A stretch of DNA of 64,000 nt from positions 1,278,805-1,342,804 of the forward strand of contig CP075367.1 in assembly GCA_019454165.1 (NCBI GenBank), in the 5' to 3' direction. Of this stretch, positions 1-64,000 are shown piece by piece. A program made the position numbers and the translations under genes. This stretch comes from Anaerolineales bacterium. GTDB taxonomy: Bacteria > Chloroflexota > Anaerolineae > Anaerolineales > UBA11579. Numbering within the stretch: the first letter of the stretch is position 1; the number at the start of each line of letters is the position of its first letter. The notes under the pieces were generated by a model. The model was not told where the DNA came from. It saw only the letters and a list, made by a program, of their open reading frames with translations, and made no database searches.

Positions 1-356
1 TCAGCGGTGGCTGCGCCCTGGCCACGATCCTGTTCCCCAAGAAGTTCACTGAGGAACTGCGGGACGCGGGCAAGGCAGCTACCATCATGGGGCTGAGCTT
101 CATTGCGGAAGGCGCGATCCCCTTTGTGATTGCGCACCCCAAGGTCGTGCTGCCCTCGATCATGACGGGCGCGGCCGTTGGCGGCGCGTTGGCAGGCCTG
201 ACGGGCATCACCCTCAGCGCACCGATCGGTGGCATTTTCACCATCCCCTTGGTGAACAATGTGCCGCTGTATCTGCTGTTCGGCGCCATCGGCACCCTGG
301 TGGCTGCGGTGATGATGGGCATGTTGTTGCCCAACGCAGAAGAAAAGAAGAAGTAG
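1..356 (+). CDS. PTS fructose-family EIIC permease, C-terminal fragment (5' end lies outside the window)
   Basis: The reading frame is open from the window edge to TAG at 354-356. The hydrophobic tail GLSFIAEGAIPFVIAHPKVVLPSIMTGAAVGG resembles the conserved EIIC (G-I-S-E-G-A-I-P-F type) motif as I recall it. EIIA and HPr genes follow. Confidence 0.75.
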   Translation, partial: SGGCALATILFPKKFTEELRDAGKAATIMGLSFIAEGAIPFVIAHPKVVLPSIMTGAAVGGALAGLTGITLSAPIGGIFTIPLVNNVPLYLLFGAIGTLVAAVMMGMLLPNAEEKKK

Positions 357-413
357 AGTACACCTCCTTGAGACCTGGCTGGCTGGCGTTGTTTTGCCAG
401 CCAGCCAGGAATT

Positions 414-875
414 ATGGTTGCGAGGATCTTTTTGACCATGAACGAGATCATCACGCAAGACCTGATCGCCCTGGATGTGGCTTTGGCGGACAAAGCCGCG
501 GTGATCGCCCAGATCGCCGGCATTCTGGAGGCGGCCGGGCGGCTGACGGACCGCGAGCAGTACGTGCGGGATGTGTATGAGCGTGAGGCGATGGTGCCGA
601 CCGGCATCGGTAACCTGATCGCCATCCCGCATGCGCGCTCGGCCGGGGTGGGGGCCTCGGCGCTGGTGTATGTGCGCCTGGCGGCGCCGATCGCCTGGAA
701 CGAGGAAGAGCAGGCGCGGTATGTGTTCGGGATCGCGGTGCCGGATGACAATGCGGACAACCTGCATCTCAAGATACTTGCCAATGTGGCCAAGAAACTG
801 CTTGATGATAAAATCAAGCTGCTGATCGAAGAATCCCAATCGAAACAGGAAATTCTTGAGGCCTTGTTGGCTTAA
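414..875 (+). CDS. PTS EIIA component (fructose/mannitol/Ntr-type EIIA-2 domain)
   Basis: 153-aa ORF with LIAIPHARS (the phosphorylatable His context of EIIA-2 domains). It sits directly after EIIC. An alternative ATG start at 438 is possible. Confidence 0.8.
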   Translation: MVARIFLTMNEIITQDLIALDVALADKAAVIAQIAGILEAAGRLTDREQYVRDVYEREAMVPTGIGNLIAIPHARSAGVGASALVYVRLAAPIAWNEEEQARYVFGIAVPDDNADNLHLKILANVAKKLLDDKIKLLIEESQSKQEILEALLA

Positions 876-1645
876 TGGGTCTGTGGGGTATTCGATTTCC
901 AGAGTTTGACGACAACCATATGCCGAGCCAGAGCTCTAGAACATCGCTGCCTAAGTACCGCCAGATCGAAGAAGAGCTGCGGTACAAGATCCTGTTCGGG
1001 CACTGGAAGCCGGGACACCAGATCCTGACCGAGATGGAGCTGTGCGAGCAGTACAAGGTCAGCCGGATCACCATCCGCAAAGCCATCAATGAGTTAGAGA
1101 ATGCCGGCTACCTGGTGCGCCAGAGCGGCAAGGGCACTTTTGTCACTGACTGGCAAGAGAACCTGGAAGAGCGCCCGGTGCTCAAGAGCTTTACCAATGA
1201 AATGCACGCCCTGGGCAAGCAGGCCAGCACCATTGATGTGGAGCTGATCGAGACCCAGGCTGACAGGATCATGTCTGGCATTTTGAGCGTGCCGGAAGGC
1301 CACCCGATCATCCAGCTCAAGCGGGTGCGGGCGGTGGATGAAGGGGTAGTGATCGGCTACTCCATCAACACGTTCCCGTTCACGCGTGAGTTCTCGACCA
1401 ACCCGAACGACTACTACGAATCGTTCTACGAATACCTGGGCAAGTTCGGCATCTTCTTCACCTCGGCGCTGGACTATCTGGAGGCGATGCTGCCTCCGCC
1501 CGAGGTGGCGCAGAAGCTGCGTATTGCCGAGTCTGAGCCGGTGCTGAAAAGCGTCAAGATCAGCCACAGCACGGACCGGCTGTTTACCGAATACAACATT
1601 TGTTACTACGTTGGCCGAGAGTACCGCTACTACGTCAAGTACTAG
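875..1645 (+). CDS. GntR/HutC-family transcriptional regulator (winged HTH plus UTRA-like effector domain)
   Basis: LPKYRQIEEELRYKILFGHWKPGHQILTEMELCEQYKVSRITIRKAINELENAGYLVRQSGKGTFV is a classic GntR HTH. The start overlaps the EIIA stop (TAATG). An alternative ATG lies at 920. Confidence 0.85.
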   Translation: MGLWGIRFPEFDDNHMPSQSSRTSLPKYRQIEEELRYKILFGHWKPGHQILTEMELCEQYKVSRITIRKAINELENAGYLVRQSGKGTFVTDWQENLEERPVLKSFTNEMHALGKQASTIDVELIETQADRIMSGILSVPEGHPIIQLKRVRAVDEGVVIGYSINTFPFTREFSTNPNDYYESFYEYLGKFGIFFTSALDYLEAMLPPPEVAQKLRIAESEPVLKSVKISHSTDRLFTEYNICYYVGREYRYYVKY

Positions 1646-1708
1646 CCAGCTTCGCCCATTACAGAGCTTGCAGAGAATGGACTCGGCCTCCGTGAGGAGA
1701 AGCGGACT

Positions 1709-1972
1709 ATGAAAGCTATCGAACTGATCATTCAGAATGAAGTTGGGCTGCATGCCCGCCCGGCGACCTTGTTCGTCAAAACTGCCCAGAAACACGAGGC
1801 TGAGATCATCGTTACTTTTGACGGTAAGCAGGTGAGCGCCAAGAGCCTGCTGGGGCTGCTGACCCTGGCGGTGACCAAGGGCTCGGTGATCTCAGTGAGC
1901 GCCGATGGGGCGGATGCCGATGCGGCGCTGGCCGCGCTCAGCGAGCTGGTGGCCGGCAACTTTGGCGAATAG
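1709..1972 (+). CDS. ptsH: Phosphocarrier protein HPr
   Basis: 87 aa. NEVGLHARPA contains the His-15 phosphorylation motif and KSLLGLLTL the regulatory Ser region. A GAGGAG RBS lies upstream. Confidence 0.93.
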   Translation: MKAIELIIQNEVGLHARPATLFVKTAQKHEAEIIVTFDGKQVSAKSLLGLLTLAVTKGSVISVSADGADADAALAALSELVAGNFGE

Positions 1973-2003
1973 GGCTACTTCCTGCGGCGGGTAGGCCGCC
2001 TAA

Positions 2004-2046
2004 AAGCAATGCAGCTGTCCCCGGGGAGGGTGCAGCTGCATTGCTT
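2004..2046. terminator. Bidirectional stem-loop between the convergent ptsH and rnpB genes
   Basis: AAGCAATGCAGCTG (2004-2017) pairs perfectly with CAGCTGCATTGCTT (2033-2046). There is no long U-tract. Confidence 0.5.
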
Positions 2047-2398
2047 CCAGGCCGGTCTATAAGCCGCATTTTGTCCGGTGGGCAAGCGAGCGTACTCGCA
2101 GCACACCTGGATGATCATCTATCTGTGCAGCCTACCCGAGGCTCGAGCGCAGCGGGCCGCTGCTCACCTCTGTTTGGCCTTGCTCCGGGCGGGGGTTGCC
2201 TGGCCGCGGACATTACTGCCGCGCCGGTGAGCTCTTACCTCACCATTTCACCCTGGCCGCTTGCGCGGTGGTGTATTTCTGTGGCCCGATCCGGCAGGTT
2301 TCCCCGCCCCGGGGTTTCCCCGGCGCCATGCCCTGTGGAGTGCGGACTTTCCTCGAGCGCCCCGAAGGGTACCCGCGATCATCCGACCAACCTGGAAG
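2044..2398 (-). ncRNA. rnpB: RNase P RNA, bacterial type A
   Basis: The reverse complement reads ...GAGGAAAGUCCGCACUCCACAGGGCA...GGGCCACAGAAAUACACC...GGCCAGGGUGAAAUGGUGAGGUAAGAGCUCACCGG...ACAAAAUGCGGCUUAUAGACCGGCCUGGAAG. The universally conserved GGAAAGUCCG, ACAGAAA, AGGGUGAAA, GGUAAGAGC and CGGCUUAUAG blocks are all present. A 14-bp P1 helix forms between CUUCCAGGUUGGUC (5') and GACCGGCCUGGAAG (3'). Confidence 0.93.
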
Positions 2399-2469
2399 CG
2401 AGTATGATACAGCACAGGGCAGGGGGCGTCAAACCTTGCATGTTGGGCTCATATCTTCCTTAGTTAACC

Positions 2470-2499
2470 TTGACAGCTCTAGACCGCATGCTCTATAAT
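2470..2499 (+). promoter_or_regulatory. Consensus sigma-70-type promoter for rpoB
   Basis: TTGACA (2470-2475), an 18-nt spacer, then TATAAT (2494-2499), about 80 nt upstream of the rpoB ATG. Confidence 0.7.
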
Positions 2500-2514
2500 C
2501 ACCTGTCGCAAACT

Positions 2515-2553
2515 GGCCGCCCTTTGTGAATTTGGGAGCGGCTCGTCTTTTTT
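2515..2553 (+). promoter_or_regulatory. Possible leader hairpin plus U-tract (attenuator-like) in the rpoB 5' UTR
   Basis: GGCCGCCC (2515-2522) pairs imperfectly with GGGAGCGGC (2534-2542) and is followed by TCGTCTTTTTTCG. Confidence 0.3.
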
Positions 2554-2581
2554 CGTTGTACACCTTCTTAGGAGGCGCTGA

Positions 2582-6514
<3,933 letters not shown>

Positions 6515-6539
6515 CGGCCTACCCGAGTGCGGTTAAAAT

Positions 6540-7021
6540 CCGCCCTCGCGTACGACTGAAAATGGGCCTAGCGCCAGTTTTCAGGCTACGGAACTGAATA
6601 CCGCAGACTGATGCGGAACAGAGCCAAGTAATACAACGAGGCCATCACGACTTTGGGTGGCCTCGTACTCTGTGCGCAAAAGCATGCGCACAAAGTTTGG
6701 CGAAAGCAAAAAGCGCTTTCGCCAGCAAACCCAAGGCTTGCCCTTGGTCGTGAACAGCAAAGCTGTCCACTCACAGAGTTTGGCAAAAGCTAACAACTTT
6801 CGCCACCAGACACGCCCCGCCTGGAACGGGCGGGGTGGGGCTGGGAAAAGTACCGAGCCAGATCGTAGCAGTCTGGCCCAGTACGCAAAACGGAATAACT
6901 GGGGCAGTGGCCCTTGCGGCGGGAACCGCCGCGGCAGGTAGCAAAGATGTGTGCGGCGGAGAAAGACCGCCGCGGTAGAAGCAAGAAGGTTTTGCTGAAA
7001 GTAAGGAAACGGAGAAAAGAA
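6540..7021 (+). promoter_or_regulatory. Long, densely structured non-coding region upstream of rpsL (putative str-operon leader or unannotated RNA)
   Basis: At least eight local hairpins: 6556-6584, 6601-6616, 6638-6666, 6671-6692, 6698-6722, 6729-6746, 6811-6837 and 6858-6876. Two copies of a hairpin module lie at 6694-6726 and 6777-6807. Four alternately pairing GCGGCGG/CCGCCGC segments lie at 6916-6973. No credible ORF is present. Confidence 0.5.
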
Positions 7022-7447
7022 GTGCCGACAATCAATCAGCTAGTTCGCAAGGGCCGCAAGACCAAGCGCGGCAAAACCAAGGCGCCCGCTCTGCAGTATG
7101 TGTTGAACACGTACAAGCAGCGCCGCATCCGTCAGCCTAAGGGCGCGCCCCAGAAGCGCGGTGTGTGCACGGTTGTGCGCACCATGACGCCTAAGAAACC
7201 GAACTCTGCCTTGCGCAAGATCGCCCGTGTGCGTCTGAGCAACGGTATGGAAGTGACCGCCTACATTCCGGGTGAGGGTCACACGCTGCAGGAGCACTCC
7301 GTAGTTTTGGTGCGCGGCGGCCGTGTGAAAGACCTGCCGGGTGTGCGCTATCACATCGTACGCGGCACGCTCGACACCACCGGTGTCAATGACCGCAAGC
7401 AAGCCCGTTCCAAGTATGGCAGCAAGCGCCCCAAGGCGGGCGCATAA
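7022..7447 (+). CDS. rpsL: 30S ribosomal protein S12
   Basis: The GTG start gives [13 protein letters not shown]..., the canonical S12 N-terminus. [10 protein letters not shown] is present. The track ORF 6914..7447 has a spurious N-terminal extension. Confidence 0.97.
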
Positions 7448-7498
7448 GTAGCTCACCCAGAAGGTGAGCTTGCCGCATTTAAGTGGAGAACAGAGTAA

Positions 7499-7969
7499 AT
7501 GGCACGACGCAGACGCCCTGACAAACGTATCAGCACCCCGGATGTGCGCTACAACAGCACCGAGGTGCAGGCTTTCATTAACCGCATGATGCTGGATGGC
7601 AAGAAGAGCACCGCCACCCGCCTCATTTATGACGCTTTTGACCTGATCGAGGCCAAGACCAAGCAGAACCCGCTGGAAGTTTTCCAGACGGCGCTGAAGA
7701 ATGTTGGCCCCAGCATGGAAGTGCGCCCCCGCCGTGTGGGTGGCTCCACCTACCAGGTGCCGATGGAAGTCAATAGCGCCCGCTCGTTCGCACTGGCAGC
7801 CCGCTGGATCGTGGCTTCGGCCCGCTCGCGCGGCGGCAAGTCGTTCGCCGAGAAGCTGGCCGGTGAGCTGAGCGAGGCCGCACAGGGGCAGGGCGCCTCG
7901 GTGCGTAAGAAAGAAGAAACCCACAAGATGGCAGAGGCCAACCGCGCCTTCTCCCATTACCGCATTTAG
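7499..7969 (+). CDS. rpsG: 30S ribosomal protein S7
   Basis: 156 aa with canonical S7 sequence (KSTATRLIYDAFDLI, VRPRRVGGSTYQVP). It follows rpsL. Confidence 0.98.
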   Translation: MARRRRPDKRISTPDVRYNSTEVQAFINRMMLDGKKSTATRLIYDAFDLIEAKTKQNPLEVFQTALKNVGPSMEVRPRRVGGSTYQVPMEVNSARSFALAARWIVASARSRGGKSFAEKLAGELSEAAQGQGASVRKKEETHKMAEANRAFSHYRI

Positions 7970-7991
7970 TTTTCGGAGCATTTAGAAGAGA

Positions 7992-10061
7992 ATGGCTAAT
8001 TACCCACTCGAGAAGTTTAGAAACATAGGCATCATCGCCCACATTGACGCCGGTAAGACCACGACCACCGAGCGTATCTTGTTCTACACCGGCAAGACGC
8101 ACCGCCTGGGTGACGTGGACGAAGGCAATACGGTTACCGACTGGATGGAGCAAGAGCGCGAGCGCGGCATTACGATCGTATCCGCCGCTGTGACCGCTGA
8201 GTGGAAGGGCCATCTCATCAACGTGATCGACACCCCGGGTCACATTGACTTTACCGCCGAAGTGCAGCGCTCCCTGCGCGTGCTGGACGGCGGTATTGTT
8301 GTGTTCGACGCCGTGATGGGCGTGGAGCCGCAGAGCGAGACCGTGTGGCGCCAGGCTGACCGTTACCAGGTGCCGCGCATCTGCTTCATCAACAAGATGG
8401 ACCGCATCGGCGCCTCGTTCGAGCGCAGCGTTGAGAGCATCCGCACCCGCCTGGGCGCCAACCCCATCGTCATGCAGCTGCCCATCGGCGCCGAATCCGG
8501 CTTCCAGGGCGTGGTTGACCTGCTGTCGATGAAATCGATCATCTGGTCGGACGATGGCAGCAAGCCCGTGGAGGGCGAGGTGCCGGCTGACCTGGTGGCG
8601 ACCGCCACCGAGCAGCGCGAGCGCATGGTGGAAGCCATCGCCGAAACTGACGACGAGCTGACCGTCAAGTACCTGGACGGCCAGGAAATTGGTATTGACG
8701 AGATGAAGGCGGCCCTGCGCCGCGCCGTCATCGCCGGCAAGGCCAACGCGATCTTCTGCGGCTCTTCTTTGAAGAACCGTGGTGTGCAGGCCGTGCTGGA
8801 TGCGGTGATCGACTATCTGCCGTCTCCGCTCGACATCCCGGCTGTGAAGGGCATTGACCCGCGCACCGAGGAAGTTGTGGAGCGCCATCCCAATAACGAT
8901 GAGCCGGCCGCTGCGCTGGTCTTCAAGATCGTGGCTGACCCGTATGTGGGCCGCCTGGCCTATTTCCGTGTGTACTCCGGCAAGGTCGAGAAGGGTGGCT
9001 CCATCTATAACCCCGTCAAGCGCCAGCGCGAACGCGTAGGCCGCTTGATCCGTATGTATGCTGACCGCCGTGAAGAGATCGACGTGGTGGAAGCCGGCGA
9101 CATTGGCGCCGTGCTGGGCCTCAAGAACTCCATCACCGGCGATACCCTGTGTGACGAGAACAAGCAGATCGTGCTGGAAGCTATCAGCTTCCCCGAGCCG
9201 GTCATCTCGATCGCGGTGGAACCCAAGACCGCAGTTGACCAGGACAAGATGGCGGAGGCTCTGCACCGCCTGGCCGAAGAAGACCCGACCTTCCGCGTCA
9301 AGTCTGACCCGGAGACGGCTCAGACGGTCATCTCCGGCATGGGCGAGCTGCACCTCGAGATCCTGGTGGACCGCATGATGCGCGAGTACGGCGTGCAGGC
9401 CAACGTTGGCCGCCCGCGTGTTGCCTATCGTGAGACGATCACCCGCGAGGTCAAGAAGGCCGAGATGCGCTACGCCAAGCAGTCCGGCGGCCGCGGTCAG
9501 TACGGCCACGTGGTGTTCGAGATGGTTCCTGACGAACCCGGCAAGGGCGTGAGCTTCGAGAACAAGGTCGTCGGTGGCGCCATTCCTAAGGAATACATCC
9601 CGGCTGTTCAAAAGGGTGTGATGGAAGCCTCAGAATCCGGCATTGTAGGCGGTTACCCTGTGGTTGACGTCAAGGTCACCCTGTACGATGGTTCGTTCCA
9701 CGAAGTCGACTCCAACGAAATGGCGTTCAAGATGGCTGCCTCCATGGCTTTCAAGGAAGGTATGCGCATCGGTAAGGCCGTGTTGATGGAGCCGATCATG
9801 AAAGTGGAAGTGACCGTGCCCGAAGAGTTCCTGGGTGACATCGTCGGCCAGCTCAGCGCTCGCCGTGGTGAGATCCAGGGTATGGATATGCGCCCCGGTG
9901 GGGTGCAGGCCATCCGCGCCATGATGCCGCTCTCGGAGATGTTCGGTTACGCCACGGAGCTGCGCTCGGCCACCAAGGGCCGCGGCGCCTTCACCATGGA
10001 ATTCGATCACTACACTCAGGTCTCGGAGAAGCTGGCCGAAGAGCTGATCAAAGCCAACTAG
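7992..10061 (+). CDS. fusA: Elongation factor G
   Basis: 689 aa with the G-domain motifs [17 protein letters not shown] and NKMD, in the str operon position. Confidence 0.98.
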
Positions 10062-10096
10062 AACTTATATAGAAAGAATTAAAGGAGACAACAAGC

Positions 10097-11299
10097 ATGG
10101 CGAAGTCAAAGTTTGATCGCAGCAAATCGCACTTGAATGTGGGCACGATGGGACACATCGACCACGGCAAGACGACCCTGACTGCGGCGATCACCAAAGT
10201 AGCGGCCCTGATGGGCAAGGCTGAGTTCCGCGGCTACGACCAGATCGACAACGCGCCCGAGGAAAAGGAGCGCGGCATCACCATCAACATCACCCACGTC
10301 GAGTACGAGACCGAGAAGCGTCACTACGCCCACGTGGATATGCCTGGTCACCGTGACTACATCAAGAACATGATCACCGGTGCGGCCCAGGTGGACGGCG
10401 CCATCCTGGTGGTGGCGGCCCCGGACGGCCCCATGCCCCAGACGCGCGAGCATGTGCTGCTGGCCCGCCAGGTGGAAGTGCCCAGCATCGTCATCTTCCT
10501 GAACAAGGTTGACATGATGGACGACCCTGAGCTGCTGGAACTGGTCGAGCTGGAGTTGCGCGAGCTGCTGAGCAGCTACGAGTTCCCCGGCAACGAGACC
10601 CCCATCGTACGCGGCTCGGCGCTCAAGGCCCTGGAGAGCACCTCCACCGACCCGAACGCTGAGGAGTATGCTCCCATCCGTGAGCTGCTGCGCGTCATCG
10701 ATGAGTACATCCCCGAGCCGACCCGCGAGACCGACAAGCCCTTCATGATGTCGATCGAAGACGTGTTCTCGATCAAGGGTCGTGGCACCGTGGTGACCGG
10801 CCGCATTGACCGTGGTGTCGTCAAGCTGAACGACAACGTGGACATTGTGGGTCTGCGTGAGCAGCCCGGCAGCACGGTGGTGACCGGTATTGAAATGTTC
10901 CACAAGCAGCTGGATGAGGGCATGGCGGGTGACAACGCTGGCCTGTTGCTGCGTGGTGTGGACCGTGAGGGTGTGGAGCGCGGCATGGTATTGGCCAAGC
11001 CGGGCAGCATCAAGCCGCACACCAAGTTCATGAGCGAAGTGTACGTGCTGAAGAAGGAAGAAGGCGGACGCCACAAGGCCTTCTTCACCGGGTACAAGCC
11101 GCAGTTCTACATCCGCACGCTGGACGTGACGGGTGAAGTGACCCTGCCGAGCGGGGTGGAGATGGTGATGCCGGGCGACAACGTGAACCTGCAGGTGCAG
11201 TTGCAGACGCCAGTGGCGTTGGAGCAAGGCTCCAAGTTCGCCATTCGTGAAGGCGGCCTGACCGTGGGTGCTGGCGTCATCACCCAGATCTTGGAATAA
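10097..11299 (+). CDS. tuf: Elongation factor Tu
   Basis: 400 aa with [23 protein letters not shown] and NKVD. Confidence 0.99.
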
Positions 11300-11304
11300 G
11301 GAAT

Positions 11305-11619
11305 ATGGCAACTACCAAGCAGAAGATTCGTATTCGTCTCAAGGCTTACGATCACCGTGTGATCGATCAGTCGGCCAAGCGCATCGTCGAGACGGCGGAG
11401 CGCACGGGCGCCCGCGTGGTGGGGCCGGTTCCCCTGCCCACCAAGCGTGAGCTGTTCACCGTGCGCCGCTCGCCGTTCATCGACAAGGACTCGCACGAGC
11501 ACTTTGAGATCCGCACGCACAACCGCATCATCGATGTGATGGAGCCTGACTCCAAGACCATCGATATGCTCATGCGCCTCAATCTGCCGGCCGGCGTGGA
11601 CATTGAGATCAAGATCTAG
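11305..11619 (+). CDS. rpsJ: 30S ribosomal protein S10
   Basis: 104 aa. [25 protein letters not shown] is canonical S10. It starts 5 nt after tuf. Confidence 0.98.
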
Positions 11620-11862
11620 TGTTGGCGGCCAGGCCGCCGGCACTAGACAGAACGGTACCTGTTTGGTATAGTTACCGGCTGTGTGTAATGGCCTGCCCGC
11701 CGCAAGGCGGGCAGGCGTAAGTTTGAGTAGGGCAGTGTAAGAGCTGCCAGCCGGGGTGGCCCAAGGCGCCACCCACGTGCCGGCAACTGACTACGCTGCT
11801 GCGGGATGATGCGGTCTAGCCCAGACTGACAGTCCCAGAAAATTTTGTAGGAGACAAATTAA
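11620..11862 (+). promoter_or_regulatory. Structured 243-nt spacer between rpsJ and rplC (candidate r-protein autoregulatory leader or internal terminator/promoter)
   Basis: A GC-rich hairpin GCCTGCCCGCCGCAAGGCGGGCAGGC and a second hairpin GGGTGGC...GCCACCC are present. There is no ORF. The gap is unusually long for an S10 operon junction. Confidence 0.4.
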
Positions 11863-12492
11863 ATGTTCAAAGGGCTTATTGGCAAGAAAATCGGTATGAC
11901 CCAGATTTTCGACGAGCAAGGCCGCGCTGTGCCGGTCACGCTCCTCGAAGCTGGGCCTTGCTTTGTCACCCAGATCCGCCGCCCGGATGTTGAGGGCTAT
12001 AGCGCGGTGCAACTGGGCTTTGGTGAGACCAAGGCGAAGCATCTGAGCGGTGGCCAGCTGGGCCACCTCAACCGCGTCAAGGCGCCAACCTTGCGCTACC
12101 TGCGTGAATTCCGCACCAAGCAGACGGAACTAAAAGAAGGCGACACCGTGAAGGTGGATAGCTTTGCTGTTGGCGATGCTGTGGATGTCACCAGCGTCAG
12201 CAAGGGTAAGGGCTTCGCCGGCGGTATGAAGCGCCACGGTTTTGGCGGTGGTCCTATGAGCCACGGCCAATCTGACCGCCAGCGTGCGGTCGGCTCCATC
12301 GGCGCCAACACCTACCCGGGCCGTGTGTGGAAGGGCAAGAAGCTGCCCGGTCACATGGGCGTGCGCCAGGTGACCACCCTGAACCTGAAGGTTGCCTTCG
12401 TGGATGCGGAGAAGAACCTGATCGGCTTGCATGGCGCCGTTTCCGGCGGCAAGGGCACGATCGTGACCATTCGTGAGGCGCGCAAGGCGTAA
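11863..12492 (+). CDS. rplC: 50S ribosomal protein L3
   Basis: 209 aa with the canonical L3 sequence GLIGKKIGMTQIFDEQG. Confidence 0.98.
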   Translation: MFKGLIGKKIGMTQIFDEQGRAVPVTLLEAGPCFVTQIRRPDVEGYSAVQLGFGETKAKHLSGGQLGHLNRVKAPTLRYLREFRTKQTELKEGDTVKVDSFAVGDAVDVTSVSKGKGFAGGMKRHGFGGGPMSHGQSDRQRAVGSIGANTYPGRVWKGKKLPGHMGVRQVTTLNLKVAFVDAEKNLIGLHGAVSGGKGTIVTIREARKA

Positions 12493-12511
12493 GCCTGCGA
12501 GAGATTGATAG

Positions 12512-13144
12512 ATGAAACTCGACGTATATACCCTCAAAGGCACCAAGCTGGACAAGCAGGTTGAACTGCCGGCCAGCGTGTTCGAGGCGCCGATCAATGT
12601 TGACCTGATGCACCAGGCGTATACCCGCCAGATGGCGAATGCGCACCTGGGCACCCGCAAGACCAAGAACCGCGCCGAAGTGCGCGGCGGCGGTCGCAAG
12701 CCGTGGAAGCAGAAGGGTACCGGCCGCGCCCGCCAGGGCTCGATCCGTTCCCCGCAGTGGGTCGGCGGCGGCAAGGTGCACACCCCGCGCCCCAAGAGCT
12801 TCGAGCAGGACATGCCGCAGAAGATGCGCAAGGCTGCGCTGCGTTCGGCCCTCTCCTCGAAGGCGGCTGACCAGGGCATCGTGCTAGTGGAGAATTTGAA
12901 CTGGGACGAGCCCAAGACCAAGCTGGTGGCCGAGTCGCTGAGCAAGCTGGTGGGCGAGGGCAGCGTGCTGTTCGTGCTGCCGGCCAAGGACGAGAACTAC
13001 AACCATGTGGTTCGCTCCAGCCGCAACCTGCAGAGCTGCAAAGCCCTGCTGGCCAACTACTTGAACATCCGTGACCTGCTGGGTTACGACAAGCTCATCC
13101 TGCCGCTGGATGCCATCAAGGCAATCGAAAGTGCGCTGGAATAA
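12512..13144 (+). CDS. rplD: 50S ribosomal protein L4
   Basis: 210 aa. RGGGRKPWKQKGTGRARQGSIRSPQW is the L4 signature. Confidence 0.98.
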   Translation: MKLDVYTLKGTKLDKQVELPASVFEAPINVDLMHQAYTRQMANAHLGTRKTKNRAEVRGGGRKPWKQKGTGRARQGSIRSPQWVGGGKVHTPRPKSFEQDMPQKMRKAALRSALSSKAADQGIVLVENLNWDEPKTKLVAESLSKLVGEGSVLFVLPAKDENYNHVVRSSRNLQSCKALLANYLNIRDLLGYDKLILPLDAIKAIESALE

Positions 13145-13162
13145 GGCGGAGTTGGAGCTGAT

Positions 13163-13465
13163 ATGACAACCGTTTACGACATCCTGGTGCGCCCGCTGGT
13201 AACTGAGAAGACCAATTACCAGACCAGCAAGCTGCGCCAGATCACGTTCGAAGTGCATAAGGACGCCAACAAGGCCATGATCAAGGACGCCATTGAATTG
13301 GTGTTCGGGGTCAAGGTGCAGCGCGTCAACGTCATCCAGGTGGCCCCCAAGCGTGGTCGTCACGCTCGCAACCGCCAGATGCGTATCCGTAAGAGCGGCT
13401 ACAAGAAAGCCCTGGTCACGCTGATGCCTGGTGAGACCATCGATATTTTTGAAGGTGTGAAGTAA
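13163..13465 (+). CDS. rplW: 50S ribosomal protein L23
   Basis: 100 aa. [10 protein letters not shown] and the operon position support the call. Confidence 0.97.
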
Positions 13466-14304
13466 TGGCTGTTAAAACCTACAAGCCTACTACCCCCGGT
13501 CGTCGTGGGGCCAGCGGCTACACATTTGACGAGATCACCAAGTCAAAGCCTGAGCGCTCGCTGCTGGCCAAGAAGACCAAGAGCGGCGGCCGCAATGTGC
13601 GCGGCAAGATCACCGTGCGCCACCGTGGCGGCGGCCATCGCCAGCGCCTGCGCATTGTGGACTTCCGCCGCGACAAGCACGACATCCCCGCCAAGGTGGC
13701 CGGCATCGAGTACGACCCGAACCGCACCGCCTACTTGGCGCTGCTGCACTACGCCGATGGCGAGAAGCGCTACATCCTGGCGCCGCTCGGCCTCAAGGCC
13801 GGTGACAGCGTGGTGACCGGGCCGAACGCCGATATCCGCGTGGGCAATGCGTTGCCGCTGGCGAACATCCCCACCGGTACGATCGTGCACAACATCGAGA
13901 TCAAAGAGGGCAAGGGCGGCCAGTTGGTGCGCTCGGCCGGCTCTGGCGCGCAGATCGCCGCCAAAGAGGGCGAGTATGCCCAGATCCGCATGCCCTCGGG
14001 TGAAGTGCGCCTGGTAGGGCAGAACTGCTACGCCACCATTGGCCAGTTGGGCAATGTTGACCACGGCAACGTTAAGCTGGGCAAGGCCGGCCGCAAGCGC
14101 CACCGCGGCATCCGCCCCACGGTGCGTGGCTCTGCCATGACCCCGCGTGACCATCCCCACGGTGGTGGTGAAGGCCGCCAACCGATCGGTATGGCTGGCC
14201 CCAAGAGCCCGTGGGGCAAACCTACTCTGGGTAAGAAGACCCGTCGCAACAAGCGCACGGACAAGTTCATTTTGCGTGGCCGCGCCAAGAGCAAGCGCCG
14301 CTAA
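13465..14304 (+). CDS. rplB: 50S ribosomal protein L2
   Basis: 279 aa with [17 protein letters not shown]. Confidence 0.99.
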
Positions 14305-14321
14305 CGGCTGGAGACTTTATT

Positions 14322-14603
14322 ATGGGACGTTCACTTAAAAAAGGGCCGTTTGTTGAGCCGAAGCTTCTGAAGAAGATCGAGGCCATGAACGAGCGCAAAG
14401 AGAAGAAAGTAATCCGCACCTGGAGCCGTGCGAGCCAGATCTTCCCGCAGATGGTGGGTCACACCATCGCGGTGCATGATGGCCGCCGCCATGTGCCGAT
14501 CTATATCACCGAGAACATGGTGGGGCACCGCCTGGGCGAATTTGCGCCCACGCGCACGTTCCGCGGCCATGTTAACGAGAAAGCCTCGGATTCCGGAAGG
14601 TAA
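14322..14603 (+). CDS. rpsS: 30S ribosomal protein S19
   Basis: 93 aa with [10 protein letters not shown] and [27 protein letters not shown]. Confidence 0.98.
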
Positions 14604-14606
14604 GGC

Positions 14607-15008
14607 ATGGCTGACTTTCAAGCAACCCTGAGCAATACCTCCGTCTCGGCGCAGAAGATGCGCCTGGTGGTGGACCTGGTGCGCGGCAAGAGCGCCCAGC
14701 AGGCGGTCAATATCCTCACCTTCACCCCCAGCAAGGCGGCCCAGCCGCTGTTGAAGCTGGTGAAGTCTGCCGTGGCCAACGCCGCCAAGAACCAGGGCGT
14801 GGCCATCGAGGAGCTGTATGTGCACGCCATCAGCGCTGACGAGGCGCCCACCCGCAAGTGGCGCCGCTTCGGCGCCCGCGGCCGCTTCAAGCCCGTGTTC
14901 CGCCGCACCTCTCACGTAACCGTGACGCTGCGCCAGCGCGACGCCGCCCCGGCCGCGCAAACCACTGCCCCCGCCGCCCGCAAGACCGCGGCCAAGGCCG
15001 AGAAGTAG
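14607..15008 (+). CDS. rplV: 50S ribosomal protein L22 (with an Ala/Pro/Lys-rich C-terminal tail)
   Basis: 133 aa with the L22 core SAQKMRLVVDLVRGKSAQQAVNIL...FRRTSHVTVTL. Confidence 0.97.
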   Translation: MADFQATLSNTSVSAQKMRLVVDLVRGKSAQQAVNILTFTPSKAAQPLLKLVKSAVANAAKNQGVAIEELYVHAISADEAPTRKWRRFGARGRFKPVFRRTSHVTVTLRQRDAAPAAQTTAPAARKTAAKAEK

Positions 15009-15017
15009 GAGACGTAG

Positions 15018-15695
15018 ATGGGTCGTAAAGTAGATCCGCGAGGCTTCCGCCTCAAGATTAATAAGACCTGGGACGGCCGCTGGTTTGCCGAGGGCAAAGA
15101 CTATGTGGACCGCCTGCACCAGGATTTTGCCATTCGCAAGATGGTGCAGAACAAGGCACCGCGCGCCGGCATCTCCAAGGTGGAGGTTGAGCGTTTCCCG
15201 GGCAGTGTGAAGATCTCCGTGCACACCGCCAAGCCGGGCATTTTGATCGGCAAGAAGGGCGAGAGCGTCAAGGAATTGCGCAAGTCGCTGGAGGCCCTGG
15301 TGGGCATGAAGATCGAGCTCGACATCAAAGAGATCAAGCAGCCCGATCTGGATGCCAAGCTGATCGCCGTCAACATTGCTGACCAGCTGGAGCGCCGCAT
15401 CAGCTACCGCCGCGCCATCAACCGTGCGCTGCAGCAGACCATGCGGGCCGGCGCCGGCGGTATCAAGGTGGAAGTGGCCGGCCGCCTGGGCGGCTCGGAC
15501 ATGTCTCGCCGTATTTGGATGCGCGAGGGCCGCGTGCCCCTGCACACCCTGCGGGCTGACATTGACTACGCCGTAGCCGAGGCGCACACGCAGTACAGCT
15601 CCATCGGCATCAAGGTGTGGGTGTACCGCGGCGAAGGCAAGGCCGAAACCGAGGCTGAACCCGAGGCCACCGAAGGCGTGTACGTCAGCGAATAG
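15018..15695 (+). CDS. rpsC: 30S ribosomal protein S3
   Basis: 225 aa with GRKVDPRGFRL and a KH domain (GILIGKKGE). Confidence 0.98.
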   Translation: MGRKVDPRGFRLKINKTWDGRWFAEGKDYVDRLHQDFAIRKMVQNKAPRAGISKVEVERFPGSVKISVHTAKPGILIGKKGESVKELRKSLEALVGMKIELDIKEIKQPDLDAKLIAVNIADQLERRISYRRAINRALQQTMRAGAGGIKVEVAGRLGGSDMSRRIWMREGRVPLHTLRADIDYAVAEAHTQYSSIGIKVWVYRGEGKAETEAEPEATEGVYVSE

Positions 15696-15722
15696 CTGGC
15701 GACAAGGAATTAGGACAAGAAT

Positions 15723-16145
15723 ATGTTGCAACCAAAACGTTTCAAGTTCCCCAAGATGCACCGTGGCCGCATGCGTGGCAAAGCCAGCCGCGGCGCTGAA
15801 GTGCATTTTGGCGAGTTCGGCCTGCAGGCGCTGGAGCCGCATTGGATCTCCAGCCGCCAGCTCGAAGCCTGCCGCCGCGCCATTGTGCGTGAGGCCCGCC
15901 GCCGCGGTAAGGTGTGGACGCGTGTCTTCCCTGACAAACCGATCACCAAGCGCGCCGCCGAGACCCGTATGGGTAAGGGTAAGGGCAGTGTGGAGTTTTA
16001 CGCCGCCGTCGTGCGCCCTGGCACGGTGCTGTTCGAAGTAGCCGGTATGCCGCCTGAGGTCGCCACCCGCGCCCTGGAGCTGGCCGCCGCCAAGCTGCCG
16101 ATCCGCACCAAGATCATCAAGCGCATCGAATTCCTGAGCGAGTAG
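15723..16145 (+). CDS. rplP: 50S ribosomal protein L16
   Basis: 140 aa with [19 protein letters not shown]. Confidence 0.98.
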
Positions 16146-16150
16146 TTGAT

Positions 16151-16393
16151 ATGGCTAAAGCAACCAAAGCAGCAGACCTGCGCAAACTGACCAACCAGCA
16201 GCTCGTCGAGCAGATCGACGAAGCCCGTGAGCAACTGATGCGCATGCGCTTTCAGAAAGCCACCGGCGAGCTGAAGGACCAAAATGCACCGCGCGCCCAG
16301 CGCCGCAAGATCGCCCAGTTGATGACGATCCTGAACGAAAAGGGCGCTGCGCCGGCTCCGGCTGGCGACAAAAAGACAGAAGGTGAAGCATGA
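16151..16393 (+). CDS. rpmC: 50S ribosomal protein L29
   Basis: 80 aa. The LRKLTNQQLVEQIDEAREQLMRMRFQ pattern and position support the call. Confidence 0.95.
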   Translation: MAKATKAADLRKLTNQQLVEQIDEAREQLMRMRFQKATGELKDQNAPRAQRRKIAQLMTILNEKGAAPAPAGDKKTEGEA

Positions 16394-16650
16394 ACAAGCG
16401 CCGCCAAATTGAAGGCGTAGTGACCAGCAACAAAATGAACAAGACCGTGGTCGTGCGCACTACCCGCAGCTTCCGCCACCCCGTATACGGTAAAGTGGTG
16501 GAGGCGCAGCACAAGCTGGTGGCCCATGATGAGTTGGGCTGCAAGATCGGCGACACCGTGCGTGTCATCGAAAGCCGCCCGATCTCCAAGACCAAGCGCT
16601 GGGTGGTGGTTGAGATCATCAACAGCTCGGTCAAAGAAGAGGTTGTGTAA
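16390..16650 (+). CDS. rpsQ: 30S ribosomal protein S17
   Basis: 86 aa with [16 protein letters not shown]...HDE...[18 protein letters not shown]. Confidence 0.97.
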
Positions 16651-17021
16651 TGATCCAGCACGAAACTCGTCTGAGCGTGGCCGATAACACCGGCGCGCGT
16701 GAGCTGCTGGTGATGCACATTGTGGGCAGCACCCGCCGCCGCTACGCCAGCATTGGCGACATTGTGGTGGGCACGGTGAAGAGCGCCATCCCGGCCGGCG
16801 CGGTGAAGAAGAGCGAAGTGGTGCGCGCCGTGATTGTGCGCATCTCCAAGGAATGGCGCCGTGAAGACGGCTCCTACATTCGCTTTGATGACAACGCCGC
16901 CGTGATCCTGGAGGGCACCACCACCAACCCCAAGGGCACCCGCATCTTCGGGCCGGTTGCCCGTGAATTACGCGATAAGGGCTTCATGCGCATTGTTTCC
17001 CTGGCGCCGGAAGTTCTGTAG
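16650..17021 (+). CDS. rplN: 50S ribosomal protein L14
   Basis: 123 aa with [18 protein letters not shown]. Confidence 0.98.
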
Positions 17022-17030
17022 GAGAGCAGC

Positions 17031-17369
17031 GTGAACATTAAGCTCAAGATCCGCAAGGGCGATACGGTGGAAGTGGTCACCGGCAAAGAGGTTGACAAGG
17101 GCAAGCGTGCCGAAGTCATCCGCGTGCTGCCGAAGACCAACCGCCTGGTCGTCCAGGGCGTGAACATTCGCAAGCGCCACCAGCGCGCCACCCAGCAGGG
17201 CGGCCGCCAGGTCAGCGCCAGCATTGTGGAATTCGAGGGCCCGCTCTCGATCTCCAACGTGATGCTGGTCTGCCCGGCCTGCAGCAAGCCGGCCCGGGTG
17301 GGTTTCAAGCGGGATGACAAGGGCGTGGCCCACCGCGTGTGCAAGAACTGTGGTAAGGATATCGACTAA
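17031..17369 (+). CDS. rplX: 50S ribosomal protein L24
   Basis: 112 aa with a GTG start. A KOW motif ([20 protein letters not shown]) is present. Confidence 0.96.
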
Positions 17370-17405
17370 GCCCAAAAGGGCATAGTTTGATCTAGGAGTA
17401 ATTGA

Positions 17406-17954
17406 ATGGCTCATTATTTGAAAGAGCGGTACACGAAAGAGGTCAGCCCGGCCCTGTTAAAGGCGCTGGGGCTCGACAACGTGATGCAAGTGCCGCGCAT
17501 TGAAAAGATCGTCTTGAACATCGGCCTGGGCAAGTCCAAGGACGATTCCAAGGCGCTGGATGGGGCGGTAAGCGACCTCACCATCATCACCGGCCAAAAG
17601 CCGTTGGTGACCAAGGCTCGCAAGGATATTGCGAACTTTGCGCTGCGTGCCGGCCGCGCCATTGGCGCCAAGGTGACCCTGCGCGGCGACCGCATGTGGT
17701 CGTTCTACGACCGCCTGGTCAACATTGCGCTGCCGCGCATGCGTGACTTCCGCGGTGTGTCGCCGGACGCCTTTGACGGCCGTGGCAACTACACCTTGGG
17801 TCTGACGGAGCAGCTGATCTTCCCTGAGATCCAGTACGACAATATTGAACAAGTGCGCGGCCTGGAAGTGACGATCGTGACCAGCGCCCGTAACGACGAC
17901 GAAGGCCGCGCTCTGCTGCAGTTGATGGGCATGCCCTTCAAGAAGGAAGGCTAG
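17406..17954 (+). CDS. rplE: 50S ribosomal protein L5
   Basis: 182 aa with [16 protein letters not shown]...[11 protein letters not shown]. Confidence 0.98.
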
Positions 17955-17957
17955 ACA

Positions 17958-18140
17958 ATGGCCAAAAAATCAATCATTACGCGCGAAACGCGTCGCAAGT
18001 TCGCCAACCAGGTGCGCAACCGCTGCAAAGTGTGTGGCCGCCCGCGTGGTTACATGCGCCGCTTCGGCTTGTGCCGCATTTGCTTCCGCCAGTACGCACT
18101 GGAAGGCAAAATCCCCGGTGTGGTGAAGGCGTCTTGGTAG
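17958..18140 (+). CDS. rpsN: 30S ribosomal protein S14, zinc-binding type Z
   Basis: 60 aa. [20 protein letters not shown] carries two CxxC pairs. Confidence 0.97.
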
Positions 18141-18156
18141 GCGCGGAGGAACGATC

Positions 18157-18564
18157 ATGGCAATGAATGACCCGATCTCCGATATGCTCACTCGCATCCG
18201 CAATGGCGTGATGGCCGGCCATGCCCTGGTGGGCATGCCCAGCTCTCGCCTCAAGGCGGCTATTGCGGGCATCCTCAAAGAAGAAGGTTTCATTGAGGAC
18301 TTTGAAATTGTAGAAGACGGCCCGTTCAAGGTGCTGCGCATCCAGCTGAAGTATGTGGGTGAGCGCCGTGAGCGCCGCCCCGTCATTTCCGGCCTGGAGC
18401 GCGTCAGCAGCCCTGGCCGCCGCATCTATGCCAAGCGCAGTGAGATCCCCTGGGTGCTGTCTGGCCTGGGTACGGCCATCCTCTCCACGCCCAAGGGCGT
18501 GATGAGTGGCCGCCGCGCACGCCAGATGGGCGTGGGTGGTGAGATCCTGTGCAAGGTCTGGTAA
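18157..18564 (+). CDS. rpsH: 30S ribosomal protein S8
   Basis: 135 aa with [13 protein letters not shown]. Confidence 0.98.
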
Positions 18565-18592
18565 GCAGGCTCGCAGGTTTGGAGGTTTATAC

Positions 18593-19141
18593 GTGTCTAG
18601 AGTAGGACGTTTGCCAATTGAGATCCCTTCCGGTGTGGAAGTGAGCATCAATGGCTCAACAATTAAAGTAAAGGGCCCCAAGGGCGAGCTTTCGCATACC
18701 TTCCCGGCTGAGATCAGCTTCGAGAAGGACGGCAGCAACCTTGAGGTCAAGCGCAACAGCGAAGAGAAGTTCGGCCGCAGCATCCATGGCACCGCCCGGG
18801 CGGTGGTGAACAACATGGTGGTTGGCACCAGCCAGGGCTTCACCAAGACGCTGGAAGTGCAGGGCGTGGGCTACCGTGCCGAGGTTAAGGGCAAGAACCT
18901 GGTCCTGCATGTTGGCTATTCCAACCCGGTGGAAGTGGAGCCGCCTGCGGGCATCTCCTACGCCACTGCGGAAGGCGGCCAGATCATTATTAGTGGGCAC
19001 GACAAGGTGCTGGTGGGTGAGACTGCCGCCCGCATCCGCAAGGTGCGTCCGCCCGAGCCGTACAAAGGCAAGGGTATTCGCTACCAGGGCGAGTTTGTGC
19101 GCCTCAAGGCTGGTAAGGCTGCTAAGGCTGCCTCCGGATAA
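18593..19141 (+). CDS. rplF: 50S ribosomal protein L6
   Basis: The GTG start sits 7 nt after GGAGG and gives VSRVGRLPIEIPSGVEV..., the canonical L6 N-terminus. Track ORF 18506..19141 begins inside rpsH. Confidence 0.96.
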   Translation: MSRVGRLPIEIPSGVEVSINGSTIKVKGPKGELSHTFPAEISFEKDGSNLEVKRNSEEKFGRSIHGTARAVVNNMVVGTSQGFTKTLEVQGVGYRAEVKGKNLVLHVGYSNPVEVEPPAGISYATAEGGQIIISGHDKVLVGETAARIRKVRPPEPYKGKGIRYQGEFVRLKAGKAAKAASG

Positions 19142-19156
19142 GGTTGAGAACGAGAT

Positions 19157-19522
19157 ATGGCAACTAAAACACGAGCACAATCCCGTCAGAAGCGCCACAA
19201 GCGTGTGCGCGGCAAGATCAGCGGCACCGCGGCGCGCCCGCGTCTCAATGTGTTCCGCAGCCTGAGCGGCATTTACGTTCAGCTGATCGATGATGTGGCC
19301 GGCCACACCCTGTTGTCGGCCTCCAGCATCGATGGCGAGCTGCGCGGCACGCTGAAGGGCAAGAACAAGACGGACCAGGCCCGCATGGTAGGCGAGGCGG
19401 TGGCCAAGCGCGCTGTCGCCAAGGGCATCAAGCAAGTGGTGATGGACCGCGGCGGTTTCCGCTACGCGGGCCGCATCAAAGCCCTGGCCGAAGGCGCCCG
19501 CAAGGAAGGTCTTGAATTTTAG
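19157..19522 (+). CDS. rplR: 50S ribosomal protein L18
   Basis: 121 aa with [20 protein letters not shown]...[23 protein letters not shown]-like sequence. Confidence 0.97.
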
Positions 19523-19563
19523 GCTCGCCTGCCGCGAACCTGGAATTCAAGTAGGAGAAACCT

Positions 19564-20125
<562 letters not shown>

Positions 20126-20136
<11 letters not shown>

Positions 20137-20323
20137 AGGCACTGGCAAAAAGATCAAGATCACGCTGGTGCGCAGCCCCATCGGGGCCACGGAGCGCCAC
20201 AAGCGCACCGTGAAGGCCCTGGGCCTGCGCAAGATGCACCAGAGCGTAGTGGCAGAGGACAACGCCACTGTGCGCGGCATGGTGAACAGCGTTACGCATT
20301 TATTGAAAGTGGAAGAGGCGTAA
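20126..20323 (+). CDS. rpmD: 50S ribosomal protein L30
   Basis: 65 aa with [26 protein letters not shown]. Confidence 0.95.
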
Positions 20324-20326
20324 GCG

Positions 20327-20800
20327 ATGAAGCTTCACGAACTTAAGCCCAACCCGGGCAAGATCACCCGCCGCACCCGTGTGGGCCGCGGCACTGGCTC
20401 CGGCAGCGGCAAGACGTCTGGCCGCGGCACCAAGGGCCAGGGCGCGCGCACCGGTGGTGGGGCTGGCCCGTACCATCAGGGCGGCAACCTGCCGTTCTTC
20501 CGCCGCTTGCCGTTCAAGCGCGGTTTCAACAAGCCGTTCCAGGTGACCTACAACGAGATCAACCTGGACCAGCTGGCCAACTTCAAGGACAACAGCGAGG
20601 TCACGCCGGACACCCTGCGTGCCGCCCGCCTGCTGCCCAAGACCAACCGTCCCATCGTATTGCTGGGCCGCGGTGAAGTGAAGGCCGCCCTCAAGGTGAG
20701 CGTGCACCGCGCCACTGCGTCCGCCAAGGCCAAGATCGAGAAGGCCGGCGGCAGCATCACCATCCTGCCGATGAAGGGCTCTGAGGAGACCGCTAAATGA
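20327..20800 (+). CDS. rplO: 50S ribosomal protein L15
   Basis: 157 aa with MKLHELKPNPG...GRGTGSGSGKTSGRGTKGQ. Confidence 0.97.
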   Translation: MKLHELKPNPGKITRRTRVGRGTGSGSGKTSGRGTKGQGARTGGGAGPYHQGGNLPFFRRLPFKRGFNKPFQVTYNEINLDQLANFKDNSEVTPDTLRAARLLPKTNRPIVLLGRGEVKAALKVSVHRATASAKAKIEKAGGSITILPMKGSEETAK

Positions 20801-22143
20801 AACGTGGCGCCTGGCGTTATCTCTGGACCGCTCCAGACATTCGCCGCAAGCTGCTGATCACGCTGGCGATCCTGATCCTGTATCGCTTCGTGGCCCACAT
20901 CCCCGTTCCAGGCGTAGACCGTGACCTGATCGCTCAGTTCATGGCGCAGGGCGGGGCGGGCAGCACGCTGGTGGGTCTGATCGACCTCATCTCCGGTGGT
21001 ACGCTGCTGCAGTTCTCTGTGCTGGCCATGGGTGTGTACCCGTACATCACCGCCCAGATCATTTTGCAGCTGCTCATGCCGCTCATCCCTGCGCTGCAGA
21101 AGCGTATGGAAGAGGACCCGCGTGAGGGCCGCAAGTTCATGGAGCGCTGGACCTACTATCTGGCTGTGCCGATGGCTATTCTCAGCGCGGTGGGCCAGAT
21201 CAACATCTTCTCCACCCTGGCGGGTGGGGCGGTCATCCAGGGCTTCGGCTTTGGTGAGGGCCAGCTGTTGCGCTCGGCCACCATCATCATCAGTATGACC
21301 GCTGGCACCATGTTCGCCATCTGGCTGGGTGAGCTGATCTCTGAGTACGGTATCCGCAATCAGGGTCTCTCGCTCATCATCTTCGCCGGCATCATCTCGC
21401 GCATCCCGGGCAACTTTGCCTCGCTGCTGGAGAACCAGGCGGCCGGCTGGGTGTCTGTGCTGGCGATCGTGCTCATCATGATCATCACGATCTTCGTGAT
21501 CGTGTATGTGCAGCAGGGCCGCCGCAATGTGCCGGTGATGTACCCGGGCCGCCGTATGGGCAATCGCATGTCCATGCCGGTCAAGGGCACCCTGCCGCTC
21601 ATGGTCAATATGTCCGGCATGATCCCGCTCATCTTCGCCCAGGCTATTTTGCAGCTGCCCTCCATTTTGGCCAGCTTCTTTGCCAACTCCACCACGCCGT
21701 GGGTGGCCAGCCTGTCCAATACACTCACCACGTTCTTTAATCCGGCTGGCCCTGGGTACTGGACCATGTACTTCATCATGGTGGTGGGTTTTGCCTTCTT
21801 CTATACAGACGTGCTGTTCGCCCAGCAGAACTATGGCGAGAACCTGAAGCGGGTTGGCGCCCAGATCCCTGGCGTCAACCGCGGCGCTCCCACCCAGCGC
21901 TATCTCACGTCTGTGCTGCGCCGCATCACCTTGCCCGGCGCGGTGTTCCTGGGTGTTGTGGCCATTCTGCCCTTCCTGATGACGCTGGCCATGCCGTTCC
22001 TGGCGACCGGCGGCGGTCAGGGCATGTTCCTGGTGAGCGCGTCTGGCTTGCTCATCATGGTGGGCACCATTCGCGAAGCCTTCTTCAACATCGATGCTGA
22101 GTTGAAGTTGCACGGATACGAAGAGTCGCTGCTGGTTCGGTAA
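20797..22143 (+). CDS. secY: Preprotein translocase subunit SecY
   Basis: 448 aa, polytopic. LFSGGTL-like (ISGGTLLQFSVLAMGVYPYITAQIILQLL) and LNFAGVIP-like motifs are present. It is in the canonical spc operon position. Confidence 0.98.
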   Translation: MKRGAWRYLWTAPDIRRKLLITLAILILYRFVAHIPVPGVDRDLIAQFMAQGGAGSTLVGLIDLISGGTLLQFSVLAMGVYPYITAQIILQLLMPLIPALQKRMEEDPREGRKFMERWTYYLAVPMAILSAVGQINIFSTLAGGAVIQGFGFGEGQLLRSATIIISMTAGTMFAIWLGELISEYGIRNQGLSLIIFAGIISRIPGNFASLLENQAAGWVSVLAIVLIMIITIFVIVYVQQGRRNVPVMYPGRRMGNRMSMPVKGTLPLMVNMSGMIPLIFAQAILQLPSILASFFANSTTPWVASLSNTLTTFFNPAGPGYWTMYFIMVVGFAFFYTDVLFAQQNYGENLKRVGAQIPGVNRGAPTQRYLTSVLRRITLPGAVFLGVVAILPFLMTLAMPFLATGGGQGMFLVSASGLLIMVGTIREAFFNIDAELKLHGYEESLLVR

Positions 22144-22163
22144 GCGAAGCTAGCGAGGGCTAA

Positions 22164-22823
22164 GTGCCGGTTTATGTAGTTTTGCTGGGGCCGCCGGGTG
22201 CGGGGAAGGGCACCCAGGCAGGCATCGTGGCCAAGGCCACGGGGTTGGTGCATATCTCCTCTGGAGATCTGTTCCGAGAGCACATTAAAAACCAAACGGA
22301 CTTGGGCAAGCAGGTTGACGCCATTTTGAAGCGCGGCGACCTGGTGCCCGATGATGTCACCATCGCCATGATCCGTGAGCGGCTGACCCAGCCGGACTGC
22401 GCCAACGGCGCCATCCTGGATGGCTTCCCGCGCACCCCCGCGCAGGCGCAGGCCCTCAACGGCATGCTGGCGGAGTTCGGCGGCAAGGTGGACGTAGTGC
22501 CCTACATCCAGGTGGAGCAGGCAGAGCTGATCGACAGGCTGTCTGGCCGCTGGGTGTGCCGGGCGCAGGGCCACGTGTACAACGCCACCTCCAACCCGCC
22601 CAAAACTATGGGCGTGTGTGATCTGGACGGCTCTGAGCTGTACCAGCGCGATGATGACAAACGAGAGACAGTAGAAAAGCGCATCCGCGTCTACTTTGAG
22701 CAGACCGCCCCGTTGATCGAGCACTACCGCGGCGAAGGCCGCCTGGTGGACATCAACGGGGCGCAGGAAATTGCCCAGGTGACGGAGGATCTGCTGAAGG
22801 CGCTGCCGGAGCAGGCCAAATGA
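22164..22823 (+). CDS. adk: Adenylate kinase
   Basis: 219 aa with a GTG start. The P-loop GPPGAGKGTQ and DGFPRT are present. Confidence 0.97.
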   Translation: MPVYVVLLGPPGAGKGTQAGIVAKATGLVHISSGDLFREHIKNQTDLGKQVDAILKRGDLVPDDVTIAMIRERLTQPDCANGAILDGFPRTPAQAQALNGMLAEFGGKVDVVPYIQVEQAELIDRLSGRWVCRAQGHVYNATSNPPKTMGVCDLDGSELYQRDDDKRETVEKRIRVYFEQTAPLIEHYRGEGRLVDINGAQEIAQVTEDLLKALPEQAK

Positions 22824-23590
22824 GCTGGGAGCGCAATATTGTGCTCAAAACTCCGGCTGAGCTTGAAGTGATGCGCAAGGCGGGGCGCATCAATGCGATG
22901 GCGCTGGCAGAGGTAGCCAAGAACGTACGCCCGGGGATCACCACCGGCCAGCTCGACAAGATCGCCGAGCAGCTGATACGAGACCACGGGGCCACCCCGG
23001 CGTTCCTGAATTACCCCGGGCCGTACCCGTACCCGGCCACGCTGAACACCAGTGTGAACGAGGAGCTGGTGCACGGCTTGCCGGGCAAGCGTGAACTGCG
23101 AGAGGGCGACATCCTCTCGGTGGATTGCGGCACCGTCTACGAAGGCTTTGTGGGCGACTCCGCGTTCAGCATGGGCATCGGCGAGGTTTCGGCCGAGGCG
23201 CAGAAGCTGATGGATGTTACGCAGGAATCCCTGCGGCTGGGCATTGCCCAGATGATCCCCGGCAACCATGTGGGGGATGTGTCTGCGGCAGTGCAGGAGC
23301 ATGTGGAAGCGCACGGTTACCATGTGCCGCGCGAATACACAGGCCACGGGGTGGGGCGCAAGATGCACGAAGGCCCGCAAGTACCCAACTATGGGGTGCG
23401 CGGGCAAGGCATTCTGCTGCGCCCGGGGATGACCATCGCCCTGGAACCGATGGTGCTGGTGGGCACGCACCGCACACGGGTCTTGAAAGACCAGTGGACG
23501 GTGGTCTCCGCCGATGGCTCGCTGACCGCTCATTTTGAGCACAGCGTGGCCGTGACCGAAGACGGTCCGTTGGTGTTGACAGCCCTCTAG
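22820..23590 (+). CDS. map: Type I methionine aminopeptidase
   Basis: 256 aa with VHGLPG, DCG..Y.G..GD, HGVGR..HE and EHSV metal-ligand blocks. Confidence 0.97.
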   Translation: MSWERNIVLKTPAELEVMRKAGRINAMALAEVAKNVRPGITTGQLDKIAEQLIRDHGATPAFLNYPGPYPYPATLNTSVNEELVHGLPGKRELREGDILSVDCGTVYEGFVGDSAFSMGIGEVSAEAQKLMDVTQESLRLGIAQMIPGNHVGDVSAAVQEHVEAHGYHVPREYTGHGVGRKMHEGPQVPNYGVRGQGILLRPGMTIALEPMVLVGTHRTRVLKDQWTVVSADGSLTAHFEHSVAVTEDGPLVLTAL

Positions 23591-23606
23591 CGTGCGTAGC
23601 ACACGC

Positions 23607-23635
23607 TAGACGGATGAGAAAAGCAAGGATATAAT
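23607..23635 (+). promoter_or_regulatory. Candidate internal promoter for the rpmJ-rpsM-rpsK-rpoA-rplQ unit
   Basis: TAGACG (23607-23612), a 17-nt spacer, then TATAAT (23630-23635). It is preceded by the hairpin AGCGTG..CACGCT at the end of map. Confidence 0.4.
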
Positions 23636-23704
23636 CACGCGTTCGCCCAGACGCATGCCGCCAGACTTTGGCGGCTAAAGGCTGGGCTGCAGGAGTAATT
23701 TGCA

Positions 23705-23818
23705 ATGAAAGTAACCGCATCGATCAAGAAACGCTGCGCCAACTGCAAGGTTGTGAAGCGCAAGGGCAAGCTGTATGTCATTTGCAGCAACCCCAAACAC
23801 AAGCAGCGACAAGGTTAA
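23705..23818 (+). CDS. rpmJ: 50S ribosomal protein L36 (zinc-ribbon type)
   Basis: Not in the ORF track because it is too short. The ATG at 23705 translates to [37 protein letters not shown], ending at TAA 23816-23818. The C-x2-C-x12-C-x5-H pattern is present. Confidence 0.95.
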
Positions 23819-23823
23819 GGTGA

Positions 23824-24216
23824 ATGATGGCACGCATTGAAGGCGTAGATCTGCCGCGCGACAAGCGCGTTGAATACGGGCTGACCTATATTTACGGCAT
23901 CGGCCTGAATACCTCTCAGCGCATTTTGTCTGAGCTGGAAATCAATCCTGACACGCGCGTGAAGGACCTCTCCGAAGGGGATGTCAGCAAGCTGCGTGAA
24001 TACATCACCAAGAACCTGAAGGTGGAAGGTGACCTGCGCCGTGAGGTGCAGCTGAACATCAAGCGCCTGATGGAAATTGGCAGCTACCGCGGCCTGCGCC
24101 ACCGCCGCGGCCTGCCCGTGCGCGGCCAGCGCACCCGCACCAATTCCCGCACCCGCAAGGGCCCGGCCAAGACTGTGGCCGGTCGTGGCCGCCGCCGTGG
24201 CGCCACCAAGAAGTAA
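23824..24216 (+). CDS. rpsM: 30S ribosomal protein S13
   Basis: 130 aa with [25 protein letters not shown]. The start may be the second ATG at 23827. Confidence 0.97.
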
Positions 24217-24237
24217 GCGCCAGGAGAGTGAACTGAT

Positions 24238-24687
24238 ATGGCTAACGAAAAAGACACCAACCCCCAGGCCACTGAAGGCGCCTCTGAGCCGAAGGAGAAG
24301 CGCGCCGCGCGTTCTTCCTCCAAGAAGGGCAAGCGTGCCAGCGTTCTCACCGGCCAGATCCATATTTTTGCTTCGTTCAACAACACCATCGTCACTGTGA
24401 CCGATGGTCAGGGCAACACCATCTCGTGGGCCAGCGCCGGCCTGGTGGGCTTCAAGGGCTCTCGCAAGAGCACGCCCTTCGCCTCCCGCCTGGCAACTGA
24501 GCGCGCCGTCAAGGCCGCTCAGGACCTGGGCATGCAGGAAGTCGAGCTCTACGTGAAAGGCCCCGGCCCCGGCCGCGAATCGGCCGTGCGCGCCGTGCAG
24601 ACCATGGGCATGCGCGTGCGCTCCATCTCGGACGTGACCCCGCTGCCGCACAACGGCTGCCGCCCGCCGAAGCGCCGCAGAATGTAA
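24238..24687 (+). CDS. rpsK: 30S ribosomal protein S11 (with a long N-terminal extension)
   Basis: 149 aa with the S11 core [26 protein letters not shown] and [19 protein letters not shown]. Confidence 0.97.
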
Positions 24688-24789
24688 TTAAACGCAGTAG
24701 ACCCGCCGCAAGGCGGGTGGCTGCGTAGAACTCAACCGGGTGGCTGCGCTGTGAAGCGCCATCCACATGGCTGGGGAAGGAATGAAACT

Positions 24790-25779
24790 GTGATCGTACT
24801 AAGCAATATGGTGACGCCCCGCATCGAGCGTGAAGCGGAGGCCCGTAATTATGGAAAGTTTGCCATTGCCCCGCTGGAGCGCGGTTATGGCCACACGCTC
24901 GGCAACTCGCTGCGCCGTGTGCTGCTCTCCTCGCTGGAGGGCGCGGCCATCACGTCCATCCGGGTGACGGACGCCCAGCATGAGTACAGCCAGATCCCTG
25001 GCATCCGCGAGGATGTCATCCAGATCATGCTGCAGCTCAAGCAGGTGCGCCTGATCCTGCACGAGGGCGAGACCAGCCGCATGCACCTTGAAGTCAAGGG
25101 TGAGGGCACCGTGACCGCCGCCGATATTATTGCCCCGGCCGAAGTGGAAATTGTGAACCCTGACCTGTACCTGTTCACCTCGGACAGCAGCAAGACCAAG
25201 CTGCAGATCGAGCTGACCGTAGAGCGCGGCCGCGGCTACTCCCCGGCCAACGAGCGCAGCGGCAAGCTGCCGATCGGCGAACTGCCGGTGGACGCCATCT
25301 ATACCCCGGTGCGCCGCGTGAACTGGGAAGTGACCCAGGCCCGCGTTGGCCAGAGCACCAACTATGACAAGCTCATCATGGAAGTATGGACCGACGGCAC
25401 GGTGCGCCCTGAGGAAGCCCTCAGCACCTCCGCCGGCATCATGATCGAACACCTGCGCCACATTGCCGGCGTGAAGGAAATTGCCCTCAGCCCTGCGCCG
25501 GAGAAGGTTGTCACTGACAACCGCCTCTCCAGCGAGGTGTATGACACCCCGATCGAGAACCTCGATCTGTCTGTACGGGTCTTCAACTCCCTGAAGCGCG
25601 CCGGCATCACCACCGTGGGCGAGGTGATGGAACTGCTCGACAAGGGCCTGGATGCGGTGATGTCGATCCGCAACTTTGGCGACAAGAGCATGGATGAATT
25701 GGTAGAGAAGATGCAGGAGAAAGGCTACATGCCCCAGGACGCCAAGGCGCCCTCTGCTGCAGATGGAGAAGGTGAATAG
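24790..25779 (+). CDS. rpoA: DNA-directed RNA polymerase subunit alpha
   Basis: YGKFAIAPLERGYGHTLGNSLRRVLLSSLEGAAITSIRV is present, along with the C-terminal domain (LDLSVRVFNSLKRAGITTVGEV). The start is uncertain: GTG 24790 follows GGAAGG, and ATG 24808 has no SD. The track ORF begins at 24751. Confidence 0.95.
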   Translation: MIVLSNMVTPRIEREAEARNYGKFAIAPLERGYGHTLGNSLRRVLLSSLEGAAITSIRVTDAQHEYSQIPGIREDVIQIMLQLKQVRLILHEGETSRMHLEVKGEGTVTAADIIAPAEVEIVNPDLYLFTSDSSKTKLQIELTVERGRGYSPANERSGKLPIGELPVDAIYTPVRRVNWEVTQARVGQSTNYDKLIMEVWTDGTVRPEEALSTSAGIMIEHLRHIAGVKEIALSPAPEKVVTDNRLSSEVYDTPIENLDLSVRVFNSLKRAGITTVGEVMELLDKGLDAVMSIRNFGDKSMDELVEKMQEKGYMPQDAKAPSAADGEGE

Positions 25780-25782
25780 AGC

Positions 25783-26160
25783 ATGCGTCACAAAGTAGCA
25801 GGCAAGAAACTCAGCCGCCATGTCGGCGCCCGCACCGCGCTGCGCCGCATCCTGGTGAAGCAGCTGTTCGAGCACGAGCGCATCACCACCACCCGCGCCA
25901 AGGCTGAGGCCATCCGCGGCCAGGCCGAGCGCCTGATCACGCTGGCCAAGAAGGGCAACGCCGCCGAGCAGGCCTCTGCCAAAGTGCATGCCCGCCGCCT
26001 GGCCGCCTCGCGCCTGAACGACGCCAAGATCGTCAAGAAGCTGTTTGACGACATTGCGCCGCGTTTCGCTGAGCGCAAGGGTGGGTACACCCGCCTGACC
26101 AAGCTCGGCCAGCGTGAGGGCGACCGCGCTCCTATGGTTTTGCTGGAGCTGGTCGACTAA
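25783..26160 (+). CDS. rplQ: 50S ribosomal protein L17
   Basis: 125 aa with MRHKVAGKKLSRHVGARTALRR. Confidence 0.97.
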   Translation: MRHKVAGKKLSRHVGARTALRRILVKQLFEHERITTTRAKAEAIRGQAERLITLAKKGNAAEQASAKVHARRLAASRLNDAKIVKKLFDDIAPRFAERKGGYTRLTKLGQREGDRAPMVLLELVD

Positions 26161-26181
26161 GATCGTGATGTCCGGCATTTT

Positions 26182-26946
26182 GTGCCGACAAGGTTCCACC
26201 GGCCTCTTGAGGTGGACATAGCACGTTACAAAGTTATTCTGGCTTATCACGGCGCCGCATTCAGTGGAATGCAGCGCCAGGCCCGCCGGCGCAGTGTGCA
26301 GGCGGTGCTGGAAGAAGCCCTGCGAGCCCTCGGCTGGGCCGGGCGATCGATATTGATCGCCGGGCGCACGGATGCCGGGGTGCACGCCAGCGGGCAGGTG
26401 GCCGCCTTTGACCTCGAGTGGAAGCACTCCAGCGAGAGTTTGCAAAAGGCGCTGAATGCCCAGCTGCCGCCGGATGTGGCGGTGCAGGCGGTGAGCGTGG
26501 CGGCGGGTGACTTTCACCCGCGGTATGATGCGCGCAAGCGCACCTATCGCTACCGCATCTACTGCCAGCCGCAGCGAGACCCAATTCGGGAGGGGCTCGC
26601 CTGGCGGGTGTGGCCGGCGCCGCAGTTGCGCCGCCTGCAGCAGGCTGCCAAGCAGTTGCGCGGCGAGCATGACTTCATCGCCTTCGGCACGGCGCCGCAA
26701 GCCGGCGGGCGCACCCGCCGCCGCGTGCATGCCGCCCGCTGGCGGGCAGACGGAGACGAGTTTGTCTTCGAGGTGACCGCTAATGCCTTCCTCTATCACA
26801 TGGTCCGCCGCATGGTGGGCCTGCAGATGAAGGTGGGGCAGGGGTTGGCTGAGCCAGATGCAGTCAAGGCCGCGCTGAGCAGCACCCAGCGCGTGCGAGA
26901 ATTGGCGCCGGCCCACGGGCTGGCGTTGGTAAGTGTGGAGTATTAG
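26182..26946 (+). CDS. truA: tRNA pseudouridine(38-40) synthase
   Basis: 254 aa with YKVILAYHGAAFSGMQRQ and GRTDAGVHASGQV (catalytic Asp). An alternative GTG start lies at 26212. Confidence 0.93.
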   Translation: MPTRFHRPLEVDIARYKVILAYHGAAFSGMQRQARRRSVQAVLEEALRALGWAGRSILIAGRTDAGVHASGQVAAFDLEWKHSSESLQKALNAQLPPDVAVQAVSVAAGDFHPRYDARKRTYRYRIYCQPQRDPIREGLAWRVWPAPQLRRLQQAAKQLRGEHDFIAFGTAPQAGGRTRRRVHAARWRADGDEFVFEVTANAFLYHMVRRMVGLQMKVGQGLAEPDAVKAALSSTQRVRELAPAHGLALVSVEY

Positions 26947-27030
26947 CGCAGGCGGAGCACATGCCGCCGGCGATGCAGTGAGCGGTTGCGCAAGCAGCTA
27001 CGAGACTGAAAGAAGGAACTGAGGATTAGG

Positions 27031-27468
27031 ATGCAACAAAAAAGCTATTATCCCAAACCGGGTGATGTTGAAGGGCAGTGGTACCTTGTGGACGCCACCG
27101 GCCAGAATTTGGGCCGCCTGGCTTCGCAAATTGCCACCATCTTGCTGGGCAAGCACCGCCCCGAGTACACCCCGGGCGTAGACCTGGGGGATGCGGTCAT
27201 CGTGCTGAACTGCGGCCAGATCACGGTTACGGGCACCAAGATGACCGACAAGACCTATTACCGCTACAGCGGTTTCCAGAGCGGTCTCAAGGAGACCAGC
27301 CTGCGCCGCATGCTGGAGACCCACCCTGACCGCGTGATCCAGGAAGCGGTGTGGGGCATGCTGCCGCACAACAAGCTGGGTCGCCAGCTGATCAAGAAGC
27401 TGAAGATTTACGCCGGCAGTGAGCACCCGCACACCGCCCAGAAACCGCAGCCGTTGGCTGTGAAGTAA
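27031..27468 (+). CDS. rplM: 50S ribosomal protein L13
   Basis: 145 aa with WYLVDATGQNLGRLASQIATILLGKH. Confidence 0.98.
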   Translation: MQQKSYYPKPGDVEGQWYLVDATGQNLGRLASQIATILLGKHRPEYTPGVDLGDAVIVLNCGQITVTGTKMTDKTYYRYSGFQSGLKETSLRRMLETHPDRVIQEAVWGMLPHNKLGRQLIKKLKIYAGSEHPHTAQKPQPLAVK

Positions 27469-27480
27469 GGTAGGAGAGTT

Positions 27481-27873
27481 ATGGCTGAACAATTTTATGA
27501 AGGCGTAGGCCGCCGCAAGACCAGCAGCGCCCGCGTGCGCGTAATGAGCGGCGCCGGGGCCTTCATGGTCAATGGCAAACCGCTGGAAGAGTACTTCCCC
27601 CGCATTGGTGACGCCGCCCTGATTCAGGGTGTGCTGCAGGACGCCAGCGCCGGCGGCACGGTGGACGTGAGCGTGATCGTGCGCGGCGGTGGCCGCACCG
27701 GCCAGGCTGGCGCCGTACGCATGGGCCTGGCGCGTGCGCTGGTCAAGATGAACCCGGACTACCATCCGGCCATGGCCAAGAACATGCACCTGCGCCGCGA
27801 TGCGCGTGCCAAGGAACGCAAGAAACCCGGCCTCAAGCGCGCCCGCAAGGCTCCCACCTATACGAAGCGCTAA
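27481..27873 (+). CDS. rpsI: 30S ribosomal protein S9
   Basis: 130 aa with GVGRRKTSSARV and C-terminal RKKPGLKRARKAPTYTKR. Confidence 0.98.
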   Translation: MAEQFYEGVGRRKTSSARVRVMSGAGAFMVNGKPLEEYFPRIGDAALIQGVLQDASAGGTVDVSVIVRGGGRTGQAGAVRMGLARALVKMNPDYHPAMAKNMHLRRDARAKERKKPGLKRARKAPTYTKR

Positions 27874-27893
27874 GGCTCTAACGGAGCACAATC

Positions 27894-27925
27894 AAAAAAC
27901 CGCAGCGAAAGCTGCGGTTTTTTTA
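27894..27925 (+). terminator. Rho-independent terminator after rpsI
   Basis: AAAAAACCGCAGC-GAAA-GCTGCGGTTTTTTT is a perfect stem followed by a 7-T tract. Confidence 0.9.
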
Positions 27926-27933
27926 TGCGCCGT

Positions 27934-28027
27934 GCATCCCGAGCGCAGCGAGGGATCCTCATAGGCATGTTCTGAAAATGGCGCGCTGCATGGAAGATAT
28001 GCCAGCAAGGATTCCTCACTGTTCCGG
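27934..28027. repeat. Copy of the dispersed palindromic intergenic repeat (CATCCCGAGCGCAGCGAGGGATCC arm family)
   Basis: The left arm GCATCCCGAGCGCAGCGAGGGATCCTC (27934-27960) faces a degenerate right arm AGGATTCCTCACTGTTCCGG (28008-28027). The arm is related to those at 46319-46419 and 47890-47915. Confidence 0.65.
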
Positions 28028-28046
28028 CTCCGGGGGTCTGGTGTAG

Positions 28047-29168
28047 ATGCTTATACCCGTTCGGAATGACACAGGCGCGAGGGTGTATCATCTCCACATG
28101 ACCAATATCCCATCTCTGCTCGCCAAACAGCCCAATACCGCCACGGAGAATATCAGCCTCATCTACGCCCCCACGCTGGCCGGGCAGTACCATCCCACCT
28201 TTCCGCCGCACATGCCCGCCCTTGTTCACGGCATTGACTCCGCTGAGCTACTGGCCAAAGTACAGAACCTGCTTATGCTTGTCTATCCCGCTTCGCACGC
28301 CATCCACCTGGGCACCGAAGAGATCACATTAGCAGACCTCTTGACCAGGCAACCGAGCGACTATCCTGCCAGCCTCTACATCCCAGCCCTTGGTCCCAAC
28401 ACCTCGCTCGAGGAGTTTCAGGAGCTGATTGCTCACCTGCGCGCTCCGGATGGCTGCCCCTGGGATAGGGAGCAGACCCATCAGAGCCTGCGCCGTAACC
28501 TGATCGAAGAGACCTATGAGGTGGTCGACGCGCTGGATGCCAATGACCCCACGGCCATGCAGGAGGAGTTCGGCGATCTGATGGTGCAGGTGGCCCTGCA
28601 CGCTCAGATCGCCAGCGAGGCCGGCGAGTTCCGCATGGCGGATGTGCTGCATGGCATCATCACCAAGCTGATCGCTCGTCACCCGCACGTCTTCGGCGAC
28701 GTACAGTTGGGCGATGCCGAAGCGGTCATCGCCAACTGGGAGAACCTGAAAGCGGCCGAGCGCAAGCAGCAGGGCACTGAGAAGGGCTTGCTGGACGGCG
28801 TATCGGCGGCGTTGCCGGCCCTCAGCCAGGCTGAGGCCTATACGACCCGTGCGGCCCGGGTGGGCTTTGAGTGGCCGAATATTGAGGGCGTGCTGGGCGA
28901 TGTGGCCGAGGAGATCCAGGAATTCCGCGCCGAGGCGGCCGGTTCGGCTGAGCAGGAGGCCGAGTTCGGCGATATTTTGTTCGCGTTGGTGAACTTATCG
29001 CGCTGGCTCAAGATCGACGCCGAGGCGGCGTTGCGGGCAGCCAACGCACGCTTCCGCAAACGCTTCGCGTTTGTGGAAGCAGGGGCGCGGGCGCAAGGGC
29101 GCCCGCTAAGCGAGCTGAGCCTGGAGGAGATGAACGCGCTGTGGGAGGCGAGCAAGAACAGTAACTAA
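28047..29168 (+). CDS. MazG-family nucleoside triphosphate pyrophosphohydrolase (tandem MazG domains) with a ~130-aa N-terminal region of unclear origin
   Basis: CPWDREQTHQSLRRNLIEETYEVVDALD...EEFGDLMVQV forms MazG domain 1, and EFGDILFALVNLSRWLKID forms domain 2. The start is uncertain (ATG 28047 or ATG 28098). Confidence 0.85.
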   Translation: MLIPVRNDTGARVYHLHMTNIPSLLAKQPNTATENISLIYAPTLAGQYHPTFPPHMPALVHGIDSAELLAKVQNLLMLVYPASHAIHLGTEEITLADLLTRQPSDYPASLYIPALGPNTSLEEFQELIAHLRAPDGCPWDREQTHQSLRRNLIEETYEVVDALDANDPTAMQEEFGDLMVQVALHAQIASEAGEFRMADVLHGIITKLIARHPHVFGDVQLGDAEAVIANWENLKAAERKQQGTEKGLLDGVSAALPALSQAEAYTTRAARVGFEWPNIEGVLGDVAEEIQEFRAEAAGSAEQEAEFGDILFALVNLSRWLKIDAEAALRAANARFRKRFAFVEAGARAQGRPLSELSLEEMNALWEASKNSN

Positions 29169-29659
29169 CTTTCGTCAACGATTGTTACTTGAGTGATCGC
29201 TGATGTGGGTATTGCTTCAGGATACCAAACCTCGAAAACTGGTATGCAAAACTTATGATCAGGATAGTTTGGAGGATTCGCGCTCTCTGGTATTAATTTA
29301 GCAGCAAGAAAATGCTTATCTAGTTTAAGGGTAACAGCGTCTGACTTTAGAAAGAAGTTATCAAACTTCCAATAATCGAAAGGGAGTATTGGTAAGTTCT
29401 CTTCGGTAAAACTGAATAGCGCAATGTATTTGTTTTGATTTGCAAAACTTTGCGGATATCTTGCTTGAATCTTGCCAAAATTAGGTTGGATAAAACCTTC
29501 TTGCGTAATTAACGCATAGCGTTCCTTGGTAGTGCAATGATAGATTCCAGGACCAAGGTATTCTTTTTGAAAGCGGGAGAATTCGCTTTTGCGGAAATTC
29601 TCTTGAGTGAGTTGCAAGTACTCGTTTTCCTCTTGTCGGTTTTGGAAAAAATGTCCCAA
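29165..29659 (-). CDS. Orphan 164-aa protein on a low-GC cassette. It may have an ADP-ribosyltransferase-like (H-Y-E) fold, but the function is unknown.
   Basis: The 165-codon ORF lies in ~33-40% GC DNA, where stop codons should be frequent. The TTG start is 12 nt after the uvrA-like stop, with a weak GAGAG SD. Motifs are GIYHCTTKERYALITQEGFI, KYIALFSF and FEVWYPEAIPTSAITQVTI. There is no internal Met, TM segment or signal peptide. Confidence 0.6.
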   Translation of the reverse strand: MGHFFQNRQEENEYLQLTQENFRKSEFSRFQKEYLGPGIYHCTTKERYALITQEGFIQPNFGKIQARYPQSFANQNKYIALFSFTEENLPILPFDYWKFDNFFLKSDAVTLKLDKHFLAAKLIPESANPPNYPDHKFCIPVFEVWYPEAIPTSAITQVTIVDES

Positions 29660-29671
29660 AGCAGACTCTCA

Positions 29672-31903
29672 CTAAATATACTTACTCGTGATCGAGCCCT
29701 TAGCCTTCTTCAACTCGGCCGGCGTGCCCTCGAACAGCACCTGGCCGCCGCGGCTGCCGCCTTCGGGACCCATGTCAATGATCCAGTCGGCGTTGCGCAC
29801 CACGTCCATGTTGTGCTCGATCACGATCACCGTGTTGCCGCCGTCCACCAGGCGGTTGATGATCTCCAGCAGGTGAGCGGTGTCCGACATGTGCAGGCCG
29901 GTGGTCGGCTCGTCCATCACGTACAGACTGCCTTCCTTGTGCAGCTCGCTGGCCAGCTTGATGCGCTGGCACTCGCCGCCCGATAGCGTGTTGAGCGGCT
30001 GGCCCAGTTTGAGGTAGGTCAGGCCCACATCGCTCATTGCCTGCAGGCGGCGCGTGATCTCGGGCTGGGTGAAGTGCGCCAGCGCCTGCTGCACGGTCAT
30101 CTCCAGCACATCCGCGATCGATTTGCCGTCCAGCTTGTAGGCCAGCACCTCATCCTTGAAGCGCTTGCCGTTGCAGATCTCGCAGGGCGACTTGACCACA
30201 TCGAAGAACGATAGGTCGGTATACACCACGCCCAGGCCCTGGCAGTTCTCGCAGGCGCCTTTGGAGTTGAAGCTGAACAGGCCCGCATTTACCTTGTTGG
30301 CGGTGGCGAACGCCTTGCGGATATCGTCCATGATGCCGGTGTAGGTTGCCGGGTTGGAGCGCGAGTTTGCGCCCACCGCCGACTGGTCGATCACGATGGC
30401 TTCCGGGTAAGCTTCGACGAAGGCCTGGTTGATGAGCGAGCTCTTGCCGGAGCCGGCCACGCCGGTCACCACGGTGAACACGCCGGTGGGGATGTTGACG
30501 CTGACCTTCTTGAGGTTATTGACATTCACATTGCTCAGCTTGAAGTGCTTCTTGGCCGAACGGAACTCTTTCTTGATGGGTAACTTTTGGGTCAAGTGAC
30601 TGCCGGTCAACGTATTGGCCTTCAGCAGGCCGGCATAGCTGCCCTGGTAGACGATCTCGCCGCCCTGGCTGCCCGCCTTCGGCCCCACGTCAATGATGTG
30701 GTCGGCGATCTCGATCACATCCGGGTCGTGCTCGACCACCAGCACCGTGTTGCCCTTGTCGCGCAGCTTTTGCAGCATCTCGTTTAGGCGATGCACATCC
30801 CGCGGGTGCAGGCCGATGCTGGGTTCGTCGAAGACGAACATCACATCCACCAGGCTGCTGCTCAGGTGCTTCACCATCTTGATGCGCTGCGACTCGCCGC
30901 CCGAGAGCGTGTCAGTCTCGCGGCTCAGGGTCAGATATTGCAGGCCAATGTCCACCACGTGCTGCAGGCGCTCGACTAGGCTCTGCAGGATGGGCTTGGC
31001 CACCGGGTCCTTGATGCCCTTGAGCACGGTGATGAGTTCGCCCACTTCCATGGCAGCCATATCGGCAATGTTGTAGCCTTCGATCTTGCAGCCCAGCACG
31101 GCCTTGTTGAGGCGCGCCCCCTTGCATTCGGGGCAGGGGCCTTCTTCCAAATACGGCGCCACTTGTTTCTGCGTGCGCTCGGAGAGCGCCTTCAGGTCAC
31201 GCTTGATGTAGGAGTTGGAGAACTTGAGGATGATGCCTTCGTAGGTGGCCTTGAATGCGCCCATACTGACCTTGCGGCCTGAGCCGTACAGCAGCAGCTC
31301 GAGCTCGTCCTTGGTGTACTTGGAGAGCTTCTTGTCATTGTCGAAGAAGCCACTGGTCTGGTACAGGCCGACCCAGCTGCCGAAACCCGGCACGCGGATC
31401 GGGCCTTCGTTCAGCGACTTGCTCATGTCGAGGATCTTGTTGATCGCCGGCTGCAGCTTGCGGCCGAAGCCGTTGCACTCCGGGCACATGCCGGCCGGGT
31501 CGTTGAACGAGAAGGCGTTGGAGTAGCCCACGAACGGCTTGCCGACGCGGGAGAACAGCAGGCGCAGCGCGGTGTAAATATCGGTGATCGTGCCCATGGT
31601 GGAGTGCGAGCCGCCGCCCAGGCGCTTCTGGTCCACCACGATCGCCATGCTCAAGTTCTCGATCGAGTCCGCATCCGGCTGCGAATAGCGCGGCAGGAAG
31701 TTGCGCACGAACATGCTGAAGGTTTCGTACAGCTGGCGCTGCGCCTCGGTGGCCAGCGTATCGAATACGATGGATGATTTGCCCGAGCCAGAGACCCCGG
31801 TGAAGATGGTGATCTGGTCCTTGGGGATGCGGACGTCAATGTCCTTCAGGTTGTTTTCGCGCGCACCGCGGATCTGAATAAAGTCTTGTCTGGCTTCAGG
31901 CAT
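29672..31903 (-). CDS. UvrA paralog (class II/DrrC-like ABC ATPase lacking the UvrB-binding domain)
   Basis: 743 aa from the ATG at 31903 (AGAGGAA SD); the track ORF extends spuriously to 32005. Two ABC modules are present (GVSGSGKSS/LSGGESQR and GVAGSGKSS/LSGGECQR). Zinc modules are CPECNGFG, CPECKGARL and CENCQGLG...CEICNGKRF. It is about 200 aa shorter than canonical UvrA. Confidence 0.9.
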   Translation of the reverse strand: MPEARQDFIQIRGARENNLKDIDVRIPKDQITIFTGVSGSGKSSIVFDTLATEAQRQLYETFSMFVRNFLPRYSQPDADSIENLSMAIVVDQKRLGGGSHSTMGTITDIYTALRLLFSRVGKPFVGYSNAFSFNDPAGMCPECNGFGRKLQPAINKILDMSKSLNEGPIRVPGFGSWVGLYQTSGFFDNDKKLSKYTKDELELLLYGSGRKVSMGAFKATYEGIILKFSNSYIKRDLKALSERTQKQVAPYLEEGPCPECKGARLNKAVLGCKIEGYNIADMAAMEVGELITVLKGIKDPVAKPILQSLVERLQHVVDIGLQYLTLSRETDTLSGGESQRIKMVKHLSSSLVDVMFVFDEPSIGLHPRDVHRLNEMLQKLRDKGNTVLVVEHDPDVIEIADHIIDVGPKAGSQGGEIVYQGSYAGLLKANTLTGSHLTQKLPIKKEFRSAKKHFKLSNVNVNNLKKVSVNIPTGVFTVVTGVAGSGKSSLINQAFVEAYPEAIVIDQSAVGANSRSNPATYTGIMDDIRKAFATANKVNAGLFSFNSKGACENCQGLGVVYTDLSFFDVVKSPCEICNGKRFKDEVLAYKLDGKSIADVLEMTVQQALAHFTQPEITRRLQAMSDVGLTYLKLGQPLNTLSGGECQRIKLASELHKEGSLYVMDEPTTGLHMSDTAHLLEIINRLVDGGNTVIVIEHNMDVVRNADWIIDMGPEGGSRGGQVLFEGTPAELKKAKGSITSKYI

Positions 31904-31975
31904 GGTTCCTCTTGATTTTGGGTCTGGACAGGGGGAGAAGTTTACCCGCTTTGTTGGGGAGGGCGACCCCGAATC

Positions 31976-32007
31976 CCTTGACAGCCAGCGTGCGCTGGCT
32001 GTCAAGG
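31976..32007 (-). promoter_or_regulatory. Perfect palindrome between the DUF1801 gene and the uvrA paralog (hairpin or operator; each arm contains TTGACA)
   Basis: CCTTGACAGCCAGCG-TG-CGCTGGCTGTCAAGG has 15-nt arms and starts 2 nt after the DUF1801 stop codon. Confidence 0.5.
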
Positions 32008-32009
32008 CG

Positions 32010-32492
32010 CTATTTGCCGGTCTTGGCTGAATTCAGGCGCACGCCGCCTTGCACCAGTGCGGTGAGGGCGGCTTTGTCTACGCTGCCATCTTCGGGGAAG
32101 TCGATGGCGCGTACGGAACTGCTGTCCAGGCGGGCGTTGAACAGCTTCTTGGGGTCTTTCAGTTGCTTGCCCTTGTGGAAGTTGATGCGCACGGAAGTCT
32201 TGAGCACATCCGCATGGCACACGATGCCATTGTGCGACCACACAATCACGCCTTCAGGCTTGGAGGGCATCTTCCATTTGACCTCTTCCAGCAGGGCCGG
32301 GTCGGCCTTGCTGATGATGGCGCGCAGCTCGGTCAGCTTCTTGCCCTTCCAGCCCTCGGCCTTTTTGATGATGGCGTTGATCTCGCTGGCGCTGGCTTTG
32401 ACGCCGGCCGCCGCCCTTTTGGCCGCCGGCTTGCGGGCGGCTGGCTTTTTCGCCGCCGGTTTTCTAGCGGCCGCCTTCTTCTTGGCTGGCAT
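32010..32492 (-). CDS. DUF1801 (YdhG-like) domain protein with a Lys/Ala/Pro-rich histone-H1-like N-terminal tail
   Basis: 160 aa from the ATG at 32492: MPAKKKAAARKPAAKKPAARKPAAKRAAAG, followed by ...LLEEVKWKMPSKPEGVIVWSHNGIVCHADVLKTSVRINFHKGKQL. Track ORF 32010..32576 has a spurious extension. Confidence 0.75.
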   Translation of the reverse strand: MPAKKKAAARKPAAKKPAARKPAAKRAAAGVKASASEINAIIKKAEGWKGKKLTELRAIISKADPALLEEVKWKMPSKPEGVIVWSHNGIVCHADVLKTSVRINFHKGKQLKDPKKLFNARLDSSSVRAIDFPEDGSVDKAALTALVQGGVRLNSAKTGK

Positions 32493-32944
32493 TAGCCTAA
32501 CGCCTTCTTGATCAGCTTGGTGATCTTGGCTTCCTCGGTGGGCGTGATCTTGGTCAGCGCGAAGGCGTTGGCCCACAGGTTGCCGTCATCCAGCTTGGCC
32601 AGGTCGCTGAAGCCCAGGGTGGCATAACGCGTGCCGAATTTCTCGGCCGGCTGGAAGAAGAAAATGTTCTTGCCGTCCCTATTGGCGTAGCCGGGCATGC
32701 CGTACCAGGTCTTGGGCAGGATGTCCGGTGCGATCTCCATGATGATCTCGTGCAGACGTTTGGCCATGGCGCGGTCGCTGGCGGGCAGCTTGTCAATGGC
32801 GGCCAGCAGGTCCTTCTCGCTCTTGGCCTTGTCGTTGCCGTACTTCTCTTGCGCCTTCAGTTCGCGGGCGCGTTCTTTCATCGCGGCCATTTCTTCAGCG
32901 GTGAAGCCGCTGCTGTTCTTGGTGGTTTTCTTTTTAGCGGGCAT
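32492..32944 (-). CDS. DUF1801 (YdhG-like) domain protein
   Basis: 150 aa with AAGGAGG RBS. KTWYGMPGYANRDGKNIFFFQPAEKFGTRYATLGF is typical of the family as I recall it. Confidence 0.75.
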   Translation of the reverse strand: MPAKKKTTKNSSGFTAEEMAAMKERARELKAQEKYGNDKAKSEKDLLAAIDKLPASDRAMAKRLHEIIMEIAPDILPKTWYGMPGYANRDGKNIFFFQPAEKFGTRYATLGFSDLAKLDDGNLWANAFALTKITPTEEAKITKLIKKALG

Positions 32945-32968
32945 TGTGCCTCCTTGTAGAGTAAGTAT

Positions 32969-32999
32969 GCCTGGCCTGGGCCATGGGCCCAGGCCAGGC
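32969..32999 (-). promoter_or_regulatory. Perfect 14-bp-arm intercistronic hairpin
   Basis: GCCTGGCCTGGGCC-ATG-GGCCCAGGCCAGGC lies between the SRPBCC gene stop and the DUF1801 RBS. Confidence 0.5.
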
Positions 33000-33032
33000 G
33001 GTAATAGTAGAAACGGGTTGCGCTGTGCGCGG

Positions 33033-33479
33033 TTACTTGGCCAGGTAGTCGGCCAGGGTTTCCAGCGCCTGCTTGGCGCCGCCCACCGCGCCGTAGCTGG
33101 CGGCCTCCTGGTAGGCCTCGGCCGTGGCGAAGACCAGGTGCAGGGTCACTTTGGTCTTGCCGCCCTCGTCCTCGAAGGAGACGTTGGTACGCACGGGGTC
33201 GCCGGCGTACTCGCCTTCGTTGCCATAGTCGTACACCAGCCGGGCAGGCTTGTCGATCTCGATGAAGGTGATCTTGAAGCCGTAGCTCTCGCCATCCGGC
33301 GTGGCGGTGCTATAGCGCCACACCCCGCCGGGCTTGGCGTCCCACTCCTGCGTGGTGGAGCCGGGCGGCAGCCACCACTGCTCGGCGTGTTCCTTCTCGG
33401 TGAAGGCGGCGAAGACGGTCTCACGCGGGGCGTCGAACACACGGGTTGCGATGATCTCGCGGTCTGCAGTATTGCTCAT
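33033..33479 (-). CDS. SRPBCC/AHSA1-like (activator of Hsp90 ATPase homolog 1-like) domain protein
   Basis: 148 aa. REIIATRVFDAPRETVFAAFTEKEHAEQWW is the typical N-terminal pattern. It is coupled to the ArsR gene by start/stop overlap. Confidence 0.8.
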   Translation of the reverse strand: MSNTADREIIATRVFDAPRETVFAAFTEKEHAEQWWLPPGSTTQEWDAKPGGVWRYSTATPDGESYGFKITFIEIDKPARLVYDYGNEGEYAGDPVRTNVSFEDEGGKTKVTLHLVFATAEAYQEAASYGAVGGAKQALETLADYLAK

Positions 33480-33820
33480 TACGAATCTCCTTTTTGTATC
33501 TTGCGTAGATAGTCTTGCAGGCGGTCAAAATTGGCTTCCCAATGCTGGCGATAATCTTCCAGCCAGGCGGAGACGTCTCGCAGCGGGGCGGCCTGCAACT
33601 GGGCCGGCCGCCACTGCGCCTCACGCCCGCGCTGGATCAAGCCCGCCCGCTCCAGCACCTTAAGGTGCTTGGAGATGGTGGGCATGCTCAGCGTGAAAGG
33701 CTGTGCCAGCTCTTTGACGGTGGCGGGGCCTTGCGCCAGGCGCGCCAACATAGCCCGGCGGGTGGGGTCTGCCAGGGCGGCAAAGGTAAGGCTGAGGGAA
33801 TCGGTATCGTTGGGAAGCAT
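33479..33820 (-). CDS. ArsR/SmtB-family transcriptional regulator
   Basis: 113 aa with FAALADPTRRAMLARLAQGPATVKELAQPFTLSMPTISKHLKVLERAGLI. Confidence 0.9.
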   Translation of the reverse strand: MLPNDTDSLSLTFAALADPTRRAMLARLAQGPATVKELAQPFTLSMPTISKHLKVLERAGLIQRGREAQWRPAQLQAAPLRDVSAWLEDYRQHWEANFDRLQDYLRKIQKGDS

Positions 33821-33822
33821 AC

Positions 33823-33867
33823 TTAGCTAATTAGCTAAATGGTAAAGTATGCAGAGCAAATTGTCAA
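33823..33867 (-). promoter_or_regulatory. arsR-family gene promoter with a 16-bp perfect palindromic operator
   Basis: Read on the minus strand: TTGACA (33867-33862), a 17-nt spacer, TACCAT (33844-33839), then TTAGCTAATTAGCTAA (33838-33823), which ends 2 nt before the ATG. No SD is present. Confidence 0.6.
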
Positions 33868-33886
33868 GGCCAATGAGAACTGTAAG

Positions 33887-33913
33887 TTGAACATCCTGCC
33901 CATCCGCTATAGT
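33887..33913 (+). promoter_or_regulatory. Candidate promoter giving a leaderless lipoprotein mRNA
   Basis: TTGAAC (33887-33892), a 15-nt spacer, TATAGT (33908-33913), with the ATG 7 nt downstream at 33920. No SD is present. Confidence 0.45.
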
Positions 33914-33919
33914 TGAACT

Positions 33920-34513
33920 ATGAAACGGGGAAAGGTATTGCTCTTGTTGAGCGCACTGCTTGCCGCCAGCCTGGCCGCGTGTGCGCAGGCGCCCGCCGCT
34001 AAGCCGCAAGCGCGCATTCTGTATTTCACGCACCGCACGGACGCCGAAGCCAGCTTGCTGGCGCCCGGCCACCTGCGCCAAGCCTTAGGCGCCCAGGCCG
34101 TGGGCGAGTGGGGCGATCTGATGGTGCTGCACCGCGCCCAGCCGGCCGAGGCCATCATCATCGATGGCGCCGCAGTGGCGCAGGCCAACCCTGATGACCT
34201 GGCGGCCTTGTACCGCCAATGTGTGGTGCTGGCCTTCTTCAACCTCTATTCGCCCGAGGTGGCGCGGCTGGTGGATGACCCCAGCGTGCGCGCAGGCGGT
34301 TGGATGGATGGCAGCGAGCCGTTCCAGACCGACTTCTACATAATGGTGCAGCGCGAAGCTCGTACCGATGAGGAAACCTGTGCAGCCGATGCGCTGCCCA
34401 GTGAACTGAACGGCCTGGGCAAGAGCCGCAGCCAGTACTCGTTGGCAAGCGATGCGGATTTTGAAGTGTTTACCGGCGTGTTGAACACGCGCCTTTCCGA
34501 CCCGCAGCCGTAA
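33920..34513 (+). CDS. Hypothetical lipoprotein
   Basis: 197 aa. MKRGKVLLLLSALLAASLAACAQ is a signal peptide with lipobox LAAC. I recognise no domain. Confidence 0.7.
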   Translation: MKRGKVLLLLSALLAASLAACAQAPAAKPQARILYFTHRTDAEASLLAPGHLRQALGAQAVGEWGDLMVLHRAQPAEAIIIDGAAVAQANPDDLAALYRQCVVLAFFNLYSPEVARLVDDPSVRAGGWMDGSEPFQTDFYIMVQREARTDEETCAADALPSELNGLGKSRSQYSLASDADFEVFTGVLNTRLSDPQP

Positions 34514-34514
34514 G

Positions 34515-35324
34515 CTACACGTACACCAGGCAATCCGCCAATACCGGCGCGGTTTCGAACTGATTCCAGCGCAGGTCCAGCTTGCGCAGCTTATTGAGCG
34601 CATGGAGACTGGCGGGCAGCTGGCTGAGCTGATTGTTGCGTAAGTCCAAATAGTAGAGTTCGGTCAGTTTTCCAATGGTTTCCGGCAGGCTGGTCAGCAG
34701 ATTGCTGCGGGCGTGCAGCTCGCGCAGGTGGGCCAGCTTGCCGATCGAACCGGGTAGTTGGCGGATGCGATTATTGTAGATACGCAGCTCCTGGAGCGCG
34801 GCCAGCTCGCAAACGGCCTCTGGCAATTCGCCAAATTGGTTGTCGGTCATGCTGAGATAGGCGAGGCTGCGCATGTGCCTAAGTTCGTCAGGCACGCGAT
34901 CCAGTTGGTTGTCGCTAATGTACAGGAACTCCAGCTTGTGCAGCTGACCGAGTTCGGCCGGCAGGCTGCTGAGTTGGTTGTGGGCAATGTCCAGCACTTC
35001 GAGCTTGCTTAGCTGGCCTAGCTCGGCCGGCAGGCTGCGGGCGGGTGTGCCGAAGAAGAACAGCTGGCGCAGCTCCCGCAGCTGGCCCACCGCGGCGGGC
35101 AGCTGGTCGAGCGGGTCTTCGCCCAACGAAAGCGTCTCCAAGTCGCCAAGCTCCCACAGCTCGGCCGGCAGTTGCTGCCAGCCGCAGCCGCGCAGCGAAA
35201 GGGCGGTGATGCGCTCGCCGTCCTGGCAGTAGGCGATCTTGTGCGTGTGCAGCTGGCTGCGCTCCACGCGCGGGATTGGCTGGCTGAGCTTCTGCTCTAA
35301 CTGCTGCAATATGTTTGCTGGCAT
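34515..35324 (-). CDS. Leucine-rich repeat (LRR) protein, about nine 23-residue repeats, with no signal peptide or effector domain
   Basis: 269 aa with repeats of the form LPxxLGQLxxLExLxLxxNQLxx (for example LPAELGQLSKLEVLDIAHNQLSS, LPAELGQLHKLEFLYISDNQLDR, LPETIGKLTELYYLDLRNNQLSQ). Confidence 0.85.
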   Translation of the reverse strand: MPANILQQLEQKLSQPIPRVERSQLHTHKIAYCQDGERITALSLRGCGWQQLPAELWELGDLETLSLGEDPLDQLPAAVGQLRELRQLFFFGTPARSLPAELGQLSKLEVLDIAHNQLSSLPAELGQLHKLEFLYISDNQLDRVPDELRHMRSLAYLSMTDNQFGELPEAVCELAALQELRIYNNRIRQLPGSIGKLAHLRELHARSNLLTSLPETIGKLTELYYLDLRNNQLSQLPASLHALNKLRKLDLRWNQFETAPVLADCLVYV

Positions 35325-35343
35325 GTTTTATACGTATTAGTAG

Positions 35344-35766
35344 TTAGTCTGCCTGGAGTGAGTTCCAGGCTGCGTGGTACTTTTGCAGTTTTTCAAATGA
35401 GCCAGGCGTGATCTCTTTAAGACGTAGGATGTTGGCGTTGTCCTCAAGATCAGCCAGTTTGACCCTGCGAGCAAGCGGCACTTGCTTGATAGCGGCTATG
35501 TAGTCCTCGTAGCTCTGCTCATCCAGGTGGGTCAGGGCTTCCAGCGCTTCAAGGATCGGCTCGGCAAAGCCCAGCTTCTTCAGATCAGCCAGCGTGGTGT
35601 CTGAATCCTCGACTACATCATGCAGAACGGCTACGATCATCTCTTCAGCCGTTTGCATACGCAGCATGAGACGCAGCGGATGCAGGATATAGGGCGCGCC
35701 CGCCTTATCCACCTGCTGCCGGTGCGCGGCGAGCGCCACTCCAATCGCTGTGTTCAGGTCAGCCAT
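35344..35766 (-). CDS. Small HD-domain hydrolase, RelA/SpoT-type (p)ppGpp-hydrolase-like
   Basis: 140 aa from the ATG at 35766, with AHRQQVDKAGAPYILHPLRL and LHDVVEDS motifs. It overlaps the DUF1684 stop by 8 nt. The track ORF extends spuriously to 35901. Confidence 0.7.
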   Translation of the reverse strand: MADLNTAIGVALAAHRQQVDKAGAPYILHPLRLMLRMQTAEEMIVAVLHDVVEDSDTTLADLKKLGFAEPILEALEALTHLDEQSYEDYIAAIKQVPLARRVKLADLEDNANILRLKEITPGSFEKLQKYHAAWNSLQAD

Positions 35767-36604
35767 GCGAACTCGTGTAGCGTTCGCCCACCTCGATCGC
35801 CACGGGCAGCACATTGCTGGCCTGCGGCAGCGGGCAGGTGGCGAATTCGGTGAAGGCGCACGGCGGGCTGTAGAGCTTGTTAAGATCCAGCACCACTTCA
35901 TCGCCGGTGGGCGTCTCGCTGGTCAGGAAGCGGCCGGCGCCGTAGCTGCCTTTGCCCGCGCTGGCGTCTTTGACCAGCAGATAGTATGTGCCATCCTCCA
36001 GCAGCTCAGCTTGCGGCGCGCAGTGCACGCCGCCGTATTCGAAGTGCAGCACGGCGTGCATTTCAGTCTCCTGCTGGATGCCAACGATGTCGTCGCGCAG
36101 CACGCGCACGGGCGACTCGTAGCGCTCGATGCGTGCCGTCACGCGGGCGGCCGGATCCGGCGGGAACCAGACGCGGCCGGTGGCCGTTTGGCGTTCCGGC
36201 CGCTGCGGGTCCCAGATGCGGATCGCGTAGCGATCACCGCGCCGCAGCACCAAAATGCGCACATCCTCCCAGAACACGAAGGTTGGCTGTTCGCTGTGAT
36301 CGTCGTGCAACCGGGTCTCGCCGCTGACCGGGGCTTCGCCCGCGGCCGGGTTGGCGCCCGCGCTCAGGGCGGCGTCAGGCGTAGGATGCAAGCTGACCTG
36401 GCCGTTGGCCAGGTGCAGGCTGCCCAGGCCGCCCGGGGCGCGGGCGGGCAGCAGTACGCGGCTGCCGGGCGCGCTGCCGAGGCTGTTCTCGCCCTCGTCC
36501 AGCCAGAACAGGCCGGTCAGCGTCAGCCAGCTGTAGGGAGCGCGCAAACGCTCGCCCATGTCTGCGCGCCAGGCGTTTAGTTGTGCCAGATAGTCAACTG
36601 ACAT
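35759..36604 (-). CDS. DUF1684 domain protein
   Basis: 281 aa. GSYGAGRFL...LDLNKLYSPPCAFTEFATCPLPQASNVLPVAIEVGE matches the conserved DUF1684 C-terminal pattern as I recall it. The start overlaps the upstream stop (TAATG). Confidence 0.75.
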   Translation of the reverse strand: MSVDYLAQLNAWRADMGERLRAPYSWLTLTGLFWLDEGENSLGSAPGSRVLLPARAPGGLGSLHLANGQVSLHPTPDAALSAGANPAAGEAPVSGETRLHDDHSEQPTFVFWEDVRILVLRRGDRYAIRIWDPQRPERQTATGRVWFPPDPAARVTARIERYESPVRVLRDDIVGIQQETEMHAVLHFEYGGVHCAPQAELLEDGTYYLLVKDASAGKGSYGAGRFLTSETPTGDEVVLDLNKLYSPPCAFTEFATCPLPQASNVLPVAIEVGERYTSSHG

Positions 36605-37974
36605 TAAACGTACTCGAACTGGGCCGTGAAGTGGCGCAGCAACTCCGGAGCATACGTCATCTTCATGCCGCGGATCTTGCCGGCATCCGCTTTGATCTCG
36701 CCGATCACCTCAGCCACATAATCGAAGTGGCTCTGGGTATATGTTCGGCGCGGGATCGCCAGGCGCACCAACTCCAGCGGCGGAAACTTCCATTGGCCGT
36801 CCACCAGCTGGCCGAAGGCGATCGTGCCCATCTCCACGGCGCGGATGCCGCCGTACTGGTACAGCGCCACCGAGAGCGCCTGGCCCGGCAGCTGCTCGCG
36901 GCTCAGGTGCGGCAGCAGGCCGGCCGCATCCAGATAGATGGCGTGCCCGCCGGTCGGCTCGATCAGTGGCATGCCTGCCTGGCGGATGCGGTCGGCGGCG
37001 TAGGCGGTTTGCGCCAGGCGGTAGGCCAGGTAGTCCTCCTGCAAGCCGTCGCGCAGGCCCACGGCCAGCGCGTCCAGATCGCGGCCGGCCAGGCCGCCGT
37101 AGGTGGGGAAGCCCTCGCGCAGGATCAGCTCGGCCCGTACGCGCTCGAACAGCTTGTCGTCGTTCGTGGCCAGGAAGCCGCCGATGTTAACCATGCCGTC
37201 CTTCTTGGCGCTCATCGTGGCGCCGTCAGCCAGGGCAAAGATCTCGCGGGCGATCTCCAGCGGAGTCTTGTCGGCATACCCCGGCTCGCGCAGCTTGATG
37301 AAATAGGCATTCTCGGCATAGCGGCAGGCGTCAATAAAGAACGGGATGTTGTAGCTGCGGTAGATCTCCGAAACGGCGCGCAGATTGGCCAGCGAGACCG
37401 GCTGGCCGCCCCCGGCGTTGTTGGTGATCGTCATCATGCCGAACGGGATGTTGGCTGGGCCTTTCTCCTCGATCCAGGCCTTGAGGGCGTCAGTGTCCAT
37501 ATCGCCCTTGAAATCCACGACCGTTTGCGGCTCATAGGCCACTTGCTTGACCAGATTGGTGGGTACGCCGCCGCGCGCCAATATGTTGCCTTCGGTGGTG
37601 TCGAAATGCATATTCGAGGGCACGAACTGGCCGGCCTTCAACAGTACGGCCGCGAGGATGTTCTCGGCTGCCCGCCCCTGGTGGGTTGGCACAAAATGCT
37701 TGAAGCCAAAGATATCCTGCATGACTTCTTTGAGGCGGTAGAACGACCGCGCCCCGGCGTAAGATTCATCCCCTGACATCATGGCCGACCATTGCGCCTG
37801 GCTCATGGCGCCAGTGCCCGAATCGGTCATCAGGTCAATGTACACATCCTGGGCACGCAGGCCAAATACGTTGTAGCCCGCGGCTTTCAGCGCTTTCTCA
37901 CGCTCCGCCTGGTTGATGAGCTGGATCGGCTCGACGACCTTGATGCGGAACGGTTCCGGCAGGTACTTGGGCAT
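36604..37974 (-). CDS. tnaA: Tryptophanase / tyrosine phenol-lyase family beta-eliminating lyase (tryptophanase-like)
   Basis: 456 aa from the ATG at 37974 (AAGGAG RBS): MPKYLPEPFRIKVVEP... The PLP lysine context is SAKKDGMVNIGG, and the C-terminus is LLRHFTAQFEYV. HFDTT (Asp rather than the Thr of tyrosine phenol-lyase, as I recall) favours tryptophanase. The track ORF extends spuriously to 38559. Confidence 0.85.
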   Translation of the reverse strand: MPKYLPEPFRIKVVEPIQLINQAEREKALKAAGYNVFGLRAQDVYIDLMTDSGTGAMSQAQWSAMMSGDESYAGARSFYRLKEVMQDIFGFKHFVPTHQGRAAENILAAVLLKAGQFVPSNMHFDTTEGNILARGGVPTNLVKQVAYEPQTVVDFKGDMDTDALKAWIEEKGPANIPFGMMTITNNAGGGQPVSLANLRAVSEIYRSYNIPFFIDACRYAENAYFIKLREPGYADKTPLEIAREIFALADGATMSAKKDGMVNIGGFLATNDDKLFERVRAELILREGFPTYGGLAGRDLDALAVGLRDGLQEDYLAYRLAQTAYAADRIRQAGMPLIEPTGGHAIYLDAAGLLPHLSREQLPGQALSVALYQYGGIRAVEMGTIAFGQLVDGQWKFPPLELVRLAIPRRTYTQSHFDYVAEVIGEIKADAGKIRGMKMTYAPELLRHFTAQFEYV

Positions 37975-37996
37975 GTAATCTCCTTGGGGTGGGTGG

Positions 37997-38038
37997 TTGC
38001 GCACGGCCGCGCGTATGGCTGCCGTGCGCAAAGTATAA
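37997..38038. promoter_or_regulatory. Divergent tnaA-like/MBL control region: 11-bp inverted repeat abutting a TATAAT box
   Basis: TTGCGCACGGC (37997-38007), 13 nt, GCCGTGCGCAA (38021-38031), then TATAAT (38033-38038). The MBL ATG lies 12 nt after the -10 box, so its mRNA is nearly leaderless. Confidence 0.5.
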
Positions 38039-38049
38039 TCCCGCTCACC

Positions 38050-38688
38050 ATGCCGCTCGAGATCGTCAAGATGACCCTGGGTCCGGCCCAGACCAACTGC
38101 TACATCGTGGCCGAGCAAGGCAATTCGGACGCGGTCGTGATCGACCCGTCGTGGGACGGCCATCTGATTCTGGAGCAGATGCACGCGTGCAACTGGCGCA
38201 CGGCCGCCATCTGGCTGACCCACGCCCACTGGGATCACTTTGGCGGCGCGGCTGCCGTGGCCGACGGCAGCGTCACGCCGCCACAAGTGGCCCTGCACCC
38301 AGATGACTACGTACTGTGGCGCGCCGGCGGCGGGGCGCGCAACTACGGCCTGACCTTTGACCCCGGCCCCGAGCCAACGATCGACCTGGCCGGCGGGCAG
38401 ACCCTGTATGTCGGCAAGACCGCCCTGGAAGTGCGCTTTGCGCCCGGTCACTCGCGCGGCAGCGTCATGTTCTATGCGTCCAGCGAGCGGCTCATGTTCT
38501 GCGGCGACGTCATCTTTCAGATGAGCATCGGCCGCACCGATCTGCCCGGCGCCGACCACCAGACCCTGATCGATAGCATTACTCGCGAGGTACTAAGCCT
38601 GCCGGATGATGTGGTGCTGCTGCCCGGGCACGGGCCGGAGACCACGGTAGGGCAGGAACGCCAATTCAATCCATTTTTGCAAGACTGA
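38050..38688 (+). CDS. MBL-fold metallo-hydrolase (glyoxalase II-like)
   Basis: 212 aa from the ATG at 38050, with THAHWDHFGG (the HxHxDH motif) and later GHSRGS and LPGHG. The track ORF begins spuriously at 37792. Confidence 0.85.
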   Translation: MPLEIVKMTLGPAQTNCYIVAEQGNSDAVVIDPSWDGHLILEQMHACNWRTAAIWLTHAHWDHFGGAAAVADGSVTPPQVALHPDDYVLWRAGGGARNYGLTFDPGPEPTIDLAGGQTLYVGKTALEVRFAPGHSRGSVMFYASSERLMFCGDVIFQMSIGRTDLPGADHQTLIDSITREVLSLPDDVVLLPGHGPETTVGQERQFNPFLQD

Positions 38689-38696
38689 GGAGTGCA

Positions 38697-39194
38697 ATGC
38701 TGAAGGAACTTTTGCTGGATATGTACGATTTCACCTGCTGGGGGCGCGACCTGATCCTGGAGCAGGCCGCCAAGCTGACCCCCGAGCAATTCGAGGAAGA
38801 GACTCGCTTCCCGATCAAGAGCGTCAAGGAAACCCTGGTGCACACCCTCTCGGCGGAATACGCTTACCGCGTGCGCTGCATGGGCCTGCCGTATGAACCC
38901 GTCAAGCCAGAGCAGTTCGCCGACCTGGCCGCGCTGCGTGCCCGCTGGCAGGCCGAGGAGGCCGAGATGCGCGCCTACCTGGCCGCGGCCAGCGACGATG
39001 AGCTGCAGGGCAGCGTAACCTACACCGTCTCCACCGGCGAGGAGTTCACCCGCGGGCGGCTGCTGCTACTCAAACAGCTGCTCTTCCATAGCATGCAGCA
39101 CCGCGCCGAGCTGGCCCAGATGCTGACCGAATTCGGCCATTCGCCCGGCAATATCGACTATACATTGTTTTACATCAGCAAGCAGGCCGCCTAG
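38697..39194 (+). CDS. DinB-family (DinB_2-like four-helix bundle) protein
   Basis: 165 aa. The call rests on the conserved His spacing (LVHTLSAEYAY..., LFHSMQHRAELAQML) and the predicted helical character. Confidence 0.65.
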   Translation: MLKELLLDMYDFTCWGRDLILEQAAKLTPEQFEEETRFPIKSVKETLVHTLSAEYAYRVRCMGLPYEPVKPEQFADLAALRARWQAEEAEMRAYLAAASDDELQGSVTYTVSTGEEFTRGRLLLLKQLLFHSMQHRAELAQMLTEFGHSPGNIDYTLFYISKQAA

Positions 39195-39208
39195 GCTGCT
39201 ACGCCACC

Positions 39209-39247
39209 AAAAAACAGGCTGCGGTTAACCGCAGCCTGTTTTGGTTT
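39209..39247 (+). terminator. Rho-independent terminator after the DinB-family gene
   Basis: AAAAACAGGCTGCGG-TTAA-CCGCAGCCTGTTTTGGTTT. Confidence 0.85.
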
Positions 39248-39348
39248 AAAGCTCGCTTGGGGAATGGGGAGAAGGGTGGGGCCGGTTGTGTTTTTGCCCC
39301 TCCGGTTCACTGTTTTCCTGCTCACTACTCCCTTTTATGTTCATAATT

Positions 39349-39368
39349 TCACAATATTGTGATATAAT
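39349..39368 (+). promoter_or_regulatory. Perfect 14-bp palindrome TCACAATATTGTGA fused to a TATAAT box
   Basis: The palindrome is at 39349-39362, immediately followed by TATAAT at 39363-39368, in a locally AT-rich stretch ~50 nt upstream of the 39417 ORF. Confidence 0.55.
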
Positions 39369-39416
39369 GCACATGTAGTAATCAACCGGTTTCGCCTTAG
39401 GGAAAGGAAGGTTGCC

Positions 39417-39890
39417 ATGTTTGCGTTCTACCTGTTCTTACTCACTGGTATAGCTCTGATGGTGTTCTTCGGATCGTATGGCGAAGCGGTGAACACGCTC
39501 GTCAAGATGGAGCAGGGGCTGGGCGGCGCAGGCCGCTTCACCTCTGCGCTGGGCTTGGCCGTTTCCGCAGGCGTGGTGTGGTTCTTCCACTGGCGGGCCT
39601 ACCGCAGCCGTCTGCGCACTGCCGGTGATGGCATGCACGGCCTCAGCATGGTCTATCTCTTCCTTCTGTCCTTTGGCTTCGGCCTCTGGGCAATGCTCCA
39701 GGCTGCTACCCTGGTGGAGCTGGTGACGGAGCAGCTGATGGGGCTGGTCAGCGGCTCCGGCTGGCTGCTGACGGGCCAGGCCGCCAAGCTGGCCGTCACA
39801 GTGGGATTGTGGGTTGAGCATCTGCGCCTGCTCTTCGCTGAGGCCGCCTTTGCGGCGGCCAAGAGCGCCAGCGAGGCGGCGCAGGCCTAG
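39417..39890 (+). CDS. Hypothetical integral membrane protein (about 4 TM segments)
   Basis: 157 aa with GGAAAGGAAGG RBS. It has hydrophobic segments and no domain I recognise. Confidence 0.6.
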   Translation: MFAFYLFLLTGIALMVFFGSYGEAVNTLVKMEQGLGGAGRFTSALGLAVSAGVVWFFHWRAYRSRLRTAGDGMHGLSMVYLFLLSFGFGLWAMLQAATLVELVTEQLMGLVSGSGWLLTGQAAKLAVTVGLWVEHLRLLFAEAAFAAAKSASEAAQA

Positions 39891-39905
39891 TCGAGCACCG
39901 TAACA

Positions 39906-39944
39906 AAAAGAGGCGGCCTGTCTCCGGGCCGCCTCTTTTGTTTG
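39906..39944 (+). terminator. Rho-independent terminator
   Basis: AAAAAGAGGCGGCC-TGTCTCCG-GGCCGCCTCTTTTGTTT. Confidence 0.85.
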
Positions 39945-39988
39945 AGCATTTGGAGCATGTATCTGAGGCAGGGTATTAGCGGCGACGT

Positions 39989-40037
39989 ATCCGCGTCCAT
40001 CTGTGTTTATCTGCGGCAGAATCTGCGTTCATCTGTG
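39989..40037 (+). repeat. Five helically phased ATC(T/C)G(T/C)G heptamer direct repeats
   Basis: ATCCGCG starts at 39989, ATCTGTG at 39999, ATCTGCG at 40009, ATCTGCG at 40021 and ATCTGTG at 40031, giving spacings of 10, 10, 12 and 10 nt. The repeats lie between two convergent terminators. Confidence 0.7.
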
Positions 40038-40050
40038 GATGCTTAAGTAG

Positions 40051-40084
40051 AAAGAGAGGCAGCCGCAGGCTGCCTCTCTTTTGT
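40051..40084. terminator. Bidirectional terminator (serves rny on the minus strand)
   Basis: AGAGAGGCAGCC-GC-AGGCTGCCTCTCT is flanked by a partial A-run (GAAAG) upstream and T-runs (TTTTG) downstream. Confidence 0.8.
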
Positions 40085-40108
40085 GTTCTTTGTGGCTTGT
40101 GGTGAGTC

Positions 40109-41623
40109 CTACTTAGCGAACTCGCTCGCACGCGTCTCACGCAATACCGTCACCTTGATCTGGCCCGGGTACTGCATGGTCTCTTCGATTTTCTTGGCGA
40201 TGTCACGCGCCATGCGGGCCGCTTCCAGGTCGTCCACGTCCTCGGGGCGCACGATGATGCGCACCTCGCGGCCGGCCTGCAGCGCGTAGCTCTGCGTCAC
40301 GCCCTTGTACGAGTTGGCCAGGTCCTCCAGCGCCTTGATGCGCTTGATGTACTGCTCCAGGCTCTCGCGGCGGGCGCCGGGGCGGGCGCCCGAGATGGCG
40401 TCGGCTGCTTCCACGATCACCGCTTCCACGCTCTCCTGCTCCACCTCATGGTGGTGGGCGGCGATCGCATTGACCACCAGTGGGTTCACGCCGTAGCGCT
40501 TGGCGAACTCGGCGCCGATGGCGGCGTGCGTGCCCTCCACGTTGTGGTCCATCGCCTTGCCCAGATCGTGCAGCAGGCCGCCCATCTTGGCCAGCTCCAC
40601 ATCCGCGCCCAGCTCAGTGGCGATGACGCCGGCCAGGCCGGCGGCCTCGACTGCGTGGGCCAGCTGGTTCTGCCCGTACGAGGTGCGGTACTTCAGGCGC
40701 CCCAGCATCTTGACGATCTCTTTGTGCAGGTGCGGCACGCCAGCTTCGTAGACGGCGTTCTCGCCGGCCTCTTGCATGGCCTTGTCCACTTCGTCTTGCT
40801 CTTTCTTCAGCAGCTTCTCGATGCTGGCCGGGTGGATGCGGCCGTCCTGCACCAGCTTCTGCAGCGTGCGGCGGGCAACCTCACGCCGCACGGGGTCGAA
40901 GCTGGAGATGGTGACCGCCTCGGGCGTGTCATCGACGATGACGTCAACCCCGGCTGCCTGCTCGAATGAGCGGATGTTGCGGCCATTGCGGCCGATGATG
41001 CGGCCCTTCATATCGTCTGAGGGCAGGGTCACCACCGAGGTGGTGTTCTCTGAAACATACTCAGACGCTACGCGCTGTACGGCCATGGCCACCAGGTTGC
41101 GGGCGCGCTTGTCGCCTTCTTCCTTGGCCTCGGCCTCGATCTGGCGGATGATGCGCGCCATATCGCCGCGCGATTCTTTCTCGACCTCGTCCATGAGCAC
41201 TTTGCGGGCTTCGTCCCGCGTCATGGAGGAGACGCTTTCCAGCTTTTTGACGATCTCGCCGCGCTGTTCGTCGAGCTCGTTGTTGCGCTTGTCCAGGTTG
41301 CTCTGGCGTTTGTTCAGGGTTTGCTCGCGCTCCTCCAGCTTCTCGGTGCGGCTGTCGAGGTCAGAGCGGCGGCTGCGCAGCCGGTCGTCCTCGCGGCTCA
41401 GGTCCTTGCGCTTGCGCTCGATGTCGCCCTCGGCGCGTTGGCGCAACTCAAGCGCTTCGTTCTTGGCCTTGAGCTCAACGCTCTTGGCCTCCTCGCGCGC
41501 CTGCGCCAGAATGCGGTCGGCCTCCTCCTGGTTGCGCCGCTTGGCGCTCTGCACTTGCAGGTGGCGCAGCCCAAAGCCGGCTGCAGCTGCCACAAGGGCT
41601 ACGATGATGGTGATGGTGTCCAT
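40109..41623 (-). CDS. rny: Ribonuclease Y
   Basis: 504 aa with an N-terminal TM segment, a Glu/Lys/Arg-rich coiled coil, a KH domain (MKGRIIGRNGRNIRSFE) and an HD domain (LLHDLGKA). Confidence 0.96.
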   Translation of the reverse strand: MDTITIIVALVAAAAGFGLRHLQVQSAKRRNQEEADRILAQAREEAKSVELKAKNEALELRQRAEGDIERKRKDLSREDDRLRSRRSDLDSRTEKLEEREQTLNKRQSNLDKRNNELDEQRGEIVKKLESVSSMTRDEARKVLMDEVEKESRGDMARIIRQIEAEAKEEGDKRARNLVAMAVQRVASEYVSENTTSVVTLPSDDMKGRIIGRNGRNIRSFEQAAGVDVIVDDTPEAVTISSFDPVRREVARRTLQKLVQDGRIHPASIEKLLKKEQDEVDKAMQEAGENAVYEAGVPHLHKEIVKMLGRLKYRTSYGQNQLAHAVEAAGLAGVIATELGADVELAKMGGLLHDLGKAMDHNVEGTHAAIGAEFAKRYGVNPLVVNAIAAHHHEVEQESVEAVIVEAADAISGARPGARRESLEQYIKRIKALEDLANSYKGVTQSYALQAGREVRIIVRPEDVDDLEAARMARDIAKKIEETMQYPGQIKVTVLRETRASEFAK

Positions 41624-41635
41624 GTTCTTTTAGTG

Positions 41636-42268
41636 TTACCTCGTTTCTTGTGAGTGGGCACGCTGCCAGGCCTCGCTGCAGACATCGGCTACGATGTCGT
41701 AGCCGAAGCCGCGGCGGGCCAGGTGCGCGCCAAGCTTGGTGCGGAAGGTTTCCCAGTCCAGCCCCTGCAGCTGGCGCAGTTTGCGCTCAGCTGCCTGGCT
41801 GGCCAATGCGTGCTCGTCAATATTCTGCACGGCATCGTCAATAAGTGCGTCTGGCATCCCCTTGAGGCGCAGCTCCATGCGCAGGGCACGTGCCCCGCGC
41901 GGCTTGAACGCGGCGCGGTCCTCGACCCAGCGGCGGGCGAAATCGGCGTCGTCGAGCAGGCCGTTGGCCCGCAGGCGCTCGATGACCGCATCGATCACAT
42001 CCGGCGCAACCTCAAACTTCTTGAGGTTGCGCTGCACCTCGGCCGTGGAGCGGGGGCGGTAGCTGATGAAGTTGAGGGCGCGCTGCAAGGCAGCTTCTAC
42101 CCCGTCTTTGGCTTGCAACTCGGCGATCTTTTCAGGGGCGAGCTCTTGACCCAGCGTGAGCCAGGCCGCCACGATCTTGGCCAGGGGAAAGGCATATTCC
42201 CCATCCAGGTAAATATTGACCCGGTTGGGGTTGCGCTTCTGTTGCGTGATCGCAGTAATCGTTCCCAT
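41636..42268 (-). CDS. recX: Recombination regulator RecX
   Basis: 210 aa from the ATG at 42268. The call rests on the NRVNIYLDGEYAFPL..., YRPRSTAEV...L and DDADFARRWVE repeat pattern, and on the position downstream of recA. The track ORF extends spuriously to 42346. Confidence 0.88.
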   Translation of the reverse strand: MGTITAITQQKRNPNRVNIYLDGEYAFPLAKIVAAWLTLGQELAPEKIAELQAKDGVEAALQRALNFISYRPRSTAEVQRNLKKFEVAPDVIDAVIERLRANGLLDDADFARRWVEDRAAFKPRGARALRMELRLKGMPDALIDDAVQNIDEHALASQAAERKLRQLQGLDWETFRTKLGAHLARRGFGYDIVADVCSEAWQRAHSQETR

Positions 42269-42533
42269 AACAAAAACAGCCGTTCGGCCAGGGCCGCGGC
42301 TGCTTTGGCTGGTTCTGAGTGCTGCTGAAGTTGTGCTACGGCACACTACGGCATAGCGCCGTGTGTGGATGCGTTTACAGGCGCAGAAGTCCCCTTGAGG
42401 GGGTGGTGCACTGGTGCGCGAGTGAGATCATATGCGTAGCGTTACGTATCAGCCCGCCGAAGGTTTGCTTTCGGCATCGTCCAGAATTCAGTTGAAAAGC
42501 CAGCCGGCCTGTGGCCGGCCTGGCTGCCGTGAT

Positions 42534-43559
42534 CTAGTCTTCTTCGGTGGGCTCGGCAGGGCCCAACAGCATGTTGGGGTCTGCCTGGGCACGCACCTTT
42601 TGTTCGATCTCGGCGGCCAGGTTTTTGTTCTCCCGCAAGAAGGCTTTCGCATTCTCACGGCCTTGCCCCAAACGCTCCTCGCCGTACAAATAGTGCGAGC
42701 CACGCTTGGTGATGATGTCCATTTGGCTAGCCAAGTCCAGCAGGTCGCCAGCCTTGGAGATGCCCTCATTATACATGATGTCAAATTCGGCAGTGCGGAA
42801 GGGGGCCGAGACCTTGTTTTTGACGATGCGCACCCGGGTGCGGCTGCCTACAATGTCTTGGCCTTCTTTAATAGACTGGATCCGGCGCACATCCATGCGC
42901 ACTGAGGCGTAGAACTTGAGGGCCATGCCGCCCGTGGTGGTCTCGGGATTGCCGAACATGACGCCGATCTTCTGGCGCAGTTGGTTCGTGAACACGACCG
43001 CCGTATTCGTCTGACGAATGACGCCGGAGAGCTTGCGCAGCGCCTGCGACATCAGGCGGGCCTGCATCCCCATGGTGGCGTCGCCCATGTCGCCCTCGAT
43101 CTCGGAGCGCGGCACCAGCGCCGCCACCGAATCGACGATGACCACATCCACCGCCCCCGAGCGCACCAGCGCCTCGGCAATCTCGAGCGCCTGTTCGCCC
43201 GTATCCGGTTGGGAGACCAGCAGCTTCTCGATGTCCACGCCGCAGCGAGCCGCGTAGTTGGGGTCCAGGGCGTGTTCCATGTCCACGTAGGCGGCCGTGC
43301 CGCCGCGCTGCTGCACCTCGGCCACGATGTGCTGGCAGATGGTGGTCTTGCCCGAGGATTCGGGGCCGTAGATCTCGGTCACCCGCCCGCGCGGCACGCC
43401 GCCCACGCCGAGCGCCAGGTCGAGCGAAAGGGAGCCAGTGGGGATGGCATCCACCTCCATGCTCTCTGATTCGCCCAGGCGCATGATGCTGCCTTCGCCC
43501 CAGCGTTTAGTGATCTGTTCAAGCGCATTTTGCAGCGCGTTGTCTTTTTCTTTGCTCAT
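42534..43559 (-). CDS. recA: Recombinase RecA
   Basis: 341 aa with [16 protein letters not shown] (Walker A), [10 protein letters not shown] and the canonical L1/L2 regions. Confidence 0.99.
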
Positions 43560-43770
43560 GGTCTCTTTCTAACGGGTCAGGCCAGTGTACCAGCGATGGA
43601 AAGATCGTGTTGGGAAAGTGAAAGGGGAGTAGGAATATGAGCTTAGGGTCATTCGTCACTAGGTCACGACTCAGGTAGTAGTATTATAAATCCGCATCTG
43701 AGAAGACATTCCCGTGCTCGCCGCGGCTGTTTTCCCGACGACTCAACGCTGGATAGGATAAAGCACCACC

Positions 43771-46038
43771 ATGGCAGACCTACGACAAGACGCGCTCGAT
43801 TACCACCACCTCAATGACAAGCCCGGCAAGATCTCGATCTTGCCCACCAAGCCGCTGGATACGCAGCGCGACCTGGCCTTGGCCTATTCGCCCGGCGTGG
43901 CCGAGCCGGTGCTTGAGATCGAAAAAGACCCCAGCCTGGCCTACAAATACACCGCCAAGGGCAACCTGGTGGCGGTCATCTCCAACGGCACCGCCATCCT
44001 GGGCCTGGGCGATCGAGGCCCGCTGGCCTCCAAGCCTGTGATGGAAGGCAAAGGCGTGCTCTTCAAGAAGTTTGCCGATATTGACGTCTTTGACATCGAG
44101 GTCAACGCCACGGATGTGGACGAGCTGGTGCGCATCATCGCCGGCATTGCACCCACCTTCGGCGGGATCAACCTGGAGGACATCAAAGCCCCCGAATGCT
44201 TCGAGGTCGAGCGCCGCCTGATCGAGATGCTCGACATCCCCGTTTTTCACGATGACCAGCACGGTACCGCCATCATCGCCAGCGCTGGCCTGCTGAATGG
44301 ATTGGACCTGCAGGGTAAGAAGATCGAGAAGGTCAAGATCGTCGTCTCCGGCGCCGGCGCCTCGGCGCTCACCTGCGCCCGCATGGCGATCAAGCTGGGC
44401 GCCAAGCCTGAGAACGTGCTGCTGGTGGACAGCAAGGGCGTGGTCTACAAAGGCCGCACCGAGGGCATGAACCAATATAAGGAAGAGTTCGCCGTGGAGA
44501 CCAAGGCCCGCAGCCTGGCGGATGCCATGAACGGCGCGGATGTGTTCTACGGCCTGTCCGTGGGCGGCCTGTTGACCCCGGAAATGGTCAAGACCATGGC
44601 CAAGAAGCCGCTCATCTTCGCCATGGCCAACCCCGACCCGGAGATCAGCTATGACCTGGCCAAGCAGACCCGGCCGGATGCGATCGTGGCCACCGGCCGC
44701 TCTGACTTCCCCAACCAGATCAACAACGTGCTCGGTTTCCCCTTCATCTTCCGCGGCGCGCTGGATGTGCGCGCCCGCACCATCAACGATGAGATGAAGG
44801 CCGCCGCCGCCCGCGCCCTGGCAGCCCTGGCGCGGGAAGATGTGCCAGACAGCGTGCTGCGCGCCTACGGCATCGAGAGCCTCAAGTTCGGGCCAGACTA
44901 CATCATCCCCAAGCCGTTCGATCCGCGTGTGCTGCTGTGGGAGGCGCCGGCCGTGGCCGGGGCGGCCATGCAGTCCGGCGTGGCCCAGCAGCCGGTGGAC
45001 CTGCAGCAATACCGCGATGAGCTGGCCCTGCGCCAGGGCCGCGGCCAGCAGGTGCGCCAATACTTCATCAACAAGGCCAAGTTGCTCAAACAGCGCGCCC
45101 GGGTCGTCTTCCCCGAAGGCGAGGACGGCAAGATCCTGCGCGCCGCCGCCCAGGTGGAGGAGGAGGGCATTGCCCATCCCATCCTCATCGCCCGCCCGGA
45201 GGTGATCGAGCAGCAGCTGGCCGATCTGGGCCTCGATTACAAGCCAGAGATCGTGGATCTGCGCACCTTCGACAAGACGGACGCGTACTACCAGGTCTAC
45301 TACGAGCTGCGCCAGCGCAGCGGCGTCACCCGCGTCAGCGCAGAGAAGATGCTGCGTGACCGCAATGCCTTCGCTGCCATGATGGTCAAGATGGGCGATG
45401 CGGATGCCATGATCTCGGGCCGCACCTTCGAGTATCCCGAAGTGATCCGGCCCGCCCTGCAGATCCACCACACCGCCCCCGGCGTCAACAAGGCCTGCGG
45501 CGTCTACATTCTCATCATCGAGCAGCGCGTGTATCTGTTCACCGACGCGACTGTCAACATTGACCCCAGCGCCGAGGATCTGGCCGACATTGCCATCCTG
45601 GCGGCCGACTTTGCCCGCCAGATCGGCCTGGAGCCGCGCGTGGCCATGCTCTCGTTCTCCAACTTCGGCGCTACGCCGCACCCGCAGTCGTTCAAGGTGC
45701 GCAAGGCGGTCGAGCTGGCGCAAGCGCGTGCCCCCGAGCTGGTCATTGACGGCGAGATGCAGGCCGATACCGCCGTAGTGTCCGAGATAGTCGAGAACCG
45801 CTATCCTTTCAGCAAAGTGAAGAACGCCAATGTGCTCGTCTTCCCCTCGCTGGAATCGGCCAACGTCAGCTACAAGCTGCTCAACCGCCTGGGCGGCGCC
45901 CACACCATCGGCCCGATCCTGCTCGGCCTCGGCGCGCCGATCCAAGTGCTACAAACTGGCGATCAGGTGCAGGACATCGTCAACATGACCGCCGTCGCCG
46001 TCCTGGATGCGGACGGAAGAATGAACGCCAAGAAATAG
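43771..46038 (+). CDS. maeB: NADP-dependent malic enzyme (malic enzyme domain plus phosphotransacetylase-like domain)
   Basis: 755 aa with [12 protein letters not shown], the GAGASA Rossmann loop, and a C-terminal PTA-like half ([16 protein letters not shown]). Confidence 0.93.
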
Positions 46039-46066
46039 CAGTCCCCAAGTGCGTCGCTCATAAAGT

Positions 46067-46089
46067 AGGGCGGGTCTCAGACCCGCCCT
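46067..46089 (+). terminator. Hairpin AGGGCGGGTCTCAGACCCGCCCT after maeB (repeat copy 1)
   Basis: A perfect 9-bp GC stem is followed by TTGCTTTG. An identical core recurs at 46282-46303. Confidence 0.6.
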
Positions 46090-46118
46090 TTGCTTTGCCG
46101 TCATTGCCGGATATTGTG

Positions 46119-46266
46119 TGTCATTGCGAGGCCTGCGGAAAGTTGCATTGCGCGTCATTGCGAGGCCGTGAGGCGGGGTAGCCGCTGAACAACGAAGCAA
46201 TCCCCAACACCCTGCTTGGGGATTGCTTCACTCGCGCTACTTCGTAGCGCTTCATTCGCAAAGACA
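46119..46266. repeat. Palindromic intergenic repeat element (GTCATTGCGAGGC ... GAAGCAATCCCC / GGGGATTGCTTC ... CATTCGCAAAGAC)
   Basis: GTCATTGCGAGGC occurs twice (46120-46132 and 46154-46166). The inner inverted repeat GAAGCAATCCCCA (46194-46206) faces TGGGGATTGCTTC (46217-46229). A degenerate outer arm lies at 46252-46265. Confidence 0.7.
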
Positions 46267-46281
46267 AGCATGCTGGGTGTA

Positions 46282-46303
46282 GGGGCGGGTCTCAGACCCG
46301 CCC
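46282..46303 (+). repeat. Second copy of the GGGCGGGTCTCAGACCCGCCC hairpin, followed by a T6 tract
   Basis: The 21-nt core is identical to that at 46068-46088. It is followed by TTTTTTG, so it looks like a terminator with no gene to terminate. Confidence 0.7.
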
Positions 46304-46318
46304 TTTTTTGTTACTCCC

Positions 46319-46419
46319 GTCATTCCGACCGAGTGCAGCGAGGGAGGAATCCATTAGGACATAAGAAATCAACTCGATTTTTCTTGCCCTAAAGGATTCC
46401 TCGCTTCGCTCGGAATGAC
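46319..46419. repeat. Palindromic intergenic repeat element (GTCATTCCGAGCGAAGCGAGGAATCC family), about 100 bp, MITE-like
   Basis: The left arm GTCATTCCGACCGAGTGCAGCGAGGGAGGAATCC (46319-46352) faces the right arm GGATTCCTCGCTTCGCTCGGAATGAC (46394-46419). Confidence 0.75.
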
Positions 46420-46453
46420 AGCATCCCTCATCCTTCCCTCCATCCCCTCCCGA

Positions 46454-46459
46454 TATAAT
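46454..46459 (+). promoter_or_regulatory. TATAAT box 8 nt upstream of the phosphatase ATG (leaderless transcript predicted)
   Basis: CGATATAATCACCCACAATG with no SD. The TATAATCAC context matches that of the rpoB promoter. Confidence 0.45.
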
Positions 46460-46467
46460 CACCCACA

Positions 46468-46962
46468 ATGTCCACGCCCACCCGCATCCTCTTCGTCTGC
46501 CTCGGTAACATCATCCGCAGCCCGCTGGGCGAAAAGCTCTTCGAGCACGTCGCCAACGAAGCCGGAGTAGGGGAGAAGTACGAGGTCGACTCGGCCGGCA
46601 CCTCCGCCTACCACATCGGCGAGTTGCCTGACGAGCGCATGCGCCGCACCGCCAAGCGGCGCGGCTTCGTGTACGGCGGCAGCGCCCGCCAGGTCAAGCC
46701 GCGCGACCTGGATGATTTTGACCTCGTGATCGCCATGGACATGGAGAACATGCACAACCTGCTGGCCCTGGCCCGCACCGAGGAGCAGCGCGCCAAGATC
46801 CACCTCATGCGCAGCTTCGACCCGGACGCGGACGGCGCGGTAGCCGTGCCCGACCCCTGGTACGACGGCCCGCAGGGTTTCGAGACCGTCTACGACATCG
46901 TAGACCGCAGCGTGCGCGGACTGCTGCACGCCATCGAGAGCGGTAACCTCAAAGTCAAATGA
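46468..46962 (+). CDS. Low-molecular-weight protein-tyrosine phosphatase
   Basis: 164 aa. ILFVCLGNIIRSP is the CX5R(S/T) P-loop, and the DP catalytic Asp (VPDPWY) is present. Confidence 0.92.
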   Translation: MSTPTRILFVCLGNIIRSPLGEKLFEHVANEAGVGEKYEVDSAGTSAYHIGELPDERMRRTAKRRGFVYGGSARQVKPRDLDDFDLVIAMDMENMHNLLALARTEEQRAKIHLMRSFDPDADGAVAVPDPWYDGPQGFETVYDIVDRSVRGLLHAIESGNLKVK

Positions 46963-47816
46963 AGCTGCCCGCCGCTGTGACCGAATGGCTCGCCCAGCAC
47001 GGCCACGGCGCCATCGCCTCCAACAGCCCGGCCGCCGGCGGCTGCATCAACAATGGCGCCCATCTGCTCACGCAGTCGGGCGCCCGCTTCTTTCTAAAGA
47101 CGAATTCGCACGCTCCCGCGGACATGTTCGCCCGCGAGGCCGAGGGGTTGGCCGCCTTGGCTGCCACAGCCAGCCTACGCGTCCCTGCCGTCCACCTGGC
47201 CGGCCCGGACTTCCTGCTGCTCGAAGATCTGCAGCCGGCCACCCGCGCCGCGGACTACTGGACGGCGCTGGGGCGTGGCCTGGCTCGGCTGCACCAGCAC
47301 ACCAGCCCTGAATTCGGCTTTGCGCACGACAACTACATCGGCAGCACGCCGCAGCCCAACGGCTGGCTGGCAGATGGCTATGTATTCTTCGCCGAACGGC
47401 GCCTGGGCTACCAGGCCCGCCTTGCGCATAGCCGTGGCCTGCTGACCGCAGCCGAGGTCGCCGCCATCGAGCGCCTGGCCGCCCGGCTGCCGCAGCTGGT
47501 GCCGCCGCAGCCGGCCAGCCTGCTGCACGGCGACCTGTGGGCCGGCAATGCCATCGCCGATGTGCACGGCGCACCGGCGCTGATCGACCCAGCCGTCTAC
47601 TACGGCTGGGCCGAAGCCGAGCTGGCCATGACCGCGCTGTTCGGCGGCTTCCCGCCCGAGTTCTACGCCGCCTATGTGGCAGAGCGCCCGCTGGAACCCG
47701 GCTGGCGTGAGCGCTTTGGCTTATACAACCTGTACCATCTGCTAAACCATCTGAATCTATTCGGGCGCAGCTATCATGCGCAGGTGATGGAGATCGTGAA
47801 TAGCTATAAGCTGTAA
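46959..47816 (+). CDS. Fructosamine/ketosamine kinase family protein
   Basis: 285 aa with LLHGDLWAGN, IDPAVYYGWAEAELAM and LYNLYHLLNHLNLFG. It overlaps the upstream gene by 4 nt. Confidence 0.9.
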   Translation: MKLPAAVTEWLAQHGHGAIASNSPAAGGCINNGAHLLTQSGARFFLKTNSHAPADMFAREAEGLAALAATASLRVPAVHLAGPDFLLLEDLQPATRAADYWTALGRGLARLHQHTSPEFGFAHDNYIGSTPQPNGWLADGYVFFAERRLGYQARLAHSRGLLTAAEVAAIERLAARLPQLVPPQPASLLHGDLWAGNAIADVHGAPALIDPAVYYGWAEAELAMTALFGGFPPEFYAAYVAERPLEPGWRERFGLYNLYHLLNHLNLFGRSYHAQVMEIVNSYKL

Positions 47817-47889
47817 GCTATAAGCCGTCAGCTTTCAGCTGTCAGCTATTCAACAAAAACCTAAAGCTTTTAAGTGCCTGCCGATATAG

Positions 47890-47915
47890 TGTCATCCTGA
47901 GCGAAGCGAAGGATC
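47890..47915. repeat. Solo half-copy of the dispersed repeat (GTCATCCTGAGCGAAGCGAAGGATCC)
   Basis: It matches the arm consensus seen at 46394-46419 (in reverse complement) and at 27934-27960. Confidence 0.65.
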
Positions 47916-48001
47916 CTTATAGAGTTGAACTTTGTGCTCTTTGTGCCTTTTTGCCTTTGTGGTTAAGCCTTTCTCAAATTGGTATTATCATCTTTCACTC
48001 T

Positions 48002-49138
48002 ATGGACTCGATCCGCATTGAGCGCATCACACTCAAAGACCTGCCCGCCGTTGCCGCTCGTTATGCTGAGCGCGCCCCGCGCGGCACCTTCATCCCCATC
48101 ACCCAGCACCGCGCCGCCGCCATGACCCAAAACCCGCACGCCACGTCTGAAGACGTGGCGCTGCTGCTGGCCCTGGATGGCGAGCGTCCGGTCGGCTACT
48201 TCGGCGTCATGGCGGTGCAGTTGGCCCATGCGGGCCACCTGCACACCGTCCACTGGCTCACCACCTGGGCCGTCAGCAAAGATATGCTGGGTAAGGGGCT
48301 TGGCTCGCGCCTGATGCAGGCCGCCCTGGACCTGGATGTTGATCTGGCCATCGTGGGCAGCGCGCCGGCCCGCCGGGTCAGCGCCAAGTTTGGCTTCAAG
48401 GAAGTGCAGCCGCTGCACTACGCACGTATCAACTTCGATCTCCTAGGGCGCTACAACCCGCTCAGCCTGGTGCTGCGCGGCGTGCGCAAGCTCGCCAAGC
48501 TAGCTGGCTTCAACATCCACATTGAGCCCGTGTTAGGTTTCTTTCATACACTTTTCGAAACCCTGATCGGCTGGTTGCTGCGCCCGCTGTGGTATCTGAT
48601 CGCCTACATCGGCGTCAGCGAGCCTGCGCCGACCCAGAAGCTTGTTCCGCCTGTGCAGCTGGAGGCTCCGCCGCCAGCTGGCACCGGCTTCTACCGCGAC
48701 AGCCAGGTACTGAGCTGGATGCTGGAGCACCGCTGGGTCATGCCCTGGCCTTCGGACAGCGCCTGGCTGGACTATGAGTTTACCGATTGGCGCTCAGGCT
48801 TCCAGATCTTTGGCGTCGGTGACGAGCGTGAGTATGCGCTTTTCCAGTACTCCAAGATCCGCGGCCGCGGTGTGCTAAAGGTGCTCGACGCCACGCTGCC
48901 GCTCCGCCGTCTGCTGCCGGCCGCCCTGTGGGCGGCGGTCAGCCGCGGCGCACGCATCATCGAAGGCCCGGCCGCCCTGGCCGATGCGCTCAATCCGTTG
49001 GCGCGCGCTCTGTTCGTGCAGCGCCTGGAGCGCACGCTGCAGCTGCACCCGCGGGCGGGTGTGAGTCCGCTGGCGCAAGCCATCTCCAGTGGCAAGTTCA
49101 CGCAGCACTATACCGACGGCGACATGGCGTTCACCTAA
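48002..49138 (+). CDS. GNAT-family N-acetyltransferase domain fused to a ~230-aa C-terminal region of unknown function
   Basis: 378 aa from the ATG at 48002. WAVSKDMLGKGLGSRLMQAAL is the acetyl-CoA-binding motif A (Q/RxxGxG/A). I do not recognise the C-terminal part. Confidence 0.7.
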   Translation: MDSIRIERITLKDLPAVAARYAERAPRGTFIPITQHRAAAMTQNPHATSEDVALLLALDGERPVGYFGVMAVQLAHAGHLHTVHWLTTWAVSKDMLGKGLGSRLMQAALDLDVDLAIVGSAPARRVSAKFGFKEVQPLHYARINFDLLGRYNPLSLVLRGVRKLAKLAGFNIHIEPVLGFFHTLFETLIGWLLRPLWYLIAYIGVSEPAPTQKLVPPVQLEAPPPAGTGFYRDSQVLSWMLEHRWVMPWPSDSAWLDYEFTDWRSGFQIFGVGDEREYALFQYSKIRGRGVLKVLDATLPLRRLLPAALWAAVSRGARIIEGPAALADALNPLARALFVQRLERTLQLHPRAGVSPLAQAISSGKFTQHYTDGDMAFT

Positions 49139-50193
49139 TGAGACGGCTGGCGGGCAACGTACTGCGCGGGGTGGGGCGGGCGCTGCCTTTGGGCGCCTAT
49201 CAAGCCCTGTTCCGGCGGGATGTAGTTGGAATTTTCTATCACTCCGTGTCGGACGAGCCGCTGCCGCATGTGCAGCATCTCTACGCGCCCGAGCCGGTGG
49301 CGCGCTTCGAAGCTGCGCTGGAATACATCAAGCAGCATTTCCATCCGATCACCGACGCCGAGATCGAGGCTCATCGCATCCAGGGCAAGCCACTGCCTAA
49401 GCGCGCCATCCACCTCTCGTTCGATGATGGCTTCAGCGAGTGCTACAGCGTGGTGCGCCCTTTGCTGCTCAAGCACAGCATTCCCTGCACCTTTTATGTG
49501 ACCACCGGCTGGCTCGACAATGCCAGCATGTTCTATCGCAACAAGACCTCGCTGTGTGTCGAGCAGATGCGAAGCCTGGAGCGCGATGCGGCCAAGATGG
49601 TGCTGACCAGCCTCAACAATGCCCTCGGTCTCAGCCTGGCGGACGCGGCGGGCTTCGAACGCTGGATCAAGACCCAGCAAGCCGCCGAGGAAAGCGTCAT
49701 CGATATGACCGCCAAGATGCTGGGCGTGGACGTGAAGGCTTACCTGAAGGAGCGCAGCCCCTACCTGACCCGCGAACAGGTGCGCGCCCTGCACGCCGAT
49801 GGTTTCACCATCGGCGCCCACACCGTGCGGCATGCCAAACTGGCTACCCTCAGCGACGCCGAGATCGAAAGCGAGATCGTCGCCTCGGCCCGCGAGGTGC
49901 AAGCGATCACCGGCCAGCACCGCATCACACTATCTTTCCCTTATTCGGGCAACGGCCTCTCGCGCAAGCTGCTGGCCGGTATCCGTACCCGCCATCCCTT
50001 TCTCGGCCTCTTCTACGATACGCAAGACCTGCAGCGGGATGTACCCTTCATCGTGCAGCGCATCTGGGCCGAGAAAGCCGCCTTCCGTCAGGTGGGGCAG
50101 CCCACCAATGTGCCAGCGCTGCTGCGTGACGCCTACGAGCAAGAGCTGTACGATGTGGCTCGCCGCGGACCCGGCACGCGTGACGTAGGTTAG
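49138..50193 (+). CDS. Polysaccharide deacetylase (NodB homology domain) family protein
   Basis: 351 aa from the ATG at 49138, which overlaps the upstream stop (TAATG). LSFDDGF and GAHTVRH metal-binding motifs are present. The track ORF begins spuriously at 48928. Confidence 0.85.
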   Translation: MRRLAGNVLRGVGRALPLGAYQALFRRDVVGIFYHSVSDEPLPHVQHLYAPEPVARFEAALEYIKQHFHPITDAEIEAHRIQGKPLPKRAIHLSFDDGFSECYSVVRPLLLKHSIPCTFYVTTGWLDNASMFYRNKTSLCVEQMRSLERDAAKMVLTSLNNALGLSLADAAGFERWIKTQQAAEESVIDMTAKMLGVDVKAYLKERSPYLTREQVRALHADGFTIGAHTVRHAKLATLSDAEIESEIVASAREVQAITGQHRITLSFPYSGNGLSRKLLAGIRTRHPFLGLFYDTQDLQRDVPFIVQRIWAEKAAFRQVGQPTNVPALLRDAYEQELYDVARRGPGTRDVG

Positions 50194-50284
50194 CCTGCTT
50201 CGTACTCCACACCTAAGGCCACAAAGCGGACGCTTTGTGGCCTTTCTGATTCGTGCCCAGCTAGTACCAATGGATTAAATAGTC

Positions 50285-50361
50285 GTGGGGCCAATTGCTT
50301 GCATTGTGGGGGAAATGGCGTATACTGTGGGGACTTGTGGGACGAAGTGGCATAAAGTGGA
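50285..50361 (+). promoter_or_regulatory. dcw (Pmra-like) promoter with phased GTGG(G) MraZ-box repeats
   Basis: TTGCAT (50299-50304), a 16-nt spacer, TATACT (50321-50326). GTGG(G) boxes start at 50327, 50337, 50347 and 50357, exactly 10 nt apart. Two more start at 50285 and 50306, each 21 nt upstream of the next. Confidence 0.75.
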
Positions 50362-50410
50362 GCGCCGGGAGCTATCCCGGCGTTCTGCAATTAACCCACA
50401 GTTAGAACTT

Positions 50411-50854
50411 ATGTTTCTGGGCGAATACTCTCACTCCATCGATGACAAGGGCCGCCTCACCGTGCCGGCCCGCTTCCGCCAGCTGCTCGCGCAGGGCGGC
50501 GTCATCACGCGCGGCTTGGATGGCAACCTGGTTGTCATGCTGCCGGATGCCTTCGCTGCCATGGTGCGCCACCTCGAGGCGCTCAGCATCACTGACCCCA
50601 AGGTGCGTGACCTGCGCCGCGTCATTACCGGCCAGGCCGAGCGCGTGGAGCCTGACGGCAGCGGTCGCATCCTCATCCCGCAGTTCCTGCGGGATGAGTT
50701 CAAGCTCGGCTCCGAGGTCAAGCTGGTTGGCATCAGTGACCAGTTCGAGATCTGGCCGCAGGAGACCTGGGTCAAAGTGCGCACCCGCATTGACCAGGCC
50801 ATGAAGGATGACCCAGGCAGCTTCTCCGGCGTGGACCTGGCTTCGAAGCCTTAA
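50411..50854 (+). CDS. mraZ: Transcriptional regulator MraZ
   Basis: 147 aa from the ATG at 50411. MFLGEYSHSIDDKGRLTVPARFR and a second DGSGRILIPQFLR give the two SpoVT/AbrB-like DxxxR motifs. The track ORF begins spuriously at 50285. Confidence 0.95.
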   Translation: MFLGEYSHSIDDKGRLTVPARFRQLLAQGGVITRGLDGNLVVMLPDAFAAMVRHLEALSITDPKVRDLRRVITGQAERVEPDGSGRILIPQFLRDEFKLGSEVKLVGISDQFEIWPQETWVKVRTRIDQAMKDDPGSFSGVDLASKP

Positions 50855-50857
50855 CGC

Positions 50858-51796
50858 ATGAACGTAGATGGTAGCGGCCAGTCCGCACATCTTTCGGTAC
50901 TTTACAAAGAAACACTGGAAGCGCTGGCGCCACACCCCGGCGGCCTGTATGTCGATGGCACGCTGGGGGCAGGCGGGCACGCCTGGGGGCTGCTGGAGGG
51001 CAGCCACCCCGGCGGCCAGCTGCTGGGGCTGGATGTGGATCCGGCCGCGCTGGCCCTGGCAGCCCAGCGGCTGGCGCCCTTCGGTGAAAGGGCGCACATC
51101 CGCCCGGGCTCCTACGCAGACCTGGCCCAGCACCTGGCGGCGCTCGGCTGGCCCGCGGTGGACGGCATCCTGCTCGATCTGGGCGCCTCGTCCATGCAGT
51201 TTGACCAGGCCGAGCGCGGCTTCTCCTTCCAAAAGGAAGGCCCGCTGGATATGCGCTTCAACCCCGCCGCCGGCCGCAGCGCGGCCGAGTTGGTCAACAG
51301 CCTGCCGGAGGGTGAGCTGGCCGACCTGCTCTACGAATACGGCGAGGAGCGCCAATCCCGCCGGGTGGCGCGGGCCATCGTGGCCGCCCGCCCGTTGCAC
51401 ACCAGCACCGAGCTGGCTGCCGTGATCGCCAAGGCGCTCGGCGGCAAGCGCACAGGCATCCACCCGGCCACGCGCAGCTTCCAGGCCCTGCGCATCGCCG
51501 TCAACAGCGAGCTGGACGCCGTCGCCCGGGTGCTGCCGCAGGCGCTGGCGGCGCTCAAGCAGGGTGGGCGGCTGGCGATCATCTCCTTCCACTCGTTGGA
51601 GGATCGCCTGGTCAAGCAATATTTCCGCCAGGAGAGCCGGGACTGCATTTGCCCGCCCGGCCAGCCGGTATGCACATGTGGGCACACGGCCAGCCTGCGG
51701 GAGCTGACCCGCAAGCCGGTCCAGCCTGGCCAGCCGGAGATAGAGGCCAACCCGCGGGCTCGCAGCGCCCACCTGCGGGCGGTCGAGAAACTTTAA
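50858..51796 (+). CDS. rsmH: 16S rRNA (cytosine1402-N4)-methyltransferase
   Basis: 312 aa with DGTLGAGGH, DLGASSMQFD and FHSLEDR motifs. Confidence 0.96.
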   Translation: MNVDGSGQSAHLSVLYKETLEALAPHPGGLYVDGTLGAGGHAWGLLEGSHPGGQLLGLDVDPAALALAAQRLAPFGERAHIRPGSYADLAQHLAALGWPAVDGILLDLGASSMQFDQAERGFSFQKEGPLDMRFNPAAGRSAAELVNSLPEGELADLLYEYGEERQSRRVARAIVAARPLHTSTELAAVIAKALGGKRTGIHPATRSFQALRIAVNSELDAVARVLPQALAALKQGGRLAIISFHSLEDRLVKQYFRQESRDCICPPGQPVCTCGHTASLRELTRKPVQPGQPEIEANPRARSAHLRAVEKL

Positions 51797-51908
51797 GAAA
51801 ACAAGGTGCCGTTAGGCACAGGCTTTGCACCGTTTTGCAAGCGTGGCAATGCGCAGGTCCTGCGCATTGCCAGAGCAAATTTCGCTGGATGGAGGCGCCA
51901 GCAAAACT

Positions 51909-52382
51909 ATGCGAAACAAAAGCTATGTACAAGCGCACAGCCAGACCCCCTGGCGGCGCCAAATGCAAATGATCGGCTTCTTTGCAGCGGCCGTAGCGGC
52001 GTTAGCGCTACTGGCCGGTTTGTATTTAAACGTCACGGCCCGCGCCTCCACCATTGGCCGCCACGTGCAAAGCCTGCAAAATGAGCGCATTCGCCTGCAG
52101 CAGCAGATCGAGAACATGGAGAGCCAGCTGGCCTCGCTGACCTCCAACGAGGCCATGCAGGCGCGTGCCACCCAGCTGGGCTTCGCCCCTGTGCAACCCG
52201 GCGCGGTCACCTACCTCACCGTCGAGGGCTACCGCGGCCGCCCTAACCTGCAGCTGGCCCCGCGGGCCGGCGGCCAGTTCATAGGCGTGCCGCGCCTGCC
52301 TGAGGCCTACACCGAATCCCTGCTGGATTGGGTCGGTAAGCTCTTCGACGAATACGGCTTCGGCCTGCTGGGGGGCTACTAA
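51909..52382 (+). CDS. ftsL: FtsL-like cell division membrane protein
   Basis: 157 aa from the ATG at 51909. It has a single TM segment (IGFFAAAVAALALLAGLYL) followed by a coiled coil (LQNERIRLQQQIENMESQL), and sits between rsmH and the PBP gene. The start is uncertain. Confidence 0.65.
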   Translation: MRNKSYVQAHSQTPWRRQMQMIGFFAAAVAALALLAGLYLNVTARASTIGRHVQSLQNERIRLQQQIENMESQLASLTSNEAMQARATQLGFAPVQPGAVTYLTVEGYRGRPNLQLAPRAGGQFIGVPRLPEAYTESLLDWVGKLFDEYGFGLLGGY

Positions 52383-52383
52383 G

Positions 52384-54168
52384 ATGCCGCGCGAACATAT
52401 GTGGCGTTACCTGGTGATGGCCGCCTTCTTCGCCATCTTCGGCTCGCTGATCCTGTACAAGACCTTCAGCATCCAGAACAGCCCGCAGGCCGAAGTCTTT
52501 TTGCGCCAGGGAGAGTTTTACAGCCGCGAGCATGATGTCATTCAACCGCCGCGCGGCATCATCTACGATCGCAATGGCAACATATTGGCCGGCAACCGCA
52601 CCGTGTACGAGATCGGCGCCGACCTGGCTTCCGTACGTGACCCGCATGCCATCGCCTTGGCGCTCAGCGCCCTGGTGGGGGCGGATTACAACACCGTGCT
52701 CGAGCGCGCCAGCATCCCCGCATCCGCCAGCTCCGTGTATGTCGTCCTCGCCAACTATGTGCTGCCGGAGAAGGTCAATCTGCTCAAGAGCTACGACGTG
52801 ACCCGTGAGGCCGAGCCGATGGACAGCACGCGCTGCTCCAATGACCCGGCCTTGTTCGCCCTGCGCTGCGAGGCCCAGCTGGCCCGCAGCTACCCGGAGC
52901 GGGACCTGGCTTCCAACCTGCTGGGCTTCGTCAACCGTGAGAGCCTGGGCTACTTCGGCGTGGAGCAGCAGTATCAGAACCTGCTGGCTGGCCAGCCGGA
53001 GAACATCTGGATCCCGGTGGCGCCTACCCGCGTGCAGGAGCGCCCCGAGGTGCCGGCCGGCGCCAGCCTGGTGCTCACCATCGACCGCGAGATCCAGGCC
53101 ATGGTCGAAGACACGCTGGATGCCCACATTACGCAGACCGGGGCCGAATCCGGTACCGTGATCGTGATGGATCCCAAGACCGGCGAGCTGCTGGCCATGG
53201 CCAGCACGCCGCGCATGGATCTGAACGAGTTCCAAAACTATGGTGACATTTACACCAATGAGGTGCCTTACAACCGCGCCATTGGTGAGATCTACGAGCC
53301 CGGCTCCATCTTCAAGGTCATCACCGCCGCCGCCGCGCTCGACCAGGGCGTCGTGACCCCCGAAACCGAATACGAAGACCGCGGTGTTTACACTATCGGC
53401 GGCATCACCATCCGCAACTGGAACAACCGCGCCTGGGGCTTGCAGACCGTGCAAGGCTGCATGCAGCACTCGCTCAACGTGTGTCTGGCCTGGATGGGTG
53501 AGAAGCTGGGCCAGGAGAAGTTCTACGAATACGTAGACCGCTTTGGCTTCGGCCATACCACCGGCGTGGACATGGCCGGTGAGCAGAGCGGCACGGTCAA
53601 GCGCCCTGGTGACCCTAACTGGTACCTGGCTGACCTGGGCGCCAACACCTTCGGCCAGGGCATTGCTGTCACGCCCATCCAAATGGTGATGGCCGTCTCT
53701 GCCTTCGTCAACGACGGCCAGATGGTCATTCCGCATATCGTCAAAGCCGTCATTCAAGACGGCTCGCAATACAACGTAGCCCCGCAGTTCGCCGGACAGC
53801 CCATCTCAGCCGAGACAGCTCGCACCATGACCGATATGCTGGCTACTTCGCTGGAAGGCGAGAGCTCGCTGGCCCTGGTGGCCGGCTACCGCCTGGCGGG
53901 CAAGACCGGCACGGCCCAGATCCCCGTGCCGACTGGTTACGAAGAGAATCAGACCAACACCTCCTTCATCGGCTGGGGTCCGGTCGAGGATCCGCGCTTC
54001 ATCGTGTTCGTGTGGCTCGAGCGGCCTGAGACCTCCACCTGGGCCTCCGAGGTTGCTTCGCCGCTGTTCGCCGATATCGTTGAGCGCCTGGTGGTATTGC
54101 AGGGCATTCCGCCCAACTTCCAGAACATCGGCACCGTTTCCAATTCGGGGCAGGGGAGCCAGCAATGA
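52384..54168 (+). CDS. ftsI: Class B penicillin-binding protein (FtsI-type peptidoglycan D,D-transpeptidase)
   Basis: 594 aa with an N-terminal TM segment, the SxxK motif (GSIFKV) and KTGTA. Confidence 0.92.
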   Translation: MPREHMWRYLVMAAFFAIFGSLILYKTFSIQNSPQAEVFLRQGEFYSREHDVIQPPRGIIYDRNGNILAGNRTVYEIGADLASVRDPHAIALALSALVGADYNTVLERASIPASASSVYVVLANYVLPEKVNLLKSYDVTREAEPMDSTRCSNDPALFALRCEAQLARSYPERDLASNLLGFVNRESLGYFGVEQQYQNLLAGQPENIWIPVAPTRVQERPEVPAGASLVLTIDREIQAMVEDTLDAHITQTGAESGTVIVMDPKTGELLAMASTPRMDLNEFQNYGDIYTNEVPYNRAIGEIYEPGSIFKVITAAAALDQGVVTPETEYEDRGVYTIGGITIRNWNNRAWGLQTVQGCMQHSLNVCLAWMGEKLGQEKFYEYVDRFGFGHTTGVDMAGEQSGTVKRPGDPNWYLADLGANTFGQGIAVTPIQMVMAVSAFVNDGQMVIPHIVKAVIQDGSQYNVAPQFAGQPISAETARTMTDMLATSLEGESSLALVAGYRLAGKTGTAQIPVPTGYEENQTNTSFIGWGPVEDPRFIVFVWLERPETSTWASEVASPLFADIVERLVVLQGIPPNFQNIGTVSNSGQGSQQ

Positions 54169-55604
54169 GCGCGCCTCGCCCTCTCAGCCTGGCTGACATC
54201 ATCGAAGCGTTGAGCGGCGTGCGCCCGGCGGCCGCCGAGTCCTTGGCGCTCAGCGGCGCAGTGCACGACTCGCGTGAGGCCAAAGCCGGCAGCCTGTTCG
54301 TAGCCCTGCGCGGCGAGCGCGTGGATGGGCATGACTTCGTGCAGGCTGCCTTTGCCGCCGGCGCCCTGGCCGCTCTGGTCGAGCGCCCGCTCGACGGGAT
54401 TGCCACCCTGGATCTGCGCGGCGGCCAGCCGGCCCCGGCCGGCTTTGCCCCCAGCACACCGCTATGTATCGTGGTGGATGATGCCCTGCAGGCTTTGCAG
54501 CAGGCGGCCCGCTTCTGGCGCCGCAAGCTCAGCAGCCTGCGCGTCATCGGCATCACCGGCAGCGTGGGCAAGACCACCACCAAAGAACTGACTGCCGATG
54601 TGCTCGGCCAGCGCTACCGCACCTTCAAATCCGTGGGCAATTTCAATAATGAGATCGGCCTGCCGCTCAGTGTGCTCTCCATCACGCCTGACACCGAACG
54701 CGCTGTGCTTGAGATGGGCTTCTACGTCATCGGTGAGATCGCGCTGCTGGCGGATATTGCGGTGCCAGAGGTCGGCGTGGTCACAAACGTCGGCACGGTC
54801 CACGCTTCGCGGGCTGGCTCGCAAGAGGCCATCTACCAGGGCAAGGCTGAGCTGGTGCAGAGCCTCGGCAGCGATGGCATTGCCATCCTCAACTATGACG
54901 ATCCGTTCGTGAAGCGCATGGCGCAAGAAACCAAAGCGCGCGTCTTCTTCTACGGGCTCGACCCGGCCGCTGACCTGTGGGCCGATAACATCGAGGGCCT
55001 GGGCTTGGATGGTGTGCGCTTCCGCCTGCACTATCAGGGCGAGACCCTGCATGTGCGCATTCCGCTCATTGGCCGCCACTCGGTGCATACTGCCCTGCGC
55101 GCCGCCGCCGTAGGCGTGATCGAAGGAATGGACTGGGGCGCCATTCTCAGCGGCCTGCGCATGGGCAACGCCCAACTGCGCCTGATGGCCGTGCCTGGCC
55201 GCAACGGCTCGTTGCTGCTGGATGACACCTATAACGCCTCGCCTGAATCCACCGTAGCGGCTCTCAACCTGCTCAGCGAGCTCGAGGGCCGCAAGGTGGC
55301 TGTGCTGGGGGATATGCTAGAGCTCGGCCAGTATGAGGAGCAGGGCCACCGCGTGGTGGGTAACCTGGCCGCCCGCGTGGCCGATCTGCTGGTCACCGTG
55401 GGGCCGCGTGCCCACATCATCGCCCAGACCGCCCGCAGCGCCGGCCTGCAAGCGGCCGCCGTGAGCGAATTCGAGGACACCGAAGGCGCGCTGGCCTATT
55501 TGAAGAGCGCCCTGACGGCTGGCGATGTGGTCCTGGTCAAGGGCTCGCGCGGCGTGCATATGGACAAGATCGTGCCGGATCTGGAGGAACGCAATGAACG
55601 TTAG
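54165..55604 (+). CDS. murF: UDP-N-acetylmuramoyl-tripeptide--D-alanyl-D-alanine ligase
   Basis: 479 aa. GITGSVGKTTTKE is the MurF-type P-loop. DDTYNASPES is also present. Confidence 0.93.
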   Translation: MSAPRPLSLADIIEALSGVRPAAAESLALSGAVHDSREAKAGSLFVALRGERVDGHDFVQAAFAAGALAALVERPLDGIATLDLRGGQPAPAGFAPSTPLCIVVDDALQALQQAARFWRRKLSSLRVIGITGSVGKTTTKELTADVLGQRYRTFKSVGNFNNEIGLPLSVLSITPDTERAVLEMGFYVIGEIALLADIAVPEVGVVTNVGTVHASRAGSQEAIYQGKAELVQSLGSDGIAILNYDDPFVKRMAQETKARVFFYGLDPAADLWADNIEGLGLDGVRFRLHYQGETLHVRIPLIGRHSVHTALRAAAVGVIEGMDWGAILSGLRMGNAQLRLMAVPGRNGSLLLDDTYNASPESTVAALNLLSELEGRKVAVLGDMLELGQYEEQGHRVVGNLAARVADLLVTVGPRAHIIAQTARSAGLQAAAVSEFEDTEGALAYLKSALTAGDVVLVKGSRGVHMDKIVPDLEERNER

Positions 55605-56583
55605 CGCCACCGCTTTGGTGCTGGCGGGCGTGAGCTTTATTCTCACCGTCATTTGGGGTGGCCCGCTGATCCGCATCCTGCGCCGCCTCGAAGTGGGCGA
55701 CAGCATCCGCGTCGAGGCGCCCGAGCGCCACATCGTCAAAGTTGGCACGCCCACCATGGGCGGCGTCATGTTCATCCTGCCCGTGCTGCTGGTTACCGTG
55801 CTGCTCAACGCGGTCTCGCTGATCGGCCTGAGCGGGGTGGGCCTCTCCGTGCTGGTGCCGATGGGCGCCATGATCGCCTTCGGCGTCCTGGGCAGCCTCG
55901 ACGATATTCGCAAGCTGCAGCGCAGAGTGGGCGAAGGCATGCGCGCTCGCAACAAGTTCCTGCTGCAGGTTGCCCTGGCGACCGTGCTGGCCATCGCCCT
56001 GCGTGAGTTTCTGCATGTGCCGGATATGTATCTGCCCGGCTCCCCACATGAGTTCGATCTCGGCTTGCTGTTCTACCCGATGGCGGTCTTCATCATCGTG
56101 GGCGCGGCCAACGCGGTCAACTTTACGGATGGCCTGGATGGTATGGCCGGCCTCATCAGCGCCACCGCCTTCGCCACCTTCGGCTGCATTGCGTTGCTGC
56201 AGGGCCAGGTCTTCCTGGCGCAGTTCTGTTTCACCCTGGTGGGCGCGCTCTTCGGCTTCTTGTGGTTCAACGTGCATCCGGCCCAGCTCATTATGGGTGA
56301 TACCGGCGCGATGGCCCTGGGCGCCTGCCTGGGCGTCGTGGCTTTGATGACCGGCCAGTGGATCCTGCTGCCGCTGATCGCCGTGATCCCGGTCAGCGAA
56401 ATTCTCAGCGTTATTTTGCAAGTTGGCTTTTTCAAACTTACCGGCGGGCGGCGCGTCTTCAAGATGACCCCGCTGCATTTGCATTTCGAGCTCTCGGGCT
56501 GGAGTGAAACGCAGATCGTGCAGCGTTTCTGGCTCATGAGCCTGTTGTTCGCCATGGTGGGCGTCGCCCTGGCGGTGTTGTAG
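55594..56583 (+). CDS. mraY: Phospho-N-acetylmuramoyl-pentapeptide transferase
   Basis: 329 aa from the ATG at 55594, with GTPTMGG, NAVNFTDGLDG and MGDTGAMALG. The track ORF begins spuriously at 55525. Confidence 0.96.
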   Translation: MNVSATALVLAGVSFILTVIWGGPLIRILRRLEVGDSIRVEAPERHIVKVGTPTMGGVMFILPVLLVTVLLNAVSLIGLSGVGLSVLVPMGAMIAFGVLGSLDDIRKLQRRVGEGMRARNKFLLQVALATVLAIALREFLHVPDMYLPGSPHEFDLGLLFYPMAVFIIVGAANAVNFTDGLDGMAGLISATAFATFGCIALLQGQVFLAQFCFTLVGALFGFLWFNVHPAQLIMGDTGAMALGACLGVVALMTGQWILLPLIAVIPVSEILSVILQVGFFKLTGGRRVFKMTPLHLHFELSGWSETQIVQRFWLMSLLFAMVGVALAVL

Positions 56584-56585
56584 CC

Positions 56586-57952
<1,367 letters not shown>

Positions 57953-57956
<4 letters not shown>

Positions 57957-59248
57957 CCGAAGAAACCTTTGACCAGTTTGAAGCCACCGCCGAATCCTTC
58001 GAGCGGCCTCAGCGCGCCCGCCGCCGCGGCCGGCGCAAGAGCGCCAGCCTCTGGCCGCAGCTGGAGCTCAACTTTGACGTGCCCATGGCGCTGGCCATCT
58101 TCGCCCTGCTGGTCTTCGGCCTGCTGATGGTGTACTCCGCCAGCTGGGACTTCTCGCTGAGCGAATACGACGACCCCACCTTCATGTTCCGCCGCCAAAT
58201 GCTCACCATGAGCATCGGTCTGATCGGTGGCTTGGCAGCCTATTTCATCGACTATCGCTTCTGGCGCAAATATGCCGTGCCGCTGATCGCCGCCACCATC
58301 CTGAGCCTCCTGGTGGTGCTGGTGGTCAACGAAGTCCGCTTCGGCTCGGCGCGTGCCCTCAGCGGCGGCTCCTACATGCCGGGCGAGGTCGCCAAGGTGG
58401 CCACGATCCTGTACCTCTCCGTCTGGCTCAGCTCCAAGCGTGAGCAGCTCGCCAACGTCGGCCGCGGCATCCTGCCGCTCGGCCTCATTGTCGGCCTGAT
58501 GGCCGGCCTGATCCTGCTCCAGCCTGATTTCAGCGCCGCCGCCACCATGGTGGTGCTGGGCGGCCTGATGTTCTTTTTGGCCGGCGGCAGCATCAAGCAG
58601 ATCGCCTTCATGTTCGTGGGCGCCAGCCTGTTGAGCGCCCTGTTCGTCAGCGTCAGCACCACCAGCCAGGTGCGTATCAGCAGCTACTTGGATAGCTTGC
58701 AGGACCCGACCCAGGCCAACAGCCACGTCTTGCGCTCCTTCGAAGCCTTCGTGAAGGGCGGCTGGTTCGGCGTGGGCATCGGCCTGGCCGACACCAAGCT
58801 GACCGGCCTGCCCGTGCCGCCCACCGACAGCATCTTCGCTGTCGTGGGCGAGGAGCTCGGCCTGGTCGGCTGCGCCATCCTCACCTTGCTGTATGGCGTG
58901 GTGCTATGGCGCGGCATGGTCATCGCCAACCGCGCCCCGGATATGCTGGGGGCGCTGATCGCCGGCGGTATCACCGTATGGGTCACCATGGAAGCCTTCA
59001 TCAACATGGGCGTGATGGTGGGCCTGTTGCCGTTCGCCGGCAACGCCTTGCCGCTCATCAGCTTCGGTGGTTCCAGCCTGGTCTCCGTGCTGGGCGCGCT
59101 GGGCATCGTGATGAGCGTTTCCCGCGCTTCAACTGTAAAGAGTCAGAACAACGAAAGGATCCTGGATGCGACTACTCGTGGCCGCCGGGGCGAGCGGGGG
59201 TGGGGTCTATCCCGCGCTCGCCGCGCTTCAAGAATTGGGCGCAACTGA
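57953..59248 (+). CDS. ftsW: SEDS-family peptidoglycan glycosyltransferase FtsW
   Basis: 431 aa, polytopic. QPDFSAA, TDSIFAVVGEELG and LPFAGNALPLISFGGSS are present. It overlaps murG by 83 nt. Confidence 0.92.
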
Positions 59249-60272
59249 CCTTGAGCTGCTGTGGGTGGGCGGCGAAGGCGGCATGGAGGAGGAGCTGGTG
59301 ACGCGTGCCGGCTACACCCTCACCACGCTGCCCGCCGCCGGCCTGCACGGCGTGGGTCTGGCCCAGCTGCCCGGCAACCTGTGGCAGCTGGCCCGCGGCG
59401 TGCTGGCTGCCCGCCGCATCCTGGCCCGCTTTAAGCCTGATGTGCTGTTCTTCACCGGCGGCTTCGTCGCCGCGCCCGTCGCCATCGCTGGCCGCCGCGT
59501 GCCCACCTTGGCCTTCGTGCCGGATGCGCGCCCCGGGTTCACCCTGCGCTTCATCGCCCGCTTCGCCGATGTGATCGCGACCGTGGCCGCCGAGGTCGGC
59601 GGCCACTTCACCCGCCAGCGCGTCGAGGTCACCGGCTACCCGGTGCGCAGCGAGCTGGCTGCCTGGGCGCAGCCCGCTCGCCGCGCCGAGGCGCTACGCC
59701 ATTTTGGCTTGAGCGCTGATCTGCCCACATTGCTCATCTTCGGCGGCAGCAAGGGCGCCCAAAACATTAACCGCGCTGCGGTGGCGGCATTGCCGGACTT
59801 ATTGCAAGATATGCAAGTGATCCACATCAGCGGGCAGACCAACTGGGACGAGGTCAACGACGCCCAGGCCCAGCTCACGCCCTCGCAAGCCGCACGCTAC
59901 CGTGCCTTCCCATACCTGCATGAAGACATGGGCGCCGCCTTCGCCGCCGCAGACCTGGCGGTCTGCCGCGCCGGCGCCTCCACCCTCGGCGAGCTGCCCC
60001 TGTTCCAATTGCCCGCCGTGCTGGTGCCGATCCCGTTCGAGCAGCACATCCAGCACGACAACGCTGCGCTGCTGGCGCAGCGCAGCGCCGCCGTCGTGCT
60101 GGCCGACGCCGACATGCCCAGCCAGCTGGCCGCCACCGTGCGCGGCCTGCTAGCCGACAAGCCGCGCCTGCAGGCCATGCGCGCCGCCATGGCCGCCATG
60201 GCCGTGCCGGACGCAGCCGCCCGCCTGGCGGGCTTGCTGCGCCAGCTCGGCACGCAGGAGGCGCAGGCGTGA
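59166..60272 (+). CDS. murG: UDP-N-acetylglucosamine--N-acetylmuramyl-(pentapeptide) pyrophosphoryl-undecaprenol GlcNAc transferase
   Basis: 368 aa with MRLLVAAGASGGGVYPALA (the G-loop of MurG), GGSKGAQ and CRAGASTLGEL. Confidence 0.94.
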   Translation: MRLLVAAGASGGGVYPALAALQELGATDLELLWVGGEGGMEEELVTRAGYTLTTLPAAGLHGVGLAQLPGNLWQLARGVLAARRILARFKPDVLFFTGGFVAAPVAIAGRRVPTLAFVPDARPGFTLRFIARFADVIATVAAEVGGHFTRQRVEVTGYPVRSELAAWAQPARRAEALRHFGLSADLPTLLIFGGSKGAQNINRAAVAALPDLLQDMQVIHISGQTNWDEVNDAQAQLTPSQAARYRAFPYLHEDMGAAFAAADLAVCRAGASTLGELPLFQLPAVLVPIPFEQHIQHDNAALLAQRSAAVVLADADMPSQLAATVRGLLADKPRLQAMRAAMAAMAVPDAAARLAGLLRQLGTQEAQA

Positions 60273-60766
60273 TCTCGTTGGCGGCGCTGCTGTGGATGCT
60301 GGTGGCCATGTTCGCCCTCATGGGGCTCATGCGAGGCTTCGGCAAGGAAGTGCTCGTCACCGTCTCGCTGATCCTGGCCGTGTTCATCATCGCCGTGGTG
60401 CTGCCCATCTTCCCCATCCAGGGCGGCAGTGACGTCCAGTTCATGGTGCGCGGCGGCATTGTGGTCGCCTGCGCCGTGGCCGGCTACCAGAGCCAGCGCC
60501 TGCAGCGCATCTCGGATGCGCTCACCAAGGCCCGCTGGCGCAACGGCCTGCTCGGCATGCTGCTGGGCGGCGTCAATGGCTATATGCTGGTCGGCTCACT
60601 GCTGTATTACCTGCACCAGTTCAACTATCCCTTTGATTTCCTCTCCGCCCCCGGGCCGGAGCTTACCAATCTGCTGCAGTACATGCTGCCGCAGTGGTTG
60701 GTGGGCGTATGGGTCTCGGTGGCGATGGCCCTGGCCCTCTTGATGATCTTGGTGTTGTTCGTATGA
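60269..60766 (+). CDS. CvpA-like small integral membrane protein inserted in the dcw cluster
   Basis: 165 aa with a GTG start overlapping the murG stop. The N-terminus LMGLMRGFGKEVLVTVSLILAVFI resembles the CvpA family (G.RGF.KE) as I recall it. It has 4 TM segments. Confidence 0.6.
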   Translation: MISLAALLWMLVAMFALMGLMRGFGKEVLVTVSLILAVFIIAVVLPIFPIQGGSDVQFMVRGGIVVACAVAGYQSQRLQRISDALTKARWRNGLLGMLLGGVNGYMLVGSLLYYLHQFNYPFDFLSAPGPELTNLLQYMLPQWLVGVWVSVAMALALLMILVLFV

Positions 60767-62142
60767 GCGAGAGCACGCATTTCATCGGCATCGGCGGCAC
60801 CGGTTTGTCCGCCATTGCGCGCGTCCTGCTGGAGCGCGGCGAGCACATCAGCGGCTCCGACCGTGAGGCGTCGCCGCTGGGCGAGCTGCTCAGCCAGGCC
60901 GGCGTCAAAGTCAGCATCGGCCACGCAGCCGCCAACATCAACGGCGCCACCCGCGTTGTGCGCTCCTCCGCCGTGGGGGAGGACAACGTCGAGGTCCAGG
61001 CCGCGCGTGCCAAGGGCATCCCGGTCTACAAGCGCTCCGAGTTCCTGGAGCAGTTGCTGGCTGACCAGCAGGTGATCGCCGTGGCCGGCTCGCACGGCAA
61101 GACCACCACCACCGCCATGCTGGCCTGGCTGCTCAGCGCCCTCAACCAGCGGCCCGGCTACATCATCGGCAGCCTGGCCGCCAACCTGGGCGCCAATGCC
61201 GCCGCCGGTGGCGGGCGCCTCTTCGTCATCGAGGCCGACGAATACGACTACATGTTCCTCGGCTTGCGCCCGCGCTACGCGCTGGTCACCAACGTCGAGC
61301 ACGACCATCCGGATATGTTCGCCACCCCGGCTGATTTCCAGGCCGCCTTCGAGCGCTTCGTTGACCGCCTCCAGCCGGCGGGCGAGCTGATCGCCTGCGC
61401 CGATGACCCCGGCGCGGCCGCTCTGCTGGCCTACGCTGCTGAGCGCGGCCACAAAATCAGCAGCTATGCGCATAGCCACGAAGGTGCCGACTATCGCATG
61501 GAAATTGTTTCCACAGAGGGCGAGGGCTACACCTTCACCGCCCACCACGGCGCGCAGCCGCTGGCCCGCGTCCAGCTGCAAGTGCCCGGCCTGCACAATG
61601 CGCTCAACGCCCTCGGCGCGCTGGCCGTGGCCCACAAGCTGGGCCTGAACCTCCACGAGGCCGCCCTGGCCCTGGCGGATTTCCGCGGCACCAGCCGCCG
61701 CTTTGAAGTGCGCGGCCAAGCCGCCGGCGTGACCGTCGTGGATGACTATGCCCACCATCCCAGCGAGATCCGCACCACGCTCGCCGCCGCCCGCGCCCGC
61801 TACGCCGGCCGCCGCGTCGTGGCCGTGTGGCAGCCGCACACCTACAGCCGCACGAACACCCTGGCGGCCGACTACGCTACCGCCTTCGCCGACGCCGATC
61901 GCCTGCTGGTGCTCGATGTATACGCCGCCCGCGAAGACCGCCCGGCCGGCTTCGCGCTGGAGCAGCTCGTAGCAAATATCCCGCATGCCGCGTTCACCCC
62001 CACGTTTGCGCAGGCCCAGCAAGCCCTCCTGGCTGAGCTGGCCGCCGGCGACGTGCTGGTGGTGATGAGCGCCGGCGATGCCACTCAACTAAGCGCCGCG
62101 GTCTTTGCCGGCCTGCAAGACAAGGAGAGCAAACATGCTTGA
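60763..62142 (+). CDS. murC: UDP-N-acetylmuramate--L-alanine ligase
   Basis: 459 aa from the ATG at 60763, with HFIGIGGTGLSAIARVL, VAGSHGKTTTTAM and DDYAHHPSEI. The track ORF begins spuriously at 60694. Confidence 0.96.
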   Translation: MSESTHFIGIGGTGLSAIARVLLERGEHISGSDREASPLGELLSQAGVKVSIGHAAANINGATRVVRSSAVGEDNVEVQAARAKGIPVYKRSEFLEQLLADQQVIAVAGSHGKTTTTAMLAWLLSALNQRPGYIIGSLAANLGANAAAGGGRLFVIEADEYDYMFLGLRPRYALVTNVEHDHPDMFATPADFQAAFERFVDRLQPAGELIACADDPGAAALLAYAAERGHKISSYAHSHEGADYRMEIVSTEGEGYTFTAHHGAQPLARVQLQVPGLHNALNALGALAVAHKLGLNLHEAALALADFRGTSRRFEVRGQAAGVTVVDDYAHHPSEIRTTLAAARARYAGRRVVAVWQPHTYSRTNTLAADYATAFADADRLLVLDVYAAREDRPAGFALEQLVANIPHAAFTPTFAQAQQALLAELAAGDVLVVMSAGDATQLSAAVFAGLQDKESKHA

Positions 62143-62311
62143 GCAAAAAGAGAAGAAGGTCATGCCTTTCATCGTCGCCTACGGTGAGGAGTACGACCTG
62201 ACCAAGATCAAGGTGGCCCCTGCGCCCAAACGGCCCGGCAGCCACGTCACCAAGGATGAAGCCACGCGTGAGGTGCTTAACCGCATCGTCACCCGCCTCA
62301 AGAAGATCTGA
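62135..62311 (+). CDS. Small 58-aa hypothetical protein between murC and murB
   Basis: The ATG at 62135 lies 6 nt after AAGGAGAG. The ORF overlaps the murC stop by 8 nt, and its own stop overlaps the murB ATG (TGATG). It has no similarity that I recognise. Confidence 0.5.
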   Translation: MLEQKEKKVMPFIVAYGEEYDLTKIKVAPAPKRPGSHVTKDEATREVLNRIVTRLKKI

Positions 62312-63240
62312 TGCACGTGAGCGAGCGCACACTCCCTATCGCCGCACTCCAAGCGGCCTTTGGTGACCGCCTCCGGCTTGATGAGCCGGTGGGGCGGCTC
62401 ACCTCTGCGCGCATCGGCGGCAACGCCGATGCGCTGGTCGGCGTGCGCTCGGCGGATGAGCTGGCTCAGACCGTCCAAACCCTCTGGCAGCTGGAGCTGC
62501 CGTACTTGGTCATGGGCGGCGGCTCTAACATGCTCGTCAGCGATGCTGGAGTCCGCCAGGTGGTGGTGCTCAACCAGGCCAACAAGGTCGAGTTCCACGA
62601 GAGCGCCGTCTGGGCCGAATCCGGCGCAGGGCTTGGCTCCCTGGCCCGCCAGGCGGCCCGCAAGGGCCTGGGCGGGCTGGAGTGGGCCGCCGGGGTGCCC
62701 GGCAGCCTGGGCGGCGCGGTGGCCGGCAACGCCGGCGCCCACGGCGGCGACATCGCCGGCTGCCTGCAGCTGGCAACAATCTTGCATCATGAGAAGGGCC
62801 GCCAGGACTGGACTCTGGCGGATTTGGGTTTTGCCTACCGCGAAAGCTGGCTGAAGCGCAATCCCGGCCAGGCCGTCGTGCTCAGCGCCCAGTTGGCGCT
62901 GACCCCCCGGCCCGAGGCCGAGATCCGCGCCGAGATGGATACCTTCCAGGCCTACCGCCGGCTGACCCAGCCGCCAGGCGCCAGCATGGGCTCCATGTTC
63001 AAGAACCCGGCCGGCAACAGCGCTGGGCGGCTGATCGAGCAGGCTGGCCTGAAGGGCAAGCGCATCGGCAACGCCCAGATCAGCCCGCTGCACGGGAATT
63101 TCTTCCTCAACTTGGGGGAGGCGCGTGCAGCCGATGTATTTGCACTTATTCAGGAAGCACGCCAGGCGGTCCTCAAGACCGCTGGCATCGAGTTGGAGTT
63201 GGAAGTACAGCTGGTGGGTGAATGGCCCCAGCAAGACTAG
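62311..63240 (+). CDS. murB: UDP-N-acetylenolpyruvoylglucosamine reductase
   Basis: 309 aa with an FAD-binding domain (GGGSNMLVSD, GVPGSLGGAVAGNAGAHG) and the SMGSMFKNP motif. Confidence 0.95.
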   Translation: MHVSERTLPIAALQAAFGDRLRLDEPVGRLTSARIGGNADALVGVRSADELAQTVQTLWQLELPYLVMGGGSNMLVSDAGVRQVVVLNQANKVEFHESAVWAESGAGLGSLARQAARKGLGGLEWAAGVPGSLGGAVAGNAGAHGGDIAGCLQLATILHHEKGRQDWTLADLGFAYRESWLKRNPGQAVVLSAQLALTPRPEAEIRAEMDTFQAYRRLTQPPGASMGSMFKNPAGNSAGRLIEQAGLKGKRIGNAQISPLHGNFFLNLGEARAADVFALIQEARQAVLKTAGIELELEVQLVGEWPQQD

Positions 63241-63245
63241 GAAAC

Positions 63246-64000
63246 ATGGCAGAGACTAAGATCAACATCGCAGTTATTTTCGGCGGCCGCTCCGGCGAGC
63301 ACGCCGTTTCGCTCATGTCAGCCAAGTTCGTGCTGCAGATGTTGAACCCTACCCGCTACCAGGTCATCCAGATCGGCATCACGCGTGACGGCGCATGGTA
63401 CGCCGGCGACGGCGTGCTGGCCGCCCTGGAGGCCGAAGACGTCAGCGGCCTGCAAGCTGCCACCTTACTGGCCGACCCGACCCGCGCGGGCATCAAGAGC
63501 ATCTTCGCCACCGAAGGTGGCGAGATGCTAAAGGCCCTGGCGGATGTAGACGTGGTCTTCCCCGTGCTGCACGGCACCTACGGCGAGGACGGCACGCTGC
63601 AAGGCCTGCTGGAGATGGCCGGCGTCGCCTATGTTGGCGCGGGCGTGCTCGGCTCCTCAGTGGGGATGGACAAAGCCCTCTTCGCCGACGTGATGAAAGC
63701 CAACAACATTCCTGTCGCAGACAGCGTGCTGCTGCTGCGCAGCGAGATCCAGAACGACACCGAAGCCGCCATCGCCAAGGCTGAGGCGGTCAGCAGCTAT
63801 CCGCTGTTCATCAAGCCCGCCAACCTCGGCTCCTCGGTCGGCGTCAGCAAGGCCACCAGCCGCGCCGACCTGCTTGAGGCGCTGATGTACGCCGCTCAGT
63901 ATGACCGCCGCATCGTCGTGCAGCGCGGCTACAACGCCCGTGAGATCGAGGTCAGTGTGCTCGGCAACGACCAGCCCCAGGCTTCGGTCTGCGGTGAGGT
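63246..64000 (+). CDS. ddl: D-alanine--D-alanine ligase, N-terminal ~251 codons (3' end lies outside the window)
   Basis: Not in the ORF track because no stop codon falls before the window end. The ATG at 63246 gives MAETKINIAVIFGGRSGEHAVSLMSA..., VVFPVLHGTYGEDGTLQGLLE and PLFIKPANLGSSVG. Confidence 0.93.
   Translation, partial: MAETKINIAVIFGGRSGEHAVSLMSAKFVLQMLNPTRYQVIQIGITRDGAWYAGDGVLAALEAEDVSGLQAATLLADPTRAGIKSIFATEGGEMLKALADVDVVFPVLHGTYGEDGTLQGLLEMAGVAYVGAGVLGSSVGMDKALFADVMKANNIPVADSVLLLRSEIQNDTEAAIAKAEAVSSYPLFIKPANLGSSVGVSKATSRADLLEALMYAAQYDRRIVVQRGYNAREIEVSVLGNDQPQASVCGE

Follow-up and report, generated by a model that had tools for sequence, protein, structure and literature searches.

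Does a solitary low-GC gene lying directly beside the gene of a DNA repair protein work together with it, or did it merely come to rest there? The locus lies in the 64,000-nt stretch of DNA, from an Anaerolineales genome, that was analyzed as a whole (here, the window), and the gene in question is an ORF at 29165..29659 on the minus strand. Its G+C content is 0.388, compared to 0.626 for the whole window, 0.607 for the adjacent uvrA-like gene, and 0.620 for mazG on the other side. Over 300-nt sliding segments (mean, 0.626; standard deviation, 0.049), G+C reached a minimum of 0.37 in the island, about 5 standard deviations under the mean. The only other segments below 0.50 were dips of 0.44 to 0.48 centered on two intervals that separate ORFs (39195-39416 and 47817-47950; minimum ORF length, 80 aa), and no other stretch was as low as 38.8%. 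This is in agreement with an earlier note on this DNA, which had called the ORF the sole strongly AT-rich stretch of the window and whose hand counts were correct (60-nt lines with 24, 20, and 21 G+C exist, and 29701-29760 contains 43/60).

The limits of the island were set by comparison with relatives that do not carry the insert. In DNA alignments with two of these (L016 and L017), homology stops about 5 nt beyond the stop codon of the uvrA-like gene (uvrA2) and restarts at the MazG codons W-E-A-S-K. Together with the GC profile, this delimits an island of about 510 bp (~29157..29666) occupying the place of the native mazG-uvrA2 spacer. Terminal repeats and a target duplication were looked for at the island ends, and none was found. 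As previously read from the sequence, the stop codon of the ORF (TAG, minus strand, 29165-29167) overlaps that of the convergent mazG (TAA, 29166-29168), and the ORF starts 12 nt from the uvrA2 stop; the island has no space for a second gene. The insert hence carries one gene and separates two housekeeping genes, and composition and insert-free relatives agree on a foreign single-gene cassette between native neighbors. The earlier note had placed the compositional break inside the last codons of the uvrA-like gene and concluded that the cassette had rewritten the UvrA C terminus. This part did not hold: the C terminus (ending in SITSKYI before the stop) is identical in three insert-free relatives (L015 to L017), as are the last five codons in L016 and L017, so that AGT AAG TAT ATT TAG is native. 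It is the MazG tail that was altered instead, ending in KNSN in the window versus KRQ or KRGQ in relatives.

The two flanking genes could both be assigned. The mazG gene (28047..29168, plus strand), encoding a nucleoside triphosphate pyrophosphohydrolase, matched Pfam MazG (2.2e-30) and NCBIfam PRK09562 (304 bits). The UvrA paralog (29672..32005, minus strand) matched TIGR00630 with 784 bits; translation probably begins farther in, at M35 of the ORF as listed (ATG at 31903), as the relatives L015 to L017 begin with MAEAKQEF or MAQATQEH. Among PDB entries, its best match was Ecm16 (7sh1, 7.6e-224), which aligned in one stretch, while canonical UvrAs aligned in two; Deinococcus radiodurans UvrA2 (2vf7) was matched at 9e-156. 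With about 743 aa, the protein falls some 180 aa short of the UvrA profile (924 to 943 positions), whose position 266 is already reached at residue 163. Judged from these alignments, the neighbor is a class II (Ecm16/UvrA2-type) UvrA with an architecture lacking the UvrB-binding domain. Unlike Ecm16, whose properties we take from PMC10192343, the window paralog is not accompanied by a cluster for the biosynthesis of an intercalating antibiotic.

The ORF itself encodes, as claimed before, a 164-aa protein with a TTG start and zero Met codons. When the island was shuffled 20,000 times, stop-free runs of 164 codons or more appeared in a fraction of only 5e-5, which argues that the ORF is more than a product of chance. 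The 164-aa version is preferable to the 150-aa GenBank call because the alignment with the homologue P0002 begins at residue 1. No sigma-70-like promoter was recognizable for the ORF on the minus strand. Lacking a recognizable promoter and starting so close to the uvrA2 stop, the gene would be expressed, if at all, by transcription running on from uvrA2.

The protein had been regarded as an orphan, but exhaustive HMMER searches recovered about 100 distant homologous clusters, none of which matched the curated models of Pfam, NCBIfam, PADLOC, or PHROGs. Conservation was counted over 89 aligned family sequences, including the window copy, 87 of them being scored at H41 and T43. The H-x-[S/T] motif of strand 1 (H41-C42-T43; 29531..29539, minus strand), also supported by a profile alignment to yeast Tpt1, has its His in 83/87 and its Thr in 80/87 sequences, both inside model strand 38-44; in ADP-ribosyltransferase (ART) enzymes, this motif touches the NAD+ ribose (PMC8120803). 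The central strand picked out in the earlier note (KYIALFSF) turned out to be the invariant LFDF motif of the family (L81-F82-S83-F84; 29408..29419, minus strand; model strand 79-84). F82 and F84 are near-invariant across the 89 sequences, and position 83 is Asp in 86 of them, the window protein being the sole one with Ser. The candidate catalytic glutamate, E143, opens the fifth model strand (143-146) within E143-V144-W145 (29225..29233, minus strand; codons read directly). It is present in 88/89 sequences, the remaining one having Asp, and W145 is found in 83/89. For the aromatic residue of strand 2 or 3 that might stack on nicotinamide, the candidates were Y78 (44/89), a Tyr or Phe at residue 68 (67/89), and the near-invariant F82 and F84. 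Thus, of the proposed H41/Y78/E143 set, the His and the Glu are conserved, while Y78 is not. At the sequence level, the family signature consists of H-x-T on the first strand, the invariant LFDF strand, and E-x-W-Y-P on the fifth. The window protein ends 4 residues past the last strand, whereas most homologues continue for 20 to 70 more and the closest one, P0002, for 24; the tail is absent in some other members too. Because of the D83S change and the missing usual tail, the window copy may be attenuated, perhaps inactive.

An AF2 model built with the family alignment was confident over the whole length (pLDDT, 93.6; pTM, 0.87), with about 37 residues, forming two helices, preceding strand 1. 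In a Foldseek search against the PDB, ranks 1 to 28 were all ART-fold proteins, with probabilities of 0.9 to 1.0 for the top 12. The best was CC0527 (E = 9e-4; TMt, 0.64), followed by Tpt1 (1.4e-2) and DarT1 (5.6e-2) and then by pertussis S1, LT, and SPN. TM-scores to known ARTs were modest, from 0.35 to 0.64 overall and from 0.35 to 0.46 for TMq. Matches in BFVD included a putative RNA 2'-phosphotransferase, a phage DarT, and several uncharacterized proteins of Bacillus phage G, a phage with at least 10 ARTs (PMC9503650). Searching PDB sequences with the family profile gave two matches only, Tpt1 and the ART toxin Tre23; these links are weak, the best being that to yeast Tpt1 (7yw4; E = 0.068 over 28 residues), in which the HxT motif falls on LIHGT. 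The ART-like fold suspected from motifs is thus supported by the model, and we predict that the protein belongs to the ART superfamily at the fold level. Features of the H-Y-[EDQ] type are present, namely, the strand 1 His within H-x-[S/T] and an acidic residue, E143, on strand 5, which would be the catalytic one. By strand position and motif analogy, H41, D83, and E143 would lie in the NAD+ pocket.

We then compared the family with named ART families. The closest in structure is DUF952/CC0527 (PF06108; PDB 2O0Q), a minimal stand-alone ART-fold protein without assigned function for which antibiotic inactivation has been proposed (PMC8120803). Both are small, single-domain, stand-alone proteins with a strand 1 H-x-[S/T] and a sporadic distribution (PMC8120803). 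However, DUF952 is of the H-H-h type, with a hydrophobic residue (PMC8120803) where the window family carries the invariant E143, and the latter adds the two N-terminal helices and the LFDF and E-x-W-Y-P motifs. A single member of the 89 matched PF06108 (E = 0.005), and DUF952 membership was rejected. Tpt1/KptA (PF01885), an RNA 2'-phosphotransferase, shares the NAD+-binding lobe (8tfz) and the HxT motif, but Tpt1 has an R-H-R-R catalytic tetrad and an N-terminal winged-helix RNA lobe (PMC8120803). The window family has no such lobe, no conserved R-H-R-R (no Arg column reaches 90%), and a Glu on its fifth strand. No PTS_2-RNA match was found in the 89 members, and hhalign of the family alignment against Escherichia coli KptA gave a probability of 7.8%. 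DarT of DarTG (PF14487/DUF4433), an ssDNA thymidine ADP-ribosyltransferase, has the ART fold (DarT1, 8baq, and Thermus DarT, 7omx; TMq, 0.44 to 0.45), a Glu that acts in catalysis (E160 in the Thermus aquaticus enzyme [PMC8120803]), and, like the window family, ties to phage defense or mobile DNA. Nevertheless, Foldseek E values were only 0.06 to 0.2, the solved DarT chains, at 196 to 223 residues, exceed the window protein in length, and no PF14487 match was obtained at an E value of ≤1 in the 89 members or of ≤10 for the window protein. The idea of DarT or Tpt1 family membership was therefore abandoned; this is a new, previously uncurated family inside the known ART superfamily.

Mobile-element genes (integrase, resolvase, or terminase) were found in 6 of about 18 homologue neighborhoods: an integrase with pAgo (L006); an integrase, HNH, and a resolvase (L010); an integrase (L105); a resolvase (L109); a weak TerL match with AAA_25 (L110); and ParA, an excisionase-type HTH, a resolvase, and an integrase (L111). 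In 6/9 loci, the homologue gene was AT-richer than its flanks by 0.075 to 0.167. Searches of sequenced phages, plasmids, and IMG/VR contigs gave no homologue, and the reading of the family as mobile cargo thus rests on metagenomic and MAG neighborhoods. An all-against-all comparison of neighbors in 17 contexts, including the window, revealed no shared partner gene; without a conserved adjacent antidote in these contexts, the family does not resemble a generic toxin-antitoxin system. No Macro, NADAR, or ARH Pfam match occurred among annotated homologue neighbors, those of L095 to L107 being scanned in part, and there was no recurrent neighbor that could stand for DarG. In the window, as noted before, no macrodomain gene is near, the neighbors being MazG, the UvrA paralog, two DUF1801 proteins, an AHSA1-like protein, and ArsR. 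Known nucleic-acid ART toxins have an antidote, and none was seen for this family; its lack argues either against toxicity or for some further form of regulation.

How do these data bear on the pairing put forward in the earlier note, a DarT-like DNA-ADP-ribosylating toxin coupled to a UvrA paralog that senses or repairs its adducts without DarG? An ART fold whose structural matches include DarT, the absence of a macrodomain gene nearby, the short gap implying cotranscription with the uvrA-like gene, and the finding that excision repair handles DarT lesions in E. coli (PMC7003065) would all be compatible with it. However, no ART homologue lay within 4 kb of any of 80 UvrA-paralog genes, no UvrA gene was found in the approximately 18 homologue neighborhoods, and the closest relatives of the window genome keep the uvrA2-mazG order without the ART-like gene. 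Moreover, the paralog belongs to the Ecm16/UvrA2 class, its C terminus is unaltered, and DarT matches are missing throughout the family. The absence of linkage largely refutes the pairing, which we now consider very improbable, and the adjacency looks accidental. Even less credit is due to an assembly artefact, in which a chimeric join would have placed foreign low-GC DNA between native genes. The source is indeed a MAG, the GC step is abrupt, and the ends are without repeats, but the island is embedded in a 2.24-Mb contig and flanked at either end by native sequence, it takes the place of exactly the intergenic spacer, and both flanking genes keep in-frame stops, which is rare for a random chimera.

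A more serious competitor, although still an unlikely one, is decay: a mobile element would have been lost except for this one cargo gene, whose product would have no catalytic activity or would not be made in the window genome. The unique Ser at position 83, the short C terminus, the TTG start without Met codons or promoter, and the absence of remaining mobile-element genes from the vicinity point that way. Against this, the frame has stayed open over 164 codons in stop-prone AT-rich DNA (P = 5e-5), all other motifs are intact, the model is confident end to end, and the tail is not universal in the family. It is less probable, and in our view doubtful, that the ART fold serves a chemistry other than that of a nucleic-acid conflict enzyme, be it Arr-like modification of antibiotics or small molecules or noncatalytic sensing of NAD+ or ADP-ribose. 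The proposed role of the top structural match, CC0527, would suit this, as would a solo gene without antidote, a UvrA paralog of drug-resistance type next door, and ABC exporters about 3 kb from the homologue in two loci. Yet the rifampin ADP-ribosyltransferase Arr is absent among the 50 Foldseek PDB matches listed, and the Tpt1 tetrad and N-terminal lobe are missing. It is transferases, not the H-H-h group, that typically have a Glu like the invariant one of this family, and mobile-element and defense-island contexts suit conflict systems better.

Overall, we favor as the probable explanation that a single gene was acquired horizontally, that it encodes a stand-alone protein of this uncurated family with a predicted ART fold, and that its placement is incidental. 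Family members, found in several phyla and with no fixed partner, would be carried along by integrative elements, prophage-like regions, and defense islands. In the window genome, the gene would have landed in the 3'-3' junction of mazG and the Ecm16/UvrA2-type gene, supplanting the native spacer and changing the last two or three mazG codons while leaving uvrA untouched. Mechanistically, H41 and T43 would bind NAD+, and E143 would activate C1'' of the ribose, allowing ADP-ribose to be transferred. The most likely role would be modification of a nucleic-acid or small-molecule target within a genetic conflict; such targets are favored because the nearest structural relatives (Tpt1, DarT, and DUF952) act on nucleic acids or have been proposed to have nonprotein substrates.

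The 164-aa ART-like protein (ART, ADP-ribosyltransferase) is encoded at 29165..29659, minus strand, by an ORF of 164 codons with a TTG start and no Met codon. This ORF has a G+C content of 0.388, compared to 0.626 for the window, 0.607 for the uvrA-like gene (uvrA2; 29672..32005, minus strand) and 0.620 for mazG (28047..29168, plus strand). In 300-nt windows, G+C averaged 0.626 (sd 0.049) and fell to 0.37 in the island; the only two other dips below 0.50 reached 0.44 to 0.48 and were centred on gaps between ORFs of at least 80 aa (39195-39416 and 47817-47950). A stop-free run of this length occurred in 5e-5 of 20,000 island shuffles. The ORF call, the G+C profile and the shuffles thus confirm the low-GC ORF described in the earlier note, whose hand counts of 60-nt lines were right on recount. 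The ORF starts 12 nt past the uvrA-like stop, and its own stop (29165-29167) overlaps that of mazG (29166-29168).

GenBank lists a 150-aa product (P0001, KF701_06515) starting at an internal TTG, codon 15 of the long ORF. The first 14 residues of the long ORF (29617-29659) match the N terminus of the closest homologue and were modelled confidently as part of a helix. Because this homologue (P0002, 39% identity) aligns from residue 1, we favour the 164-aa TTG start, and the annotated start is probably too short. No promoter-like site was found on the ORF's strand, so that expression, if any, would depend on read-through from uvrA2.

We scanned 185,579 species genomes for the UvrA paralog and obtained 80 loci, the closest three of which (L015, L016 and L017; 80 to 84% identity) belong to Anaerolineales MAGs. 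The low-GC gene was absent from all three (3/3). The C terminus of the paralog (...FEGTPAELKKAKGSITSKYI, then stop) was the same in the window and in these three loci, and the last five codons plus stop (AGT AAG TAT ATT TAG) were DNA-identical in L016, L017 and the window. The insert had been thought to have rewritten this C terminus; the AT-rich final codons are in fact native, as they are the same in relatives without the insert. Homology with L016 and L017 ends about 5 nt past the uvrA2 stop and restarts at the MazG codons W-E-A-S-K, and since it breaks off and restarts at those points, the island spans about 29157-29666. It replaces the spacer and the last two or three mazG codons, MazG ending in KNSN-stop in the window and in KRQ-stop or KRGQ-stop in relatives, and leaves the UvrA paralog untouched. 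Neither a target-site duplication nor terminal (inverted) repeats were found at the island ends.

The convergent mazG is kept in L016 and L017, with spacers to uvrA2 of about 340 and about 650 bp; given this range, the junction is a variable spot even without an insert. The native spacer carries REP-like repeats, GTCATTCCGAGCGCAGCGAGGAATCCGT and GTCATTGCGAGCGTAGCGAAGCAATCCCC (L017:6460-6900, L016:6400-6600). Both listed flanking ORFs probably overrun their true starts, the UvrA paralog (777 aa) over 31903-32005, where relatives begin at the equivalent of M35 (MPEARQDF...), and MazG (373 aa) over 28047-28085, where relatives begin at the equivalent of V14 (VYHLHMTN...).

Searched as a single sequence, the 164-aa protein had no useful match in Pfam, PADLOC, NCBIfam, PHROGs or the PDB. 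A word-indexed protein search returned only a self-match, from an Anaerolineales MAG, and five proteins when the family profile was used. Exhaustive HMMER over 1.84 billion cluster representatives recovered 102 proteins at E <= 1e-3, 12 of them at E <= 1e-10, and the protein is therefore not the orphan it had been taken for. Homologues are mostly 160 to 240 aa long; all named ones are "hypothetical" proteins of Aminicenantes, Gemmatimonadales and Planctomycetaceae MAGs, and the others lie on unnamed metagenome contigs. The only domain fusion among longer members was a DUF2934 tail in one of them. No homologue was found by tblastn in GenBank phages and PLSDB plasmids, and no relative in two IMG/VR scans.

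The 89-sequence family alignment yielded the signature G-x-x-H-x-T-S ... G-x-I-x-P-N ... [YF]-P-Q-S ... L-F-D-F ... L-I-P-N ... I-P-x-V-E-x-W-Y-P-x-P-I-P. T43 (80/87), D83 (86/89) and W145 (83/89) are conserved. Within the triad H41/Y78/E143 put forward in the earlier note, H41 (83/87) and E143 (88/89) hold up, while Y78 (44/89) does not.

AlphaFold2 gave an unusable model from the single sequence (pLDDT 31.7) and, with the family alignment, one with a pLDDT of 93.6 and a pTM of 0.87. When the PDB was searched with Foldseek, ranks 1 to 28 were all ART-fold proteins: CC0527/DUF952 (E 9e-4, TM 0.64 on target), Tpt1/KptA of several species (E from 1.4e-2), DarT1, Thermus DarT and M. tuberculosis DarT (E 0.06-0.5), and further down pertussis toxin S1, heat-labile enterotoxin and SPN. 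The proposed ART-like fold is, on this modelling, well supported for the family. Among the BFVD matches were a putative RNA 2'-phosphotransferase and a DarT, both from phages, together with several uncharacterised proteins of Bacillus phage G, for which at least 10 ARTs have been reported (PMC9503650). Against PDB sequences, the family profile had only two matches, both weak: Tpt1 (E 0.068), with the HxT motif opposite LIHGT, and the ART toxin Tre23. Pfam was touched by one member in DUF952 (E 0.005) and by one in PARP (E 0.27).

In the model, H41-x-T43 lies on the first strand and E143 opens the fifth. In ARTs, an H-x-[S/T] motif at the first-strand position touches the NAD+ ribose (PMC8120803), and the H-Y-[EDQ] clade has its catalytic residue at the fifth-strand position (PMC7955679). 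By analogy, we infer that H41-x-T43 and E143 could play these catalytic roles.

A resemblance to DarT and Tpt1 had been pointed out in the earlier note; no member matched the Pfam models of either. The Tpt1 tetrad and N-terminal lobe are missing from the family, and membership in Tpt1/KptA was rejected, hhalign of the family against E. coli KptA being null (probability 7.8%). DUF952, whose model only one member matches, and weakly, has a hydrophobic strand-5 residue where our family has Glu. The family is a separate, uncurated one inside the ART superfamily; it is the family that is new, the superfamily being well known.

About 18 distinct homologue neighbourhoods could be compared, the contigs of P0002 and of P0003, another homologue, being too short for context. 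No ART homologue lay within 4 kb of the UvrA-paralog gene in any of the 80 loci, and none of the about 18 neighbourhoods contained a UvrA gene; the coupling suggested earlier did not survive this comparison, and a functional tie between the ART-fold gene and the UvrA paralog is not supported. Pfam-annotated neighbours of the homologues included no macrodomain, NADAR or ARH match, and an all-against-all comparison of 17 contexts, window included, revealed no recurrent partner gene. Hallmarks of mobile elements were found in 6 of the about 18 neighbourhoods, namely an integrase with a pAgo and nuclease pair (L006), an integrase, HNH and resolvase (L010), an integrase (L105), a resolvase (L109), a weak terminase match with AAA_25 (L110), and ParA, an excisionase-type HTH, a resolvase and an integrase (L111). 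In 6/9 loci, the homologue exceeded its flanks in A+T content by 0.075-0.167. Family members behave as lone cargo genes, carried on integrative elements and in variable regions.

Several single contexts deserve mention. In L006 (3992-8464), the homologue comes directly after a pair made up of a prokaryotic Argonaute (Piwi) and a DpnII/MboI-like nuclease; it adjoins an integrase and has a 49-aa ORF behind it, a setting that looks like a defence island. In the Gemmatimonadales MAG locus L010 (8921-9970), a 349-aa Vpar_1526 (PF28206) protein is encoded on the homologue's strand, with its end 31 nt ahead of the homologue; this protein is the sole possible operon partner seen and is absent from the other contexts. 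A 190-aa protein without Pfam match, divergent from the homologue, occurs on three soil contigs (L003:263-838, L004:263-838, L005:3595-4167); being identical in all three, it counts as one context and is no evidence of a partner. Downstream of the homologue in L013 (10375-13234), a low-GC metagenome contig, about 2.8 kb carry no called gene. We rejected as coincidence a link to SOS or DNA damage through lexA (L003:2734-3357, 1.1 kb from the homologue), the imuA-imuB-DUF6504-dnaE2 mutagenesis operon (L009:2238-8309) and the UvrA paralog: these are 2 of about 18 neighbourhoods plus the window, the genes are never the same, and the L009 homologue does no more than converge with the operon end.

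The UvrA paralog best matches Ecm16 (7SH1, 7.6e-224, in one stretch), also matches Deinococcus UvrA2, and falls short of the UvrA profile by about 180 residues. Neither Ecm16 nor UvrA2 has the UvrB-binding domain. Ecm16 fails to complement UvrA, and the echinomycin resistance that it confers is independent of UvrA, UvrB, UvrC and UvrD (PMC10192343). DarT lesions in E. coli are dealt with by excision repair (PMC7003065); this argument holds for canonical UvrA, not for the Ecm16/UvrA2 class.

We thus propose that a stand-alone ART-fold gene of a new family was acquired horizontally and inserted at a convergent gene junction, disrupting nothing essential; a neutral insertion accounts best for this placement. 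Judging by its nearest structural relatives and neighbourhood contexts, the protein probably draws on NAD+ to modify a non-protein target such as a nucleic acid in a setting of genetic conflict. Among the family members aligned, only the window protein has Ser at position 83, and it stops 4 residues past the last strand, where most members continue for 20-70 residues. Owing to D83S and the missing C-terminal tail, the window copy may be attenuated. The weightiest rival explanation is that it is a decaying remnant, against which stands the intact reading frame. Less weight falls on another chemistry carried out on the ART fold, less again on a coupled toxin-repair pair, and least on an assembly chimera.

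A bolder reading, improbable in our estimate, is that the family forms a new class of ADP-ribosylating enzymes that stand alone on mobile elements without an antidote; it would have a catalytic set of its own (H-x-T, the invariant Asp of LFDF, E-x-W), a nucleic-acid target and a role as phage-defence or anti-defence effector. Taken furthest, this reading would have the window copy, expressed by read-through from the gene of an Ecm16-like DNA-scanning ATPase, work with this ATPase on modified DNA.

The locus result is mainly corrective, the story of a toxin coupled to a repair protein being unsupported. Work on phage defence and toxins is turning more and more to DNA- and RNA-modifying ART-fold enzymes such as DarT and Tpt1, a theme that is growing fast, and genome editing already makes use of DarT2 (PMC13368585). 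What is new is a family of compact proteins (about 160-230 aa; about 100 clusters) outside every curated library. With a confident model, a clear motif set, a mobile-DNA setting and no antidote gene, it is a tractable candidate for a new substrate or mode of regulation.

The Ecm16/UvrA2-type paralog (L015-L094) is 67-73% identical across Chloroflexota, Paenibacillus/Brevibacillus, Bacteroidota (Dyadobacter, Chitinophaga), Planctomycetota (Zavarzinella) and others, an unusually high identity across phyla which suggests that this gene has often been transferred horizontally. Two tandem DUF1801 genes (188 and 150 aa; listed ORFs overlapping by 85 nt) lie at 32010-32944 in the window; the first product has a Lys/Ala-rich, histone-H1-like N-terminal tail, and after the pair come an AHSA1/SRPBCC gene and an ArsR regulator.

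Follow-up and report, generated by a model that had tools for sequence, protein, structure and literature searches.

We conclude that the four tightly packed minus-strand genes described here, which encode a tryptophanase, a DUF1684 protein, an HD protein and a leucine-rich repeat (LRR) protein, form a real unit, and that this unit is likely a lineage-specific patchwork assembled piecemeal rather than one pathway or defence system. The evidence comes from the layout of the genes, the identities of their predicted products and their distribution among related and distant genomes.

Layout and upstream region of the gene unit

The window, the whole stretch of 64,000 nucleotides that we analyzed, comes from an uncultured Anaerolineales (Chloroflexota) bacterium with a compact 2.24-Mb genome. 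The unit, its boundaries and the elements upstream of it are as follows.

36604-37974, minus strand: tnaA-like lyase gene (456 aa), first gene of the unit
35759-36604, minus strand: DUF1684 gene (281 aa)
35344-35766, minus strand: HD (Aph1-family) gene (140 aa)
34515-35324, minus strand: LRR gene (269 aa)
Start at 38050, plus strand: divergent metallo-β-lactamase-fold (MBL-fold) gene, the boundary on the tnaA side
End at 34513, plus strand: convergent lipoprotein-like ORF, the boundary on the LRR side, two bases from the LRR stop
37998-38030, minus strand: stable predicted hairpin in the presumed tnaA 5' leader
38029-38044, strand unspecified: conserved GCGGGATTATACTTTG motif in the divergent intergenic region between tnaA and the MBL-fold gene

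The open reading frames and the junction sequences confirmed the packing described in the original prediction. At the first junction, GTTTAATGTCA, one base is common to the TAA of tnaA and the ATG of DUF1684 (TAATG). At the second, CATGGCTGACC, the ATG of the HD gene lies inside the 3' end of DUF1684, giving an 8-nt overlap, and a gap of 19 nt (CTACTAATACGTATAAAAC) separates the HD stop from the LRR ATG. The neighboring ArsR and SRPBCC genes overlap too. Among the four genes, only tnaA is preceded by a clear Shine-Dalgarno sequence (AAGGAG, 7 nt upstream). A consensus scan returned two promoter-like sites where 1.5 were expected; both fall outside the four genes, and no internal one was found; terminator-like sites were not in excess of shuffled sequence (4 against 4.1 expected). 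The four genes are probably a single co-transcribed unit. Tight spacing alone is not unusual here, because start/stop overlaps are common in this compact genome. With the gene identities and the tight packing both correct, co-transcription and translational coupling are plausible.

Of the 18 genus loci in our alignment, 15 have the ATTATACT core of the upstream motif, located 40-65 nt before the tnaA ATG; it is absent from G010, G001 and G005. The motif probably represents overlapping -10 elements, with TATACT facing tnaA and TATAAT facing the MBL-fold gene, suggesting a promoter role in both directions. The hairpin has a calculated folding energy of -23.6 kcal/mol (z = -3.67 compared with shuffled sequences) and matched no Rfam family. 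By eye, candidate hairpins of differing sequence are seen at the same place in most members of the tnaA subclade.

Identities of the four predicted proteins

The first gene product matches the Beta_elim_lyase family (PF01212, 248.7 bits) and the tryptophanase subfamily model NF009709 (667 bits; cut-off 285) and is 47% identical to Escherichia coli TnaA (b3708). Its PLP lysine, K258 in SAKKD, aligns with E. coli K270. We take Asp137, Ile396 and His463 of tryptophanase, and Thr124, Arg381 and Phe448 of tyrosine phenol-lyase, to be the residues that set substrate specificity. D125 and H448 of the window protein are the equivalents of E. coli D137 and H463 (T124 and F448 in the phenol-lyase), and M382, which is hydrophobic and not Arg, is the equivalent of I396 (R381 in the phenol-lyase). 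Judged by these active-site residues, the lyase is of the tryptophanase and not of the tyrosine phenol-lyase type, in agreement with the predicted PLP β-eliminating lyase. The whole-sequence score is slightly higher to tyrosine phenol-lyases (494 versus 450 bits). Neither NCBIfam equivalog cut-off was reached (TIGR02617, tryptophanase, 532.6 versus 825.8; TIGR02618, tyrosine phenol-lyase, 538.9 versus 720.7), and because only the subfamily model passes, we regard the protein as a divergent family member.

The scores for the second and fourth products bore out their predicted identities. The DUF1684 protein matches PF07920 with 109.7 bits, and its PDB matches are 2LNU (E 1.3e-16) and 2LOK/4DLH/4FJ4 (E 1.8e-12). 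Its AlphaFold2 model (pLDDT 92.9) comprises an N-terminal β-sandwich and a C-terminal DUF1684 barrel, the latter carrying an invariant C249..C257-P motif; the protein is of the long form. Foldseek matched the C-terminal half of the model to 4FJ4/4DLH; weaker matches to FHA domains would belong to the N-terminal half. DUF1684 is widespread across many phyla, with ~6,400 relatives reaching E 1e-10 or lower. The LRR protein (LRR_14, 126 bits; LRR_8, 104 bits) consists of about ten 23-residue repeats, in which we found no further domain, whether effector or NTPase, and saw no signal peptide by eye. Among the matches listed, its relatives were only generic SHOC2/LRRC-type proteins of at most 42% identity, and the genus copies were not among them.

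The HD protein is, by sequence and modeled fold, a clear member of the published family of Aph1, the adenosine 3'-pyrophosphohydrolase 1 of Bacteroides caccae (PDB entry 7SMG; Ahmad et al. 2023, PMC10083569). It scores 22.9 bits against HD_4, below the cut-off, and matches the hydrolase region of TIGR00691 with E 6e-15. Against 7SMG, phmmer gave an ungapped alignment of residues 4-137 to chain residues 8-141 (E 3.2e-30), with 41-43% identity to Aph1 over the full length. This alignment runs through the C-terminal part corresponding to Aph1 Y90-E143, the region by which Aph proteins were distinguished from (p)ppGpp hydrolases (PMC10083569), and the next-best PDB matches (Rel, SpoT and Mesh1; E 7e-10 or weaker) mostly end before it. 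The AlphaFold2 model (pLDDT 94.4) superimposes on 7SMG with a Foldseek TM of 0.95 and an rmsd of 1.2 Å, compared with a TM of ~0.77 to Mesh1 and small alarmone hydrolases, which are longer targets. As in Aph1, the modeled fold is devoid of two extra helices, to which the ~40 additional residues of (p)ppGpp small alarmone hydrolases have been attributed (PMC10083569).

The catalytic residues H29, H49-D50, E53-D54, D106, E108-D109 and N110 correspond to Aph1 H33, H53-D54, E57-D58, D110, E112-D113 and N114. Four positions of the six-residue Aph1 signature are also identical (D20, R115, K129 and Y130 for D24, R119, K133 and Y134), and two differ (A92 for R96 and N112 for D116). Across 21 family members, the D116 position varies between Asn and Asp, whereas Ala replaces R96 in just the genus copies and a single further member.

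The original prediction of a small (p)ppGpp-hydrolase-like protein was therefore right about the RelA/SpoT-type HD superfamily; the generic small alarmone hydrolase gives way to Aph1 on the strength of the 7SMG match and superposition. A general small alarmone hydrolase that acts on (p)ppGpp as a backup to the hydrolase domain of Rel, and is not (p)ppApp-specific, would also belong to this superfamily, and it would agree with the two altered signature positions. The family is described as (p)ppApp-specific and as having over 2,000 homologues in varied genomic settings; all 12 Aph enzymes tested hydrolyze ppApp, and two of them have modest ppGpp activity (PMC10083569), which would also suit a general hydrolase. 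The D24/R119 pair sets this specificity and has to be mutated to admit ppGpp (PMC10083569). Since this pair is conserved in the window protein, since its compact 140-aa fold is ~40 residues shorter than the matched (p)ppGpp small alarmone hydrolases, and since Asn and Asp interchange at the D116 position throughout the family, we consider a (p)ppGpp-directed role very unlikely.

The predicted Aph1 product most likely turns (p)ppApp back to ADP or ATP and pyrophosphate. A PF04607 search of the genome found no cognate (p)ppApp toxin, the only RelA_SpoT synthetase domain being that of the long Rel protein. The label "orphan" is provisional, because divergent (p)ppApp synthetase toxins might escape this search. 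As an orphan, the enzyme could serve a detoxifying or immunity-like role against (p)ppApp that is made by incoming toxins or arises as a side product of Rel in the cell itself.

Distribution of the linkage and assembly of the unit

Our comparison within the genus comprised 21 loci. In every one of them tnaA and the long-form DUF1684 gene lie on the same strand, and they are the only pair that is always present. They are directly adjacent in 17 loci and separated by one other gene in the remaining four; the inserts in these relatives include an MS-channel TM-helix protein and an orphan gene. The pair is kept together down to ~42% DUF1684 identity, with the two genes abutting or overlapping, or joined by 0-12-nt junctions, in several loci. 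Aph1 is present in six loci, all inside one tnaA clade (support 100/100). Its GC3 is 0.65, compared with 0.81-0.88 for its neighbors, and its identity is at least 75% inside the lineage and falls abruptly to 61% or less outside it. Nine loci carry the LRR gene and another one a remnant of it, whether or not Aph1 is present; in 10 loci, roughly half of the genus, DUF1684 is directly followed by LRR or what is left of it. The full four-gene order is limited to three closely related loci (G000, G018 and G002). Other downstream genes of relatives at this variable spot include a GmrSD-type endonuclease and an AAA kinase-like gene.

Outside the genus, we sampled the best 80 DUF1684 loci, covering many phyla; 77 of these came from other lineages. 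Only three of the 80 had tnaA or Aph1 within 4 kb, all three from this genus, and tnaA was near none of the 77 loci from other lineages. Neither the three distant DUF1684 contexts nor the four distant Aph1 contexts that we inspected resembled this unit, the latter in line with the varied settings published for aph genes (PMC10083569). Relatives in the family and order have tnaA without a long DUF1684, DUF1684 without tnaA, or both genes unlinked. The order-level relatives keep rny, the MBL-fold gene and tnaA, followed downstream by Sir2 or an S9 peptidase, or by a convergent M20 peptidase. None of the four proteins matched PADLOC-DB v2 at E 0.01 or better. The four-gene linkage is thus not phylogenetically broad, which is largely the outcome that the original prediction had itself named as counting against it.

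These data do not support the proposal that the four genes make up one novel module, either coupling an indole signal to alarmone turnover or acting as a defence-like system with the LRR protein as sensor and the enzymes as effectors. Although the tight packing, the single upstream promoter region, the GmrSD-type defence gene at the same spot in relatives and the published link between Aph enzymes and toxin immunity (PMC10083569) speak for it, Aph1 and LRR vary independently and the complete order is confined to three of the 21 loci, with no co-occurrence outside the genus and no PADLOC match. Moreover, the LRR protein is a plain run of repeats with no effector or NTPase domain, and tnaA belongs to the conserved core of the order rather than to its accessory genes. 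We therefore regard a single module as extremely improbable.

A narrower reading, in which tnaA and DUF1684, possibly with LRR, are a true functional pair or triad in the genus and Aph1 is an unrelated insertion, is unlikely but deserves more weight. The target that DUF1684 binds or modifies could then, for example, be the tryptophanase, the substrate of this enzyme or one of the reactive products (indole and aminoacrylate). The retention of the pair in all 21 loci with short junctions, the absence of both genes from G004 (a genome 88% complete) and the placement of LRR directly after DUF1684 agree with such a role, whereas the genes inserted between the two in four genomes, the relatives that have either gene alone or both unlinked, and the 77 loci of other lineages argue against it. 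The linkage may also reflect inheritance alone, because the whole rny / DinB / MBL-fold / tnaA / DUF1684 neighborhood is syntenic across the genus. In a stronger version, long-form DUF1684, aided by an LRR adaptor, would be a dedicated tryptophanase partner that governs indole output, perhaps through binding to the enzyme or trapping of its reactive products, and the Aph1 subclade would have tied (p)ppApp clearance to tryptophan catabolism. This version seems to us very unlikely; if it were true, the partnership would be the first functional context for DUF1684.

Piecemeal assembly, the reading that we prefer, would have proceeded as follows, with the gains and losses placed on a single-gene (tnaA) tree. 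The tnaA gene, whose product would convert tryptophan to indole, pyruvate and ammonium, appears to be vertically inherited within a rny / MBL-fold / tnaA neighborhood that is conserved across the order. The long-form DUF1684 gene would have joined its 3' side in the genus ancestor and stayed since, the DUF1684-tnaA linkage being most simply inherited synteny. A generic LRR scaffold gene may then have come to lie after DUF1684 early in the genus, to be repeatedly lost. The Aph1 gene would be a recent arrival, gained by a single insertion between DUF1684 and LRR in the ancestor of one subclade and lost again in two members. On this view, the unit arose as genes were added at a variable spot on the 3' side of tnaA. 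From the start/stop overlaps, we infer that transcription of the inserted genes starts at the tnaA promoter and that the translation of each is coupled to that of the gene before it.

Significance and relation to known systems

The gain is mainly one of annotation: the Aph1 family of (p)ppApp hydrolases acquires a member from Chloroflexota (Anaerolineales), whose gene lies within a tryptophanase operon and is probably expressed from it. Chloroflexota is not among the phyla named in the Aph1 paper (PMC10083569), and the window gene fits its picture of aph genes in diverse, non-phage contexts. The locus also offers a clean example of operon growth through insertion at one variable spot, and its wider interest lies in what DUF1684, a steady companion of tnaA throughout this genus, does in the cell.

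Compared with E. coli tnaCAB, the unit shares a PLP β-eliminating lyase that keeps the Asp137, His463 and Lys270 equivalents, but it has neither a tnaC leader peptide nor a tnaB permease and instead carries DUF1684, Aph1 and LRR downstream of tnaA. The DUF1684 barrel of Halobacterium VNG_0733H (2LOK/4DLH/4FJ4) and Haloarcula rrnAC0354 (2LNU) corresponds to the C-terminal 140 residues of the window protein (Foldseek E ~1e-11, 30-34% identity), which has an extra N-terminal half of ~130 residues. Mesh1, PaSAH and CgSAH (RelH) belong to the same HD superfamily, with metal-dependent 3'-pyrophosphohydrolase chemistry; however, they are ~40 residues longer than the window protein, have basic residues at the Aph1 D24 position and match it with phmmer E-values of only 1e-7 to 1e-2, versus 3e-30 for Aph1. 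Like B. caccae Aph1, the window protein is a compact HD protein of ~140 aa that retains the catalytic and the D24/R119/K133/Y134 residues and has no synthetase domain. In contrast to its B. caccae counterpart, the window gene is neither in a prophage nor beside a MuF/Apk2 toxin or Tis1 immunity gene; it lies inside a tryptophanase operon, with Ala in place of R96 and Asn in place of D116, and encodes an enzyme of predicted activity.

Gene order and boundaries of the four-gene block

The genome, a single contig of 2.24 Mb, comes from an uncultured Anaerolineales lineage. ORF listing, translation, and scans of the window delimited the following features.

36604-37974, minus strand: beta-eliminating lyase (tnaA-like), 456 aa
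35759-36604, minus strand: DUF1684 protein, 281 aa
35344-35766, minus strand: HD protein (Aph1-type), 140 aa
34515-35324, minus strand: LRR protein, 269 aa
start at 38050, divergent: metallo-beta-lactamase-fold (MBL-fold) gene, upstream border of the block
end 2 bases from the LRR stop, convergent: lipoprotein-like ORF, downstream border
38029-38044: 16-nt motif GCGGGATTATACTTTG, in the gap separating tnaA from the MBL-fold gene
37998-38030, minus strand: hairpin, presumed tnaA leader, -23.6 kcal/mol, z -3.7, just 5' of the ribosome-binding site

The junctions read from the sequence are TAATG between tnaA and DUF1684, the 8-nt overlap ATGGCTGA between DUF1684 and the HD gene, and a 19-nt spacer between the HD and LRR genes. 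These data confirmed the coordinates, overlaps, and spacer of the four packed minus-strand genes in the original prediction, and its domain calls agree with Pfam and NCBIfam. A strong ribosome-binding site (AAGGAG) is found at the first gene, tnaA, only, consistent with translational coupling for the two that follow. No promoter-like site was detected inside the four genes by a consensus scan, and terminator-like sites did not exceed their frequency in shuffled sequence.

Upstream of tnaA, the ATTATACT core of the motif is kept in 15 of 18 aligned genus loci, at the same position in the fetched loci L013-L029, and reads as TATACT towards tnaA and as TATAAT towards the MBL-fold gene. Transcription probably starts at this motif, conserved in most genus members, and the transcript would run through the leader hairpin into tnaA, DUF1684, aph1, and the LRR gene. 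Because the ATG of the MBL-fold gene lies only 10 nt from TATAAT, the mRNA of that gene may be leaderless. Judged by eye, a hairpin could form at the leader position in most subclade members, with differing sequences. A search of this region for an RNA leader, T-box, or riboswitch with Rfam at a permissive threshold returned only chance miRNA and sRNA matches.

Assignment of the encoded proteins

The lyase passes the NF009709 tryptophanase subfamily model with 667 bits and falls under both equivalog cut-offs, for tryptophanase and for tyrosine phenol-lyase. Its top PDB matches are tyrosine phenol-lyases, the very best being the F448H mutant 2YCP. We aligned it residue by residue with Citrobacter tyrosine phenol-lyase and with E. 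coli MG1655 TnaA. Asp125, Met382, and His448 of the lyase align with Asp137, Ile396, and His463 of the E. coli enzyme, positions occupied in tyrosine phenol-lyase by Thr124, Arg381, and Phe448 and presumably those that distinguish the substrate specificities of the two enzymes. The PLP lysine is also kept. Based on these specificity residues and the PLP lysine, we read the lyase as a somewhat divergent tryptophanase, predicted to convert tryptophan into indole, pyruvate, and ammonium; on the same three residues, we rejected an assignment as tyrosine phenol-lyase despite the top PDB matches.

The DUF1684 protein was modeled with a pLDDT of 92.9, and its C-terminal half matches four structural-genomics DUF1684 entries. 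Among the weaker Foldseek matches were FHA-domain beta-sandwiches (E 0.02-0.1; TM 0.5-0.66 normalized to the targets), which we attribute to the N-terminal half (residues ~25-130, outside the Pfam model), the Foldseek output carrying no aligned residues. A Cys249...Cys257-Pro motif is invariant across 32 homologues. The literature yielded passing mention of DUF1684 only, and no function. The window's copy is an ordinary representative of its family, as is the LRR gene, which encodes a bare array of about 10 repeats of 23 residues. The homologue search for the latter returned only generic LRR proteins of at most 42% identity (chlamydiae, eukaryotes, and others); it was uninformative, because even the genus copies were missed. 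Outside the window, the genome carries a short-form DUF1684 paralogue (positions 1432939-1433385 of the contig; open frame of 195 aa) that is 32% identical to the C-terminal half, and nearly all genus members carry one.

The HD protein had been taken for a (p)ppGpp-hydrolase-like enzyme. The HD family holds; specifically, the protein is of the Aph1 (p)ppApp type. It matched adenosine 3'-pyrophosphohydrolase 1 (Aph1) of Bacteroides caccae (PDB entry 7SMG) without gaps over residues 4-137 at E 3.2e-30, far ahead of every other solved structure, with Rel, SpoT, and Mesh1 at E 7e-10 or weaker. Its AlphaFold2 model (pLDDT 94.4) superposes on 7SMG with a TM of 0.95 and an rmsd of 1.2 Å, compared with a TM of ~0.77 for (p)ppGpp-type small alarmone hydrolases. 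The Aph1 family is defined by a compact HD fold and the signature D24, R96, D116, R119, K133, and Y134, in which D24 and R119 jointly exclude ppGpp (PMC10083569). Equivalents kept in the window's protein are D20, R115, K129, and Y130, together with all catalytic residues; the R96 position is Ala, and the D116 position is Asn, a variant frequent in the family. The structural match, the conserved residues, and the model superposition thus identify the predicted protein as a new member of the known, widely distributed Aph1 family, with at least 7,960 relatives at E 1e-8 or better. The GC3 of aph1 is 0.65, against 0.81-0.88 in the neighboring genes, and its nearest relatives outside the lineage, of which the named ones belong to Acidobacteriota (Pyrinomonadaceae, Blastocatellia) and Caldilineaceae, are at most 61% identical; both findings fit horizontal acquisition.

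Aph1 would remove (p)ppApp. The genome's sole PF04607 match is a 766-aa Rel, although divergent toxins may escape this model. Given a genome with no second RelA/SpoT-type synthetase as cognate toxin, the most likely role of Aph1 would be orphan protection against (p)ppApp-synthesizing toxins of competitors or phages; alternatively, it could clear adventitiously made (p)ppApp. One genus genome (L032 124-537, contig C99 of G020) encodes a second Aph-like type, 39% identical, by YceI, DUF998, and Mfd genes. This protein may be inactive, because the Glu-Asp of EDN is replaced (DIAGN).

Linkage within and outside the genus

Three of the proteins served as queries against 40 relatives; 20 regions, drawn from 19 genomes of the genus, were then retrieved, and the window genes were placed on them. 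Synteny of rny, (membrane protein), DinB, MBL-fold, tnaA, and DUF1684, in this order, extends throughout the genus and to a more distant JGI contig, and tnaA and the long DUF1684 share a strand here in 21 of 21 loci. In four genomes, the two are separated by an intervening gene: three of these genomes have one for a 508-aa MS-channel TM-helix protein there, and the fourth has one for a 384-aa orphan. Carriers of the former (G012, G009, and G007) are not mutual closest relatives on the tnaA tree. Features in the relatives were as follows.

L013 4495-6021, L021 4151-5674, and L028 4915-6429: MS-channel TM-helix protein, ~505 aa, four PF05552 repeats
L013 7849-9552 and L021 6517-8058: GmrSD/DUF262-type restriction endonuclease genes, 3' of DUF1684 or LRR in two genus relatives
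L123 3438-4202: Sir2 deacylase, overlapping the tnaA stop, family-/order-level relative
L125 2695-4701: S9 prolyl-oligopeptidase, co-directional, after tnaA, family-/order-level relative
L124 3517-6324: M20 peptidase, convergent, after tnaA, family-/order-level relative

The region 3' of DUF1684 is a variable spot. Aph1 follows DUF1684 in six genomes only, and LRR follows DUF1684 or Aph1 in nine loci, with an N-terminal LRR remnant in a tenth; both genes, either alone, or neither occur. In other members, this position is taken by a gene for a GmrSD-type endonuclease or by an AAA kinase-like one. In G009, the LRR remnant (L021 6640-6855) starts an ORF bearing a weak GmrSD_N match. The full four-gene order is confined to three genus genomes (G000, the window's own, G018, and G002), and Aph1 and LRR combine freely. 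On the tnaA tree, the one single-gene tree from which we inferred gains and losses, the Aph1-bearing loci all fall within one clade of eight (100/100 support), two members of which have no Aph1. This distribution fits a scenario in which Aph1 entered once, between DUF1684 and LRR, with loss afterwards. A mobile-island origin of the whole block was rejected, because the block is flanked by conserved chromosomal synteny, and composition deviates in Aph1 only.

Family- and order-level relatives retain rny, MBL-fold, and tnaA, and the partner on the tnaA 3' side differs from lineage to lineage. Where such relatives have the long DUF1684, tnaA is on another contig or absent. A DUF1684 scan with one genome per species gave 596 loci; among the best 80, from many phyla, only the three loci of this genus have tnaA or Aph1 within 4 kb, and none has an LRR gene within that distance. 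ORF clustering around the 77 non-genus loci (from L043-L122) revealed no dominant partner: the largest clusters consisted of DUF1684 and of its own GC-rich shadow frames, and the most frequent genuine neighbor was an ABC ATPase of ~547 aa (13 of 77), possibly ECF-type from its sequence. Five loci made up a separate cluster, of a membrane protein that by eye looks like an ECF S-component. Three further distant DUF1684 contexts were unrelated, as were four distant Aph1 contexts (sulfatases, Orn/DAP decarboxylase, ABC transporter, flagellar genes). Aph1 is often packed tightly into these unrelated operons, as likewise reported for Aph1 (PMC10083569).

Comparison with known systems

Together, these data uphold what the original prediction observed and support its interpretation only in part. 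The analyses gave no sign of the four products acting on each other. The defence-like reading was rejected, with no matches of the PADLOC defence models to the four proteins. A functional tnaA-DUF1684 partnership, for which genus-level synteny is the sole argument, seems to us unlikely. An operon grown by insertion is the best-supported account of the unit, all of whose enzyme activities are predicted. In contrast to the E. coli tryptophanase operon, the window locus has neither a tnaC-like leader nor a tnaB permease, and the four-gene combination is neither a known system nor a conserved one.
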